DNA of 64,000 nt from an uncultured Phycisphaerales bacterium (GTDB lineage Bacteria; Planctomycetota; Phycisphaerae; Tepidisphaerales; Tepidisphaeraceae): contig CAVWLP010000003.1 of the NCBI GenBank assembly GCA_963755915.1, positions 1,312,001 through 1,376,000 of the forward strand, in the 5' to 3' direction. Positions within the stretch are counted from its first letter, which is position 1. Every line of letters starts with the position of its first letter. Below are positions 1-64,000 of the stretch, one piece after another. The position numbers and the translations under genes were made by a program. Under the pieces are notes generated by a model. It did not search any database, was not told the DNA's origin, and saw nothing but the letters and a program-made list of their open reading frames with translations.

Positions 1-790
1 GTCCGGGGGCGGGGGGAATCTCCATCGTCTTCCCGGTCTTCAACGAATCATTCATTATCGAGCAGGTGGTCCGCAACTATTACGCGGAATTCCACGGGCG
101 CGTGCAGGATTTCGAATTGATCGTCGCCGAAGACGGGAGCACCGACGACACCAAGGGGGTGCTCGAACGCCTGCGGGAAGAGCTGCCGATCCGGGTCTTC
201 CTCGGCGAAAAACGCAAGGGATATCAGCAGGCGGTTATCGACGCCATTGGGCTGGCGACCAAGCCGTGGGTGTTCGTGGTTGATTCCGATTACCAGTTTG
301 CGGTGATCGACTTCTGGCGGCTGGAAAATATCGGGATTCACATGACGTGATCCTGGGGAAGAAATCGCCGCGAAAAGATCCGTTTTACCGCGTGCTTCTC
401 TCCAAGGGATACAACTCTCTACTGCGGCTTTTCTTCGGCGTTCCCTACCGGGACATGGATACGGGCTTCCGGCTGATTCGCAAATCGGTGGCCGACGAAC
501 TTGCTCCGCGGGTAAGATTCATGTCGTTCTTCACGGCCGAGTTTGTGGTTCGGGCCGACTACGCGGGGCGGCGGATCATCGAAGTGCCGGTGCCGCATTA
601 TTCGCGCAAGATCGGCAGCACGACGATCTTCTTTGTTTCCAAGCTTTTTTTAATATGCTTTAAACAGTTCGCCGGCATCCTGAAGATGAAGGCGGAATTC
701 AAACGGATGAAGATGCGCCGGCCGGCTCGAACGGAAGCGGTGCCACAGGCTCCCAATCCCCCGCTGCTACGGCCCGGCCGAGCAGCATGA
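1..790 (+). CDS. Glycosyltransferase family 2 (DPM1-like), 5'-truncated by the window edge, frameshift near 340
   Basis: ISIVFPVFNE, AEDGSTD and VDSDYQF motifs in the first frame; YRDMDTGFRLIR and IIEVPVPH in the second frame (347..790). Confidence 0.85.
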
Positions 791-2001
791 ACAGTCAGCT
801 CATGGACTCGAGCCCGCTCGAATTCAGCGAGAATCAAAAGTGCACCTGGCTGGCCGCGCGCCTCGGCGGCTTGGCGCAGCGCATCGGCGAAACACCGACG
901 GCAATCCTCGTCGCCCTCTGCTCATTTCTGTTCAGTCTGTTCATGATCTTTCCGGTGGAGCCGGCATATCTGCTCTGCGGCGGGCGCATGGACCATAAGA
1001 CCTACGGCGACCTGACCTACACCAGCCGATTCTATTTCAGCTATCTGCCCATTTCCGAAGATTTGGGGGTGAGGACGCAGCAGGAATATCTGTTTACCCG
1101 CCATCGAATTCTTGGGCCGGTCATCGCGCACTTCCTGCATCTGCGTGGGCGGATGAGCGTCGTGGTGCCGGTCGCTGCCAACTTCTTTCTGCTTTGGGCG
1201 GTCTATGCCGCGCTGCGAAAACGGCGGCTTCCGCACGATCTTTGCGCCATCGCGGCATTTACCCTGTCGCTGACGTTAATCGTCGCCACCAGCCAGGCCT
1301 GGGCCGGGTACCAGGATTCGCTCGGCTGCCTGGCGATCGCCTTCGCCCTCTGGACCGATTCGATTCCACTGGCGGCGGTGGCGTTTCTCGTCGGGATGTT
1401 CGCCGAAGAGCGGATTCTGATCGCCGGGCCCCTTTTCGTGATCTGGCATGCGCTCGATGATGGCAGCCCGCGATGGTTTGGCCGCGCGGTCGTGAGATCG
1501 ATCAGCCTGGTCGTCGTGCTGGGGCTGTGGCTCGGCTATTACTTCGCGCTTCATCGTCATCTGAACATCACGACCAAAGACGTGACGTCGGTGGCGTTTG
1601 AAGATTTCCGGCAATATAAGTCTTACCTCTGGCCGGGATTTTATTACGGGCTTCGCGCCGCATGGCTCCTGCCGGCAATGCTGATCGGCCGCTGGCTGCG
1701 GCAGAGGGGCCGGCGAACGGCGGCGGTTTTGATGCTTCTCTCGATCCTGGTGGTCCTGGCGGTTTCGCTTCGCGTGGGGGACATCAGCCGGGTGTGCAGC
1801 CTGGCGTTTCCGGCGGTTCTGCTGGGGGCGGTCTATCTATATCGCGGCCACGCCGCTTCGGCGCGCTATTACATGCTGGGCGCTTTGATGCTGAATCTGG
1901 TGAGCCCCTGCCTGTCGATCACGCAATATCACGTGAGGTTTTTCTATCCCCTGCCGGTCGCGGTGCCGCAGTTGATCCACGAGCTGCACCATCCGGATTG
2001 A
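787..2001 (+). CDS. Polytopic membrane protein, possibly GT-C-like
   Basis: 404-aa ORF with many hydrophobic segments; start overlaps the GT2 stop (ATGA). Confidence 0.6.
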   Translation: MNSQLMDSSPLEFSENQKCTWLAARLGGLAQRIGETPTAILVALCSFLFSLFMIFPVEPAYLLCGGRMDHKTYGDLTYTSRFYFSYLPISEDLGVRTQQEYLFTRHRILGPVIAHFLHLRGRMSVVVPVAANFFLLWAVYAALRKRRLPHDLCAIAAFTLSLTLIVATSQAWAGYQDSLGCLAIAFALWTDSIPLAAVAFLVGMFAEERILIAGPLFVIWHALDDGSPRWFGRAVVRSISLVVVLGLWLGYYFALHRHLNITTKDVTSVAFEDFRQYKSYLWPGFYYGLRAAWLLPAMLIGRWLRQRGRRTAAVLMLLSILVVLAVSLRVGDISRVCSLAFPAVLLGAVYLYRGHAASARYYMLGALMLNLVSPCLSITQYHVRFFYPLPVAVPQLIHELHHPD

Positions 2002-2008
2002 CGGCGAA

Positions 2009-2836
2009 CTACTCAGGCTCGCTGGAGCGTCCGAATCCCATTCTTGAAAGGCCCGCTCCGCGGACGCTGCCGAGGACGCCGCGCTTGGTGCTGCGGACGA
2101 AATCGATGATTTCCTGAATCTCCGGCAGCAGCGGGACCTCGGCCTGGATCTGGGCGATCGCTCCAGGCCAGGTGCGGTTGCGATGGATGATGTGGTAGGC
2201 CGATCGAATGGCGTGAAGGGTCGCCTGCGGCAGGCCCGCGCGTTTGCAGCCGATGGCATTGTAGCCTTTGAGCCCGCCATAGCGGCCGGCCGCAAAGGGG
2301 GGGACATCGTGGGTGATTGCTTCGACGCCGGAGATGATGGCGATTCTTCCCACCCGCGCGAACTGATGAATCGCTGACCCACCGCCGATGAAAACCCGGT
2401 CCCCGATGATGGTGTGGCCCCCGAGCATCGCGTGCTGGGCGAGCATCACGTCATCGCCAACGACGGCGTCGTGGCCAATATGAGCGCCACCCATCAGGTA
2501 GGTGCGATTTCCCACGCGCGTCTCGCGGCCGGGCTCGGTGGATATGGAGCGGTGAATGGTAGCAGTCTCGCGAACGACGACATTGTCTCCGACGATAAGC
2601 CCCGTCCCCTTTCCATCGAATTTGGTATGCTGCGGCGGAGTTCCTACATAAGCACCGGGCCCGATACGGCAATTGCGCCCGATGATGGTGTTGCCGTGGA
2701 TATGGCTGCTCTCCAGCACCTGGGTTCCGGCGGCGATCTTGACGCCTTCCTTGATGATGCTGTAGGCGCCGACGGTTACATCGTCCGCCAATTCAGCCCG
2801 GCGATCGACGATTGCGGTTGGATGGATTTGGGCCAT
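2009..2836 (-). CDS. lpxA: Acyl-ACP--UDP-N-acetylglucosamine O-acyltransferase
   Basis: IHPTAIVD start, hexapeptide repeats, VRETATIHR, AHIGHDA and IHQFARVG motifs. Confidence 0.88.
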   Translation of the reverse strand: MAQIHPTAIVDRRAELADDVTVGAYSIIKEGVKIAAGTQVLESSHIHGNTIIGRNCRIGPGAYVGTPPQHTKFDGKGTGLIVGDNVVVRETATIHRSISTEPGRETRVGNRTYLMGGAHIGHDAVVGDDVMLAQHAMLGGHTIIGDRVFIGGGSAIHQFARVGRIAIISGVEAITHDVPPFAAGRYGGLKGYNAIGCKRAGLPQATLHAIRSAYHIIHRNRTWPGAIAQIQAEVPLLPEIQEIIDFVRSTKRGVLGSVRGAGLSRMGFGRSSEPE

Positions 2837-2925
2837 AGAAAAGCGAGCGTGAAAGCCGGGAATTTCCGGGCGGCCATTTTATGCGCCGGGGTGGGGTTTC
2901 ACAAATGCGAAATGGATGCGATCCG

Positions 2926-3126
2926 TTAATTCGCGTCAGGATCGCCGGAAGGCGGCGGATTTTCGCGAACATCTTCGTCGGGTTTGATGGGAATCTGGTA
3001 TTTTCCATCGATCCAGCGGCCAAGGTCGATCAGCTTGCACCGCGAGCTGCAGAAGGGGAAAAATTGATTGGGGGCCACCGGATCGTCAAATTCTTTTACC
3101 GGTTTTTTGCAGATCGGGCAGAGCAT
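2926..3126 (-). CDS. yacG: DNA gyrase inhibitor YacG
   Basis: CPICKK...FPFCSSRCKLIDLGRW zinc-finger signature. Confidence 0.92.
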   Translation of the reverse strand: MLCPICKKPVKEFDDPVAPNQFFPFCSSRCKLIDLGRWIDGKYQIPIKPDEDVRENPPPSGDPDAN

Positions 3127-3177
3127 GATGATGAACGCCCCAATGAAACTATTCCTGTGAGACCATTCCCGCCGCGA

Positions 3178-3561
3178 CTATTTGCCCTTCGTGGCCTTTG
3201 CCGGCGCGGGCTTCGATTCGGTGGGCGATTTGGCGGGAGTAGGTTTGGATTCGGCGGCCGGCTTTGAAGTTGATTCGCTTTTGCCGCTGCCGGCGGCAGT
3301 CGAACCGGATGATTCCTTCGAATCCTTTGCCGCGGGGGCGGGGGCGGAATCGGCCTTGGCGGCGGTTTTGTAGGCCTCGCTGCGGTAATCGGTTTCGTAG
3401 AATCCGCCGCCCTTGAAGATCAAACCCGCTCCGGTGCCGATCAATCGCTTCACGCGTTTTTTGCCGCAGGCGGGGCACTTGCGGATTGCCGGCGCGGTGA
3501 TCGACTGGAATTTCTCAAATTCTTTCCCGCACGCTTCGCATTTGTATTCGTAGGTCGGCAT
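3178..3561 (-). CDS. FmdB-family zinc-ribbon regulatory protein
   Basis: MPTYEYKCEACG...CPACG...FKGGGFYETDY followed by an S/K/A/P-rich tail; start refined to ATG at 3561. Confidence 0.9.
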   Translation of the reverse strand: MPTYEYKCEACGKEFEKFQSITAPAIRKCPACGKKRVKRLIGTGAGLIFKGGGFYETDYRSEAYKTAAKADSAPAPAAKDSKESSGSTAAGSGKSESTSKPAAESKPTPAKSPTESKPAPAKATKGK

Positions 3562-3566
3562 AAAGA

Positions 3567-4105
3567 TCAGGCCGGTCCCCCGGAGTCCTTCGATTTGGCG
3601 ACGGCAACCTGCGCGGGCGCAGCGTGCGGCCGTACAACGTATATCCGCGCTGGAGCAACTGGGTGACCGAATTCGGATCGACCTCGTCACTGGGCTGATG
3701 AATGATCGCTTCCATCGTATTGGGATCGAATGGCGTCCCGGGCTCGGGCGCGATCGCCTCAACAGACTGATTCTTCAGCACGGTCATCCACTGGTCGTGA
3801 ACGATCTGCATTCCCTTGAGAAGGGTAGCGGCGTCGGTTGCGGATTTGCCAGTGGCCAGGGCACGCTCGAAATTGTCGATCACCGGCAGAAGGCTCTTGA
3901 TGAGCGAGCTGTTGGCGAAGGAAACCGCCTGGTCCTTGTCGGCCTCGAGGCGGCGGCGGGCGTTCTGAAACTCCGCGGTCGTGCGGGCCAGGCGATCGAA
4001 GAGGCTCGCTCGTTCCTGCAAGAGGGCGTCGCGCTCCTGGCGCAGGGAATCGAGGTTTTCACCTTCGGAAGAATCGGCGTCGGGTTCGGTGGGTGTGGGT
4101 CTCAT
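3567..4105 (-). CDS. grpE: Nucleotide exchange factor GrpE, frameshift near 3615
   Basis: AEFQNARRR, LLPVIDNFERAL, FDPN, QRGY..GRTLRP; the AQVAVAK end lies in a shifted frame. Confidence 0.9.
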
Positions 4106-4111
4106 GATTGA

Positions 4112-5263
4112 TTAATCCTTGGTCTCATCTCTCTTGATCAGGTCCTTCAACTTCTCGAAAAATCCCTTTCGCTGCTGCTGGATTCGGGCGTCCTCGCTGG
4201 TAGCGAATTCGCGAAGCAGCCGCTTCTGGTGATCGTTCAGTTTCTTCGGCACCTCGATGACGATCTGCACCAGCTCGTCGCCGGTGCGGTACGACCGCAC
4301 ATCGGGAAGCCCGCGTCCCTTGAGCTTGAAAACCTCGCCATGCTGCGTGCCGGCGGGCACGTCGAGGTTTTCGATTCCCTTCAGCGTCGGCACTTCGATT
4401 TTGGCGCCCAGGGCGGCCTCCGAAAACGAAATCGGCACCTGGCAGACCAGATCGTTGTTGTGCCGCGAAAAAACCGGATGCTCCCTAACGGCAATATATA
4501 CGTGCAGATCGCCAGGGGCAGCGCCGTTTTCGCCGGCTTCTCCTTCGCCGCTGACGCGGACGGCCTGACCATCGTGGACGCCGGCGGGAATCTTGACGAT
4601 CACCGTTCGCTTGCGAAGCTGGCGGCCGGTGCCGCCGCAACTGGGGCAGTGCTCGCGAAGGACGGTTCCGCGTCCCCGGCAGTTGGGGCAGGTCACGACC
4701 ATGCGGAACATTCCACCGAATCCCTGCTGCGCCACGCGTCCCTGCCCGCCGCACTGGAGGCAGACGACCGGCGCCGTGCCGGGCTTGGCGCCCGAGCCGC
4801 TGCATTGCTCGCAGCGGTCCTGGCGTTCGAAGTCGATGGTTTTCTCCGCTCCGGTGGCGACTTCCTGAAGGCTCAGTTCTATTCGCGTTTCCAGGTCGAA
4901 TCCGCGCGCCGCGTGTGCGGCCCGACCGCGGACGCCGCCGCCCCCGCCGCCGCCAAACGCCCCGCCGAAGATGTCGTCGAACATCGAGAAGATGTCGGTG
5001 ACATTCATATGGGAGAAATCGTGCTGCCCGCTGACGCCCTGGTGGCCGAACTGGTCGTAGCGCTTGCGTTTGTCGGCGTCAGAAAGAATCTCATAGGCCT
5101 CGGAGCATTCCTTGAAGTGCGCCTCGGCCTCCACCTTGTCGCCATTGGCGCGATCGGGGTGATATTTCATCGCCAGGCGGCGGTAGGCGCGCTTGATCTC
5201 CTCGCCGTCGGCGGTGCGCTGGACTCCAAGGATTTCGTAATAGTCTCGCTTGGCTGTGGGCAT
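4112..5263 (-). CDS. dnaJ: Chaperone DnaJ
   Basis: J-domain with HPD, G/F-rich region, four CxxCxGxG repeats. Confidence 0.97.
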   Translation of the reverse strand: MPTAKRDYYEILGVQRTADGEEIKRAYRRLAMKYHPDRANGDKVEAEAHFKECSEAYEILSDADKRKRYDQFGHQGVSGQHDFSHMNVTDIFSMFDDIFGGAFGGGGGGGVRGRAAHAARGFDLETRIELSLQEVATGAEKTIDFERQDRCEQCSGSGAKPGTAPVVCLQCGGQGRVAQQGFGGMFRMVVTCPNCRGRGTVLREHCPSCGGTGRQLRKRTVIVKIPAGVHDGQAVRVSGEGEAGENGAAPGDLHVYIAVREHPVFSRHNNDLVCQVPISFSEAALGAKIEVPTLKGIENLDVPAGTQHGEVFKLKGRGLPDVRSYRTGDELVQIVIEVPKKLNDHQKRLLREFATSEDARIQQQRKGFFEKLKDLIKRDETKD

Positions 5264-5266
5264 GAC

Positions 5267-5686
5267 TTATTTTTTTGACCTGAGGAGCCTCGCAGACGAA
5301 GACTTTCGCCTGCGGCGAGCGGTGCGCTCGCGTTTGAGATATTCCGCGAGTTCGGGTGGAAGCGGAAGCGTGGGAATGGGTTCTTGCATCCCACGGGACC
5401 GATATCCAAGCCAACGACGCAGGGATTTCGCGCATTCGCCCGATCGTTTTCCCTGAATCAGTCCATCGTAACTAAGATCGGCGTTCAGACGGGGCCAGAA
5501 TATCCCATCGTCCCAGATTTCAAAACTGGCTCGTTCGGCCGGCGTTCCATGGAGCAGGCGCGGATACCAGCTTGTGGGAATCGAAATTGTGCGTTGATCC
5601 TTGAATTCAACCGTGATGCGCGCATCGGTGACGAAAACGCGTTTGGCGCGAATGATATCGGCGTTGTTATTTGTTGAAAAACTCAT
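5267..5686 (-). CDS. DUF2442-family protein (putative antitoxin-type partner)
   Basis: ISIPTSWYPRLLHGTPAER..GIFWPRLNADLS; overlaps the upstream DUF4160 gene. Confidence 0.8.
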   Translation of the reverse strand: MSFSTNNNADIIRAKRVFVTDARITVEFKDQRTISIPTSWYPRLLHGTPAERASFEIWDDGIFWPRLNADLSYDGLIQGKRSGECAKSLRRWLGYRSRGMQEPIPTLPLPPELAEYLKRERTARRRRKSSSARLLRSKK

Positions 5687-5906
5687 TCCAGCTCTCGAGG
5701 AAAAACGCTCGTTGCTGTACAGCAAGCTTTTCCAGCAGGTTCAACTCATGCTTCGCGAATCCACGACTCGAATCCAAACGAACATTCGGCGTCAGCCAGA
5801 ATTTGGCTCGTCGCTTTTCACGCCGCACGTGAATATGCGGTGGTTCGCCACGATCGCTGGCGAAGAACCCGAATCGATACGGCCCGAACCGAAATACAAT
5901 CGGCAT
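5667..5906 (-). CDS. DUF4160-family protein
   Basis: MPIVFRFGPYRFGFF..EPPHIHV..AKFWL..WNEFF signature. Confidence 0.85.
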   Translation of the reverse strand: MPIVFRFGPYRFGFFASDRGEPPHIHVRREKRRAKFWLTPNVRLDSSRGFAKHELNLLEKLAVQQRAFFLESWNEFFNK

Positions 5907-6082
5907 TCAAAGGCTTTCCACAACTCGCAATCGTCGGAAACCGGCTGCCAGCGGCCGATAATCTGAGCCGCCATCGATTTCATTCTAGTCAACCATCTCC
6001 GGCAATTCATCCTGCTCTATGCGACGGCAGCCCAGGGACTCAAGTCCCTGGGCTGCCGCGAGCTTCTTCGGAAGAATCTGTC

Positions 6083-7721
6083 TCACACCACGGCTCCGGC
6101 CACGGGCGTCGCCTCTTCGCCCTTCTTCTCCTTGAGTTCGGTGATAAGAACTTCGGTCGTCAGCGCCAGGCCACTGACGCTGGCCGCGTTCAGCAGCGCG
6201 GTGCGGGCGACCTTGGTCGGATCGATGATCCCCGACCTTGAGCATATCGACGTATTCTGCCGTTGGCGGCGTCGTAGCCCCAGGCGGGATTCTTATTCTT
6301 GAGGATCTCATCGACGACGACTTCGCCGTCCTCGCCGGCGTTGTCGGCGATCTGCTGCGTCGGCCAGCGAAGGGCTTCGGCGACGATCTCAAAGCCGATC
6401 TTTTCATCGCCCCTGGCTTTCGTCTTGGCGTTTTCGACGGCCTCGATGGCGCGGAGGAATGCCACGCCCCCGCCGGGGACGATCCCTTCCTCGCGCGGCG
6501 GCCCGCGTGGCATGAAGGGCGTCGTCGATCAGGTCCTTGCGTTCTTTCATCTCGGTTTCGGTCGCGGCACCGGCCTTGATGACGGCCACGCCGCCGGTCA
6601 GCTTGGCCAGCCGCTCCTGGAGTTTTTCGCGATCGTAATCGCTGGTGGTCGTTTCGATCTGTTTGCGGATCTGCTCCGACCGGGCTTCGATCTCTTTCTT
6701 CTTGCCGGCGCCTTCGACGATCAGGGTGTTGTCCTTATCGACGACGATGCGCTTGGCGGAGCCGAGTTCGGTCAAGCTCGACGTTTTCGAGCTTCAGGCC
6801 GAGGTCTTCGCTGATGAATTTCCCGCCGGTGACGACGGCAAGGTCGCCCATCATGGCCTTGCGGCGATCGCCGAAGCCGGGGGCCTTGACGGCGCAGATA
6901 TTGCAGAACGCCGCGCAGCTTGTTGACGACCAGCGCGGCCAGGGCCTCGGCCTCGACATCCTCGGCAATGATCAGCAGCGGACGGCCGACGGCGACGATC
7001 TTGTTCAGCAGCGGCAGCAGCTCCGCCAGATTGGCGATCTTCTTCTCGTGCAGCAGGATGCAGCGCGTTCTCCAGCACCGCTTCCAGCGTCGTGCGGATT
7101 GGTCAGGAAATAGGGGGAGAGATATCCCTTGTCGAACTGCATCCCCTCGGTGTATTCGAGGACCGATTCGGTGCTCTTGCCTTCATCGACGGTGATGACG
7201 CCTTCCTTGCCGACCTTTTCCATGGCGTCGGCCATCAGGTCGCCGATCTTCTCGTCGCCGTTGGCGCTGATGGTGGCGACGCGCTTGTAATCCTCGCGGC
7301 CTTTGACCTTCTTGGATTGCTGCGGTGATCGCCTCGGCGGCGACCTCGGCGGCCTTGATGATGCCGCGCTGAATCGTCACCGGGATTGACGCCGGTTGTG
7401 ACCGATCGCAGGCCGTACGAATAAATCGCTTCGGCCAGCACCGTGGCGGTGGTGGTGCCGTCGCCGGCGACGTCGCCCGTCTTGCTGGCGACCATATTCA
7501 CCAGCTTGGCGCCCATGTTTTCAAACGGCTGGGGAAGCTCGATCTCCTTGGAGACGGTGACGCCGTCCTTGGTGATGCGCGGGCTGCCGAACGACTTCTG
7601 CGATGACGACATTGCGCCCGCGCGGGCCCAGCGTCGCTTTGACGGCGCGGGAGAGCTGCGAGAGGCCGTTGGCGATCTCCGTGCGGGCGTCGGTTTCGAA
7701 TTTCATTTGCTTGGCTGCCAT
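6083..7721 (-). CDS. groL: Chaperonin GroEL, downstream paralogue (several apparent frameshifts)
   Basis: Fragments [44 protein letters not shown] and [14 protein letters not shown]; ends ..AVAGAVV with no GGM tail. Confidence 0.93.
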
Positions 7722-7769
7722 AGTTGAAATAACCTCATTCGGTTGAATTGATTTCGGTTTTCGAGACGA

Positions 7770-8057
7770 TTACTCGAGCACGCCGAGGATGTCGGACTCG
7801 CGCAGGATGACGAACTTTTCGCCATCGACTTCGATGTCGGTTCCGCTGTATTTGCCGTAGAAGACGGTGTCGCCGGTGCGGACGGCCAGCTCCATGTGCT
7901 TGCCCTTTTCATCCAGCTTGCCGGGACCGACGGAAATGACCTTGCCCTTGGTCGGCTTTTCCTTGGCCGAGTCAGGCAAAACGATTCCGCTGGCGGTTTT
8001 GGTTTCCGCTTCCGATTGTTTCACGATCACGCGATCCTGCAGGGGTCGAAGTTTCAT
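7770..8057 (-). CDS. groS: Co-chaperonin GroES
   Basis: LRPLQDRV, TASGIVLPDSAKEKP, ILRESDILG. Confidence 0.97.
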   Translation of the reverse strand: MKLRPLQDRVIVKQSEAETKTASGIVLPDSAKEKPTKGKVISVGPGKLDEKGKHMELAVRTGDTVFYGKYSGTDIEVDGEKFVILRESDILGVLE

Positions 8058-8080
8058 AGGGGTTCCTTGTAAATTAAATA

Positions 8081-8344
8081 TCAGGCCGATTTCTTCCGTC
8101 TTTTGGCCCCGCCCAGGCTCCGAATGATGCCGCGGAGGACCGTATTTACCGATTCCGAATCATTGAACCAGCGAGCCACATCTGAATCGAGAGTGACCGT
8201 CGTCGGTCGCTTGGCCGCATATCGCTCCAACGCATCAACTCCGAATCCGATGAATTTCAATTTCTTGAAATTCACTTCGCGCGGCAGCTCATAGCTATCG
8301 TGCGGCGAGTGTGACTTAGATGTTTTCGCGTTTCGCTTCGACAT
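8081..8344 (-). CDS. BrnA-like antitoxin
   Basis: TVTLDSDVARWF..SVNTVLR C-terminal motif; overlaps the brnT-like gene. Confidence 0.7.
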   Translation of the reverse strand: MSKRNAKTSKSHSPHDSYELPREVNFKKLKFIGFGVDALERYAAKRPTTVTLDSDVARWFNDSESVNTVLRGIIRSLGGAKRRKKSA

Positions 8345-8600
8345 ATCGGTCTTGTTCATTTTCGCTGGCCCTGCGGGCGCTGACGATCCTGTAAATTCCT
8401 GCCTCCCTGCGTGTAAACGCCACGGTCAAAAGACGACTCTTTGCTGAGAATCCGATCGCCAAATATCTTGGCTCTTTCTCGGAATGGCCGGTATCCTCAA
8501 ATATGGCCGGCGATACAAATACCTCCGCCGCTTCTTCGAATGAGACGCCATGCTTGCGTCTGTTCGTGGCCGCCTTGGCGTCATCCCATTCAAAGTTCAA
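8316..8600 (-). CDS. BrnT-family ribonuclease toxin
   Basis: [38 protein letters not shown]. Confidence 0.92.
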
Positions 8601-8612
8601 AAGTCGCTCCTG

Positions 8613-10299
8613 TTACATCATGTCGTCCATCCCACCCATGCCTCCCATGCCACCCATGCCGCCCATGCCTTCGGGCGCCGTGGCCATGACCGGCGTGGTC
8701 GTCCTTGCCCTTCGGGGCTTCGACGATGATGCAATCCGTCGTCAGCAGAAGGATCGCGACTTCCGCCGCGTTCTGCAGGGCGGTGCGCTCGACTTTCGTC
8801 GGCGTGATGATGCCGGCCTTGACGACGTCCACGTATTCGCCGGTGAGGGCGTTGAAGCCTTCATTGTCTTTGCGATTCCATAACCCGGCGAACGACCACG
8901 CTCCCGCTGGTGCCGGCGTTGTCGGCGATCTGCCGAAGCGGCGCCGTCAGCGCCTGGCGAACGATCTTCACGCCCGCGGCTTCGTCGCCTTCGAGCTTGA
9001 GATTCCCGCCGCCATTGAGGGCCTTCATCGCCCGGATCATGGCGACGCCGCCGCCGGCGACAACGCCTTCTTCCACCGCGGCGCGGGTGGCATGCAGGGC
9101 ATCTTCGATGCGGGCTTTCTTTTCCTTCAGTTCGGCTTCGGTGGCGGCGCCGACGTTGATCTGCGCCACGCCACCGGCCAGCTTCGCCAGCCGTTCCTGC
9201 AATTTCTCGCGGTCGTAATCGCTGGTGGTGATTTCGATTTCGCGGCGAATCTGCTCGATGCGGCCCTGGATCGCCTTGCTCTCGCCGGCGCCTTCGATGA
9301 TCGTCGTGTTGTCGTTGTCGATGCGAACGCAGCTTGGCCTGGCCGAGCTGATCGATCTCGACCTTGTCCAGCTCGATGCCGAGGTCTTTCATGATCGCCT
9401 CGCCGCCGGTGAGGATGGCGATATCTTCGAGCATCGCCTTGCGGCGATCGCCGTAGCCCGGCGCTTTCACTGCCGCGACATTAAGAATGCCGCGAAGCTT
9501 GTTCACGACCAGCGTCGCCAGGGCTTCGCCTTCAATGTCTTCGGCAATGATCAGCAGCGGCCGCTTGGCCTTCTGGATTTTCTCCAGCAGCGGGATCAGC
9601 TTGGTGGCCGCGGAAATCTTGTCCTCGTAAACCAGGACAAATGCCTTTTCCAGCTCGACCGTCATCTCATCCGGATTGGTGATGAAATTGGGCGAAAGAT
9701 ACCCGCGGTCAAACTGCATTCCCTCGACAACGTCGACGTAGGTCTCGAGGCTCTTGCCTTCCTCGACGGTGATGACGCCATCCTTGCCGACGCGCTCGAA
9801 CGCATCGGCCATGATGTTGCCGATCTCGCGGTCGTTGTTGGCGGAGATGCGAGGCGACGTTGGCGATGTCGGCCTTGCCGTTGATCGGCTTGGATTGTTT
9901 CTTGAGCGATTTCGATGACGGCTGCAACCGCCTTGCGGATTCCGCGGGCCAGGGCCATCGCATCAGCGCCGGCGGCGAGATTGCGGTACCCTTCCTTGAA
10001 AATCGCTTCGGCCAGAACCGTAGCGGTGGTCGTGCCGTCGCCGGCAACATCGCTGGTCTTGCTGGCGGCTTCCTTCACCAGCTTGGCGCCGATGTTTTCG
10101 TATTTGTCCTTGAGCTCAACTTCCTCGGCGACGGTTACGCCGTCCTTGGTAATCGTCGGAGCCCCCCATCCCTTATCGATCACCGCGTTTCGCCCGCGGG
10201 GGCCCAGGGTCGCTTTCACGGCCCGGGACAATTTGATCACACCCTCCAAGAAGACTTTTCCGTGCTTCGGCATCAAACGACAAGCAGCTTCGCCGCCAT
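8613..10299 (-). CDS. groL: Chaperonin GroEL, upstream paralogue (several apparent frameshifts)
   Basis: Same GroEL motifs ([19 protein letters not shown]); tail with HAGHGHG then [27 protein letters not shown] upstream. Confidence 0.93.
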
Positions 10300-10596
10300 G
10301 TCAATTCTCCTTCAAAGTTCGCAAATTCGCTGTGATGACAAGCCGGGAATCCGCGCCTGCCGGTGATTACTGCTAACACAAACCGGGTGCCGCGAAACGG
10401 GCGCAGATGGAATGCGCAAGTGGCGGAGATAAAGAGGATTAGCGTCTTGCGAAGCGGGATTGACGGAATCGATTTCCTGTCAGCGTGGCAGAAAGGGGCT
10501 TTGGGGGATATCGGCGGTTGCCAAGATGGCAGATGCCGGGGGCGGCGGGTGCGCTCCCGGCATCTACTCAAAAGAGACTCGGATGCGTTTGAGCGC

Positions 10597-11096
10597 CTAG
10601 GCGTGCATCTGGGCTGCCTTGCGGTTGATGACGGATTCGGCCAACTCCGTCAATTTCTTGTCGGCAGCGCCTTCTTCGTTGAGCGTCTCCTGGAGCAATC
10701 GGGCGGCGTCGTCGTTGCCGAGGAGCTTGGCGAATGTTCGCACCACGCCGTACCCCGCCATCTCGTAATGCTCAACCCGCTGGGCAGCAGCGATGAGCCC
10801 GGCGTCCATGATCTCGGGCTCGGCCTTCTCGCCCATCATCCCGGCGCTTCTTCGATGAGACCTTTCATCGCTTTACACGTTTTGCCGCCGGGGCTGGTGC
10901 CGAGCGCATCGAAAATCTGCTCCAATCGCTCGACGTGCCCCTTGGTCTCCTCGAGGTGTGACTCGAACGCGTTTTTCAGTTCCGGAGAGGTGGACGATTT
11001 GGCCAGCTTCGGCAACGCCTTCACCAACTGGTTTTCGGCGTTGTAAAGGTCCTTGAGCTGGTCGACGAAAAGATCTTGTAGCGTTTCCATTTGCAT
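10597..11096 (-). CDS. Ferritin-like YciE/YciF (DUF892) protein, frameshift near 10840
   Basis: QLKDLYNAENQLVKALP, HLEETKGHVERLE, CKAMKGLIEE, AAQRVEHYEMAGYG. Confidence 0.9.
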
Positions 11097-11158
11097 GGGT
11101 ACTCCTTGTTGAACTCGTTTGCTGCGCCGGCTTCGCTGCCGACGGCCGCGGGGGGAAA

Positions 11159-11175
11159 TTGCAACATGCGTGCCG
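11159..11175 (-). promoter_or_regulatory. Sigma-54 -24/-12 promoter for the YciF-like gene
   Basis: Minus strand reads CGGCACGCATGTTGCAA (GG-N10-GC), about 60 bp upstream of the start codon. Confidence 0.6.
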
Positions 11176-11468
11176 GGCTGATTGATCCGGGAAACCGGCG
11201 CGTTAAGCCGGATATGGCTGGCGCGCGGCGCATTTGTGTCGCTGTGTGTCGGCATCGCGGCGCGAAGCTATAATGAGGGCAGATGAAGTCGGTTCGAATC
11301 AAGCGCGGCCTGCGGCGGATATTGCGGGTCATTCTCGTGGCCGGCGGGCTCTGGGGTGGATGGCTGGCGGCAAGCGCGCTCAACGATCATCGCAGTGATC
11401 TGCCGCGGCGCGTCGCGCCATCGACGCTGCCGGCTAATCCGATGACGAAGCAATAGCGGGTTTATTCC

Positions 11469-12623
11469 TTACTGGGCGGCGTTGGCTTGGTGGGCCTTGG
11501 CCATCGCGTCGAAGCGCGGATCGAAGCTGTCGTCGATCCATCGCACAAGCTGAAAATCCTTGCGATATTCAATCGGGACGAAGTGCAAGTGCGAGTTGCC
11601 CGCGTCATCGGTGTCGTCCGCCTGCGCGGCGGTGGGCTGCGTGGCGGCCGCAGCTGATGCGTAGGCGAGAATCGTGTCGCGAACTTTGGCGGCCACTTCG
11701 GGCTTGAGATTGAAGAACCAGCCGATCGTGGTGCGCGGGATTACGTCCGACTGATAGATGATCTTGATCTGAGACTTCTGGATGCGGCCATCGTCTTCGA
11801 GGCTCTGCAGCTTGTCGTTGGAGACGGCGGCGGCTTCGTAGTCGCCCTTAGCGACGCCTTCGATCGACTTGGTCTGGCTCAGCGACCAGGCGATGAAGTA
11901 ATCGACGTTGGGGCGCATTTGTTCGTTTTCCATCAGCAGGGCGACCGCGGCACGGTAGCCAGTGATGGAGGCGGGGACAGTACATTCCAGCGTGTGGCCT
12001 TTGAGGTCGGCGGCGCTGTTCAGGGGGCTGTTTGCGGGGGCGATGATGTCGACGTGATTTCCGTTGACGCCGCTCTGGTCGGCGAGGACGGCGGCGGGCT
12101 GATAGCCGTAGTTGTTGACGAGGAACGGGGTGTCGGCGGCGTGGAGGGCGAGGATGGTGATGCCGCCTTTATTGATTTTGGCGAGCTGGTCGGCGCTGTT
12201 GTCGAACTTCATGTCGACGACCTGTTTTCCCGTGGCCTTGGCCAGACCTTTTTCGAATTGGGACCAGCCTGCCGCGGGGGCTTCGTCATCGCCGGCGATG
12301 TGGGCGACTACGATGGGGTTGGGATCGACGAGCTGGTCGGAGCCGGAGGGGGGATCGGCGAGGAGGCGGTTCTGGGAATCGGTGAACTGGCCGGCAAGGA
12401 CCTTGGGGGTTGGAGTCACAAGGCCGACGCTTTTTACCGTGTTGTCTTCGGTAAGCTGCTCATCGTTGCGGGCCTGCATGGTTCGCATGGCGGCGTTGCC
12501 TGCCCAGAGGATCGCGGCGATGAGGGCGAGGAAGAGCAGGACGCGCGCGAAGGTGCCGATGCGGGAATTGCTCGGGAGCGTGGGGTTTGGATTTGAAGCC
12601 GGATCGGGAGGCTGCTGGCTCAT
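11469..12623 (-). CDS. PhnD-like phosphate/phosphonate-type substrate-binding protein
   Basis: N-terminal TM segment, DLKGHTL..SITGY, YEAAAVSND, IIYQSDVIP; no ABC partner genes adjacent. Confidence 0.7.
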   Translation of the reverse strand: MSQQPPDPASNPNPTLPSNSRIGTFARVLLFLALIAAILWAGNAAMRTMQARNDEQLTEDNTVKSVGLVTPTPKVLAGQFTDSQNRLLADPPSGSDQLVDPNPIVVAHIAGDDEAPAAGWSQFEKGLAKATGKQVVDMKFDNSADQLAKINKGGITILALHAADTPFLVNNYGYQPAAVLADQSGVNGNHVDIIAPANSPLNSAADLKGHTLECTVPASITGYRAAVALLMENEQMRPNVDYFIAWSLSQTKSIEGVAKGDYEAAAVSNDKLQSLEDDGRIQKSQIKIIYQSDVIPRTTIGWFFNLKPEVAAKVRDTILAYASAAAATQPTAAQADDTDDAGNSHLHFVPIEYRKDFQLVRWIDDSFDPRFDAMAKAHQANAAQ

Positions 12624-12841
12624 GAGAGGTTTCCTTCCGCTTTCTTTAGCGCGACGAATACCCTTGCGGCCGGGAGATCGGCGGCGCGCTTCCCCGCCAA
12701 ACTGATCGCTTTACGGGCGGGGTTAAGCTTCGCGGAAAATTGTTAATTTTGCGTTTTGATTTGGTGAAGAATTTTGGGCGGAGATTGTTTTCGGGTAGGC
12801 GGAGATTTTTTTGGGCGGGGATAGTATCGGGTACAAAAGGT

Positions 12842-14331
12842 TAATCCCGTTCGGCACGCAGGCTTCATCGGAGCATTCCAAAGCTGTGGAGGACGCGAAA
12901 CAATTGAAGCTTAGATACTTTTACTTTCCCCTGCTGCACGCCGGCGTCCGCAAGAGCGCAGCATCAACCGCGAGGTCTCCGCGGCGACGGATTCCCCTTC
13001 AGTTTACTCCCAGTTTTTTCAAGGCCTCCGCTCTTGCCCTCAGCTTAATCCCGGTGTTATCCGGCTTGTTCAGGAATCGAAGCACGTCCTGTTCCTCGGC
13101 CAGCCCCAGCAGATACCAGCCGATCATGTTCCGCATCGCCTTGTTCGGCTTCCTGCCGCTGATCAGCTGAATCAGCACGCAGACGATCAGCGCGCAGTGG
13201 ATTTGGATGTCGATCCCCTCCTGGCGTTGGCTCAGCAGGTGACGCATGCCCAGCAGTTGCTTGAAGATCCGGAAGAACAACTCAACGGTGTAGCGGTACA
13301 GATAAATCAGGGCGATCAATTCCGCCGGCAGGTCCAGCAGGTTCGTGTACAGGATGATCAGGTCCGTCGGCTTGTTGCCGCTGCGCGTGCGGCGCGGATG
13401 GGGTTTCACCTGCACTTCCACCCGTCGCACCACCCTATCCGCCGCCGTCTCCAGGCCGTCGAGTTTCACCAGCGCGTCTCGCACCACGCCGCCGTCCAAT
13501 GCTTCCTGTGAAAGCAATCGTTCTTCAAACAGCTCAAACACCGAGTTTTCCGCGGCCCGCATCACAAAGGAGCTTTGCGCCGCGGCGATGTCCGCAAAGA
13601 GGCTCCGGTCGGCGTAGCCGCCGTCTCCTACATAGCACCGTCCTGCTTCCAGGCTGCGCCGCAGGACGTTGTTTTCACGGTTGGCCCCCGCGTTGCGAGC
13701 GCCAGTGCGGTCGAGGCGATGGACTTTGAACGTCTCCAGATCGAATTGAACGTGCAAACGCCAGCCATAGACCGCTTTCCCGTCCCGGGAGGTGTTGTAG
13801 CGCGCATCGATGCCGCAAGCGGATTTGGCCAGCCGACTCAGCGCCGTCAGCACCGTCCCGTCGACCAGCGTGATCGCCTGCCCAAAGTCCGCAAGACGCG
13901 GATCGGGCGCCTGGGGCAGTTCCCCCGCCAATTCCTCAATCAGCGGCGTCAAACGCCCCGGCTCGAACACCCGAACCGATTCAGAGAAACTGCCCACGGA
14001 AAAACGCTTAATTCCCAGCGCCTTGGCCACCTTGGGCAGTTCAGCAACCTCCTGAAGATCCCGCAGGGATTGGATCAGCGGATTCCAGGTGTAAAGCAAA
14101 ACCAGCTTGCAATAATCGTCGAAGTGAAGCTGGCGGTTCCCGGCTCGATCCCGCTCACAGCCCACATCCCGCAGCGTGGGCAGCAGCGCGAAGACGCGCC
14201 GCAGATGTCCGAGGCACAGGATCTCTTTTTCCTTCAGTCTTGCCTGCACGTCCGGCAGCATGCCATAAAAAGATCAAAGGCGCAATCTCAATATCTTGCT
14301 GCTTGCGCGAACCCCGTGCCGAACGGGATTA
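12842..14331 (-). mobile_element. IS4-family insertion sequence, 1490 bp
   Basis: Perfect 17-bp TIR TAATCCCGTTCGGCACG (12842-12858 and 14315-14331); 9-bp target duplication ACAAAAGGT (12833-12841 and 14332-14340). Confidence 0.95.
12999..14261 (-). CDS. IS4-family DDE transposase
   Basis: LVDGT, VGDGGY and the Y-x2-R-x3-E-x6-K (YLYRYTVELFFRIFK) signature. Confidence 0.93.
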   Translation of the reverse strand: MLPDVQARLKEKEILCLGHLRRVFALLPTLRDVGCERDRAGNRQLHFDDYCKLVLLYTWNPLIQSLRDLQEVAELPKVAKALGIKRFSVGSFSESVRVFEPGRLTPLIEELAGELPQAPDPRLADFGQAITLVDGTVLTALSRLAKSACGIDARYNTSRDGKAVYGWRLHVQFDLETFKVHRLDRTGARNAGANRENNVLRRSLEAGRCYVGDGGYADRSLFADIAAAQSSFVMRAAENSVFELFEERLLSQEALDGGVVRDALVKLDGLETAADRVVRRVEVQVKPHPRRTRSGNKPTDLIILYTNLLDLPAELIALIYLYRYTVELFFRIFKQLLGMRHLLSQRQEGIDIQIHCALIVCVLIQLISGRKPNKAMRNMIGWYLLGLAEEQDVLRFLNKPDNTGIKLRARAEALKKLGVN

Positions 14332-14606
14332 ACAAAAGGTAACAGTCGGCAGGCTTTGCCTTTGATCCCCGCCAATTTGTCACGCTGCCCGTAAACCTCT
14401 AATCCTGCCCATAAATGCCAGAATGGCAGCGGTGGCAATCGGAAGCCAAGGCCCTAATATATCCGCCCGTGCGGCCACGGCCGAAAATCATCCTAGTCCT
14501 GTGTCTCATCGCCTTTCTCGCGGCCTGCTCCTACGGGCTATAGCTCGCGATCAGGTCGGGAAAATAGCAGTCACAGCAACTCGCCCTTCCTGCTACAGTC
14601 TCCCCC

Positions 14607-14789
14607 ATGCCCGGCAAGCCCCAGCGCAGGAAGTCCAGAGACTACAAGTCGATTGACGAGCTTATCAAACACATCCAAGAGGTCCAGATTAAATCGACCG
14701 AGATCATTAGCAAGATGCGCGCGTTGCAAAAGCGTTTGAATGCCGTTTCGGAGAAGCGGGAGACGAGAGAAAACAACCGTCGAAAATGA
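14607..14789 (+). CDS. Small basic, coiled-coil-like hypothetical protein
   Basis: 60-aa ORF preceded by a TACAGT -10-like hexamer; no recognisable family. Confidence 0.4.
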   Translation: MPGKPQRRKSRDYKSIDELIKHIQEVQIKSTEIISKMRALQKRLNAVSEKRETRENNRRK

Positions 14790-14857
14790 ATATCTGCCCG
14801 AAATACCGAAATGACCGCCCTCAGCAAAATTGAGCTATTCAAGCAATCTGGGTAGGC

Positions 14858-15130
14858 TTGGGATTCATGCCGCCGAATGGCCCAAGGAGATTCGGGGTCA
14901 TCGTTTCCGACATCGACGAAGCGCAGCGGTTTTTAGATCGCTTTTCCCGGAAACTCGGCACGCTGGACGGATCGCCCTGCCGTTGTTCCGAGACTTCCAC
15001 CTACCCGGACTCTGCTGGCATCCTCGTGACCGTTCTTCTTACCCCTTGGAACCTTCCGATAGACCCAGACGACGCAGTGTCCTTTGATAAGCTGATCCGC
15101 GAAACCGGGGCGACGGAGATAACGGCCTAG
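14858..15130 (+). CDS. Hypothetical protein
   Basis: 90-aa ORF with protein-like composition only. Confidence 0.35.
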   Translation: MGFMPPNGPRRFGVIVSDIDEAQRFLDRFSRKLGTLDGSPCRCSETSTYPDSAGILVTVLLTPWNLPIDPDDAVSFDKLIRETGATEITA

Positions 15131-15325
15131 CCGAAAATTCCGCACGTAAACACCAAAATAGCAGGCGCGGCTGAATTTACGTATGATTCCATCCCATGCC
15201 CATCGAAAGGATGCGACCCGATCCTTCGCTGTTTACAAGATATTGATTGTTAGGGAGCAAACACGACGATGGCAAGATACGAAGAAAAAATGTTTAATGG
15301 CAATAAAACACCACCCGACAATCCG

Positions 15326-15347
15326 AGCCGCCGAAAGGCGGCTTTTT
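15326..15347 (+). terminator. Rho-independent terminator-like hairpin
   Basis: AGCCGCC-GAAA-GGCGGCT followed by a T run. Confidence 0.55.
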
Positions 15348-15629
15348 CGTGCGCTGACGATAGAATATGGGGATGCCACGACAGAAACAGGATGAACGGC
15401 TTGTGGTACGAATGGTTTCGCGGTTTCTAACAGAATGTCCAAACCAAACGTGCTCAATTCTCGAAATTTACAAATCACTGCGCGATTCGAGCATCAGGAG
15501 TCATCGCGGGGTTGCAGATTCGCCAACTGCCAATGAAATCCGCCTTCTTACAAGAGCGCGCCCGACGCTTCGAAATCCTGTCGGGAGGAAGAGTTCGTTT
15601 GAAATATTCAAAATAGGGCACTTACGGGA

Positions 15630-15824
15630 ATGGCTGAATTCATCAACTCCGTTGACCTCTCCGGCTACACCCGGCGCGGCGATCCGCGGCCGGTGAAGCT
15701 GACGCGGGGTGGAAACGGCCGGGTTTTAATCACGATGCAAACCGGGAAGGAAAAGCGCGAGGTTGACGTTGTGGTGCGGGTTCAGGAACTAGCCGATGCG
15801 GCGAAAAAACTGGGGGCGAAATAA
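15630..15824 (+). CDS. Small hypothetical protein
   Basis: 64-aa ORF with plausible composition; no family recognised. Confidence 0.35.
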   Translation: MAEFINSVDLSGYTRRGDPRPVKLTRGGNGRVLITMQTGKEKREVDVVVRVQELADAAKKLGAK

Positions 15825-16006
15825 GATGCCTTTAAACCGGGAATTCTGCCCACAAACCCCCGGCTTTTCTGAGCAAGAAATTACAATAAAGGCAAAGCTC
15901 AGTCGGCAACAAGCTGGGTAGCTTGGGAGGTTTGGATAAGACCAAAAGACAGAATTTGTCATCTTATGGCTACACAAGAGGACAAAGCCTTTCGGCGGAT
16001 CCGCTG

Positions 16007-16563
16007 TTAACCCTGCCAGGCGTGCTGCCGGAACGGGTCTTCCAAGGGCGGATTGGCGATGGTTCCAGCGTAGTTTGTGATCGTGGAGGCCGCGACGATT
16101 GCGATTACCTCCAGGACCTGTTCCTTCGTAAAGCCGGCAGCGAGGAAAGAATCGAGTTCGCGCTGGCCAACGTGTCCGCGTTTCTCAATGAGCGTGGTTG
16201 CCAGGGTGGAAAGCGCGGCGAACCGGTGATCGACCGGCGCGCGGCGCTGGCGAATCGCGTCGGTTTCCTCGGCGCTGACTCCCTGCTTCAGCGCGAGCGT
16301 GGTATGAAACGCAACCGCATAGGCGCAGGAGTTCACCACGGCATCTGTCAGGAGAACGATTTGAATCTCCGGCTCGCTGAGGCTGCTGCTGTGGACCTGC
16401 TGAAACACGCCAACCAGCGCGTTGATGAGTTTCGGTGAATTCGCAATGATGGCAGCGATGTTGGGCACAACGCCAAACACTTTCTGTAGTTGCTGGAGTC
16501 CCACTTTCGAATTCTCGGCGCCGAGGCAATCGTAAGAACAGGATAGTTTGGTTTATCTGACAT
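16007..16563 (-). CDS. Carboxymuconolactone decarboxylase/AhpD-family protein, frameshift near 16510
   Basis: FGVVPNI, NSCAYAVAFHT, FLAAGFTKEQVLEV; MSDKPNYP start with an AAGGA RBS. Confidence 0.82.
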
Positions 16564-16750
16564 GGGGCTTTCCTTTCTGTGTGTTGAGGCTGGTTGTTTC
16601 CGGATGCGATGCGGCGAAGGCATCGCCGGGGATTCAACCGGATGGTGTATCATGTACCTGGCTGACAGGTCGAGGGGGAAATCGGCGGTCCCGAGGTGGA
16701 GGGCCACAGCATGGCCATGCTGTGGCTTTCGGTGTGGGATGCGCGGGGGG

Positions 16751-17908
16751 TTATTCCAGGAGTTGAAGGATGGTTTGGGCGTAGAGGCGGTGGGAGTAGT
16801 CGTTGGGGTGGTTGATGCCGTTGCCGGTGAGGTCGGGGAATTTTTTTCGTTCGAGAATTTGTTGCCATAGGGTGGTGACGTCGGCGACTTCGATGCCGGG
16901 ACGGCGGAGCGTTAGAAGCTGGTCACGATATGAAAAGAGCAGGGAGGGGTGGAGGAATTTGTCGCCCGGGTTGGGGAGCATGGAAGCGACGAGGATGAAT
17001 TCGGTGTTGGGGCAGGCCTCGTGGGTTTCGGTGAGGATCAACAGAATATTGGACCGGAAGTCGTCGGGTGGGACGGCGACGGCGTCGTTCATGCCGAAGG
17101 CGATGATCACGAGATCGGGCTGCTGGGCGATGACGTCGGGAGTTTTCGTCACTGCCCAGGCGGAATTTTTGCCGCCCACGGAGAGGTTGATGACGGTGAT
17201 CGAGCCGGGGGGCAGATGGTAGTGGGATTGCAATTCGTCCGCGACGAGGTTGGGGAATGGGGGCTGGTATGGAGGGACGTGCTCGAAGGCGGAGGCGTTT
17301 GAGCCGGCGGAGATGCTGTCGCCGAGGATGACGATTTTCAGGGGGGAGCGGGATTGGAGTTTTTCGAGGGTGAGGGGAAGGTTGGGGGAGGGAGAGTCGG
17401 AGGGTCCAATAGTCCAGGTTTCGGCGTGGGAATAGGATGCGGTGACCTGAAGCTGCTGGAAGAAGCTGCCTTCGGCGTAAAGCAAAGCGGATTGGCCATC
17501 GCCGGAGGGCATCGAATGGGGGAAACCTGGGGCGGGGTGGAGTTGCTGATCGGTGAGGAAGGGGATGCGGGAATTCGGGGGAAGAGTGAGGGTGCGGGAG
17601 CCGGGAGTCCAGAGGAAATCGGGTCCCTGAAGGTAATGTGAAGCGCCGTCGGAGGAGGTGAGAGCGGGTGCCGTGGTGGGGGTGAACCAGAGGGTGGCGG
17701 TGGGAGGGTCTTCATCCGTGTTTTTTTCAAAGAGGAGGGGTTCGCCGTCCATCTGGTGAGTGGTCCACATGGGGTGGAATGGCGGGGCGGGGGCGAATTG
17801 AGCGGCGTATTGGGGGGTGGGAGAGGATGTTTTAGTGTAATTGTCGCAATTACAACCATAAATGGCCATGGAAACTGAAGCCAAGATGAAAATTAAGGGG
17901 CGGTGCAT
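16751..17908 (-). CDS. SGNH/GDSL hydrolase, exported
   Basis: LGDSIS, SVGG, AFGMND and NGINHPND blocks; N-terminal signal. Confidence 0.88.
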   Translation of the reverse strand: MHRPLIFILASVSMAIYGCNCDNYTKTSSPTPQYAAQFAPAPPFHPMWTTHQMDGEPLLFEKNTDEDPPTATLWFTPTTAPALTSSDGASHYLQGPDFLWTPGSRTLTLPPNSRIPFLTDQQLHPAPGFPHSMPSGDGQSALLYAEGSFFQQLQVTASYSHAETWTIGPSDSPSPNLPLTLEKLQSRSPLKIVILGDSISAGSNASAFEHVPPYQPPFPNLVADELQSHYHLPPGSITVINLSVGGKNSAWAVTKTPDVIAQQPDLVIIAFGMNDAVAVPPDDFRSNILLILTETHEACPNTEFILVASMLPNPGDKFLHPSLLFSYRDQLLTLRRPGIEVADVTTLWQQILERKKFPDLTGNGINHPNDYSHRLYAQTILQLLE

Positions 17909-18031
17909 TTTTTGGTTTTAGCGGGGTAAGACTTAAGGGGATGTGAAGATGGACGGGAATTTTTGGGGGTGGTGCAGGCGCGGTGGTCGGTTTATGATTT
18001 TTTCTGATTTGCAGCGAAAGTGAGGCGTGAC

Positions 18032-18662
18032 ATGAATGGTAATGCGATTGACGTGGGAGAGGCCTATCTGCGGGCGCTAAGAAGCTGTCCGAAAACCTAA
18101 TGAACCTGCGACGACGCAATTTTCGGCTGGCATCAAGGAGCGACGACGAGTCGTATACGCAGGTTATACGGCGAGGAGGAGCGACGCCGAGGCCGGCCGA
18201 AAAGTGCGTCGCCCTCCGGGTGGGTCGGAAATGGCCCATCTGCGGCGTTGTCGCGACTCAACAACCCGTTTTGTCAGGGTTGCTTCGTCGCTCCGCCTTG
18301 CATCTGGGCCATTTCCGGCCCATCGCAGGCTCATTAGGTTTCCGGACAGCTTCTAAGTGAAAAGAACCTGAAGCAGATCGAAAGTTATGTGCATCCCGAA
18401 ATCAAGTTTAAGTCGCCGATTGTCGAGTGCACGGGAGCGGCGAGATTTTTGGAGGCGGTGGAAAAACTGACTTCGCGTATGAGATCGCTGCGGGTGAGGG
18501 CGAAGTTCTCCTCCGAGAACCAGGCGATGTTTGCTTATGACATCGTTTTTGGTCCGCCGATCGGGGTGACGAGGGCGGCGAATCTGATGACCGGAGGAGG
18601 AGAAGATCAGGGAGATGGAACTGGTGTTTGATGCGCGGCCGTTTGCGGCGATGGGGATGTGA
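18032..18662 (+). pseudogene. SnoaL/NTF2-like gene interrupted by a MITE
   Basis: Removing 18081-18356 restores MNGNAIDVGEAYLRALSEKNLKQIESYVHPEIKFKSP..; the ELVFDARPF C-terminus follows a further frameshift near 18592. Confidence 0.75.
18081..18353. mobile_element. MITE, 273 bp, non-autonomous
   Basis: 31-bp terminal inverted repeats matching at 29/31 (GAAGCTGTCCGRAAACCTAATGARCCTGCGA); TAA duplication at 18078-18080 and 18354-18356; internal hairpins. Confidence 0.88.
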
Positions 18663-19168
18663 GGGGAATGGGGATTGCCGAATGCCGATTGCCAAATAAC
18701 GATTGAGGAAGGGCGCGGGGAAGCACTGTGGGTGCGAGGACTCAGACCTTTGACAGGTGATGTAGTTTCGGGGAGGCCCCAGCACGGCTACTCCGTGGCA
18801 ACGGAGAAGGGGGGAAACGGTGCACAAATGGCCGATATGCGGAGAATTTTGGCCGCATGGAATTGCCAATCTCCATTTTTTATCTATAACTTATTTTCAG
18901 CAAAATACTTGCGATATGGCAATATTTCAACTTTTTATTGATTTAAGCGGATGGAGTTGGTAGAGTTGTGTGTTGTGGGTCTAGGCAATGGAGTTTGGCC
19001 GGGACTTGAGTCTGTTTTCACAGCTTTCGGGCCGCGTCAGTAATCCGTAGTTTTTTGTTGATCGCGAGCGACCTCGAAGGGAGCGGAAGTTGGGTTTGGG
19101 CGTGGTTATAGGACGGTGAGAGAATCAGCTCGGTGAGATTTCGAGCAAAAGTGGAAGGGAGCAGAATT

Positions 19169-19825
19169 ATGTTGGGCAACAAATGCAGACTTCTGGGGTT
19201 CGGGCTTATTAGCGCAGCAGCGGTCTTCGTTTTCACTGGCCTTTTCAACTCGTCCGCCAGCGCCGACACGGTGCTCGTACAGCTCGTTTCAACCAATGCT
19301 CAGATTGTCGGCAGTGGCGAGTTCATATATGACGCCTCGTTGACATCGAGCAGTTCAACGCAGACACAGGTTCAGACGGGCGACTTTTTCACAATTCTCG
19401 ATTTCGGTCCTGCGACCAGCATAAGCGCCCCAGCGGGATGGTCGGCTTCGCAGGCATTGGTCGGCCCCGTGGGTCTTTTTCAGGCTCCGCCGGATAGTCC
19501 GACGGTCCTCAATCTTACCTTTACCTACTCTGGCACAGCAATCACAGCAATGATGGGCCAATCCGTGGATTTGGGCGATTTCACAGCATATTCCACCGGC
19601 AAAGGCGTAATTACCGGATACTACAGTGCCCAGGATCATGAGTACGATTCCAGCAGTCCTGGCAGCTATGACACATCAGGCAACAGCTCGTCGGTCGGTG
19701 TGCCGATCGGGTTTGGTCCCCCGCCACCGCTACCGCTTCCCGCTTCGGTTTGGGGCGGCATCGTCCTGCTTGGTATGTTTGCCTCAGCAAAGATGCTCAG
19801 CCGCCAGACTGCTCCTCGGGTCTGA
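19169..19825 (+). CDS. Exported protein with a PEP-CTERM/VPLPA-like sorting tail
   Basis: Signal peptide, S/T-rich body, PLPLPASVWGGIVLLG plus basic residues at the C-terminus. Confidence 0.75.
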   Translation: MLGNKCRLLGFGLISAAAVFVFTGLFNSSASADTVLVQLVSTNAQIVGSGEFIYDASLTSSSSTQTQVQTGDFFTILDFGPATSISAPAGWSASQALVGPVGLFQAPPDSPTVLNLTFTYSGTAITAMMGQSVDLGDFTAYSTGKGVITGYYSAQDHEYDSSSPGSYDTSGNSSSVGVPIGFGPPPPLPLPASVWGGIVLLGMFASAKMLSRQTAPRV

Positions 19826-19850
19826 ATTCAGCCGAATCTGAAAAACTTTC

Positions 19851-19881
19851 AAAGCCAGCCTTCGGGCCGGCTTTTCTTTTT
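19851..19881 (+). terminator. Terminator hairpin between convergent genes
   Basis: AAAGCCAGCC-TTCG-GGCCGGCTTT followed by a T-rich run. Confidence 0.65.
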
Positions 19882-19917
19882 CCGGTCACGGTGGATCCTG
19901 TGTATCCCCGCCGGTCA

Positions 19918-21321
19918 CTAGACATGCTGCAACTTATTCATTCCATTTAGCGCTGCGACTTTGTAGGCTTCGGCCAGGGTGGGGTAGTTGAAGACGCTGT
20001 TGACGAAATAATCCAATGTTCCCTGAAGAGCCATGACGGCCTGGCCGATGTGGATCAGTTCTGTGGCACCGGTGCCGATGGCGTGGACGCCGAGGATTTG
20101 GCGGTTTTGCTGGTGGATTAATAGTTTCAGCATGCCGTCGGTGTCGCCCAGGAGTTGGCCGCGGGCGAGCTCGCGGTATTGGGCGATGCCGGCTTCGTAA
20201 GGGATGCCGGCGGTGGTGAGCTGGTCTTCGGTCCGGCCGACCATGGAGATTTCGGGGATGGCGTAGATGCCGTAGGGGAAGAGCTCGGGGATGGAGCAGG
20301 TAGTGACGCCGAAGGCGTGGCAGGCGGCGAGGCGGCCCTGTTCCATGGCGGTGCTTGCGAGGGCGGGGAAGCCGATGACGTCGCCGACGGCGTAGATCCA
20401 GGGGACCTCGGTTTGATAGGAGGCGTTGACCTTGAGCCGCTCGCGGTCGTCGGCCTTGAGGCCGGCCTTGTCGAGGTCGAGATTGGAAGTTGTGCCCTGG
20501 CGGCCGACGGAATAGAGGAGGGTTTCAGCGCGGAGCTGTTTTCCGCTTTCGAGGGTTGCCAGGACCGAGGCGCCGTTGTTGGCGGGGCCGGGAAGGCGCT
20601 CGATCTTGTGGACTTTTTCGCCGAGGCGAAGGGTCACGCCCATGCGGCGCATCTGGTATTGGAGGGCTTCGGTGATTTCGGCGTCGAGGAATCCGAGGCA
20701 TTCATGGCGGCCTTCGACGAGGGTGACCTTAACGCCGAGGGCGGCGAGCATGCAGGTGTATTCGATGCCGATGACCCCCCCACCGACGACGATCATGGTC
20801 CTGGGGATGTGATCGAGCTTGAGGAGCTCATCGGAAGTGACGATGGATTTGTTGTCGAAGGGGACGGAATCGGGCCGCGCGGGGCGGGTGCCGCTGGCGA
20901 TGACAACGCAGTCGGTGCTGACGACTTCGAAATCGTCCTGCCGCTGGATGCGGATGGTTTTTTCCTTCTCGAACCGGGCTTCGCCCCAGATGAGATCGAC
21001 GTTGTTGCGTTCGAGCTGGTTGCGGATGAGATCGAGCTCGGAGTGGACGACCTGCTGGGAGACGTAGATGAGGTCGGCGATGGTGATCATGCGTTTGACG
21101 CGATAGCTTTCGCCGAAGAGTGACCGGCGATTGAGGCCGGTGAGATGGAGAACGGCTTCGCGGAGTGCCTTGGAAGGGATGGTGCCGGTGTTGATGGATG
21201 CCCCGCCGAGGACGTTGCTTTTTTCGACGATGCAGACTTGTTTTCCGAGCTTGGCGGCCTGTATGGCGGCCTTTTGCCCCCCTGGACCGGAGCCGATGAC
21301 GACGCAGTCGAAATGCCTCAT
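19918..21321 (-). CDS. sthA: Soluble (Si-specific) NAD(P)+ transhydrogenase
   Basis: GSGPGG, GTIPSKALREA without the redox CxxxxC, FNYPTLAEAYKVAALNGMN. Confidence 0.92.
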   Translation of the reverse strand: MRHFDCVVIGSGPGGQKAAIQAAKLGKQVCIVEKSNVLGGASINTGTIPSKALREAVLHLTGLNRRSLFGESYRVKRMITIADLIYVSQQVVHSELDLIRNQLERNNVDLIWGEARFEKEKTIRIQRQDDFEVVSTDCVVIASGTRPARPDSVPFDNKSIVTSDELLKLDHIPRTMIVVGGGVIGIEYTCMLAALGVKVTLVEGRHECLGFLDAEITEALQYQMRRMGVTLRLGEKVHKIERLPGPANNGASVLATLESGKQLRAETLLYSVGRQGTTSNLDLDKAGLKADDRERLKVNASYQTEVPWIYAVGDVIGFPALASTAMEQGRLAACHAFGVTTCSIPELFPYGIYAIPEISMVGRTEDQLTTAGIPYEAGIAQYRELARGQLLGDTDGMLKLLIHQQNRQILGVHAIGTGATELIHIGQAVMALQGTLDYFVNSVFNYPTLAEAYKVAALNGMNKLQHV

Positions 21322-21837
21322 ATTACTTTTCCGCGAAGAGGGTATTGCGGTTGGCTGGTGTTCTGTGCCGGATATTAGGGGAAAGGGGGCGGTGCGTCCA
21401 ATGGGGAGTGTGAGGGTGCAATTTTTGCAGAAATCAGGCTGGGAGGGTCGATTTAGTGATATATCGGACCTTGATGCCTACACTGGGTATGGTATGAAGT
21501 GAATGGCGATTGCCGATTGCCAAATGCCGAATACAAGAGAATTGCTAATCGGAATTTAGAAGGTGTGTGGAATTATGAGTTCGCCGGAAATGCTTGGTGG
21601 TGAAGAACGGGGTATCGACGCGATCGATTTCGCAGTCGGGTGCGTGGTCGTGAGCATTGCGCTGTTTGCGATCGTGATGGCGATTTTGAAGTATCGATAG
21701 AGCTGGCCTGAAACCAGAATTCCGAAGCCAGAATTCCGAATCAAATCAGAATACCGAATGACTGAATGGGCGAAGCCCCCGAGACGAGGAGTCGGCGGGG
21801 CATTCGTTATTTGGGCATTTGGTCATTGATTCGAGTA

Positions 21838-21898
21838 TCTGGTTTCCCTTCGACTCACTTCGCTCGCTCAGGGCGTGAGCTTGTCGAACGCGGGTTTC
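21838..21898 (+). repeat. 61-bp dispersed palindromic repeat, copy 1
   Basis: Exact reverse complement of 26740-26800; embedded in heptamer-like short repeats. Confidence 0.85.
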
Positions 21899-21933
21899 TG
21901 GTTTTTGCGTTGGGGATGGCTATTTGAGCGTGG

Positions 21934-23343
21934 GTGGATTATTTTCTGTCTGAAATGAACTCACGCATGATGGCTGGGATCGGGCTGGGACTCATCGTGA
22001 TGGCCGGGGCGGCGGCACTTGGGGATGACGGGGCAGCGGCAACAGCACAGGCTTCGTTCGGGGCCTTGGCGGCGACACCGCCGATGGGGTGGAACAGTTA
22101 CGATGCGTTTGGGGATAGCGTTACCGAAGCCGAAGTGCTGGCGAATGCGCGTTATATGCGCGACCATCTCGCTGGGCATGGGTGGAAATATGTGGTCGTG
22201 GATTTTCGATGGTATGACCCGCAGCCTACGGGCAACGACGTGCTGCTGAATACCACGCGGTTGAACGCGGCGCTTTCGATGGATGAGTTTGGGAGGCTGG
22301 TGCCGGCGCCGAATCGGTTTCCGTCATCGGTCGGGGGGAAGGGGTTTGGGCCGCTGGCGGATGAGATTCACGGGATGGGCCTGAAGCTGGGGATTCACGT
22401 GATGCGGGGAATTCCGCGAATGGCGGTGAAAGCAAATACGCTGATCGAGGCGACGGATTTCCGGGCCTGGGATGCCAGCAGCTTCGATCGGTGCCCGTGG
22501 TGTCCGGATATGTTTGGCGTGGATGTCTCCCATCCGGCCGGGCAGGCGTGGTATGACTCGATCTTCCGGCTCTATGCGAGTTGGGGCGTGGATTTTGTGA
22601 AAGTGGATGATCTTTCGTCGCCCTACCATGCGGATGAAATCGCGGCGATTCGCAAAGCGATCGATGGGTGCGGCAGGCAAATCGTTTTCAGCACCTCGCC
22701 GGGCCCTACGCCGGTGACGGATGGGAGGAACATTTCGCGGGAAGCAAACATGTGGCGGATTTCCGGCGATTTCTGGGATCACTGGGAAAAGCTGGATCAT
22801 CAGTTTGAATTGATCTCGCGCTGGCGGGGATACGGCGGGGATGGGCATTGGCCCGATGCCGACATGATTCCGTTCGGGCATCTGGGAATTCGCTCGGCAA
22901 TAGGGGGCCCGGACCGGCAGACGCGATTGACGAAGGATGAGCAGCGGACGCTGATCACGCTGTGGTGCCTGGCGCCGTCGCCGCTGATGTTCGGGGGGAA
23001 TCTGCCGGATGATGATGCGTGGACGGATTCGCTGCTGACGAATGATGAGGTGATCGCGGTGGATCAGGATTCGGCGGGGAAGCAAGCGGTGCGCATCGTG
23101 CGGGATGGGGGGAAAGAGGTTTGGGTGAAAAATTTGGCCGGCGGGGATTTGGCGGTAGGGTTGTTTAACCGCGGGGAGAATCAAGAAGCGGTGGATTTTC
23201 AGGCGCAGGATTTAAAAGTTCCGGCGAAGGCTTTGGTTCGAGATTTGTGGCAGCATAAGGACCTGGGGAATGCCGGGGAGCAGATGACAATCGCGGTGCC
23301 GGGGCACGGGGCGGTGATGTTAAGAGTGACCGCGGCGAAATAG
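21934..23343 (+). CDS. Glycoside hydrolase family 27 (alpha-galactosidase-like)
   Basis: TPPMGWNS, WGVDFVKVDD, NMWRISGDFWD and WPDADM motifs. Confidence 0.92.
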   Translation: MDYFLSEMNSRMMAGIGLGLIVMAGAAALGDDGAAATAQASFGALAATPPMGWNSYDAFGDSVTEAEVLANARYMRDHLAGHGWKYVVVDFRWYDPQPTGNDVLLNTTRLNAALSMDEFGRLVPAPNRFPSSVGGKGFGPLADEIHGMGLKLGIHVMRGIPRMAVKANTLIEATDFRAWDASSFDRCPWCPDMFGVDVSHPAGQAWYDSIFRLYASWGVDFVKVDDLSSPYHADEIAAIRKAIDGCGRQIVFSTSPGPTPVTDGRNISREANMWRISGDFWDHWEKLDHQFELISRWRGYGGDGHWPDADMIPFGHLGIRSAIGGPDRQTRLTKDEQRTLITLWCLAPSPLMFGGNLPDDDAWTDSLLTNDEVIAVDQDSAGKQAVRIVRDGGKEVWVKNLAGGDLAVGLFNRGENQEAVDFQAQDLKVPAKALVRDLWQHKDLGNAGEQMTIAVPGHGAVMLRVTAAK

Positions 23344-23432
23344 TTCAGCTCTGAAATTTCAAATTAACATTTATTTTTGTATTTCTTGCGCTCTTGGCGT
23401 CTTAAGCGAAGCGGGCGGTTATATAGCTTCTG

Positions 23433-23498
23433 GTGCCGCCGGTGTCCCCACCGGCGGTTATGGGCGGGCGATTCCGCCGGTGAGGACACCGGCGGCAC
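23433..23498. repeat. REP-doublet-like inverted repeat
   Basis: 25-bp arms matching at 24/25 (GTGCCGCCGGTGTCCYCACCGGCGG), each internally palindromic, between convergent genes. Confidence 0.7.
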
Positions 23499-23558
23499 TG
23501 AATAATTTGTATACTCCACTACGCCAAGAAATAAATGCAATTCATTGTGTTGTTGTTT

Positions 23559-24250
23559 TTATCTGGCAAGCAGTGCCGCGATATGCGCAAGAAAGCGGTC
23601 GATTGCTGGCGCCCAATCGATGGCAAGCCGGTGGACGTAGAGGGCGGTGATGGCGCCGGTGAAGACGTCCATGGTGTAGTGGGCGCGGAGGAGCAGGACG
23701 ACGGAGATTTCGAAGAGGGCGAAGGTTAGGCCGAGGATAATTCCAGCGGGGCCGAGCGTCGACGCGAGCGTCGCGGCGGCGTAGACAGCGATGGCGGTGT
23801 GGCCGGAGAAGAAAAGGTCGGTGGAGGTGCCGTAGGTGACGAAGAGCGTGGGGACGCCGGTCTTTCGCCAGATCATTCCCGGCGGCGGAGGGAGGGGACA
23901 GAAGAATTGGCAGAGCTGCGCAGCGCGAAGATGATGAAGAGGCCGAGGAAGGGCTGAATGCTCGAGCCCAGGAGTGCTGACGCGAGGAGATAGATTCCCA
24001 GAGCGTCGATGACGGCGGAGCTGGAGATAAGCAGAAAATTGGCGCGAGGGGAATTCCAGCAGCCGGCGATTGATGGGGGCAGTGAGGCGGTGCAGGGCGT
24101 CGCAAATCGCGGCTTCGGGAGGGAGGAGAATGGGGGTACGCCGGCCGAGCAGGGCCTGGGTCCAGAACCAGATGCCAAGAGCGACGGCGATGGCGCAGCG
24201 CGGGTGAGAACCAGCGGAAATGAGATGGATGCAATGGTTGTTACGTTCAC
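23559..24250 (-). CDS. PAP2-superfamily, sphingomyelin-synthase-like membrane protein (frameshifted)
   Basis: DLFFSGHT and RAHYTMDV motifs; the N-terminal TM part is in other frames. Confidence 0.7.
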
Positions 24251-25452
24251 GGGGATTTATCGGAAGTGTTTTCGATTCCGAGCATGGATTTGAGCTGCGA
24301 TTCGATCTGGCTCATGAGCGGATCATCGGATCCGCGCGCTTTGCGCGATGGGGAGACTTCAATGGCTTCGCCGACGGTGATGGTGGCGTGAAGCTCCCCG
24401 TGCACGGTGACGGCATCGGTGAGATCTTCCTCGAAGCGCTCGACGGTTTCGAGAATGCGCATCGGCGAGGGGTTGGAACGGACGTAATCGGGTGGATAGT
24501 GGAAAAGCTGCTGGGCGAGGTAAAGGTCGGCAAGCTGGGTCCAGCGGCGATGCCGCTCGGCGTCGTCGATCTCGTTCTTGGTCATGTCGGGTAAGATCGC
24601 GGAGCGAAGACGCTTCACGCGCGTGGGGACAGAGCCTTCGCGGTTGCCGTTGACCCATTGCGATTCGAGGGGCGCCAGAATTGAATCGATCAGGGCGGCA
24701 AGGCGCGGGCCCACGTCGCCATTTTTGGATTCGCCCAGGTATTCGAGCTCCTTGAGGGCCAGCAAGGCGCTGCCGGTTTTATAGATGCGCTCGACGAGCG
24801 GAAGATTGCGCTGTTTTCGCCAGGTGAGGCGGGCTTCGATCTGGTCGAGCATCGCGTGCATTTCCGGCTCGATGTTGCCCTGGACCTGGTAGTGAATGGC
24901 GATCGGATGGACGACGACTTTTTTCGGGGGCTCGAGCTTGGCGCGCTTTTTGGCGGCCGAGCGGGCGATGAGAGCGGTGCCTTCGAGAAGCTCGTTGAGA
25001 TGCTGGTTGGTGCGGGAAACGATGCCTTCCGGGAAAATCACCAGAGGGTGCGCGGCGGATTCGAGGATCTCGACGGAAGTGTTGACGGCCGTGCGGTCGA
25101 TCCCTTCACGATAAATGCTGAACGCGCCCGCCCGGCGGAGAATGAAGGCGTGGAAGCGGCCCTGCATGAAGAGGTGCCAGCTTGCCAGGATGAAGAACGG
25201 AGAGTGAACGGCCCGGGAGAGGAAGCCCATCACGAAGGGGTCTTCGTCGCGCGAGTGGTTGGGGGTGAGGAGGATGCCGTGATTTTCGCGGAGGGATTGG
25301 GCGAGCCGGTCGGCGTGGAGGCAATCGACTTTGGTGATGCCAAATTTATTTTTGAGGAGATGGGGGACGTAGAGGGTGAGGAGCCCGGGCCAGAGGTTGC
25401 CGCGGTATGGGGGGACGGGGACGTAGGGTTTGTCGATGATGATGTTTTGCAT
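24247..25452 (-). CDS. PlsC-type glycerolipid acyltransferase
   Basis: NHSRDED (HX4D), GAFSIYRE and VIFPEG motifs; start refined to MQNIIIDKPY. Confidence 0.85.
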   Translation of the reverse strand: MQNIIIDKPYVPVPPYRGNLWPGLLTLYVPHLLKNKFGITKVDCLHADRLAQSLRENHGILLTPNHSRDEDPFVMGFLSRAVHSPFFILASWHLFMQGRFHAFILRRAGAFSIYREGIDRTAVNTSVEILESAAHPLVIFPEGIVSRTNQHLNELLEGTALIARSAAKKRAKLEPPKKVVVHPIAIHYQVQGNIEPEMHAMLDQIEARLTWRKQRNLPLVERIYKTGSALLALKELEYLGESKNGDVGPRLAALIDSILAPLESQWVNGNREGSVPTRVKRLRSAILPDMTKNEIDDAERHRRWTQLADLYLAQQLFHYPPDYVRSNPSPMRILETVERFEEDLTDAVTVHGELHATITVGEAIEVSPSRKARGSDDPLMSQIESQLKSMLGIENTSDKSP

Positions 25453-25727
25453 ATCGAAGTGGGTGATAGAGTGAAGGGGAGAGGAGGCGGCGTCAAATTT
25501 TGGAGGCAGTTGCAAATGTTGATTTGAATGTGCGGGACCGCCGGTGTGAGGGACAGGGGGAAGATTTTTTTCGGTTACGGCTTTCGTGACGAGAAGAGGC
25601 GGGAGCTCGTATATCACATCCGGCTCCGCCGCCGGGCACATGGCTGGGCTGATGACGTTCGGGGCGGCGTTGAGGTGCTGGGCTGGAGTGGCCGCCGGCG
25701 AAATCTCGCGAGTGAGAGAAAGCACCA

Positions 25728-26666
25728 TCAAGGCGCAAGCAGGTAAATGTTGGCGAGGTCTTTCGCGGAAATCATGTGCGTTTCGACATGCCCGTCCGCG
25801 AAGCCGACGTTGATTTTTCCCTAGTGTCGGATCGGGTCGAAGTTTTGCGGGTCGCCGGCAAGGGAATCGCCGGTGAGCGCGTCGGCCAGGGTGACGGGGC
25901 CGGTGGGGACTTTATTGTAGACGGTGCTGAAATTGATCTGGTTGGAGATAGTGCTGAAGTGGGCGTCGGTCGATCGGGTGATGTCGCCGCCGAGGCCGTC
26001 GGCGAGGAGCATGGTTTGGGACGGGGCGCGGATCGAGGTAATGAGCCCGCGCTTGCGGCCGAAGTTGTCGTCCCAGCCGAGGACGGCTTCGTTATAAATA
26101 AAGCTCTGGGTTTCCTGCCAGATGATGTCGACATTGCCAGAGCCGTAGGTTGTGGTGGGATTTCCCATGTAGAGGCCCGGCCCGCCGATGGGGCCAGGGT
26201 CGGGGAGATGGGAGGGGCAGCGGAAGATGCGCAGGAACCCCTGCGGGTCGGCCTGGGCGATGTTGAGATCGTTCACGCTTTGGGCCAGGCCGATGCGGTT
26301 GTCGCCGACGTCGGAGGCGAACGAGGCGGTGAAGCACATGAGAGCGTCGTTGACGCTCAGCACGGTGAAGTTGAGGTAGTTGTAGCGGACGCGCAGCGGG
26401 TCATTGAGTCCGGCCGCGTTGGTTTCCGTCACCGAGAGCAGGCCGACGAGCGGAACGTAGCCTTGGTGCGTGTCGGCGTGATTGTGGACGAGATTAAGGA
26501 TCTGGTGGATCTGCGAAGAGCACTGGATTCGCTGGGCCGCACGCTGGGCGCCGGTGAGGGGGGGGAAGAGCATCGCGATGAGAATGACGATGATGGCGAT
26601 GACGACGAGGAGCTCGACGAGAGAGAAGGCGGGGGAGATTCTAGTTCGATTGGATTGGTCGGCCAT
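25728..26666 (-). CDS. Prepilin-type N-methylation / H-X9-DG (DUF1559-like) protein with an internal TAG
   Basis: [14 protein letters not shown]; the frame continues past TAG (25821-25823) as GKINVGFADGHVETHMISAKDLANIYLLAP. Confidence 0.8.
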
Positions 26667-26739
26667 ATTCAGACCCGGGAAATGACCGTGTGGCGGGAGA
26701 GAAATTAGATCGGGCCGGCCAATGGGTCAAGGAAAATCC

Positions 26740-26800
26740 GAAACCCGCGTTCGACAAGCTCACGCCCTGAGCGAGCGAAGTGAGTCGAAGGGAAACCAGA
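26740..26800 (-). repeat. 61-bp dispersed palindromic repeat, copy 2
   Basis: Exact reverse complement of 21838-21898. Confidence 0.85.
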
Positions 26801-26961
26801 AATCCGAATCAATGACGAATGACGAAATCCGAATTGAGACCTTTGAAAAACCGTCCACCAATCCCAAATAAAACCCGGCGCGGCGACTTCACTCGCCGTG
26901 TCTTCGAAAAGTTGAGGATTTGCTGAAACTGATCGATTCAGGCGCGGTAAAATCTACGGCG

Positions 26962-27516
26962 ATGAAGCAATTCACCCGATGGCTTTTCCGCGGACTCGCT
27001 GCAATCTCGCTGATTCTTTGCATCGTTATTATTGCGCTGGGCATCAGAAGCCATTGGGCCGCCGATTCTGCCGCTGTTTGGGGCAAACCATCCGCCGCGG
27101 GGCAAGTCGATGATGGGTGCATGGTTCGAATTACCTCTTTTCAGGGGAGCATGGAGATTCGACAAACATACCTGCTATGGATAAAGGATGTCAGCTTCTC
27201 AGGCGAACCGGTGCCGGACCGATCACGATCCTTTGGATTTCCAGGATTCCGTTGGCAAACCTCCTGGTTTGGCCCGTCATTGCTGGAATATCCCGGCAAA
27301 TATGATGGGACGACGCGAACGCTCCGTGTGAGTGATTGGTTGCTGGTGCCTGTCACTGCGATCTTGCCGATCATTGGCCTGTTCCGCTGGCTCAAACGCG
27401 ATCGTTTTGCCGCGGATTGCTGTCAGAAATGCGGGTACGATCTTCGCGCCACGCCGGAACGATGTCCGGAATGTGGGACCATCCAGCCGCCGAAAAAAGA
27501 GATTGCCGCGAGCTGA
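26962..27516 (+). CDS. Membrane protein with C-terminal zinc ribbon, array member A1
   Basis: MKQFTRWLFRGLAAISL TM segment, second TM segment, CQKCGYDLRATPERCPECG. Confidence 0.85.
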   Translation: MKQFTRWLFRGLAAISLILCIVIIALGIRSHWAADSAAVWGKPSAAGQVDDGCMVRITSFQGSMEIRQTYLLWIKDVSFSGEPVPDRSRSFGFPGFRWQTSWFGPSLLEYPGKYDGTTRTLRVSDWLLVPVTAILPIIGLFRWLKRDRFAADCCQKCGYDLRATPERCPECGTIQPPKKEIAAS

Positions 27517-27658
27517 ATCATCCCACAACGTCACGTTGCACTTCATGTACTACAACTATTGCCGGATTCACCAGACGCTTCGCGTCACACCGGCGATGCA
27601 AGCCGGGCTGGCCGATCATGTTTGGGAGCTTGAGGGATTAGTGAACCTTTTGGGCTAA
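27517..27658 (+). repeat. Scaffold repeat X1, resembling an IS1-family transposase 3' tail
   Basis: Translates as TLHFMYYNYCRIHQTLRVTPAMQAGLADHVWELEGLV; near copy at 28717-28859. Confidence 0.8.
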
Positions 27659-27679
27659 GCGATACGCCGTATCTCGCGA

Positions 27680-27970
27680 CTAGAGTTCGTCGCCTCCTAT
27701 TCTAGATTCGTAAAATCCGATGGCAATCGCCCCAAAAAGACATGGCGGAAATATATCCCATGCGATTTTCTCGCACCACAAATTAACGACCCAATCCTGC
27801 CTTGAAACCTCAGTGTATTTCCCGTGGTCAACGACATAAAAGCGACCATTCTGTACCCTTCCAGATTCGGCGCTGCCGCCCATGAGTATGTCTGCAAGAA
27901 CAAACGGCAGGAAGGACAAAATTGCCGCCGCAAAAAACATTTCCCTTATTCGAGTTAGCCTTTTCTTCAC
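27680..27970 (-). CDS. Small two-TM hypothetical protein, array payload P1
   Basis: 96-aa, AT-richer ORF lying between repeat X1 and a TIR-like end. Confidence 0.6.
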   Translation of the reverse strand: MKKRLTRIREMFFAAAILSFLPFVLADILMGGSAESGRVQNGRFYVVDHGKYTEVSRQDWVVNLWCEKIAWDIFPPCLFGAIAIGFYESRIGGDEL

Positions 27971-28013
27971 GCCAGAAAATATACATCAAAATCAACGTGG
28001 AAATTAAATTTTA

Positions 28014-28172
28014 ATTCAAACCGACCCACTACCGAATTCCAGGGAAACCCGACAGGCGACCAATCGCCGCGTGATTGCGGGCAGCCGGGAACGGCAGGCG
28101 AAAGAGGCGCAACGCGAGGGTTGCACAGAACATGTCTGGGAGACTGAGGAATTGGTGGGGCTTATCGACTGA
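28014..28172 (+). repeat. TIR-like end plus scaffold repeat B1
   Basis: ATTCAAACCGACCCACTACC, then about 140 bp ending in EHVWETEELVGLID*; near copy at 29446-29604, 3' part also at 26911-26953. Confidence 0.8.
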
Positions 28173-28193
28173 GGCGGGGTAGAATTACCGCGA

Positions 28194-28716
28194 ATGAAAC
28201 GGTTCCGCCGCCGGCAGTTCAACGCGCTAAGTGGGATGTCGTTGGTGCTGCTGGCGGTAACGCTGTCAATGTGGCTTTTGGGGCCAACAAAAGTCTATTG
28301 GAACTGGGCCGGCAGCGGTGGAAATCTGCAATTCTTCGCCAGGACAATCGTCTACTCGCGCGGCAACTATTTTAGTCAACCGGGGGGGCGCTCGCCCCAA
28401 TCAGGCCGTTGACTATTGGATCGCCGGATACACGCATCGTTCCGGAGTGTTTCCAGAAAACTACGATATCCGCAAACAGGGCTGGGTTGGGTTCAACGCC
28501 GATGAATGGTGGATAAGCCTGCCTTGGGTGGCAGTGCTGACGGCCTTGCTCCCTTTGGTTTTGCTCCTTGATGCGCATTTGAAATACACGCGGTGGAGGA
28601 CGATGCGCCGATCGGGTCGCTGTTCTAATTGCGGCTACGATCTTCGCGCCACGCCGGATCGATGCCCCGAATGCGGGACGATTCCATCGCCGAAAAAAGT
28701 GATCGCCGCGAGCTTA
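28194..28716 (+). CDS. Zinc-ribbon membrane protein A2 (frameshift near 28385; stop changed TGA to TTA)
   Basis: MKRFRRRQFNALSGMSL..; CSNCGYDLRATPDRCPECG in the 28318 frame. Confidence 0.75.
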
Positions 28717-28859
28717 ATCATCCCCAAAACGTCACGTTGCACTTCATGCACTTTAACTACTGCCGGGTTCACCAGACGCTTCGCGTTACACCAGCGATGC
28801 AAGCCGGGCTGGGCGATCATGTTTGGGAGATTGAGGAGCTGGTAACGCTTCTGGATTAA
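28717..28859 (+). repeat. Scaffold repeat X2 (IS1-like transposase tail)
   Basis: TLHFMHFNYCRVHQTLRVTPAMQAGLGDHVWEIEELVTLLD*; starts exactly 1200 bp after X1. Confidence 0.8.
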
Positions 28860-28879
28860 CGCCCCGTTAGAATGTCAGC

Positions 28880-29446
28880 GTGAAACGCCGCTTATTCAAT
28901 GTGATGGCGGGGCTGTCGCTGGTGCTTGCGTTCGTTGTATGCATTCAGTGGTATCGCGGCTACCAAGAACAGGATCAATTGTCGATCCGGCGTTATGTCG
29001 GGGTGCGCGAACATCCGACCCAAGAGCAATTCGGTGTCGTTTGCTGCCAAGGGGCGTTCTGGTTCTATGCAAGCTGGCAGCGGTCCGACACAATAAACGC
29101 TGCGCCTTCATTGCTTGTCGAATGGCAGCAGCAGCTAGACCTTGGCTGGCGCGTGCGCATCAGAACCTACATCAACCCCATCTATCCTTCGTTTCGCACC
29201 GGATGGATTAACAGATTTGGCTTTCACGCTTCCCACGACAACCGTGCCGTCAATGTCCTGATCCCCATGTGGTTTTGTGCATGTTGCACAATCGCCTTGC
29301 CATTAGCTTGGATACTCTTTGCTCGAAGCCGTGTCCTTCGGGGGCATTACCCTGGAGCAAAGCCCTGCCCGCAATGTGGGTATGACCTTCGCGCCACGCC
29401 TGATCGCTGTCCGGAGTGTGGAAAATCCCCCGATAAAACTATTTAA
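28880..29446 (+). CDS. Zinc-ribbon membrane protein A3
   Basis: MKRRLFNVMAGLSL..IPMWF..CPQCGYDLRATPDRCPECG. Confidence 0.87.
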   Translation: MKRRLFNVMAGLSLVLAFVVCIQWYRGYQEQDQLSIRRYVGVREHPTQEQFGVVCCQGAFWFYASWQRSDTINAAPSLLVEWQQQLDLGWRVRIRTYINPIYPSFRTGWINRFGFHASHDNRAVNVLIPMWFCACCTIALPLAWILFARSRVLRGHYPGAKPCPQCGYDLRATPDRCPECGKSPDKTI

Positions 29447-29604
29447 TTTCAAACTGCCCACTACCGAATTCCGGAGAAACTTGACAGGCGACAAATCGCC
29501 GCGTGATTGCGGGCAGCCGGGAACGGCAGGCGAAAGAGGCGTGACGCGAGGGCTGCACAGAACATGTTTGTGAGATTGAGGAATTGCTGAAGCTGATCGA
29601 CTGA
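29446..29604 (+). repeat. TIR-like end plus scaffold repeat B2
   Basis: ATTTCAAACTGCCCACTACC followed by a near copy of B1, offset 1432 bp. Confidence 0.8.
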
Positions 29605-29678
29605 CGCGCGGTACAATTTCCAGCCGATCAACTGCGTTCTACATTCGTTCCGGATTTAAGAGCCGGCTCGGAGGAACG

Positions 29679-30017
29679 GTGAAATCGCACATACGCCACG
29701 AAATTGTCAATTTGGTTCTCGCCATCCCGATACTCGTGATTTCAGTCTGGATCGGATCGGAGACGCCGGATTTGCTCAATCCTTTTAATCACGGTTATAT
29801 GCCGGATCTGTGGATTCTGGTGCTTCCGGCACTCCTTGCGTCAGCAGGGATTGTGGTAAATAACCTCTTGGCCATCATAATCTATTTTTATCAAGGAACT
29901 CCGCGCCAGCCGTCAACGGCATGCTCCCAATGCGGCTACGACCTCCGCGCCACGCCCGACCGTTGCCCGGAATGCGGAACAATCCCACCCCCGAAAAAAG
30001 AGATTGTCGCGACGTGA
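29679..30017 (+). CDS. Zinc-ribbon membrane protein A4
   Basis: Two TM segments then CSQCGYDLRATPDRCPECGTIPPPKKEIVAT; GGAGG RBS. Confidence 0.82.
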   Translation: MKSHIRHEIVNLVLAIPILVISVWIGSETPDLLNPFNHGYMPDLWILVLPALLASAGIVVNNLLAIIIYFYQGTPRQPSTACSQCGYDLRATPDRCPECGTIPPPKKEIVAT

Positions 30018-30030
30018 ATCACGTCCACGC

Positions 30031-30439
30031 TCAGGCAGTCTGCGCGAGCAGGGCGTTGAATCCGGCTTGGGTAAAATGGCGATCGCCCGTGAGCGCATCT
30101 GTCAGGCCCTGGCGCTGCATTGTTACGAACGACGTGCAATCGGTCAGGCTCCAGGATTGATCGGCTCGAGCACGGAACAAATCGGCCGCGGATTGAAATA
30201 ACTCCTGTGATGGCGGAATCAGTTGGCAAAGCGGATCGCTGTCAAAGCGATCCAGGAGCCCAACGAATATGGCTCGATCGCGCGGGGCTGAAAGCCCGTC
30301 ACCCACTTCCGTAAACACCACGCAGTTGTGACAATCAGACCTTCGTAAGTTTGTGAGAATTCGCGAGCCGCGCCGTGAGCGGCGTCGCGCGGGTTCAACA
30401 GTGCGAAAAATAATAGCTGTCGGCAAAGACCGCCTTCAC
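30031..30439 (-). CDS. PIN-domain (VapC-like) toxin, frameshifted
   Basis: GTG start KAVFADSYYF.., WSLTDCTSFVTM..ALTGDRHFTQAGF. Confidence 0.85.
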
Positions 30440-30669
30440 TTCTTCTCCCGACCATGAAGGTAGTGATCATGATTCTCAGCCATGTCCGCTGGAAGATCGG
30501 GGCATGATCCGACAAGGTTCCCGAACCGCTCGAGCAATGTGCTCGCCGGCTGGGGATCGGTGCTCGGCCGCGGAGGTTGGACTGCAACCTCCACCTCCGC
30601 ACCCTCAGGTAACTGGACCGCCTGATCCAATACGACCACGCCGTTCTTGATATGGCCTCGATAGGTCAT
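30436..30669 (-). CDS. Putative antitoxin
   Basis: MTYRGHIKNGVVVL..LPEGAEV..DLPADMAENHDHYLHG; stop overlaps the PIN gene start. Confidence 0.8.
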   Translation of the reverse strand: MTYRGHIKNGVVVLDQAVQLPEGAEVEVAVQPPRPSTDPQPASTLLERFGNLVGSCPDLPADMAENHDHYLHGREKK

Positions 30670-30929
30670 TGGAACCTCATAATAAAGACCATCGCGTATT
30701 GTATGATCGGGGGCGTGCCATCTCCATCAACAGCCGGCCCCTGGCAAACCCTTGAATTTAGCCTCTGCAGGGATACCGCGGTGTGGACCCGCACATCTAC
30801 AATCGAATACTTATCGAGCCCGAACACGCCAAAATCACTGCCCCAAATCCCCCAAACCACCCAGCTTATTGCGGACTGTCAAGTTTTGTATTGCATGTCC
30901 CCCGGACAGAAAACTTATCGGCCAACCCA

Positions 30930-32024
30930 TCAGACGTTGAAAAGGAAATGCACAATGTCGCCATCGTGCATGATGTAGGACTTTCCTTCCGCGCGCATTT
31001 TACCGGCCGCCTTGATGGCCGGTTCGGTTTTAAATTGCTGAAGATCGGGCAGGGTATAAACCTCGGCACGGATGAAGCCGCGCTCGAAATCGGTGTGGAT
31101 GACGCCCGCCGCCTGGGGCGCAGTCGCGCCGATGGGGATGGTCCAGGCGCGGATTTCCTTCGGACCGGAGGTAAAGAAGCTCTGCAGGCCCAGCAGCCGA
31201 TACGCCTCGCGGGCAAGGGTGGCAAGGGCCGGTTCCTTCAAATCCATCGCGGCCAGCATTTCGCCGCGATCCGATTCCGGCAGCTCAGCGAGTTCCGCTT
31301 CAAGCTTGCCGCAGACGGGAACGACCGCCCCGGATTCCGTGGCGGCCCGCTCGCGAAGTTTCTTGACCAGCGGACCCGCACCGTGGATGTCCGATTCGTC
31401 GACGTTGGCGACGTAAAGGACTTTTTTGGCGGTGATCAGGCCCAGCGATTTGATCATCTTTTTCTCGTCGGAATCCAAATCGAGCGAGCGGACAGGCTTG
31501 GCCTGATCGAGAACGTCCTTGGCGCGCTTGAGGAGGTCGGCCTTGATGGTCGCTTCCTTGTCCCCGCTGCGGGCGAGGCGGATCGATTTGTCTAGCGAGG
31601 ACTCGACGGTTTCCAGGTCGGCCAGGGCTAGCTCGGTGTCGATGGTGTCGATGTCGCGGATCGGATCGACGGTGCCTTCAACGTGGATGATGTCGGTGCC
31701 TTCGAAGCAGCGGACGACGTGGAGGATGGCATCGACTTCGCGGATGTGGGAGAGGAACTTGTTCCCCAGCCCCTCGCCGGTGCTCGCGCCGCGGACGATG
31801 CCCGCGATATCGACGACGCGCAGCGCGGCCGGGATGATTTTTTCGGTTTCCTGGAACTGGTTGATGATTTTCAGCCGCTCATCCGGAACCGAGACGACGC
31901 CGACGTTAGGCTCGATGGTCGCGAACGGATAGTTGGCGGCGAGCGCCCCGGCCGCCGTTAGCGCGTTGAAGATGGTGCTCTTGCCGACGTTGGGGAGACC
32001 GACGATGCCGACTTCTAATGCCAT
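30930..32024 (-). CDS. ychF: Redox-regulated ATPase YchF
   Basis: [32 protein letters not shown] and [13 protein letters not shown]. Confidence 0.97.
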
Positions 32025-32027
32025 AAT

Positions 32028-33182
32028 TTACATCTCGCGCAGATGGTAACTCTTGATAGTGGTCTGCTGAAAATCAGGGTAGGCGTTAAGGTCATACTCG
32101 GAGAGGTCGAGCCCTTCAAACTCATCCGCTTCGGAGCAGCGGATGCGCGTGACCAGTTTCAGACCAAAGAAAACACCCCCCGCGGCGGTGAGGGTGATGA
32201 CAGCAACGATGATCAGAGCAACGAGCTGAGCGCCGAGATGGTCGAAGCGCTGGGAGAAGCTGCCGGGCTGGAGGAGGGCGATGGCCAGTGCGCCCAGGAG
32301 CCCGCCGATGCCGTGGATGGCGATTCCGCCGGCCGGGTCGTCGACGTGGAAGTTCATGTCGAGCTTGACGACGGCGAAGGGGATAATCAGGCCGGCGACT
32401 GCGCCGGTGAAGACGGCGCGGGAGGGAGTGAGCAGATCCGGCGCGGCGGTTATGGAGACGAGTCCGCCAAGGAGAGCGGCGTAGACGAGGAAGATGTCAT
32501 GTCTGCCGTAGCGAATGGCGCAGTAGATGAAAGCCGCGACAACCGCGGCGGCGGCGGCGAGGGAGGCGTTGAGCGCGGCGTCGGCGGGGCTGGCGGACGC
32601 ATATCCAGCGACGTACGGGAGCCAGGCGATGAAGATGAGTAGCAGTCCGACGGTGGCGAGGGGGAGATTGTGGGCGACGATGGCGTTGGTGGAGCCGTCG
32701 CGGTTGTATTTTCCGATTCGCGGACCGACGGCAATACAAGCCACTAGCGCCGCGCAGCCGGCGGAGAAGTGGATGAAGGTTGCCCCGGCTTCGTCGATGA
32801 AGCCATTGGTTACAAGCCAATTGGACTGGAGGATTTTCCAGAGAATAGGCGTGAGGAGCCCGGGCAAAAGCAGAGCGCCAGCGATAGGAACAACGGATCG
32901 GGACCGTTCGATCGTCGCCCCCGAGACAACAGCCGGAGGGAGCAGAAACGTGGCGGCGATAAAGAGGGAGGCGGAGCCAACGGGGTGGGCGATTTCCTGC
33001 CAGGAGCCGTGGATGGCGGCTCCGATGGCCCACCAGGCGAGGAGTCCGAAGGCGATTTCGACGACGGAGCGAAAGAGGGTGGAGGCGGTGTTCTTGGATC
33101 GAGAGAGCCCGGCGGCGTAGACGGCGAAGGCGGCGCGAAGCAGCAGAGCGGCGGCGCCAAGCATCAACCAGGGATCGATCAT
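32028..33182 (-). CDS. Ammonium transporter (Amt family)
   Basis: SGATIER, FIHFSAG, GPRIGKY, VDDPAGGIAIHG and EFEGLD; both pore histidines appear present. Confidence 0.85.
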   Translation of the reverse strand: MIDPWLMLGAAALLLRAAFAVYAAGLSRSKNTASTLFRSVVEIAFGLLAWWAIGAAIHGSWQEIAHPVGSASLFIAATFLLPPAVVSGATIERSRSVVPIAGALLLPGLLTPILWKILQSNWLVTNGFIDEAGATFIHFSAGCAALVACIAVGPRIGKYNRDGSTNAIVAHNLPLATVGLLLIFIAWLPYVAGYASASPADAALNASLAAAAAVVAAFIYCAIRYGRHDIFLVYAALLGGLVSITAAPDLLTPSRAVFTGAVAGLIIPFAVVKLDMNFHVDDPAGGIAIHGIGGLLGALAIALLQPGSFSQRFDHLGAQLVALIIVAVITLTAAGGVFFGLKLVTRIRCSEADEFEGLDLSEYDLNAYPDFQQTTIKSYHLREM

Positions 33183-33430
33183 GAAGGGGGATTTGTACTG
33201 GAAGGCTGGGGGAGTTGCGAGTTGCCAACCGCAGCCGGAGGCGAGGAGCGGTACACCGCGCCGGCCGGAGGCCGTTGAGCAGGATGCTTTCATCCAGTTG
33301 GGAGGCGCGTAACGGGTTGTGGGTGCGAAATTTGAACCTTGTGGGGGGGACACTATAATGCGCCCGCGCGGTCGGGATCGTTTTTAGTGGGCCGGCTTTG
33401 CGCGATGCAATGGAAAGGAGCTTCGGGCCG

Positions 33431-35085
33431 ATGGCGGACGAAGGGCAGATAATTCGCGGGATCGACTGGCGTCAGACACTTCCATTCACGCACATTTTTC
33501 GATCGTTTCGGATTGCAATCCACCCGACGAAACTACTGCTGGGATTGGCGCTGCTGATGAGCATTTATTTTGGGGGCAGGATTCTGGACGGATTCTGGCC
33601 CCTGCGCGGCGCGCGCTGCCAGGGGAGATTGAAGAATACCAGGCGATCCTCGACGGCACCGACCAGACCACCCTCCCGGTCTGGCGACAGCAGACGCGCG
33701 AGGCGATGGACGAGACCTACGCGCAGACCCTGATTACCTATCAGATCATTCCGCAGCAGAGCACAGAAACATCCGACGACTATCACGCGCGGGTGCTGGA
33801 GGAAGCGCGCAAGGGGAACTACCTCAACAAGGTGAAAGAAAAAATCGACGAGGAGCGCAACGCGGAAGTGGCGGCGGCAAAGGCGCAGTATACGGACCTG
33901 TCCAAGCGGAAGGGGGCGATCTTCGATGCCTACGGCGCGGCGGACACGCAATGGACTTCCGTTCGAGCCGTCGAGGGGAACGGGCTGTTTATCACATTTT
34001 TTGAATTTGAGATTCGGGAGCTTTCCCTGGTGGTGGACGGCGTGAAGGGGAACGATTGGCTGGCGCCGGGGGGAGTGAAGGACCACCTGTATAACTTTTT
34101 CGCGGTGGGTCCGATCTGGCTGGGGTGGCATCACACCATATTTTTCGTGATTTTCGCGGCGATATTTTTGCTCGCCTGGGCGCTGTTTGGGGGAGCGATC
34201 AGCCGAATCGCGGCGGTGCACGTGGCGCGGGATGAGAAGATTTCGCTGAGGCAGGCGATGAATTTCGCGGTGGGGAAGCTGCTGTCGTTTGCGTCGGCGC
34301 CGGTGATTCCGCTGGCGATCATCGTGGTGATCGGGCTGATCGTGGCGATCGGATCAATCATCGGCAACATACCGTTCCTGGGGCCGATCGTGGTTGGGGC
34401 GCTCTTCTTTATCGCGCTGCTGGCTGGATTCGTGATGACGCTGGTGCTGCTGGGGACGGCGGGCGGGTTTAACCTCATGTATCCGACGATTGCCGTCGAG
34501 GGGTCGGACAGTTTTGACGCGATCAGCCGGAGCTTCAGCTACGTGTATGCCCGACCCTGGCGGATGCTTTTTTATTCGCTGGTGGCGCTGGCGTATGGAG
34601 CGGCAACCTATCTGTTTGTGCGGATGTTCATCTGGCTGACGCTGGTCCTCACGCATCATTTCGTCGGGATGGGACTGGTGATCTCGGCAGACAACGGGGC
34701 CTATCTGCTCGACACAATGTGGCCGGGCCCCGCGAACACGGGACGGTTGGCGTTTGCATCCAATTACCAGGCGCTGTCGGCAGGGCAATCGATCGGGGCA
34801 TTTTTTATCAATTGCTGGGTGATGCTGCTTGTTTCGTTCCTCGGAGCGTTCGCGCTGAGCCTCTATTTTTCCGCGAATACCATCATTTATTATCTGATGC
34901 GCAGCGAAGTGGATTCGACGGAGCTTGACGACGTTTACCTGGAACAGGCGGAGGAGGAACTGGAGCCGGCGCTGAGCGCGGTGACGGCGACAGTGATGAC
35001 AGAGACGACGATTGTGACGGATTCGCCCGACGCAACGGGGGATGAACCGGGCTCCGAAGCGCCGCCTGCAGCGCCGTCAGCCTGA
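33431..35085 (+). CDS. Polytopic membrane protein (frameshift near 33610)
   Basis: N-terminus in ORF 33398, body in ORF 33706 with DSFDAISRSFSYV and YYLMR. Confidence 0.75.
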
Positions 35086-35167
35086 GTGACTGGGTTCTTC
35101 GCTACTGATTGACTGGATTCTTCTCTACTGCTCTACTTTCCACTGCTCTGCGATCGCGCAAAGCGCC

Positions 35168-35241
35168 GCACCCGTAGCTCAATTGGACAGAGCATCGGTC
35201 TTCGGAACCGAGGGTTGCAGGTTCGACTCCTGCCGGGTGCA
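35168..35241 (+). tRNA. tRNA-Arg, anticodon TCG
   Basis: GCACCCG/CGGGTGC acceptor stem, TAGCTCAATTGG D arm, TCGGT-CTTCGGA-ACCGA anticodon arm, GTTCGACTC T loop; no encoded CCA. Confidence 0.95.
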
Positions 35242-35409
35242 TTAGGAGTGACAAGGACTTACGACGGTCCTTGTGCCTGTAGACCACCGTTCCGTACTAA
35301 ACTCCGTACTAAACTCAGGCCCTCGCTGAAAAAAATCAGCTGAGGGCCGCGAGTGCCAGACCTTGCGGTCGAGCCTTTTTCCAAAGGCCTTTTGACCGGA
35401 GATTTGGCA

Positions 35410-36318
35410 ATGTCGCGTCCCAACAAAATCTGGTTCCGTAAGGATATCGGCTGGTGGATGATCACCATTGGCGGAAAGCGCATCCGCCTGGCTGAAGGGC
35501 GGGAGAACAAGAAGCAGGCCCAGCAGAAATTCCATGAGCTGGCGGCGGAGCGTCCGCAGAAGCCGGAAGGCACGACCGCCCGCGTGGCCGACGTCATTGA
35601 AGCGTTTCTCGCCTGGAGCAAGATTCACCTCAGCGAAAACACCAACCGTAACTATCTCTGGTATGGCCAGACATTTTCCGAGCATTCCGGCTATCTGCCG
35701 GTGATCGAACTCAAACCCATTCACCTGACCCGCTGGCTCGACGAGAAGGGATGGAACCAGACGACGCAGCGGAACGCCCGCCGCTCGATTCACCGGGCCT
35801 TCGCCTGGGCTTGCGAGGAAGGCATTCTCAGCCGCAACCCGCTGCAGGGGATGAAATGCCCCAGGGCCAAGACCCGAAAACGATTCATGTCCGACGAAGA
35901 ATACCGCGCCCTGATGAGGAATTCCGCCCATGATTTCAAGCAACTGCTCTTCTCCCTTCAGCAGACGGGCTGCCGGCCGAAGGAAGCCCAGACGCTGACA
36001 TGGGAGCAGGTGCGAGAAGACCGGTGGGTGCTGACCGAACACAAGACCGCCTACAAAGTGCAGAAGCCCCGCGTCATCTACCTGAGCCTGCCCATGCGGA
36101 AACTCATGACGGTGCTGCGACGGCGAAGCACCAGTCCGTATGTGTTTCTCAACAGGCGTAAAAAGCCTTGGAACAACAATTCCATCCGGCTGCGAATTCA
36201 GCGATTGAAAATAAAATTGAAACTTCCGGAGGATCTGTGCGCCTACCTGCTCCGCCATGCGTTCGGAACCAACGCTATCCCTATGAACCAGGACACGACC
36301 GGGAGCGCCCTATACTAA
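35410..36318 (+). pseudogene. Tyrosine integrase, C-terminally truncated
   Basis: TGCRPKEA and YLLRHAFGT are present, but the LGH...Y segment is absent; the frame ends about 16 codons later. Confidence 0.85.
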
Positions 36319-36351
36319 ACGCAATCAATCCCTACTGAGAACACCACCGAT

Positions 36352-36828
36352 GTGGTCGGCGCACTCAGGACGAAGAAGCCATACGATGTGATCGCCATGT
36401 GGCACGTGATCGAGCATCTACCCGATCCGTGGGTGACTTTGCGGGCAGCCAATGAAAGATTGAATGTTGGCGGAATTCTTGTCCTGGCCGCGCCCAATCC
36501 GAACAGCTTTCAGTTTCAAACTCTCCGACGGCGTTGGCCGCATCTTGACGCGCCGCGTCATTTGATGCTGATCCCTCCCCGAGTTTTGATCGAGACGATG
36601 GCCTCTGCCGGAATGCAACTGGAAATGATGACCACACTGGACGAAGGGACTTGCGCGTGCAATTTGTTTGGATGGGTTTTCTTCTTTTCAAACCTTTACC
36701 CCCAGCCCGGATTGCTCAACCGAGAACTGCGGAAGTTTGGGCATAGACTCGCTCGGTTGGTCAGGCCAATCGAGAACATAGAAGGCAAAGGTAGCGCGTA
36801 CACCATGCTGTTCAGGAAAACGGCATAA
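36352..36828 (+). pseudogene. Class I SAM methyltransferase, C-terminal fragment
   Basis: YDVIAMWHVIEHLPDP..GGILVLAAPN..DAPRHL; no motif I. Confidence 0.7.
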
Positions 36829-36879
36829 CGCTGGAGCAATTGGCGACATCGAGGCATAATTGCGAGACGCATCCGCGCT

Positions 36880-38151
36880 TCACTGTTTCCTCAAATCCCA
36901 TTCCAGATAGGGTCGGACCGCTCCGGGGATTGGATGGGAGTGATTAGGCCTGGTGACCGTCCCTTCGCGCGAATCGACCACGTTGAACGAAAGACTGTTC
37001 CTTTCGTCGCAATGAACTGTGATTCCTTCGTCGAACGAGGAAATCGCGATCCTCACAAAGTAGCTGCCCTCGTTGAGGAAGTTACCCGGAATTGCACAGC
37101 GTGAGACGAAGATGCCCTTTTCGAAGCGTAACTTTCGCGTATCGTGGGTGACGAAGGCACATTCCCCGCCCGCCGTGTAGAAATGGAAGTTAGACACCAG
37201 CGCAGGGACATCGTTTCGAAGGACTTCAAACGTCATCTCAACCACGACCGGATCGGCGATATCAATTTCCAGGGCTACTTCGTCCCTGTCATTCTTTATT
37301 TCGCCTTTCAGCAAGGGGACAAACCTGTCGCCGACGTGCCGACCGGTGAAATCGGCGCTGGCCGGTGATGACTGCCCGCTTGTGTAATAGTGCATCACCA
37401 CTTCTGAGGTGGGTCCATCCTTCAGCACCATACCTGATTCCAAGAGAATCGCCCGGTTGCACAGGGATGTGATCGTCGGCATGCTGTGACTTACGAAAAT
37501 CACCGTGCGCCCTGCGTTGCCGATTTCTTCCATCTTGCCTAGGCATTTTTTCTGAAACTGAATGTCGCCGACGGCCAATACCTCGTCGACGATCAGAATC
37601 TCCTGCTCGAGGGTGGCAGCGACCGCAAATGCGAGGCGGACATACATGCCGCTGGAATAGCGCTTGACCGGTGTGTCCAGAAACTTCGCCACGCCGGCGA
37701 AGTCGACAATCTCATCGAACTTGCGTTTAATGTCTGCGCGGCTCATGCCGAGTATGGCCCCGTTGAGAAAGATATTCTCCCTTCCGGTCAGTTCGGGATG
37801 GAAGCCGGTTCCCACCTCCAGCAAACTGGCGACGCGCCCTCTGATCGTGATGCGCCCGGCCGTCGGTTCCGTGATACGCGACAGGACCTTTAACAGCGTC
37901 GATTTGCCCGCGCCATTTCGTCCGATGATGCCCAGGCGGTCTCCTTCATGGATGGCGAAAGTTACGTCCTTGAGCGCCCAGAATTCTTCCCGCACCTGCC
38001 GGTCGCGATCAGCTCCCGGATGAACGAGCCCTTTCACTGCACGTTTAACGCTGTTTGCCAGCACATCGCGCAGGGCCGTGTAACGCTCCTGGCGTTGATG
38101 GCGAATGGTGTATCTCTTGGAAAGATTCTCGACGGTGAGGATGGCTGCCAT
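36880..38151 (-). CDS. Polysaccharide-export ABC ATPase (Wzt-like)
   Basis: GRNGAGKST, GTGFHPELTGREN, YSSGMYVRLAF and a C-terminal Wzt_C-like domain. Confidence 0.9.
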   Translation of the reverse strand: MAAILTVENLSKRYTIRHQRQERYTALRDVLANSVKRAVKGLVHPGADRDRQVREEFWALKDVTFAIHEGDRLGIIGRNGAGKSTLLKVLSRITEPTAGRITIRGRVASLLEVGTGFHPELTGRENIFLNGAILGMSRADIKRKFDEIVDFAGVAKFLDTPVKRYSSGMYVRLAFAVAATLEQEILIVDEVLAVGDIQFQKKCLGKMEEIGNAGRTVIFVSHSMPTITSLCNRAILLESGMVLKDGPTSEVVMHYYTSGQSSPASADFTGRHVGDRFVPLLKGEIKNDRDEVALEIDIADPVVVEMTFEVLRNDVPALVSNFHFYTAGGECAFVTHDTRKLRFEKGIFVSRCAIPGNFLNEGSYFVRIAISSFDEGITVHCDERNSLSFNVVDSREGTVTRPNHSHPIPGAVRPYLEWDLRKQ

Positions 38152-38525
38152 TGCATTTAGCTCTACTCCGCTTACCACCAATCACCTGAGAAGTCGTCAA
38201 TAAACTGATGCCCCGCAGGGAACCTCCCCGCACCCCTTCGCTGGCGGACCGAATCTGATGCGTCGGGTCTCGCTCCAGTTGCGCACGCCTTCGCGGAAAT
38301 CCCCGCTCAGACTCGGGGTCCCAGTTTAGCGACCGCTGCTCGCCGTCAAGGTCCCTCCCCAAGGGTCCCCTCCCTCCGGGCCGCTCCACCTTCCGGGGCT
38401 TCGCCCCTGACTGCTGCGCCACGGTCGCTGCCATTCCCTTCCCCCATCGAGGCTGAGGCGGGTGTGTGGTTGGTCCACAACCCAAAGACCTTCGGTCACT
38501 AAGTTTTTTGGAAGGAGTGTGCGTT

Positions 38526-39395
38526 ATGTCATCGTTCGATCTCTATCAATCCGTCACCGACCAGATTGTCGCCATGCTGGAAGCTGGCGTTGTCCCTTGG
38601 CGTTCACCAATCCTCGGACGATCCAAGGCCGGGTATCCCAAGAATCTCAACACTGGCAAACCGTACCGCGGCGTCAATGTCTTCCTGCTGGCGTTCACGG
38701 CTTTTGCCAAGGGGTACGGCTCGTCTTATTGGCTCACGTTTAACCAGGCCAAGGAGCGTGGCGGAATGGTCAAGAAGGGCGAGAAATCTTCGATGGTCGT
38801 TTTCTGGAAGCAGTACGAAACGACCGACAAGGAGACTGGCCAGCCGACCACCGTGCCGGTCATGCGGTATTACAACGTGTTCAATGCCGAGCAGGTTGAC
38901 GGCATCGAGATTCCCGACGCGGTGAAATTTGAGCCGATCGACTTCCAACCGATTGAAGCGGCCGAGCAGATCGCCGCTGGATATGTCGGCGGGCCAGCCG
39001 TCGGACATGACGGCGGACAGCAGGCGTTTTATCGTCCTGCCCTCGATACCGTCCACATGCCGGAGCGGACCCGTTTTGCTTCGGCGGAGGAATACTATTC
39101 GACGCTGTTTCATGAGCTTTCCCATTCGACCGGGCATAGCTCACGGCTGAATCGGAAGCTGGACACCAATCCCAAGCCGTTCGGTTCACCTGATTACGGC
39201 AAGGAGGAGCTTGTCGCGGAAATGTCCTCAGCATTTCTGTGTTCGTACGCCGGGATCCAGCCGACGGTGATTGAGAATCAGGCCGCATACCTTGCCGGAT
39301 GGCTCAAACAACTGAAATCCGATAAGAAACTGGTTGTCTCCGCCGCCGGGCATGCCCAGCGGGCAGCCGACTGGATTCGCGGCGAGAGAGGTTAA
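38526..39395 (+). CDS. ardC: ArdC-family ssDNA-binding antirestriction protein
   Basis: GVVPW, YRGVN, WLTFNQA, YNVFNAEQ, HELSHSTGH and EELVAE motifs. Confidence 0.9.
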   Translation: MSSFDLYQSVTDQIVAMLEAGVVPWRSPILGRSKAGYPKNLNTGKPYRGVNVFLLAFTAFAKGYGSSYWLTFNQAKERGGMVKKGEKSSMVVFWKQYETTDKETGQPTTVPVMRYYNVFNAEQVDGIEIPDAVKFEPIDFQPIEAAEQIAAGYVGGPAVGHDGGQQAFYRPALDTVHMPERTRFASAEEYYSTLFHELSHSTGHSSRLNRKLDTNPKPFGSPDYGKEELVAEMSSAFLCSYAGIQPTVIENQAAYLAGWLKQLKSDKKLVVSAAGHAQRAADWIRGERG

Positions 39396-39447
39396 CCATT
39401 TCCCATTTTGGCCATGCCGCGTACAACAACTTGACGCATTCCAAAAA

Positions 39448-39960
39448 TCAGACGCGAACGATAGACGCGCCCAATCCTGTTCGGCGACGACGGGCCATCA
39501 GGCTAAGAACGCCCAAGGCCAAAACACTAAGCGAGGCAGGTTCCGGAACCGCAGTGCCGGAAACTTGCACGTCGAAAAAGCCGCTGTTATCGCTGTACTC
39601 ATCGTCATTCACGCCAAGTTGCAATTGCGAAGCGCCACTTGGCACCGTTACCGTCGCCGACAATCCGATGGGGAATGGAGTGCCGACGATATCGCCGCTG
39701 GAGTCCGCGAATGTTCCAACCAACTCCGACAAATAAATCGGATACTCCGCCGACGGCATGTAGAAGCTGGGAAACACACCGAATCCGTTCCCCGTCCCAT
39801 CGTTGGCGGCGAAATTCGTATTGCCTTGAGCATCGACAGGCGAAAATCCGGGACCCGCTACCTCGGTGCCGCTAAGGTACGTGATCGTCAACTGCTGGGA
39901 TGGCGACACGGAAATGCCGCTGGCACTCGTAATGATCGTTGGCGACGTTTGATCATTGAG
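39448..39960 (-). pseudogene. PEP-CTERM protein, N-terminus missing
   Basis: VPEPASLSVLALGVLSLMARRRR tail; no signal peptide in frame. Confidence 0.75.
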
Positions 39961-40109
39961 GCCAGCGCCGCGGCAATCTGCTTGTCGCAGTGATTGCGCA
40001 GAATCAGTTCCACGATACGGATTTGCTGCGGTGGCAGCTGGAGCGTCTCCATCAATTGCTGCCATTTTTCAGCCGGAAGTGGGAGATCTGGGATGTTCTG
40101 TTCAGCCAT
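39955..40109 (-). pseudogene. LuxR-type HTH fragment
   Basis: LPPQQIRIVELILRNHCDKQIAAAL breaks off before the recognition helix. Confidence 0.6.
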
Positions 40110-40481
40110 GACGATGCCCCGAAATAAAAGAGCGTCGAACCAAGGCCGCTCAGACAAGGCCCGCCAAGGCCTACGAAGAACGTACCTTGGCCGACGCCCC
40201 AATCGGGGCGCGGCTCAAGGCACTGCCTCTTCGTTTCAAACTTTGGCGGTTTAGTCTGAAGCAGCGTCTTGACGCTCGCGCGTCAATTTCAAATTGTCGT
40301 CCTGTCGTCTAAACGACGTACGGACCCGAATATCATAGGCAAATCTGTGCCAATCCGACACAGCGGATGCCGTGATCATTTTTCCGTGGTGCGTTTACGA
40401 TTTATCAACGATTTCGTGGCATGCTGGTTTTTCCGTCACCTTTTCCGGCGGAATTCATCAACTACAACCCAAGGGGGATTT

Positions 40482-40919
40482 ATGCCACGCAAGAAAGACG
40501 CAGCCCGCGAGGCCGCACAAATCGAAACCAGCGCTACCGCCACGGCGATAGCAGAACCGAACAGAAAAACCGCGCCACTGCCGATAGCGCGTCCTGCCTA
40601 TATCGACGGACCGCCGGTGACGGAAGATGGCAAAGTCATCACGTCCGCCGACCCGGAAGCCAAGAATTGGGGCGATCCATACAAGGCAATCGTGTCCACC
40701 GCGACCTTTGAAATGGGTGAGAACCGCCGCTTCAAACAGCGCGTCTTTACCTTCAAGGAAAAGCCGTCGGAGGACGTTTTGGCAGCGCTCAAGGACAATG
40801 GCTTCACTTACCGTGCCAATGAGAAGGCGTGGACGATCCAGGCGAATCCAGATACCCGCAGGCTTTCTGAGGAACTGGCCGAACAATTCGCCGGCTCGTC
40901 ACAGGCTTTGAGCCGGTGA
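40482..40919 (+). CDS. Hypothetical protein of the integrative element
   Basis: MPRKKD start after an AGGGGG RBS; coding-like codon use. Confidence 0.6.
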   Translation: MPRKKDAAREAAQIETSATATAIAEPNRKTAPLPIARPAYIDGPPVTEDGKVITSADPEAKNWGDPYKAIVSTATFEMGENRRFKQRVFTFKEKPSEDVLAALKDNGFTYRANEKAWTIQANPDTRRLSEELAEQFAGSSQALSR

Positions 40920-41215
40920 CACGTCGCGGCCACAGCGGGCGAAGTTTTGATCCGCAGCAGTTCCAGATCGACTGGAGCAGGGCAAATGCCTCGCCGCCAG
41001 AATCGCGGGCAAGAACGGAAGGCCCGGCCATCCAGCCGCCTTCCGTTCGGGCCGACGGTTTGACGTTACGGCTTAAATGGGATTTCCGCACGACGTTCCC
41101 GGAGCCGACCGAACAGGCCATTGAGGTCGGCACGATCAGCGCCGAGGACCTGCACCCCGAGGGTATCCGCAGCATCCACGAGGAGCAGACCCGCGAAATG
41201 CTGGCGACGCTGCCT
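40916..41215 (+). pseudogene. Truncated hypothetical gene
   Basis: Overlaps the previous stop (GTGA); composition changes abruptly near 41215. Confidence 0.45.
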
Positions 41216-41220
41216 GTCTG

Positions 41221-42450
41221 GTGTTTATCGAACTCGCTGAATTGGTTCCTGCGGATGCGGTCGAAAATTTATGTCTCGAAATCGCCCAATTTATTTCGAT
41301 TGCTCCGACTGATGGCAGTGCAATAGGCTGGCCAGCACTTTTGCAGCGCCGCTCCATTCTCGCTCGCCATTATTTCGACCATTTCTCCTGTCAGGGCGTA
41401 GGCCCCAACTCGGAACGGCTCGCCGTGTTCAGCTGGTGGCTCGCGGACCGAGTGGAATCGGTTCTCACCACGAATCAAGAGCTTGCGAACAAGCTTACCG
41501 AGACCTTTATTGCGGAGTCTATCCATTGGTCCACCATCGGCGCGGACCTCATACATCCGCGATTGGAATTGTCCGATTTTGCATGCGCTACGAAATTTCT
41601 TTCGCCCACATGGATATTGGCCTTGCAGTGTCAATTACATGGCCGTGTTGGAGCGATCGCAGATCAGAAATTGCTCTCGCTGCTACAGCGCGCGTTGGAA
41701 AAAATGATAAAGGCGCTCGGCACAACGGATGAAAAGGCCCCGTCAGATCCCATCGGTCTTGGGTTAGCCAGGAGCAATTTGACGATGTTCCCGGCGTCCG
41801 CAAAGTCCCCTGACCATTGCGTTTATGGCTTTGACGCCGGAGTGGGGGAGGTTGTCGACGCATGGACGAAAATCACGCAAGATGAATCGACAAAGAAACT
41901 GCTCGAATTTTCAAAGCAGGCGCGGGATGTTAACACCCAACCGAATAGCCTGATTGACGCGCTACGCCAACTCAGTGATCGCAATGAAAGCGACCAAGTT
42001 TTCGTGTCCGGTGTCTTGCGATCGCAAGTAATCCAGGGACTAGCACCGCGGGATGAGGTGTGGAATTTGCTTGTGCAACAGGAATGGCGAGAAAAAACGT
42101 TCAATGGCTTGGTACAGCATGCCCTTGAGCTGTTTTTGGAATCTCTTGCGGAACTCCAAGCTCAGGCTGACGATCGATGGAGGGTTAACTTACCTCACAT
42201 ATTGGCCGCTGCCTGCGAATCCGCAAAGGACACAACGCGACAGCGGCTCCTATTCGCGCAAACCGTTATCACCTCAGCGGCGACGAATACAGATAGCGCG
42301 ATTCGACGTTTGCTGACGGGTCCACAGCGACACCAGTTAATCTCAGAACGCGAGTTCTGGCGAGACCAACTTCGCGGCGCAATTCCCAATGTGCTGCCGT
42401 GGGTAGTGGGAAGAATCAGATCAATTCTACCCGCGCTTGACAGCCTTTAA
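41221..42450 (+). CDS. Helical hypothetical protein, probably the 3' remnant of a larger gene
   Basis: 409-codon ORF with lower GC and no clear start signal. Confidence 0.55.
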   Translation: MFIELAELVPADAVENLCLEIAQFISIAPTDGSAIGWPALLQRRSILARHYFDHFSCQGVGPNSERLAVFSWWLADRVESVLTTNQELANKLTETFIAESIHWSTIGADLIHPRLELSDFACATKFLSPTWILALQCQLHGRVGAIADQKLLSLLQRALEKMIKALGTTDEKAPSDPIGLGLARSNLTMFPASAKSPDHCVYGFDAGVGEVVDAWTKITQDESTKKLLEFSKQARDVNTQPNSLIDALRQLSDRNESDQVFVSGVLRSQVIQGLAPRDEVWNLLVQQEWREKTFNGLVQHALELFLESLAELQAQADDRWRVNLPHILAAACESAKDTTRQRLLFAQTVITSAATNTDSAIRRLLTGPQRHQLISEREFWRDQLRGAIPNVLPWVVGRIRSILPALDSL

Positions 42451-42710
42451 CATGTCCATGATTTATAATCGTTATTGCGCCAATCGCAATGTTCGATGCG
42501 TCATTGCCGTACTAAACACGTACTAAACGCTTGAAAAACATGTAAAAATATGTAATCTATACAAATCGTAACGCTCGTATTCGCAAGCGTTTCTGGCTTA
42601 ACGGAATAACTTCGGAACCGAGGGTTGCAGGTTCGAGTCCTGCCGGGTGCGTTGAGTCCAAACCTTGCGGTCGAGCCTATTTCCAAGTCTCTTTGGCCCG
42701 AGATATGGCG

Positions 42711-43033
42711 TCAATGCCGGCTGCGTCCGCCGCCGCTGGCGGCGCCTTTGCCGCTGCGGCCATCGCCGAAGGCGCCGCTGCGGTTCTCGCGGGCTTTGGC
42801 CTCGCTTACTGTCAGTGTACGGCCGGCGTGCTCCTTGCCGTTGAGCGCGGCCGTGGCCGCCTGGGCCTCGACTTCGTTTTCCATTTCTACGAAGCCAAAA
42901 CCCTTGCTTTGGCCGGTGTCGCGATCGTCGATGATTTGCGCCTGTTCACGACTCCGTGTGCCGCGAATAATTGCTGCAAATCCGAGCTGCTGGTCTGGTA
43001 GTTCAGATTTCCGACATAGAGTTTTTTGCTCAT
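42711..43033 (-). CDS. RRM RNA-binding protein 1 (frameshifted)
   Basis: MSKKLYVGNL (RNP2), SKGFGFVEM (RNP1), Gly-rich tail. Confidence 0.88.
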
Positions 43034-43092
43034 AAATTTGCCTTCTTTCAAATCCCGTTTGCCGGCGGCCAACGTCGAGCTATGATCGTTGC

Positions 43093-43266
43093 ATGGCCAA
43101 AGACGTCGATCGGTTGCAGGCGAAGGTGGTTATTACGGAACTGCGTAAGAGTGCCGGTCGATTGGTGGCGCGCTCCCGGCAACTGGCTGAAGAAGCTCTC
43201 CAGTTGAAACAGCGAGCCGATGATTTGGAGCAATTGGTTAAGCAACACGATAATCGTAAAAAGTAA
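43093..43266 (+). CDS. 57-aa coiled-coil-like hypothetical protein
   Basis: MAKDVDRLQAKVVITELRKSAGRLVARSRQLAEEALQLKQRADDLEQLVKQHDNRKK; TATGAT just upstream; not listed in the ORF track. Confidence 0.5.
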   Translation: MAKDVDRLQAKVVITELRKSAGRLVARSRQLAEEALQLKQRADDLEQLVKQHDNRKK

Positions 43267-43298
43267 TTTCTGCCGTCATTCCTGGATCGTCTTCCAGC

Positions 43299-43568
43299 TC
43301 AATACTTCGAAAACGAATGATGCCGAAGCGAATGCCAGGCGATTAGCACGGCGATTGCCGCGAAACCGGCGAACATAAGGGCGTGGCCGTTGAAACCAGT
43401 TACTTCAGCTCCGCTGAAAAGGCTATAGAGCCAGCCGCCGACCAGTCCGGCTCCGCCGGCCATTGCAATGCCCATCTTGGGATCGTCATCTTTAATATTA
43501 AGAGATTTGCTGGCGATGAACCCGAAGATGAGACCCAAAACAATCCAGCCCATGGTTCCGAGAAACAT
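43299..43568 (-). CDS. GlsB/YeaQ/YmgE-family stress membrane protein
   Basis: WIVLGLIFGFIAS..GAGLVGGWL; AGGAG RBS. Confidence 0.8.
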   Translation of the reverse strand: MFLGTMGWIVLGLIFGFIASKSLNIKDDDPKMGIAMAGGAGLVGGWLYSLFSGAEVTGFNGHALMFAGFAAIAVLIAWHSLRHHSFSKY

Positions 43569-43970
43569 GTTGCGCTCCTAGTGAGGGACAAGGACGTTTA
43601 GAAACGGTCCGAAGGCGCGAAGTCGAAGAAGAGCCCGCGCCAAACGGCAATCGGGCAACCGATTCACCAGTTCAAATGTGAAGGGGCGGCAGGAGTGTCG
43701 TGTTGGGTCAGTCTACAAAGCGCGCCATGACAACGCCACCCTAAAGTCTCGGGATTGGCGCAAAAGAGCGATAATTCCGGGGAGGTATTGGACATGGCGC
43801 ATTTATCCGATATACTCCCTGTACAACATCCTGTCTCGATCCCTCTCAGAATCTCACCTTAACGGTATAGACACTGGACGTAACGAGCTCGGTTGTAGCG
43901 CACTGACTGGTCCTTATTTCGGCGTCTGCCGTTGACCCTTTGGTACGCACGTTTACCAAAGGATATTTCC

Positions 43971-45338
43971 TTGAGTTTTAGTGAATTGTCATTGTCGGCG
44001 CCGATTCTTCGCGCCGTTGTTTCAGAAGGATACACGATTGCCACGCCGGTACAGGCGCAGGCGATTCCACACGCGCTGCGCGGGCGGGACGTTTTGGGTT
44101 GTGCCCAGACGGGCACGGGAAAGACGGCGGCGTTTGCGCTGCCGATTTTGCATCGGCTGTCGAGCGTTGCCCAAGGCGGCGGCGTGGCACGGCCGCGATG
44201 TCTGGTGCTTTGTCCGACGCGCGAACTGGCTACGCAGATTGGCGACAGTTTTCGCGTTTACGGGAAGCATGTGGGGCTTAAATATGCCGTCGTTTACGGC
44301 GGCGTGGGCGTTGGGCCGCAGGCGGAGATGCTTCGGCGGGGAGTGGATATTCTGGTCGCGACGCCGGGACGGCTGCTCGACCTGCTCGGACAGCGATTAG
44401 CGGATTTGCGCAGCGTCGAGATTCTCGTGCTGGATGAAGCCGATCGAATGCTGGACATGGGGTTCATCCGCGATATTCGAAAAATTATTGCCGGTTTACC
44501 GGCTCGGAAGCAGACGATGCTTTTTTCGGCGACGATGCCGCCGGAGATTCGGCAGTTGTCGGGTTCGATTTTGCGGGATCCGGCGACGGTACAGCTCTCC
44601 CCGGCCTCGTCCACGGCGGAGCGGATCGATCAGTCGGTTTATTTCGTCGATCGAGCCACAAAGCCCGGGCTGCTGGCGCAACTGGTGAACGATTTGCCGA
44701 TTTCCAGGGCGATCGTTTTCACGCGTACCAAGCACGGCGCGGATCGGCTGGTTCGCCGGCTGCACGAAATGGGAATCGCCTCCGAGGCGTTTCATGGCAA
44801 CAAGAGCCAGAACCAGCGGCAGCGGGCGCTGCAGAATTTCCGCAAGGGCAAAACGAGTCTCCTCATCGCTACGGATGTCGCCTCGCGCGGAATCGACGTG
44901 GATGGGATCACGCACATTGTGAATTATGATCTGACCCACGAGCCGGAAACTTATGTTCACCGCATCGGCAGAACCGCCCGCGCAGGCGCCAGCGGTACGG
45001 CGATCTCGTTTTGCGATGCCGAGGAAATGCCGAATCTGAAGGCAATTGAAAAGCTCCTTCGATGCCAGATTCCGGTTAAGACGGCGAAGGGAGTGGTGCA
45101 GAGGCCGGCGCAAAAGCACGCGCAAAGACCCATGCCTCAAGTTCAACAGGCGACTCGAATGGAAAGCCCGAATATCGAGCCTCAGCCGAAGCGTCATCAG
45201 CATGCCCCGCATCCGGCGGCGACGAATCCGCGGCATCCGGGCCAATCGCGGCGGGGGCATTTCCGGGGGAATAATTCTGGGGGGAATCATTCTCGTGGAA
45301 GCCATCCCCATGGGCGAAGGCTGATTCCGGCCTTTTGA
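43971..45338 (+). CDS. DEAD-box RNA helicase (RhlE-like)
   Basis: AQTGTGKT, PTRELA, TPGRL, DEAD, SAT and HRIGRTAR motifs. Confidence 0.95.
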   Translation: MSFSELSLSAPILRAVVSEGYTIATPVQAQAIPHALRGRDVLGCAQTGTGKTAAFALPILHRLSSVAQGGGVARPRCLVLCPTRELATQIGDSFRVYGKHVGLKYAVVYGGVGVGPQAEMLRRGVDILVATPGRLLDLLGQRLADLRSVEILVLDEADRMLDMGFIRDIRKIIAGLPARKQTMLFSATMPPEIRQLSGSILRDPATVQLSPASSTAERIDQSVYFVDRATKPGLLAQLVNDLPISRAIVFTRTKHGADRLVRRLHEMGIASEAFHGNKSQNQRQRALQNFRKGKTSLLIATDVASRGIDVDGITHIVNYDLTHEPETYVHRIGRTARAGASGTAISFCDAEEMPNLKAIEKLLRCQIPVKTAKGVVQRPAQKHAQRPMPQVQQATRMESPNIEPQPKRHQHAPHPAATNPRHPGQSRRGHFRGNNSGGNHSRGSHPHGRRLIPAF

Positions 45339-45365
45339 CCGGCCCAAGATGTCCCGCGCGCTGGT

Positions 45366-46859
45366 ATGATGGCGCGGGACAACTTGATGCTGATAGAATC
45401 CCTGTTCCTTCACGCCCAGCGTCAACCGGAGGCCTTGGCCATCATCGATGACCAGGGCGAATGCAGCTACAGACAACTTGCGGTGATGGCGGCGGGATTC
45501 GCGAAATATATTTCATCGCAGACGGATCTTCCGCGCGTCGGGTTGCTACTGCCGTCGGGAAGGGGATTCGTCGCCAGTTTTTATGGAACGCTTCTGGCCG
45601 GCAAGGCGGTGGTTCCGATCAATTTTTTGCTGGGCGGGGCTGAAATCGGGCACTGCATTCGGGACAGCGGGATCGACACTGTGGTGACGATTCCACAGCT
45701 TGCCGGTGCGGTGAAAAAGACGGGATTGAAGATTATCGATCTGACGCGGCTTCCACCGGCACCTGCGCCGACCGCGGGGGCAGAGCTGCCACCCTTTCCA
45801 TCCACGGACACGGACGCCATGGCAGTGCTGATGTACACGAGCGGTACCAGCGGATTGCCCAAAGGTGTGCCGCTGACTTTCGGCAACCTTCAGAGCGACG
45901 TGGATGCGGCCATCGCTTACATGGATTTCCAGACCCGGCACAAATTCCTGGGGATCATCCCGCTGTTTCACGTCTTCGGAATGATCGCGATGATGCTGGC
46001 GCCGATCCAACTAGGAGCGACGGCGGTTTATATGGCGCGATTCAGTCCGCTCGGCGCGGTGAAGGCAATCAAAGAGCATGGGATATCGCTCGTGCTGGGC
46101 GTGCCGAGCATGTTCGCGGCGATGGCCCGGCTCAAAGAGGCCTCGGCTGACGATTTCAAGACGATCTTCGCGATGATCAGCGGGGGTGAGCCGTTGCCGG
46201 CGGCTCTTTATGAAGCGTTTCGATCCCGGTTTGGCGTGACTTTGCATGAAGCCTACGGGATGACGGAGACGAGCCTGGCGATTTCCGTCAACACGCCACA
46301 GCATCAAAAGCGGGGCAGTGTGGGCAAGACGATTCCGGGCATGGAAGTCGCGTTTCTGGATGATGAAGGGAAGGCTGTGCCTCCGGGAGAGCCGGGCGAA
46401 ATCTGTGTGAAGGGCCCGATGGTGATGAAGGGGTATTTTAATCTTCCTGGTGAAAACGCCGCGTCGTTCACCCCGGATGGATATTTCAAGACGGGCGATA
46501 TTGGGGTGCTCGACGCCGAGGGGTTTCTTCACATCACCGGACGCAGAAAGGATTTGATCATAATCGCCGGCGAGAAGGCGGCTCCGACCGAGATCGAGCA
46601 GATTCTGATGGCTCATCCCGGCGTGGCGGAGGCCGCGGTGGTGGGAAAGAAGGATGCGAGCCGGGGGGAAGTCGTGCTGGCTTTCATTATTCCGCGGGAA
46701 GGAAGCACTCCAACCCTGGAAGACCTTCGCGAATTTTGCCGCCGGCAGGGCCTAGCGCAGTGGAAGGCGCCGCGGGAAATGCGGATTGTGAAGGATTTTC
46801 CTCGTTCTCCGACGGGCAAAGTGCTTAAGCGGGTATTGGCCCTGGGCGTGCGGGATTGA
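45366..46859 (+). CDS. AMP-binding acyl-CoA ligase-type enzyme
   Basis: YTSGTSGLPKG, YGMTE, KTGD and SPTGK motifs. Confidence 0.9.
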   Translation: MMARDNLMLIESLFLHAQRQPEALAIIDDQGECSYRQLAVMAAGFAKYISSQTDLPRVGLLLPSGRGFVASFYGTLLAGKAVVPINFLLGGAEIGHCIRDSGIDTVVTIPQLAGAVKKTGLKIIDLTRLPPAPAPTAGAELPPFPSTDTDAMAVLMYTSGTSGLPKGVPLTFGNLQSDVDAAIAYMDFQTRHKFLGIIPLFHVFGMIAMMLAPIQLGATAVYMARFSPLGAVKAIKEHGISLVLGVPSMFAAMARLKEASADDFKTIFAMISGGEPLPAALYEAFRSRFGVTLHEAYGMTETSLAISVNTPQHQKRGSVGKTIPGMEVAFLDDEGKAVPPGEPGEICVKGPMVMKGYFNLPGENAASFTPDGYFKTGDIGVLDAEGFLHITGRRKDLIIIAGEKAAPTEIEQILMAHPGVAEAAVVGKKDASRGEVVLAFIIPREGSTPTLEDLREFCRRQGLAQWKAPREMRIVKDFPRSPTGKVLKRVLALGVRD

Positions 46860-46886
46860 TTTGGGTTATCGCGCGGGGCAACGAGG

Positions 46887-47273
46887 TCATCGTTTTTTTG
46901 TCTCGCGGAAAACGGATGCCGAGGCCAGGGTGAACAAGATCACCTCTTCGCCGGTAATGGTGCTGATATCGTGATGAAGGCTTATGACCTTTATGCCGGT
47001 GACGTCCTGGATCATAGCTTCCATGCGCGGCCTGGCGGTTTCAACCAGATGCGTTCGCACCTGCTTGAGAAGGTCTCTTCCCTTCTCTGCGGGTAATGTC
47101 TTGACCAGTTGCTGTTCGGCCGCGGTTAGAACGCCCTTGAGACGAACGACAAGCAGATCATCGATTAGATGAGCCCGGATCTCCTTGGGTCCGCGTCCCA
47201 TGTACTGCTGTTCAAACTGGCCCAATCCCTCGCAAACCAGGGCTTCGATTTCTCCTTTGGTCATCATCGCCAA
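46887..47273 (-). CDS. DUF2294 (MpsC-like) protein
   Basis: GRGPKEIRAH..GVLTAAEQQL..SLHHDISTITGE. Confidence 0.85.
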   Translation of the reverse strand: MAMMTKGEIEALVCEGLGQFEQQYMGRGPKEIRAHLIDDLLVVRLKGVLTAAEQQLVKTLPAEKGRDLLKQVRTHLVETARPRMEAMIQDVTGIKVISLHHDISTITGEEVILFTLASASVFRETKKR

Positions 47274-47752
47274 ACGTCGCCGGCGAAGCGACGCCTCCGT
47301 TCAACGCGGTGTTTGGCTTGTATTATACCTCCGGTCGGATCAATTCTCATTTACGTTGCAAGGTGTTGCGAGGCGGCCGCGGAGGTTGAAACGACGACTG
47401 GGCCGGTGGTGCAGGTTTTCACCACGGGTACGATAGTGCAGGTTTTTCAACTTGCGCGGGGCATCTCCAAAACAGCGTGGAATAAAATTCCAGGCCGGAA
47501 AAAAAACTGAGCAGCGCCGTTGTTCTGCGCCTACATTCGTGTTACGATTCTTTAGCTTCGAGGCCCAGCAGCGGGCTCGAGGATAGGCCTAAAATCGAAT
47601 CGCCGGACGACAAGATGATGGGCAACCTGGCACTGCCAGGAGGCCAACCAATAAGTAAGCCGACGTAAACGAAAGCCAATGGGGGGGCTTCGTTTACGTC
47701 GGCTTTTTTGTTGGCTACACGCGCCCGACCCGGCGCGGCAAAGGAAGAGGAG

Positions 47753-48745
47753 ATGACGGTAGAATCGCCCGCCCAAATTCAGATCGAAATGCTCCGAGGC
47801 CTCAAGAGTGAGGTGGCGGACAATTTGCTCCTCTCGCCGATCGATGAGGCCTGGCAGCCGAGCGATTACCTTCCCGATCTGAGCGCGGACGATTGGGTCA
47901 TTCAGGTGCAACAATTCAAAGACCATGCGAAAGATTTGGATGACGAACTTCTCGTCGTTCTGGTCGCGGACATGGTCACCGAGGAAGCGCTGCCCAGCTA
48001 TTCGATAGCGCTGAACCTCCTGGCGGAAGATCCTACCGGCACCAGCGACTGCCCCTGGGCCCGATGGATGCGGGGATGGACGGCGGAGGAAAATCGGCAT
48101 GGAGACCTGCTCAATGCCTACCTCCGGCTCACCGGACGGGTCGACATGCGGGCGGTGGAAGTCACCATTCACCATTTGCTGAACAATGGGTTCAATCCCC
48201 AGGCGTATCCCGATCTCTATGGCGGCCTGGTTTACACGGCGTTTCAGGAACGCGCCACGAAGCTGTCCCATGCGAATGTGGCCCGCCTGGCTGAAGCGCG
48301 GGGTGACGCCAATTTGAGTCGGATTTGCCTCAAAATCGCCGGCGACGAAGCACGGCATGAGGCGTTCTACACCCGAATCATGTCACGGGTGATGGACGAA
48401 GACCCGGAGGGGGGGCTGTTGACGTTTCGCAGCATGATGCGGCGAATCATCGCCATGCCGGGACGACTGATGTTTGACGGAAAAGACCCATCTCTTTTCG
48501 ACCATTTTGCGTCGGTCGCGCAGCGCACCCGCATCTACACGATCCGAGATTATGCGGCGATCGCCGACCATCTCCTCAAGACCTGGCGGGTGGCGGACCG
48601 CTGCGTCTCCGGAAAGGCGGCCCGCGCCCAGGAATATCTGTGCGGATTGCCTCGCCAATACGAGGAAATGGCCCAAAAAATCGAGCGAAAACTGGAGGCA
48701 GAGCCGCGCTACCCCTTCAGTTGGATCTATGATCGGGTTGCTTAA
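47753..48745 (+). CDS. Soluble acyl-ACP desaturase
   Basis: WQPSDYLP, TEEALPSY, WTAEENRHG, FQERAT and DEARHE di-iron motifs. Confidence 0.92.
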   Translation: MTVESPAQIQIEMLRGLKSEVADNLLLSPIDEAWQPSDYLPDLSADDWVIQVQQFKDHAKDLDDELLVVLVADMVTEEALPSYSIALNLLAEDPTGTSDCPWARWMRGWTAEENRHGDLLNAYLRLTGRVDMRAVEVTIHHLLNNGFNPQAYPDLYGGLVYTAFQERATKLSHANVARLAEARGDANLSRICLKIAGDEARHEAFYTRIMSRVMDEDPEGGLLTFRSMMRRIIAMPGRLMFDGKDPSLFDHFASVAQRTRIYTIRDYAAIADHLLKTWRVADRCVSGKAARAQEYLCGLPRQYEEMAQKIERKLEAEPRYPFSWIYDRVA

Positions 48746-49020
48746 CCCGAATGAACAGTATATGAGATTCCATCGGCAAGCTGAACGTCAAAATGGTGGG
48801 CGCGTAAGCCTATTTGCGCCGATACAATATTCGTTGGCAGCATGAATCTCATAGATGTTGACAATAATTTAACGGGCTTGCGAGTGCCCACGGTTGTTTT
48901 GGGCCGTCAGGACGCATATAATCGTGCCAGGACATCCGTTAACAAGTAGCGTTTTGCGACCCTTCTTTTGGCCCACACTACTCCGCCTGCCCTGCCGAAT
49001 TACTTTGTGAGGAAGATTCG

Positions 49021-50196
49021 ATGAACCAGGTACCTTCCGACACCATCCAACTTGCGATTCCAGGCAGCGCTCCCGCGTCCAAAGCAGATGCCGCCAAAGT
49101 CAAATTCACCGGCAGCGATCGATTTATCCGCGAATTGCGGCGTCGAGTCGACGCCTATTTCGAACGAACCGGACATTCCCGCCGCGATTGCCCGCAGATG
49201 TACTTCAAGACGGCGACGATCCTGGCCTGGTTTTTTGGCTCTTACCTGCTGCTTCTGTTTTTCGCCTCAAGCTGGTGGACGGTGCTTCCGCTGACGGTGA
49301 TCCTGGGATTGTCGATCGCCGCCATTGGTTTCAATATTCAGCATGACGGCGGTCACAGGGCCTATTCCAATCGGCAATGGGTTAACAAGATCATGGCGCT
49401 GACCCTGGACATGATGGGCGGCAGCTCCTACCTGTGGGATTGGAAGCACAACTCGATTCACCATACCTATCCCAACATCGAGGGACAGGATGATGATATC
49501 AACCTCGGTTTTCTGGGAAGACTTTCGCCGCAACAGCCACGGCTGAAAATCCACCGCCTTCAGGGAATTTACCTCTGGTTCCTCTACGGTTTCATGGCAA
49601 TCAAGTGGCACTTGATCGACGATTTCTACCAGGTCTCCCGAGGACGCATTGGCACGCACAAAATTCCACGACCCAAAGGCAAGGACCTGGTCATTTTCAT
49701 CGGCGGCAAAGTTGTATTCGCCTCATTGGCATTCGTTATTCCGATGCTGCTGCACCGGTGGTATGACGTCTTGTTCGTGTATGTCGGAGCCGCCTTTGTC
49801 AGCGGTGTCGTGCTGAGCGTCGTGTTTCAGTTGGCCCATTGTGTCGGGGAAGCTGACTTCCCGATACCCATCCACGATGCCGAAGGCAAAGAGCGAATGG
49901 AAACCGACTGGGCCGTGCACCAGGTGCAGACCACCGTCGATTTCGCCAGGAGCAACCCAATCCTTTGCTGGTTCCTTGGCGGCCTGAATTTCCAGATCGA
50001 GCATCACCTCTTCCACAAGATTTGCCACGTGCACTATCCGGCGCTGTCGAAGCTGGTCGAGGAAGCGTGCAACGAATTCGGCCTGAAGTATGCGGAACAC
50101 AAAACAATGTTCTCCGCGGTAGGCTCGCATTTCAGATGGCTTGTGGAAATGGGGCGCCCGCCGGTTGCTTTGGCGGATCCGATGCCCCAACCATGA
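49021..50196 (+). CDS. Membrane fatty-acid (acyl-CoA/lipid) desaturase
   Basis: His boxes HDGGH, HNSIHH and QIEHH. Confidence 0.92.
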   Translation: MNQVPSDTIQLAIPGSAPASKADAAKVKFTGSDRFIRELRRRVDAYFERTGHSRRDCPQMYFKTATILAWFFGSYLLLLFFASSWWTVLPLTVILGLSIAAIGFNIQHDGGHRAYSNRQWVNKIMALTLDMMGGSSYLWDWKHNSIHHTYPNIEGQDDDINLGFLGRLSPQQPRLKIHRLQGIYLWFLYGFMAIKWHLIDDFYQVSRGRIGTHKIPRPKGKDLVIFIGGKVVFASLAFVIPMLLHRWYDVLFVYVGAAFVSGVVLSVVFQLAHCVGEADFPIPIHDAEGKERMETDWAVHQVQTTVDFARSNPILCWFLGGLNFQIEHHLFHKICHVHYPALSKLVEEACNEFGLKYAEHKTMFSAVGSHFRWLVEMGRPPVALADPMPQP

Positions 50197-50209
50197 TTGA
50201 TGCCGACCG

Positions 50210-52012
50210 TTAAGTCGGCTCATCTACGCCCGACATCATGGCCCGTTGCAACAGGAAATCCCACTGTGCGTTCGTCGTCCTGGGGATCGCCACCACGCGC
50301 TCGATCAAGACGCGGCTTGAAGCGCTGAGATGGTCGGAAGACGCCATTGCGAGCGCCGAACTGCTCAGGTCGTTGACCAGCAGATGAAAGATCACCGAAA
50401 CGATCTCCAGCGGCACGCCGGAATAAACAGCATTTTCCGCGACCAATTGCCCATACGCGATCGTCGCCATGCCTTGTCCCAACGCAATGGCCGTCTGCGC
50501 ATTCGCCTCCGGTCTACGGGATTGGCTTCGCGCAAATAATCGAAACGCCTTGGCCTGCCGGGCGAAAATGCGCACGTTCGATACCGATTTCAGCGGCCGA
50601 TACGCCTCCAGACAGCGGCGAAACCTGATCGAATTGATTTGCCCGCTTCGGGCCCCCATCAGATAAATATTTTCCGAACCGGTCCCATGTCCCCGGTTGA
50701 ATTCAAGAACCGGCAGATTGAGATCGGCGTCATTAAAATATCCAGCTATGAACTGCGCCGTCAGTTCCAGGTTGATGTGTACGCTGCCTTCCAGGCTTGG
50801 AATCAACTGCACGTCCCGCAACGCCATTTCGAAATAGGTGTCCGATTCAAACGCCTTGGCGCCCATGCATTCGCTGAGCAGAGAAATGACCTTGACGCCT
50901 TCGGTGCTCACCCGCGCCTTCTGAACGGCGCAAAAGAGCAGATACCGCCGATCATCCGCGTTCGCGGCTTGCACGTAATCGAGCGCACGGTAGGCGTATA
51001 ATTTCATCGCCGTCAGGCGCGCATAGGCCTGCCCCACCGCCGATCCAATATGCGGCATATCGATGACGGGTTTGCCGTAGAGCACACGCCGGGTCAGATG
51101 CGCCAGTGCTTCTTCAAACGCGCGCTCGCAGATGCCGATCGAGCCGAAGCCAAGAAAGAATTTTCCTAGGGTGACGGTGCCGAGCACCGCGTCCCAGGCC
51201 TCCCTTCCCTGGGCGATCAGATCGGCTTCGGGAAGCTGGTGATCTTTGACCTCAAATTCCCCGACGAACGCCGAGCGTATGCCCAGCGTCTCGATTTTCC
51301 GCGCTCGTCCGAATCCCTTCGACTGCGCCGGCCGCAGGGCGAAGAGAATCGGCGTGGCCCGCCGGGCGCGATTTGCATGCCGATCATCCGCTTTTCGCGC
51401 CAGGATGGAGATGATCGAAGCGCAATTCGCATTGCCGATGTAATATTTCGATCCGCCGGCGATCAGACGTCCCGGCTCGCCAGCGGCAACGGTGAATTCG
51501 CTCGCCAGCAAATCCGAACCATGCTCTTTCTCGGAGATACCGAATGCGAATAACGCCCCTTTTTCCAGGGCCGCGACAGCCTCACGCTTCAAGGCGTCAT
51601 TCGATCCCATCAGGATCGCGAAGAGACCCAGAAACGTCACCTGCAGACTGTACCCATGCGCGGGGCTGAAGTAGGCGAAAACTTCCAGGAAGCGGGTGAG
51701 CCTGGGCACGTCGAATTCGTTCCCAGTCGTGGAATATTTTTTTGGCGAGAGGAGTGAGGCGTAGAGTCCGTGAGCTTTCTGGAAGGCGATCCAATCTTCA
51801 TACCACTGCCGGCTCTGGTCCTCGTCTTTAAGAGCCCGCAGCCCCTTGTTCTCGAAGAACTCCACCAGCTTTTGCAGCGAGGGATCGCGAAAAAAAATAT
51901 TGGCGGCACTGGATCGCCGCCGGGTGGAAAAGATCAGTGGATAGATCGCATCGCGGATGGCGGCGGTGGATTCACCGTGAGCTGGGCCGCCAGGCTCGAT
52001 GGGCTTATCCAT
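50210..52012 (-). CDS. Acyl-CoA dehydrogenase-family protein
   Basis: FGISEKEHGSD, GSKYYIGNA, RRVLYGKPV and IPSLEG motifs. Confidence 0.88.
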   Translation of the reverse strand: MDKPIEPGGPAHGESTAAIRDAIYPLIFSTRRRSSAANIFFRDPSLQKLVEFFENKGLRALKDEDQSRQWYEDWIAFQKAHGLYASLLSPKKYSTTGNEFDVPRLTRFLEVFAYFSPAHGYSLQVTFLGLFAILMGSNDALKREAVAALEKGALFAFGISEKEHGSDLLASEFTVAAGEPGRLIAGGSKYYIGNANCASIISILARKADDRHANRARRATPILFALRPAQSKGFGRARKIETLGIRSAFVGEFEVKDHQLPEADLIAQGREAWDAVLGTVTLGKFFLGFGSIGICERAFEEALAHLTRRVLYGKPVIDMPHIGSAVGQAYARLTAMKLYAYRALDYVQAANADDRRYLLFCAVQKARVSTEGVKVISLLSECMGAKAFESDTYFEMALRDVQLIPSLEGSVHINLELTAQFIAGYFNDADLNLPVLEFNRGHGTGSENIYLMGARSGQINSIRFRRCLEAYRPLKSVSNVRIFARQAKAFRLFARSQSRRPEANAQTAIALGQGMATIAYGQLVAENAVYSGVPLEIVSVIFHLLVNDLSSSALAMASSDHLSASSRVLIERVVAIPRTTNAQWDFLLQRAMMSGVDEPT

Positions 52013-52217
52013 GGCTCGTCAAGGCAGAACGCCTTCGGGACGGAGTTCGCCGCTGCGTCTGGTCGCGGCTATAGAGCGATACCGGCAAACCCCGGTTGAT
52101 CGTCGAAAGCCGGGGCTTGACGCCGGTTGTTAAATCACGACCCAGCGTGACCCAATCTTCCACGGTTCGAAGACCGCTCTCTGCGTACATTCTCAAAACT
52201 TTATCTGACTGATACAT
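52005..52217 (-). CDS. Small hypothetical protein
   Basis: MYQSDKVLRMY start with an AAGGAG RBS; overlaps the ACAD start. Confidence 0.6.
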   Translation of the reverse strand: MYQSDKVLRMYAESGLRTVEDWVTLGRDLTTGVKPRLSTINRGLPVSLYSRDQTQRRTPSRRRSALTSHG

Positions 52218-52270
52218 GACTGTCTCCTTCAATCGCTTTGAATACAACCATGGGCGGGAACACTATTTTC

Positions 52271-52620
52271 TCACGCCTCGCGGACAAGATTTCTTCGATG
52301 CGCGCCAACCGGACCGATTTCTTTGAGCGTGAGTTCACCGGCGTTCATCGTTGCGCTCAGGAAGCAGCTCTTGCGCACGATATCCACAATGATGCCCGTC
52401 CAGGCATAGTCCAGGTACTGCTGCGCACGGCGGCGCGAGACCACCAGTTACATCGATAGTAATTCCCGAATACACGCACGCATTTCACGAAATCCAGCGG
52501 CTCCCGTGCCACCGTCCGCTCGATTTCCCGCGACAGGTCCTTCTCTGATGGATTTTCCTGGCTCGTCGATTCGGCAGTCCTGCGGGCAGGCTGCTCTTGA
52601 GCTGATTGTTCATCCATCAT
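52271..52620 (-). CDS. Hypothetical protein (frameshifted)
   Basis: VKCVRVFGNYYRCNWW.. continues as VRKSCFLSAT in another frame; AAGGAG RBS. Confidence 0.55.
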
Positions 52621-52715
52621 GCACTCCTTCGCGGAATAATTTGAAATGTTTCAATACCTCGCTTCGGCAACCCCTAGAGTTTAGCGCAACTGGCCTGATA
52701 CAGCACAAAAGGAAG

Positions 52716-53291
52716 CTATTGAGGCGTGCCTTCCCATTGCCTGGCGGCCAGTTCACACAGGCTTTCGATCATGCTCACCTGAAGACTGTCCGGTTCGTTG
52801 GCCTGGAGTGTCAACTTCACCGCTTTTCGGTTCCATCCCGTCATATGTTTGACGAAATCCGGCGGGTTCGACGGGTTATTCACGTCCATCTGCTCAATCG
52901 CAAGAACATGTTTGGGCGAACTGGCGGGTGAATACTGGGCGCCATTTTTGACCAGCAATTTCGCACTGACGGCCTTGGCCAACACGTTCGGCAGATAGAC
53001 CGCGAGCGATCCATCGCGATTGTCTTCCAGCGCGAAAACCTGCATGCGGTATTTTCCATCGGCGATGAAAAACCGCACCACCTGCAATCCGACGGTGCTG
53101 ATCGCCTTGGGCGCCAATTCCCCGAGCTTCACAACCAATCGCCGCCAGAGCTTGCCATGCGCGGTATCAGCCTCTCCATCGCACACCGCCAGATGCTTTT
53201 CGATGTTGACACGATCGCGCGCTCCGGTCTTGGCGAGCAATTCTTCGAGTCGCGCGTCGATGCCCGGCACCTGCGATGCATTCATCAGCAT
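52716..53291 (-). CDS. Hypothetical protein
   Basis: About 190 aa with an AAGGAG RBS; FFIADGKYRMQVFALED and HMTGWNRKA look like conserved motifs. Confidence 0.65.
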   Translation of the reverse strand: MLMNASQVPGIDARLEELLAKTGARDRVNIEKHLAVCDGEADTAHGKLWRRLVVKLGELAPKAISTVGLQVVRFFIADGKYRMQVFALEDNRDGSLAVYLPNVLAKAVSAKLLVKNGAQYSPASSPKHVLAIEQMDVNNPSNPPDFVKHMTGWNRKAVKLTLQANEPDSLQVSMIESLCELAARQWEGTPQ

Positions 53292-53388
53292 GGAAACTCC
53301 TTGCGAGGCAATAAAATCGGCGGTGAGCATGGCGCTTGCTCCTCACCGCCGATATGTTTTAGCGATTCGACTGAACGGGGCGGCCGAT

Positions 53389-53750
53389 TCAATACCGGCT
53401 GCGGCCACCACCGCCGCCACCATATCCACCGCCGCCGCCTTTGCTGCGGCCACCGCCGCCGCCGCCATATCCACCACCGCCACCGCCGCCACGGGGCCGC
53501 TCTTCGCGGGGCTTGGCTTCGTTCACGGTCAGGGCACGGCCACCGACTTCCTTGCCGTTCAGCGCGCCGATGGCGGCCTTGGCTTCTTCATCGCTGGCCA
53601 TCTGCACAAACCCGAAGCCTTTGCTTCGGCCAGTTTCGCGATCGGCGATAATTTCGGCATCTGCACCGCGCCATGAGGCGAAAACAGTTGTTCCAGTTCC
53701 GAACCTGTGACGTTGTAGCTCAGGTTCCCGACGTATAACTTGCTTCCCAT
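53389..53750 (-). CDS. RRM RNA-binding protein 2 (frameshifted)
   Basis: [30 protein letters not shown] and a Gly-rich tail. Confidence 0.9.
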
Positions 53751-54411
53751 ATGGGTAGTTCCTCTAAAGGGCTTTTGCGCCGACTCGATAATTCCGCGAC
53801 GCACCGGAAGTGGGCCAAGGGGCCCGTTGGTAGGAAAGCGAGGGAGAGACTTAGGACGGGAACTGAGATGTTTATCAGCGCTCGTGCCGAGAGACTCGGT
53901 CGTCGAACTTACCGGCTCCATTCTAGCAGGTTTGTCAGGCAAAGTCCATTCCAGTTCGGTGGGCAATCGTCTCTGTCCGCGATTTAGCAGTGGATTGCCC
54001 GGTAATTCGCGCTACGCTTCATTATCGACTGTTGCCATTTCCAAACCTTCATGGAGCGTGAAGGCTTTCGTGATTCGTCGCGTTATTCTATGGAGAGGGT
54101 GTGTCCTATGTCAGCTTCAGATCAAGCAGTTGTGGATTTCCTGAGCGACTGTACCGGATCGGCCCCGCATAAGCTGAAAGTCGCCCTAACGCTGGCGGAA
54201 TCGATGGTGTGTGAACTGAAGTTAAGCCTCGGCGAATGGGAACTGACGGTAAAAAACTTGCAGGCCGTCAAAACCGCGGCTGAATGGGCAATGAATTAGT
54301 CCGGAATGTGAAGCTGTGCCTGTCAAGGCGTCTGCACCAACTGGATCAGCATTCTACTCCCCGCCGCTCTTCTCCGCATGATATGATCCTCGCCTTACTC
54401 TCAGGAGGATC

Positions 54412-56094
54412 ATGTCCAACGTCTCGATGTCGAAAATAAAATCGCGTCCCCGCATCCACACTCTCGCCCTTCTGGCAATCCTCGCCCCACTGCTCTCGGT
54501 AATCGGCTGCGACAAATCCTCTCCATCGGTCGACGCTGCTCCCCCCACCACGTCACCTTCCGCATCAATGCCCCCCGCAGCAACGTCCCCCGCATCAACC
54601 TCCGCCGCAGCGGATGTCCCCGGCGGCTACAGCCTTGCCGCCTCCACCGATTCCGGAAAATCGCTTGTCACCCAGAAGCCCAATATCGCCTCCGTGCAGG
54701 CTGCCCTGATGTCTACATTCCCCGATCTGGAAACCTATTTCGGCAACCGCCCGCAGATCGGCTCCGCTTATCAGGACGCACATGATTCCACCAGCGGCGG
54801 CGCAACCTTCAGCGCGATCTATCACAACCAGCCGGTTCGCGGCATCGTCTCCTGCAAGCTCCACGACGGCGGCGCCGCCGTTGCCGTCGTCTTCGGCCGC
54901 ACCGATGCCCCAAAATCCGACTGGGAAAAGCTGATGAAGCCCGCGCCTGCGGCCCAACCCCCCGCCGCAGCTTCCCCTACCGGAGCTGCGCCCGCCGCTC
55001 CCGTCGCCGCCACTCCCGACGCCTCCACCCCCAGCATCCCGCTGAATGAATATGATTACGCCGACGGCACCGGCAGCGTTGGCCTCGCCGACGGCTGGAC
55101 CACCAAGTCTCAGTCCGCCTGCGATCCCACGGCCATTACCGGCCCCGCCGACCAGATGGTCGTCCTCCACAACAGCGCCAACGTCTCCACCCCCGATTCC
55201 ATGGCCGTGAGACAGCGGCAGAACCTGCTGGCGATGCAGGCCCAGAACTCCGCCAACTACGCGCGGATGGGAATGAATCTCCCCGCCCCCAAGCCGCTGC
55301 CGCCTCTGCTCGTCGCCCCCTTCACCGACCCGGTCACCGCGATTCAGAACATGATTCCCCAGTTCAGCAAACGCAGCGAATTTTATAACGGCCCATCCGT
55401 CGCCCTCGACAAAATCCTCTCCTCGCAGGATCTCCCCTGTGCGTTGCCGAACGGGAAACGCGCCCTCATCGACTACACTTTCACCCGCACACAAAACGAC
55501 CAGTCCACGTTAATGCGCGTCCGGATCATGTTGGTGGTCGCTCCCATTGGCCAGGAAGACCCTCCCACCTCCTGGATGTGGTTCTGCGCTAAGGGTATGC
55601 AGGCCCCGGATGCCACCTTCGATCGCGATCTGCCCATCATGCAGGCGATCGCCAATTCCGAGAAGGTCAACCAGGACCGCGCGATGCAGGTGGTGCAGGC
55701 CCGCAATCAGCAGATGCAGCAGATGTCCAAGCAGATGGCGGCTGCCGCCAACGCTCAGATGCAGGCGCAGTATCGCCAGTTCCAGCAGGACCAGCAGACC
55801 CGTGCCGACATCCACCAGCAGTATATGGCCCAAACCCAGGCCGGTTACGACGCCCACAACGCCCAGTTCGCCAACTACGAATGGCAGCGATCGCGCAGCT
55901 CCGCCGACTTCGATGAATCGATCATCGGCACCCGCACCATCTACGACACCGTCACCGGCGAAAGCGGCTACGCCAACCTTTCGGATGTCAACGGCGTCGT
56001 CGATTCGCTCAACCAGGCGGCGCTCGATCCCAACCGATTTGTTCAGATTCCCCTCCGCGACCAGCTTTACCCGAACCCGCCGCCGAGTAAGTGA
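54412..56094 (+). CDS. Putative lipoprotein with a Gln-rich coiled-coil C-terminal part
   Basis: Signal ending SVIGC, P/A/S linkers, Q/M-rich helix. Confidence 0.7.
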   Translation: MSNVSMSKIKSRPRIHTLALLAILAPLLSVIGCDKSSPSVDAAPPTTSPSASMPPAATSPASTSAAADVPGGYSLAASTDSGKSLVTQKPNIASVQAALMSTFPDLETYFGNRPQIGSAYQDAHDSTSGGATFSAIYHNQPVRGIVSCKLHDGGAAVAVVFGRTDAPKSDWEKLMKPAPAAQPPAAASPTGAAPAAPVAATPDASTPSIPLNEYDYADGTGSVGLADGWTTKSQSACDPTAITGPADQMVVLHNSANVSTPDSMAVRQRQNLLAMQAQNSANYARMGMNLPAPKPLPPLLVAPFTDPVTAIQNMIPQFSKRSEFYNGPSVALDKILSSQDLPCALPNGKRALIDYTFTRTQNDQSTLMRVRIMLVVAPIGQEDPPTSWMWFCAKGMQAPDATFDRDLPIMQAIANSEKVNQDRAMQVVQARNQQMQQMSKQMAAAANAQMQAQYRQFQQDQQTRADIHQQYMAQTQAGYDAHNAQFANYEWQRSRSSADFDESIIGTRTIYDTVTGESGYANLSDVNGVVDSLNQAALDPNRFVQIPLRDQLYPNPPPSK

Positions 56095-56604
56095 GTGCCG
56101 AAGCGAATTCCTTCGCCGCGCGATTCTTTCCGGTCTACTCCTCTACTTTCTAGAGCATTTTCATTTCAATCGTAGCGTCTGCGTTGCTTTGGGCGAGGTT
56201 GGCCGCAAGGAAGAACGACGAAGCGGGTTTGAATAGACCCGTTAAGGAGCGATGACGCCGCGGACGACCTCGCCCAAAGCAACCCCGAAGGGGTCGCCGA
56301 AGGCGACGCGGACGCTACGAGTGAGATGAAACTGCTCTGGTGTTCCTCTTTCTCGCGCAGCGCTGGGCCTTCAAGACAAAATTGGACAGTCCGCAACAAG
56401 ATGGGATGGATAGATAAGCTGGATAAGGCAAAAGCGAGGCCTTTGCCCCTAGCTGACCACATTGGTGGATTTCTGATTTTCCCCTCCCCTGGTGCTGCGG
56501 CGGAGGGCGGGGGTTGGGGCGGGGGAGGGGTCGCGGACGTCGCCTCCTTAACCCTCGTAATGGCGCGCAGATTAGCGCGCTCACTAATGAAGGGAGGGAC
56601 TGCA

Positions 56605-56779
56605 TTAGCTTTCGCCTTGCGGTTTCGTTCGCTTTCGGGGCAACGATTTCTTGGAACGCGCAAGGTAACGATGCACCATTTGATCAAACATCCGCGGAAA
56701 CTCGATCATGAAAATGTGCGTGTCCTTGTCTTGGAATTCTTCCATAAAAGGACCGTGCATCATCATGTCGCGAAAGCGG
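56605..56779 (-). pseudogene. 3' part of the TIR-domain gene cut off by IS21
   Basis: In frame with the 5' part once the IS is removed: HRFRDMMMHGPFMEEFQDKDTHIFMIEFPRM..GES*. Confidence 0.8.
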
Positions 56780-56901
56780 TGTCACGGGGCGCGCCAAAAC
56801 CAGCCAGGGCGGGGCGCTTCAAAACCGGCCAATGTGCTGACGTATTCTATACCGCATCCGTTCTATCCGACGCAACTGTTCCTTGAGTTATTGGTCCCCG
56901 T

Positions 56902-57792
56902 TCACGCCGTCTGGCCGGCGGATACCCCCACATCAGAAGACAACGGCGGCTCTGTCACGGTGTCTTCCGGGGGGGAGCACCCTTCATCGCCGGCGGTACT
57001 CCGCCGTCCTTTTGGATTTGTCTTTTCCGGTGTCCCGGATTGGCCTGCCGTGAGCGAAGTCGAATGGCCCCCATGCCGAAGGCGGTAGCTCTTGCCGGTG
57101 ATGTTGATGATCGTGGCGTGCTGCAGGAACCGATCCAGAATGGCCGTGGCCGCCGGCACGTCGCCGATCAGCTTGGCCCAGTCCTCCAGTGGACGGTTGC
57201 TGGTCATCATCGTCGAGCGGTTCTCGTGCCGGCGCATGACGATCTCCAGCAGGCATTCGCCGCTGCGCCGCGGAAGCTGCTTCATTCCCATGTCGTCGAT
57301 GATAAGCAGATCAGGCTTGAGATACCGGGCCAGCGTCTTGTCCTGGGCTCCCAGATCCTCGTCGCCTAAAAAGTCGCGGGCCAGGTCGAAGATGGATCGG
57401 TACAGGACCACCAAGCCGCTCTTGATCGCCTGGTGTCCGATGGCCTGGGCCAAAAACGATTTGCCCACGCCGGGCGGACCCAGCAAGAGCACGTCACGTT
57501 TGTCACGAATGAACTGGCCGGCGGCCAGATCGTGAATCTGTTTGCGTTTGATGGAGGTGTTGAAGGAGAAGTCGAACTCGTCGAGGTTTTTGGTGTCGCG
57601 GAACATCGCCGCCTTGACGCGCCGGCCGATCTGCCGGCTGGATCGGACGTTCAGTTCATCCTGAAGGATCAGTTCCAAAAACTCACTGTGGTCGAGCCGA
57701 TTGCCGGCCGCCTCGCTCAGGCGAACTTCAAGGCTGCTCGCCAGACCTGAAAGCCGAAGTTGCTTGAGCGTCTGCATCAACGAAGGTCTCAT
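56902..57792 (-). CDS. istB: IS21 helper ATPase IstB
   Basis: GPPGVGKS, LLIIDDMG, TSNRP, AILDRF and SYRLR motifs. Confidence 0.95.
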   Translation of the reverse strand: MRPSLMQTLKQLRLSGLASSLEVRLSEAAGNRLDHSEFLELILQDELNVRSSRQIGRRVKAAMFRDTKNLDEFDFSFNTSIKRKQIHDLAAGQFIRDKRDVLLLGPPGVGKSFLAQAIGHQAIKSGLVVLYRSIFDLARDFLGDEDLGAQDKTLARYLKPDLLIIDDMGMKQLPRRSGECLLEIVMRRHENRSTMMTSNRPLEDWAKLIGDVPAATAILDRFLQHATIINITGKSYRLRHGGHSTSLTAGQSGTPEKTNPKGRRSTAGDEGCSPPEDTVTEPPLSSDVGVSAGQTA

Positions 57793-59685
57793 GGGGTGGA
57801 CTCCCTTCGGCTCTGCTCAGGGCAGGCCTGTAAAGGTTGTGCGGCAGGCAAAGCCTCCGCTTGGGTGATTGCGTCGCGTACGAACTGTCCGTAATCGGCC
57901 AGTCCGCGGATGATTGGATGTTCCTGAACAAACTCGAAGTGTTGTTGAACCGGCGCGCCGTTTTGGTGTTCGATGAGCTGCCGCAGGGAGCGCAGGTGAT
58001 ACGCGCCATGCCCCAGAGCAATCTCGCAGGCTCGTTCCACGGCCGGTCGCGGCTGCTGATTGGCCAGCGACAGCAGCCCCATCAACACGCGCACGCCTTC
58101 GATGCCGCGATGCTGAAGCATTGACTGCGCCACTGCGTGGCGTGCGGCCCGATGCATTCGATCCGCTGGAGAAGCCAGGTCGTTCCACGCTCGATGCCGC
58201 TGATCTTCTCCGGCAGGATATGGGCGTCTTGCGTCGAGAACCTGCCCGGCGGACGCTGCGCGTGCAGAGCGATCGCACGCATCTTCTGATCGAACAGCCG
58301 GACCGTGCGCCGTCCCACCGCGCCCAGACCCGCTGGCCCAAAAACTCCGGCGGGACCGAATAGTACGCCCCCTTGATCTCCACGTGCCCGTCGCGGTGAA
58401 CACTGCGCAACGCCTCGGTGAAAAGATCGAATCGCACCGGCGGCAGAGCCAACAGTGCCGGCTTCTCTACCTGCTCGAAGACTTCCTTCACCTGCCGCCG
58501 CGTCGTGCCGTGGATGCGCGTGTCGGCCACGCTCTTCTCCCACGTCAGCAGATGCGCGTTCTGATCCGAGAGCGAGGCGAATTGCCGGCCTTTGAGAGCA
58601 TTGCTCTTCACATAGCCGATGCCCCGCTCGATCTTCCCCTTGTGCCGCGGCGTGTACGGCTTGGTGGGCAGAATGGCGATTCCATAATGTTCGGCGAACG
58701 ACCGGACCTTGGGACACAACTCCGCCTCGAACCAGTCCGCCCGCGTCACCGCCGCGCGAAGATTGTCGATCACCAGCGCTGACGGCATCCCGCCGAAGTG
58801 CGTAAAGGCATTTTCCAGACAACGCAGAAAATCATCGGTCGTCTGCCGCTCCACCGCCTCGGCGTACCCCTTGCGGCTGTGGCTCAGCACAATGCGGAAG
58901 ACCCAGGTTGCTTTGCGTTTGCCGTCAGGACCGACCAGGGCGCACCCCGGCCGAAGTCCACCTGCGCCTCGGCTCCCGGCTCGCATTCCATCCGGCGAAA
59001 GGGCGCCGGCGCGGCAGCCGAGAGCTTCTTGATGAACCGGCGCACGCTGTAATAGCTGCCGGCATAGCCGTGATCGCTGGAGATGTCTTGATAAATCCGC
59101 TGGGCCGTCAGCCCGGCTTCCAACTTCTGAACAATGACCTCACGCCAGGGCGATGCCGTACTGACCGACCCGATGGGCGCGCCGGATAACCCGGTGGGCG
59201 CGCTCTCCGAGCCGCCTGCGGCGAGCACCGTCGAGCCGCCTGCGGCGAGCACCGTCGAGCCGCCTGCGGCGAGCACCGTCGAGCCGCCTGCGGCGAGCAC
59301 CGTCGAGCCGCCTGCGGCGAGCACCGTCGAGCCGCCTGCGGCGAGCACCGTCGAGCCGCCTGCGGCGAGCACCGTCGAGCCGCCTGCGGCGAGCACCGTC
59401 GAGCCGCCTGCGGCGAGCACCGTCGAGCCGCCTGCGGCGAGCACCGTCGAGCCGCCTGCGGCGAGCACCGTCGAGCCGCCTGCGGCGAGCACCGTCGAGC
59501 CGAGGGGCGCGCTGGCCGGTTTTGAATCCGATCCGGGCGCCGCAGGATCGCCGCCCGACAACCGGATGTGGCGTCCAACGGTCTCCCGGTGAACGCCGAG
59601 TTGGCGGGCGATGTTCCGATTGGACCAGCCGCTGCGCAAGTGCCAAAATTGCTTGTACTTCCGCCATCTTGAGTTGATTGGCCAT
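57789..59685 (-). CDS. istA: IS21 transposase IstA (frameshifted)
   Basis: HTH (NIARQLGVHRETV), EAQVDFG, VIDNLRA, KGKIERG and RIHGTT motifs. Confidence 0.92.
59209..59502. repeat. Perfect tandem repeat, 12 x 24 bp, inside istA
   Basis: GAGCCGCCTGCGGCGAGCACCGTC x12; encodes STVLAAGG. Confidence 0.97.
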
Positions 59686-59801
59686 CCCACCATTGGCTTG
59701 CGGCAACCGCCGAAAGCCAAGGTCGATAACCCAATCTCCTGTGCCTCAAAATGGCCGGTTTTGGTGCGCCCTCAATTGGCCGGTTTTGCGCGCCCATGAC
59801 A

Positions 59802-60715
59802 AAGCGGTGCAGGCGATGAATTTCTCGCTCGGCACCCTCGACATCGCCGGATTTGATCGCTTCGTAGGTCGCCCGAGCAATCTCGTAAAACCACGGCATT
59901 TCGTCGCGGACCATACTCGCCGCCAGCAGAATGCCGAGCGGATCATCAAATTCTCGCCCATCCATGTGCATTATTTCTTCCAAAATCAGCGGGTGAAAAC
60001 GACGACCCCGGCGCCGACCAAATGGACGAACTGCGTCTGAGATTCGCGCCTCTAATCGCGAGGGCAAATCCTGAAACATCACCTTCACCTCTTCGAAGAG
60101 CTTTGCGGCGGAGCCATCATCGGATTTCTTCGGCGGGGGAACCGCCGAGGCGCTCCCAATATTTTTCAGCAGTTCGGATGTCTTCTTTGAAAACTCGGCG
60201 ACCTGCGAATCGACAATGCTTTTTTGCGGATCGGCGTTTGGAAGGCGTCGAGCGAGCTGTATCACGAGCTTGGAAATCGACTCAAGATCGTCATCACAGT
60301 TTTGAAACTGGGCAAACGGGCCTGTGGATGCCTGCGAAAGGGGAACGCCAAGTGCCAATCCATGTACCGGCGTGTCGAGCTTTCCCTTGGCAACGCCCGC
60401 CTCGTAGAGGATCCAAGGCCGCCCGAGACTGTGTTGAGTAAGCAAGCAAACCACATCAGACGCCTGCTCAAGATTCTTCATGATTTCTGGGTACCACTCC
60501 GAGCCGTATTCAAGTCCTTGCTTCCCAGATTTGTCGGATGACCGAAATGACTTGAGCATTCCGCATGTCACGTTGCTGAGTAGGGAGCTAAAGGCTTCGG
60601 CTAACGCCGCGTCACGGGTGTCATGGCTGATGAAAACGAGCGCTTTGCCGGTGGGCACGGATGGTCCAGTGCTAGCATCGTTGTTGCGCACAGCCTGCTT
60701 TTGAAGCTTCGACAT
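59802..60715 (-). pseudogene. TIR-domain protein, 5' part (IS21-disrupted)
   Basis: VFISHDTRD..VVCLLTQHSLGRPWILYEAG TIR motifs. Confidence 0.88.
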
Positions 60716-60820
60716 GATTGCCCTCAACCTAATTGTAGCTGAAGCATCGATTTGGCGGCAAGTTTTTGCGAACGAACGAAGGCCAGAGCGACCATATCAT
60801 CGTATCGTGACCACGATAAG

Positions 60821-61330
60821 CTAGATTATTCCGGCTTTCTGAAATTGAGTAATGACCCTCATGAACGCCTTTTCATCGGGGAAGCCTTGAAGATCAGAGA
60901 AAGGACCATTGTTTGACGGAAGCGCAATTGTTGGTCCAACCGCGCCAACCCCGCTCGCCGCAACGATATCCCAAAATGCTTGAGGTACATTGTAGTTTGT
61001 CCGTCCATCCCAGTTACCGTGCTGTATAAATAATCCGGAACTTGCAGTGCTCGTCGAAGTAACTGCAACAGCGAACGGCTGTTGGTCAAGCGCGAAGTCC
61101 TTTTGGTCAACCCGATAAAGGTTGCATACCAATATTGTGGTGTCGTTTGCAGTCGTCGAGGACATGAGAAGCGCTTCGGGGCATTTCGCCTGAAGGGCAG
61201 CGGATATCACCGAGGGGAGTTCGTCCTGACTAAGGACCATGTAGCCAGGATCACACTTAATCTGTTGCTTTAAGGCGATTAGCTCTTGGACTTGCTGATG
61301 TTTAACATCAATCCAATCGTATTTGGCCAT
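60821..61330 (-). CDS. Hypothetical protein upstream of the TIR gene
   Basis: About 170-aa lower-GC ORF, co-oriented with the TIR gene. Confidence 0.6.
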   Translation of the reverse strand: MAKYDWIDVKHQQVQELIALKQQIKCDPGYMVLSQDELPSVISAALQAKCPEALLMSSTTANDTTILVCNLYRVDQKDFALDQQPFAVAVTSTSTASSGLFIQHGNWDGRTNYNVPQAFWDIVAASGVGAVGPTIALPSNNGPFSDLQGFPDEKAFMRVITQFQKAGII

Positions 61331-61548
61331 ACAAAATATTTTATACGGGCTTTCCACGGATTAAACCTTAAACCCTGAATCCGGGACATTCAGACAATCA
61401 CCTATTATTCGACCAACGAACGGGTGGCTTTTCCTCAGCATTTCAAATCTTACAACTGCCCGCAGAAAACTAGGGCCGTCTCCGACGGTCAATCTGCAAA
61501 CGCCGGAGCCCTTCGGCTTTGCTCCAGCGTGAAAGTATATCCGGGGCA

Positions 61549-61597
61549 AAATGGGGTTGGGTTCCGTTCCAGAGAAAACGGAACCTAACCCCTATTT
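61549..61597. repeat. Palindromic element, copy 1
   Basis: Hairpin sharing TTCCGTTCCAGAGAAAACGGAACCT with 62403-62450. Confidence 0.7.
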
Positions 61598-61730
61598 GCT
61601 CTTAACCCAGCGACGCGTCCAACCGACGGATTCATGGCGGCCATTCATCAAACATTAAAGATGCCGTTGACGCATCGGCCACGCTGGTCCCGTGGCCGTT
61701 GGGTTGCTGTCACCGACTGCCCGGTTCAAA

Positions 61731-61764
61731 AAAGAAAAGAGCCGCGGTAAAGCGGCCCTTTTCT
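61731..61764 (-). terminator. Terminator after RRM gene 3
   Basis: GCCGC-GGTAAA-GCGGC hairpin with a T run on the minus strand. Confidence 0.6.
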
Positions 61765-61786
61765 GCTAATGATTTGCCGTTAACGC

Positions 61787-62135
61787 TTAGCGGCCGCGTG
61801 ACCCGCCGGCATAACCCGAATTGGATCGGTTGCCGTCGGCGTATCCGCGGCCACCGCCGGCGCCACCACCACCGCCGCTGCGGTTTTCCTTCGGCTTGGC
61901 TTCGTTAACCGTCAGCGCCCGTCCGCCGACTTCCTGTCCATTCAGCGCCGCGATCGCCGCCTGCGCTTCGGCCTGGCTACCCATCTCGACAAATCCAAAG
62001 CCCTTGCTTCGGCCCGTGTCGCGATCGGTGATGATTTGCGAGCTCTCGACGGTTCCGTGCGGGGGTGAACATTTCCCCCAGTGCGGCACTTTCCACGTCG
62101 TAGCTCAGATTTCCAACATACAACTTCTTACCCAT
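61787..62135 (-). CDS. RRM RNA-binding protein 3 (frameshifted)
   Basis: [30 protein letters not shown] and a Gly-rich tail; AAGGAG RBS. Confidence 0.9.
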
Positions 62136-62402
62136 GTGATTCTCCTTTTTGAGAATGGGCAACAGACCAGGTATTTTACTTTCGAGGTCAAACAAAAGAG
62201 GCCAGAAACATCGGCCCAGACAGGCCGGAGGGATGAGGGTATTAGAGACAGCAGGCAGGAACAAACTGCAGCAGAATCTGATTCGATCAGCGGACCAACC
62301 GAAGCCACTGTATCCGAAAGCCGCGGCCGTGTCCATTTATTTCCCGAATCGGTACGGGTGCAGTCATTTCAGCTGTTTGGCCGGCCGGCCTGACTTCGGG
62401 GG

Positions 62403-62450
62403 AAAAGGGGTCAGATTCCGTTCCAGAGAAAACGGAACCTGGCCCCTTTT
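62403..62450. repeat. Palindromic element, copy 2
   Basis: AAAAGGGGTCAG..CTGGCCCCTTTT hairpin with the same core as copy 1. Confidence 0.7.
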
Positions 62451-62486
62451 TGCTCTGCGTCGACAACCCCGAGTCGCGAGTTGCAA

Positions 62487-62542
62487 GTAGAAGCGGCGTC
62501 CCGCCGCATTCCCGCATGCCAGCGGCGGGACGCCGCTTCTGC
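62487..62542. repeat. GTAG-type REP-doublet-like element
   Basis: GTAGAAGCGGCGTCCCGCCGC and its inverted copy, 20/21 match. Confidence 0.65.
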
Positions 62543-62739
62543 GATGACACCATAGGGCCACAATAGAATACAGAGAGTGCCAAAGGCCGAATATCGCGTA
62601 CCCTAGTTTTCCCATCTTGCCCAGCTTGTTGCGGACTGTTACCTTTTGTACCCGATGCCCGGCGCACAAAAAAATCATTGGGCGGCGCCATCGCGAGTTC
62701 CGGCACTGCGTAATTCGTCAGGGCCGAGTCGAAGTTTGC

Positions 62740-62865
62740 GCGGCGGCGGGCGGAGGAATAGACGGCATTCAAATGGCGCGAGACGAGTTCGGCGAAGGCG
62801 GCGTGGGAGTCAGCGACGAAGTCGGTGAGGAGCCGGGAATCGGAGGATGGGGAGTGCTGAACCAT
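62740..62865 (-). pseudogene. N-terminal remnant of an ECF sigma factor
   Basis: SDSRLLTDF..AAFAELVSRHLNAVYSSARR, after which similarity is lost. Confidence 0.55.
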
Positions 62866-62940
62866 CGGCCGTCAATATATGTGTTGCCGCCGGGGGGTTG
62901 GACAGAAATACCAGAGGATTTTCAGGGGGCTGCGGATGAA

Positions 62941-62970
62941 AAGAAAGGGGCCCGCCGGAAGGCGGGCCCC
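62941..62970 (-). terminator. Terminator after the prepilin-like gene
   Basis: GGGGCCCGCC-GGAA-GGCGGGCCCC followed by TTTCTT on the minus strand. Confidence 0.75.
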
Positions 62971-63012
62971 GATTAGGCTCTGCTTGGTCGGACGCTTCCG
63001 GCAACTACTTGG

Positions 63013-63966
63013 TTAGTAGTTGTAGGAAGTCGGCAGCAGCACGCTGTCGTTGGCTACGTAGGGTGAGCCAACCAGGTCCTGGCCCGTGGTACCCCAGGTG
63101 GGACCGCCGCGGGTGTAGATGTTGTCACGGTCGGTGCCGACGAACGGATTGTTGTCGAACTCGACGTGACCGTCACCGAACAGGACGTTCTGCCCGTCCT
63201 TGCCATGGTTATCGCTGTTGCCGTAACGCATGGCCTGGCTCGAGCTGCTGGTGTTGGGGTACATCACATTGTCGTTGCTGCCGGCGCCGTTGCCGGTGCC
63301 GGGATTGATGTCCGCCGCCACCGCAAACGTCGGCTCCAGACCCTGAACCATCTTATACCCGGAGCCAAGCGCGTTGGTGTCCGGATAGGGGCAGGCATAG
63401 CTGTAGCTCAGGTTGTTCTGGATGTTGGTGAAGTCGATCTGGTTCAAAGCGGTGTTGGTCCCGCCGCCGTACACATCCGCCGTCGCGTTGGAGCTGGGGC
63501 AGACGAACACGGCCGAGGTGATGTCCTCCGTGCGCAGCAGGAGGAACAATGCCTCGGGAACATTGTTGGTGAACGACGTCGAATTGGGGGTCAAGGTACC
63601 CGACAGGTTGAACGGATCGGTCTGGCCCATGCCGACAGCCGGGCTGCCCATTCCACTTACCGAAATGGTGGGGGCGACGGTCAGGGTCATCGTTGCCCCG
63701 CCGGAATAAATCCCGCGGGGATAGGGACCCTTGTTGTCGTTGGAATAGAGCAGGATGGCCTGCCCGATCTGGCGGAGGTTGCTGGCGCACTTGACGCGGT
63801 TGGCCGTTTCACGGGCCCGGTTCAAGCTGGGCAGCAGGATCGAGATCAGCAGGGCGATGATCCCGATAACCACCAGGAGTTCAACCAGAGTAAACCCACG
63901 TGGGGTAAACCCTCGTTTTTCGACGGCACCCGAAGGATCGGGGCTCGTCTGGTACGTACGCTTCAT
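63013..63966 (-). CDS. Prepilin-type N-methylation / H-X9-DG (DUF1559-like) protein
   Basis: [28 protein letters not shown] and [15 protein letters not shown]. Confidence 0.92.
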
Positions 63967-64000
63967 ACGAAGCTCCTTTCAGAATGCGTCACATCCAAAG

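Follow-up and report, generated by a model that had tools for sequence, protein, structure and literature searches.

Remnants of a passenger-carrying IS1-family insertion sequence probably underlie an array of zinc-ribbon genes in a Phycisphaerales genome

The window analysed here is a 64,000-nucleotide stretch of the genome of an uncultured Phycisphaerales bacterium (contig CAVWLP010000003.1, forward-strand positions 1,312,001 to 1,376,000), and positions given without a contig prefix refer to it. Between ychF and an acyltransferase gene, positions 26912-30025 hold five co-oriented units arranged head-to-tail, each made up of the 3' tail (last 14-46 codons) of a transposase gene of the IS1 family, followed by a payload and then by the right end of an insertion sequence (IS). 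The order B'-A1-X1-P1-end-B1-A2-X2-A3-end-B2-A4, which the original prediction had described as an alternation of scaffolds and payloads, is read in the sequence exactly as proposed. The right end is intact 3' of P1 and A3, and decayed 3' of A1, A2 and A4.

The left edge of the array is B' (26912..26954, + strand), about 14 codons from the very end of an IS1-family transposase tail, which shares 85.7% identity with the last 42 nt of B2 and 84-88% with other tails in the genome; its stop codon is altered from TGA to TCA, and a TAAAAT box lies 3' of it. A1 (26962..27516, +) encodes 184 aa with two membrane segments and the C-terminal zinc ribbon CxxCGYDLRATPERCPECG, and ends in PPKKEIAAS-stop. 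The segment 27493..27529 (+) overlaps these last codons and the stop (KKEIAAS-stop) and continues into ATCATCCCACAAC; by-eye alignment with intact ends encoding KKEI(I)SN-stop suggests that it is a decayed IS right end. X1 (27530..27658, +) is a transposase tail corresponding to approximately aa 231-274, with frame and stop codon intact. The next payload slot is occupied by P1 (27680..27970, -), a predicted membrane protein of 96 aa, and is closed by a right inverted repeat (IRR; 28015..28033, +), TTCAAACCGACCCACTACC. B1 (28034..28172, +) consists of a core of about 90 nt (Bcore, 28034-28128) followed by the last ~16 transposase-tail codons and a stop. A2 (28194..28845, +) is a zinc-ribbon family gene frameshifted at a G7 run (28382-28388), which is also seen in short-read contigs, and is present as two overlapping ORFs (28194-28412 and 28318-28845). 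Its stop codon is gone (TGA to TTA), so that A2 reads on into X2 (28731..28859, +), a tail of the same extent as X1 (~aa 231-274), likewise with intact frame and stop and immediately preceded by a decayed right end at ~28693-28730. A3 (28880..29446, +; 188 aa, zinc-ribbon family) ends in KSPDKTI-stop directly 5' of the second IRR (29448..29465, +), TTCAAACTGCCCACTACC, from which one base is missing. B2 (29466..29603, +) repeats the Bcore and the last ~16 tail codons with a stop, and A4 (29679..30017, +) encodes a family member of 112 aa ending in PPKKEIVAT-stop. The right edge of the array is a decayed right end (29994..30025, +) followed by ~8 nt resembling the start of the X scaffold: repeat family D1 stops at 30025, and similarity to a sister genome (G001) and to other junctions stops at 30021-30023.

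The scaffolds recur with periods of ~1,200 and ~1,432 nt and are, as anticipated, near copies of each other. The A1 tail with X1 (27413-27635) is 86.6% identical over 224 nt to the A2 tail with X2 (28613-28836), and the end with B1 (28008-28189) is 87.4% identical over 182 nt to the end with B2 (29441-29621), with BLAST E values of 1e-58 to 1e-73. Both scaffolds were expected to share a common ending, and both do finish in HVWE.EEL.... and a stop. The proposal that both are tails of an IS1-family transposase gene applies fully to X, which comprises its final ~46 codons. X1 and X2 matched a profile built from 83 transposase tails with nhmmer E values of 2e-32 and 9e-32, and they are 92.5% (over 107 nt, C2:3553717-3553823) and 90% identical, respectively, to an intact transposase gene. 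In B1, the last ~47 nt alone matched that profile (E 3e-6); B has only this portion in common with the transposase tail and is therefore not simply a second transposase-tail scaffold. All X copies are in frame with a stop, most of the differences between them hit the third position of a codon (for example 5/1/12 and 4/0/8 for positions one, two and three), and an 18-codon core is perfectly conserved among the tails. Such retention of the reading frame would be accounted for by gene conversion from live transposase genes, but also by an unrecognised function of the tail.

Bcore is found four times in this genome (G000) and once, as a Bcore-like copy, in G001, each time directly after an IRR. 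Its source was found neither in a left-end profile, nor in pairwise shuffle comparisons, nor in the transposase-tail profile, and across 60 other genera of the family B gave tail-end matches only. Several identities were considered and discarded. An inner left repeat, as would arise if a right end had inserted 16 nt into a left end, was not borne out by a profile of 65 left ends, which matched the repeat alone, or by pairwise alignments, which exceeded shuffles in just 2 of 30 comparisons. A tail that has diverged throughout does not account for a match limited to the last ~47 nt. Neither X nor B looks like a structured RNA (z-scores -1.86, +0.42, -0.42 and +0.43 against shuffled sequence). 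A consensus scan for sigma-70 promoters 5' of the A genes found none, and the suspected tail promoter, a TAnAAT box 7-8 nt 5' of start codons, gave 2 scan sites in the region against 2.3 expected, neither of which precedes an A gene.

The payloads other than P1 clearly form one family. With the ribbon removed, the bodies of A1-A4 have no significant BLASTP match among themselves; with the ribbon and second membrane segment included, A1 aligns with A3 at 34% over 93 aa, and A1 aligns with other family members at 29-33% over 170-221 aa. These alignments indicate distant paralogues of a large uncharacterised family rather than unrelated genes, the shared traits being two membrane segments, a C-terminal CxxCGYDLRATPxRCPECG ribbon, conserved ends and a variable middle. 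The payload differences originally reported thus stand for P1, which is unrelated and on the reverse strand, and not for A1-A4, which are no arbitrary cargo. At least 4,310 homologues were found, every source-given name being 'hypothetical protein' or an evidently automatic label. A1 has weak zinc-ribbon matches only in Pfam, and a sequence search of solved structures returned generic zinc-ribbon matches only. P1 matched nothing in Pfam, NCBIfam or PADLOC and has no relative among the other payloads of its slot examined in the genus. PADLOC defence models matched none of A1, A3, A4, P1, the transposase or the toxin pair.

The A1 orthologue in G001 has 88.5% DNA identity and a dN/dS of 0.31. 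The A3 segment (28802-29477) has a counterpart at C2:2031306-2031987 with 91.5% identity over 682 nt, 90% protein identity and a dN/dS of 0.35, and pairs of ribbon genes show dN of 0.05-0.09 at dS of 0.14-0.28. By these two ratios the ribbon genes evolve under purifying selection. At the corresponding locus in G001, the 3' end of the second zinc-ribbon gene shares 90% identity with the 3' end of A4. A1, A3 and A4 have the appearance of functional genes, and A2 is broken.

A full-length IS1-family transposase with the same ends, which had been named as something to look for, lies in the same genome. The intact element C2:3550800-3554413 spans 3,614 bp and runs from a left inverted repeat through passengers, the single-ORF transposase gene (274 aa) and a payload slot to a right inverted repeat; it carries a zinc-ribbon passenger, is flanked by an 8-bp target duplication (CGAAATCG), and has its transposase tail and right end in common with the window array. 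Its terminal repeats read GGTAGTGGGTCAGTTTGA(T/A) at both ends, and the first IRR of the array departs from this 19-nt repeat at one position, in agreement with the assignment of the end motif to the right end of an IS1-family element. The transposase (C2:3553014-3553835) matches Pfam DDE_Tnp_IS1 (PF03400) at 29.7 bits (cut-off 24.1) and the NCBIfam IS1 model NF033558 at 58 bits (E 1e-15), below its cut-off of 100, and its homologues at 56-88% identity are labelled 'IS1 family transposase' by JGI, NCBI and RefSeq. In ISfinder, the IS1 family has terminal inverted repeats of ~20 nt beginning with GGnnnTG and its target duplications measure 8-9 bp; classical IS1 encodes InsA, which has an N-terminal zinc finger, and InsB' in separate ORFs that a -1 frameshift joins, and the subgroups include single-ORF and ISMhu11-type elements. 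The parent element shows the DDE profile match, the GGnnnTG repeats and the target duplication. Instead of the two classical ORFs it has one ORF of 274 aa, which starts with a helix-turn-helix-like region and in which no zinc finger or second frame was seen, and it fits a single-ORF subgroup rather than IS1 itself.

Further elements extend this picture. Duplications of 8 bp also surround a second element, present twice at 99.8% identity, an element in a Phycisphaerales metagenome-assembled genome, an element on an Acidiphilium plasmid and a miniature form of 473 bp in G001; another miniature form with a target duplication, in G000 (C3:584788-584877), measures 90 bp. Besides CGAAATCG, the target duplications found are GGCCTCCG, AAGCCGAG, GAAATTCG and two more of ~8 bp, and related terminal-repeat pairs stand in four complete elements other than C2:3550800-3554413. 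Among 80 transposase loci from many phyla, the same terminal repeat lies 3' of the gene in 71 and 5' in 62, with a gene-to-right-end distance of up to 3.7 kb. These loci document a widespread IS1-family lineage that carries cargo on both sides of its transposase gene.

The zinc-ribbon family is linked to this element. In ribbon genes it is often the inner portion of the IS right end that supplies the last codons (KKEI-I-S-N) and the stop, which is why we consider that the family has travelled with the element. An IRR with at most 6 mismatches coincides with the stop codon of 8 of the 39 zinc-ribbon ORFs of the genome, against 14 of 5000 control ORF ends, and a stop inside the IRR was seen in G000, in G001 and in the Phycisphaerales element. 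Among 151 genomes of the class, a sample that contained no other genome of the genus, the exact ribbon-to-IRR pattern with no mismatch allowed occurred in G000 only, a result of little weight given that sample and that strictness. A very large unnamed protein family, with at least 4,310 homologues and 39 copies here, is now tied to a mobile element, and the position of the stop codon within the terminal repeat explains its multiplication.

X, B and the end are not confined to this locus, as foreseen: similar arrays occur at three other loci of the genome and in sister genomes, and in the four arrays of G000 all 18 tails are co-oriented within their own array. A tabulation of what lies between tail and end in the genus showed that a tail lies no more than 1.5 kb from 26 of the 39 terminal-repeat instances, with a full transposase in just 2 of these 26; the payloads measure 258-1292 bp and hold a zinc-ribbon ORF in 11 cases and unrelated genes in the rest. 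The ychF locus was likewise compared across genomes. The spacing from ychF to the acyltransferase gene is 630-710 bp in G002, G003 and G010, and 1.7 kb in G008; G001 has 3,965 bp and this genome 5,199 bp, the array being a lineage-specific insert between the two genes. What distinguishes G000 from G001 at this locus lies between two ribbon-coding repeats, at 27479 and 29931, which favours recombination.

With 81% completeness, 8% contamination and a region filled with repeats, this metagenome-derived genome invites the suspicion of an assembly artefact. We regard that explanation as scarcely credible, since a related array occupies the same locus in G001 and contigs from four soil runs bridge the junctions A1-X1, P1-IRR-B1, B1-A2, A2-X2-A3, A3-IRR-B2-A4 and A4-flank without a single difference, apart from one 839-nt contig that shows 2. 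The sequencing runs are possibly those of the source samples themselves, and their contigs therefore speak against misassembly without amounting to independent support.

The regular periods, together with the membership of all A genes in a single family whose ends are conserved and whose middle varies, could point to tandem duplication of one gene and its spacer followed by fast divergence of the bodies. Units aligning over their full length would be expected, and only the scaffolds align, in keeping with the earlier view that the payloads are not simple duplicates. The non-coding scaffolds are 85-98% identical and the bodies between them cannot be aligned; given purifying selection on the ribbon genes, bodies duplicated together with such similar scaffolds should be nearly identical, and simple tandem duplication is thus rejected as very improbable. 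The measured dN of just 0.05-0.09, the 91.5% identical copy of A3 at another locus and the unrelated, opposite-strand P1 tell against it as well.

We consider that the array probably derives from a passenger-carrying (transporter) IS1-family IS, of which five right-hand remnants without a transposase are left, shaped by deletion and homologous recombination, with a history that we infer from its end products. First, co-oriented IS copies or derivatives would have come to adjoin one another. Second, deletions from a right end into the next copy would have stripped left ends and most of the transposase genes. Third, RecA-type recombination or gene conversion may have acted repeatedly between conserved scaffolds, namely ribbon with right end and tail (~230 nt), IRR with B (~180 nt) and tail with gene start (~100 nt). 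Finally, such recombination would duplicate units, keep scaffolds alike and exchange payload bodies, here chiefly of membrane proteins with a cytoplasmic zinc ribbon. At C2:3541369-3542980, three ribbon and tail scaffolds are 96-98% identical, and no similarity was detectable among the three gene bodies that lie between these scaffolds.

Transposition alone, by repeated self-targeted insertion and IS-promoted adjacent deletion without homologous recombination, could produce part of this pattern. An intact right end at C2:1389281 abuts codon 174 of the transposase gene of the next copy, as after insertion or adjacent deletion, a target-like motif, (C)GAAAT(T)CG, recurs in the sequences that flank right ends, and the 2 of 30 comparisons mentioned above hint at a right end 16 nt inside a left end. 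It nevertheless seems unlikely to be sufficient: in one subtype the outer 9 nt of the right end are missing from the ribbon-to-tail junction, a product of deletion and not of transposition that recurs seven times in G000 beside different genes, random insertion would not give 18 of 18 co-oriented tails, and scaffolds of 96-98% identity around unalignable bodies require exchange or conversion. Against our own reading, the shared ribbon-to-tail junction could alternatively have spread with diverged genes by other routes.

The original prediction saw in the locus a non-autonomous cassette array built on IS1-like ends. The IS1-family ends are confirmed, and the idea of a working cassette system is not. 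Such a system would use the tail and right-end scaffolds as recognition sites at which an IS1-family transposase acting in trans, or another recombinase, would insert, excise or swap single payload units in an integron-like manner. Scaffolds that strictly alternate with differing payloads, a grammar shared by four loci and by sister genomes, 24 truncated against 2 intact units among the 26 of the genus, tails that keep frame, stop and core, and an active-looking transposase in the genome would all suit it. Yet every window unit lacks a left repeat: the interval 26900-30100 holds no left-oriented repeat, only the right ends at 28015-28033 and 29448-29465, and the only miniature forms with target duplications carry both repeats. 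None of the units would thus be movable by ordinary transposition, and they are predicted to be unable to transpose on their own. No transposase longer than 63 codons and no integrase was found in the array, as originally noted, and Pfam revealed no recombinase among the 16 ORFs of at least 200 aa examined in 12999-42450. The sole transposase among these ORFs is an unrelated DDE_Tnp_1 at 12999-14261. X and B fold no better than shuffles (z -1.9 to +0.4), and the variable left break points of the tails, from aa 174 to aa 263, are what decay would produce and not a defined site. With neither left ends nor a recombinase, there is no sign of dedicated cassette machinery and nothing that points to a site-specific exchange mechanism, and we find a working cassette system rather improbable, slightly more so than transposition alone.

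The array shows the spread and reshuffling of the membrane zinc-ribbon gene family by passenger-carrying IS elements, and the remnants of such elements can endure in a genome as ordered, co-oriented arrays whose cargo has been exchanged. In annotation, tails and ends mark cargo slots, and the arrays provide a natural test of gene shuffling by short IS remnants. A bolder and doubtful extension would be that tail and right-end remnants are kept as portable homology arms, which together with live IS1-family elements would form a recombination-based system for shuffling variable membrane zinc-ribbon and other small genes among Phycisphaerae arrays and elements. If so, cassette arrays would have a transposon-derived counterpart that works without a site-specific recombinase, and the in-frame 18-codon tail core would be selected for its role in shuffling or for payload expression. 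A literature search that covered the papers themselves returned none on the element, the array or the protein motif.

Among known systems, integron arrays have a comparable layout, with co-oriented single-gene units, conserved spacers and different genes per slot. An integron array has a tyrosine-recombinase integrase beside it and a folded attC site behind every cassette. The likeness is one of layout only, as the array has no integrase and no attC-like fold, and its spacers are remnants of a transposase gene and of IS ends. Mobile insertion cassettes (MICs) and MITEs are non-autonomous IS derivatives that lack a transposase, lie between two inverted repeats and are able to keep passengers, and true examples of this IS are the miniature forms of G001 (473 bp) and G000 (90 bp). 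Those have both repeats, whereas the array units lack a left repeat and a target duplication, fall outside the MIC/MITE definition and should not be mobilisable as such. The transporter IS (tIS) concept is outlined in passages of PMC3129680 and PMC9330008. The parent element resembles a tIS in its DDE transposase with an IS1 Pfam domain, its GGnnnTG terminal repeats, its 8-bp target duplication and the passengers inside its repeats. A transposase and passengers between two inverted repeats define a tIS, and this arrangement is found in the intact element elsewhere in the genome and not in the window array, which has no transposase, no left end and five right-hand remnants in a row. Also distinctive is the recurrent passenger, here one membrane zinc-ribbon family whose stop codon lies within the right repeat. 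Finally, IS-promoted adjacent deletion and recombination between direct IS1 repeats are known from R plasmids, where they amplify IS1-flanked resistance determinants. The repeats of the array are short remnants of 140-230 nt, and the outcome is a mosaic of different genes rather than extra copies of one segment, but the likeness extends to a precise join between a right end and new DNA within a neighbouring copy and to co-oriented repeats able to recombine unequally.

The anatomy of the array at window positions 26912-30025 and its origin from an IS1-family element are established. The array reads B'-A1-X1-P1 (reverse)-end-B1-A2-X2-A3-end-B2-A4, on the plus strand throughout except for P1; here A1-A4 and P1 are payload genes, X1 and X2 transposase-tail scaffolds, and B', B1 and B2 a second type of scaffold. 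Its repeats are real and were recovered in the sequence, in agreement with the coordinates and description of the original prediction: the 3' end of A1 plus X1 is 86.6% identical to the 3' end of A2 plus X2 over 224 nt, the end plus B1 is 87.4% identical to the end plus B2 over 182 nt, A4 terminates in a third copy of the ribbon-coding 3' end, and B' is the final 42 nt of a B-type tail. Each array junction is covered by contigs from four soil runs. The A2 reading frame is broken by a run of seven G residues (window 28382-28388), also seen in soil-run contigs, and removal of one G would mend it; short-read contigs from several runs start or stop beside this run, which may reflect length variation in the population. 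Soil contigs also contain a relative in which the transposase tail leads directly into the right end without payload (joint 27628 to 28012), and a ribbon 3' end fused to a B-type tail (joint 29983 to 29566); both joints probably derive from paralogous copies or from related organisms in the same soils.

Tblastn with a transposase query from the same genome identified X as the last ~46 codons of an IS1-family transposase gene. An intact gene of 274 aa lies at C2:3553014-3553835 of the source genome, its DNA being 90-93% identical to X1 and X2. It is followed by a zinc-ribbon gene and then by TTTCAAACTGACCCACTACC, the "end" of the original prediction, and the left repeat that pairs with it is placed 2.2 kb upstream of the transposase gene. 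Spanning 3,614 bp, the element is bracketed by the 8-bp duplication CGAAATCG, and its other cargo comprises a Peptidase_M78 (IrrE-like) gene, an HTH_3 gene and two unnamed genes. The transposase scores above the cut-off of the Pfam IS1 model and below that of NCBIfam, and its relatives, including those on RefSeq plasmids of cultured bacteria, are labelled IS1 family transposases by several sources. In a set of 80 loci drawn from many phyla, the same terminal repeat (GGTANTGGNTCAGTTTGAA) could be detected on the upstream side of 62 and on the downstream side of 71; additional genes span 0.7-3.5 kb ahead of the transposase gene and from 8 nt to 3.7 kb behind it. An 8-bp duplication also brackets a copy on an Acidiphilium plasmid. 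The parent thus belongs to a widespread, cargo-carrying IS1-family lineage, in line with the passenger-carrying IS1 identity given in the original prediction. The source genome also has two copies of another IS1-family element (~2.45 kb), at C2:1476044-1478489 and C2:2155900-2158347. Its repeats are GGTACTGGTTCAGTTTGAAT, it is flanked by duplications of ~8 bp, and a Gp49-like gene (scoring below the Pfam cut-off) lies together with a helix-turn-helix gene between its left repeat and transposase gene; the two copies are 99.8% identical, which suggests recent activity.

A1-A4 belong to one family, whose members display in order an N-terminal membrane segment (W.RSY motif), a variable middle, a second membrane segment, an arginine-rich stretch and a C-terminal zinc ribbon (CxxCGYDLRATPxRCPECG). 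A search with A3 recovered at least 4,310 database proteins at E 1e-5 or better; almost all are annotated as hypothetical, and none has a Pfam family other than generic ribbons. The 3' end of this family is linked to the IS. Where the right end is intact, its inner part doubles as the codons for ...KKEI(I)SN and the stop, as observed in the source genome, its closest relative G001 and a Phycisphaerales element with a transposase of only 63% identity; in the Acidiphilium element, ...KEEISN and a stop within the repeat close the transposase ORF itself. The repeat (six mismatches at most) lies at the stop of 8 of the 39 ribbon ORFs of the source genome, versus 14 of 5000 control ORF ends. The C-termini of A1 (...KKEIAAS), A2 (KKVIAAS) and A4 (KKEIVAT) are read as encoded by decayed right ends, so that every unit of the window consists of tail, payload and right end. 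P1, a 96-aa reverse-strand membrane protein, is unrelated to the A payloads, and elsewhere in the genus the same slot is occupied by further unrelated genes, one of them methyltransferase-like. At one such locus (G010:C2:166246-169264) the 1.3-kb payload comprises a 207-aa ORF with, on visual inspection, a DPPW methyltransferase-like motif, and a 198-aa ORF in reverse orientation; the two may form a restriction-modification pair riding in the IS.

Ribbon-to-tail junctions fall into two subtypes. In the first, transposase codons N-H-A-A directly follow the stop and the repeat has lost its outer 9 nt, an arrangement produced by deletion; in the second, found in the window, a CCCACAAC remnant precedes codon ~231. 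At right end-to-B junctions, the complete repeat is followed by the ~90-nt core of B and then by the last 16 codons of the tail. Every tail retains the frame, the stop and an invariant 18-codon core, with changes mainly at third positions. The tail may have a function of its own; gene conversion from live copies is our preferred reading of its conservation. Beyond many right ends in the source genome and its genus lies (C)GAAAT(T)CG, with AAACTTGAC-like words 12-20 nt further out, which may mean that the element prefers certain targets or that one target sequence is repeated.

The same grammar recurs in three further arrays of the source genome (C2:3540931-3543398, C2:3505458-3509693 and C2:1388574-1389954) and in single units at C2:1625320-1626138 and C2:2031307-2031973; within arrays, all 18 tails are co-oriented. 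A ribbon plus X query matched 23 of the 41 genomes searched, including the source genome and the unpublished G014; it matched 22 of 24 genomes within the family and none of 16 outside it. Within the genus, 12 of 13 genomes have the terminal repeat, and a reversed control gave no match. Only 2 of the 26 tail-to-right-repeat units found in the genus keep a whole transposase, a count that omits the A3 unit of the window, whose repeat is one base short.

A gap of 630-710 bp separates ychF from the acyltransferase gene in three relatives (G002, G003 and G010); in G008 the two enclose a DUF1559 gene alone. In G001, whose flanks are ~92% identical, the locus carries two ribbon genes, one of them the A1 orthologue, together with a small membrane ORF on the reverse strand and a right end, compared with five units in the source genome; the differing stretch has ribbon-coding repeats at both borders. 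Between the two G001 ribbon genes (L154:3301-3347) lies a ~35-40-nt repeat, 88-95% identical to more than 10 places in the source genome, which may represent a family of dispersed palindromic repeats. Immediately next to the array on its right side are a PIN-domain gene (weak Pfam match, 17.8 bits) and, upstream of it, a small partner gene (window 30031-30669, minus strand) that look like a toxin-antitoxin pair; the partner has a counterpart at the G001 locus and the PIN part (30031-30419) has none. An unrelated DDE_Tnp_1 transposase gene (12999-14261, minus strand) and an ArdC-like gene (ArdcN and zincin metallopeptidase; 38466-39395, plus strand) hint at further mobile DNA nearby.

At C2:3541369-3542980, three ribbon and tail scaffolds are 96-98% identical, and the three gene bodies have no detectable similarity to each other. 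The dN/dS of A1 against its orthologue is 0.31 at dS 0.275, and that of A3 against a 91.5%-identical copy at another locus is 0.35 at dS 0.14, with neighbouring genes at 0.02-0.20. Plain duplication is rejected, since bodies evolving at such dN/dS cannot become unalignable beside non-coding DNA that is still 85-98% identical. Therefore, either payloads were exchanged or scaffolds were homogenised, and both call for homologous recombination on the scaffolds. We infer a history in which deletion would have come first, followed by recombination among the IS remnants; a dedicated mechanism of cassette exchange is an unsupported, less likely alternative.

Miniature derivatives that keep both repeats and are flanked by a target duplication do exist, one of 90 bp in the source genome (C3:584788-584877) and one of 473 bp in G001 (L121:1052-1524), the latter having its left repeat fused directly to transposase codon ~237, ahead of a ~310-bp payload; the array units are not of that kind. 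Whereas classical IS1 has a zinc finger and a frameshift, the parent element has neither and encodes its transposase in a single ORF.
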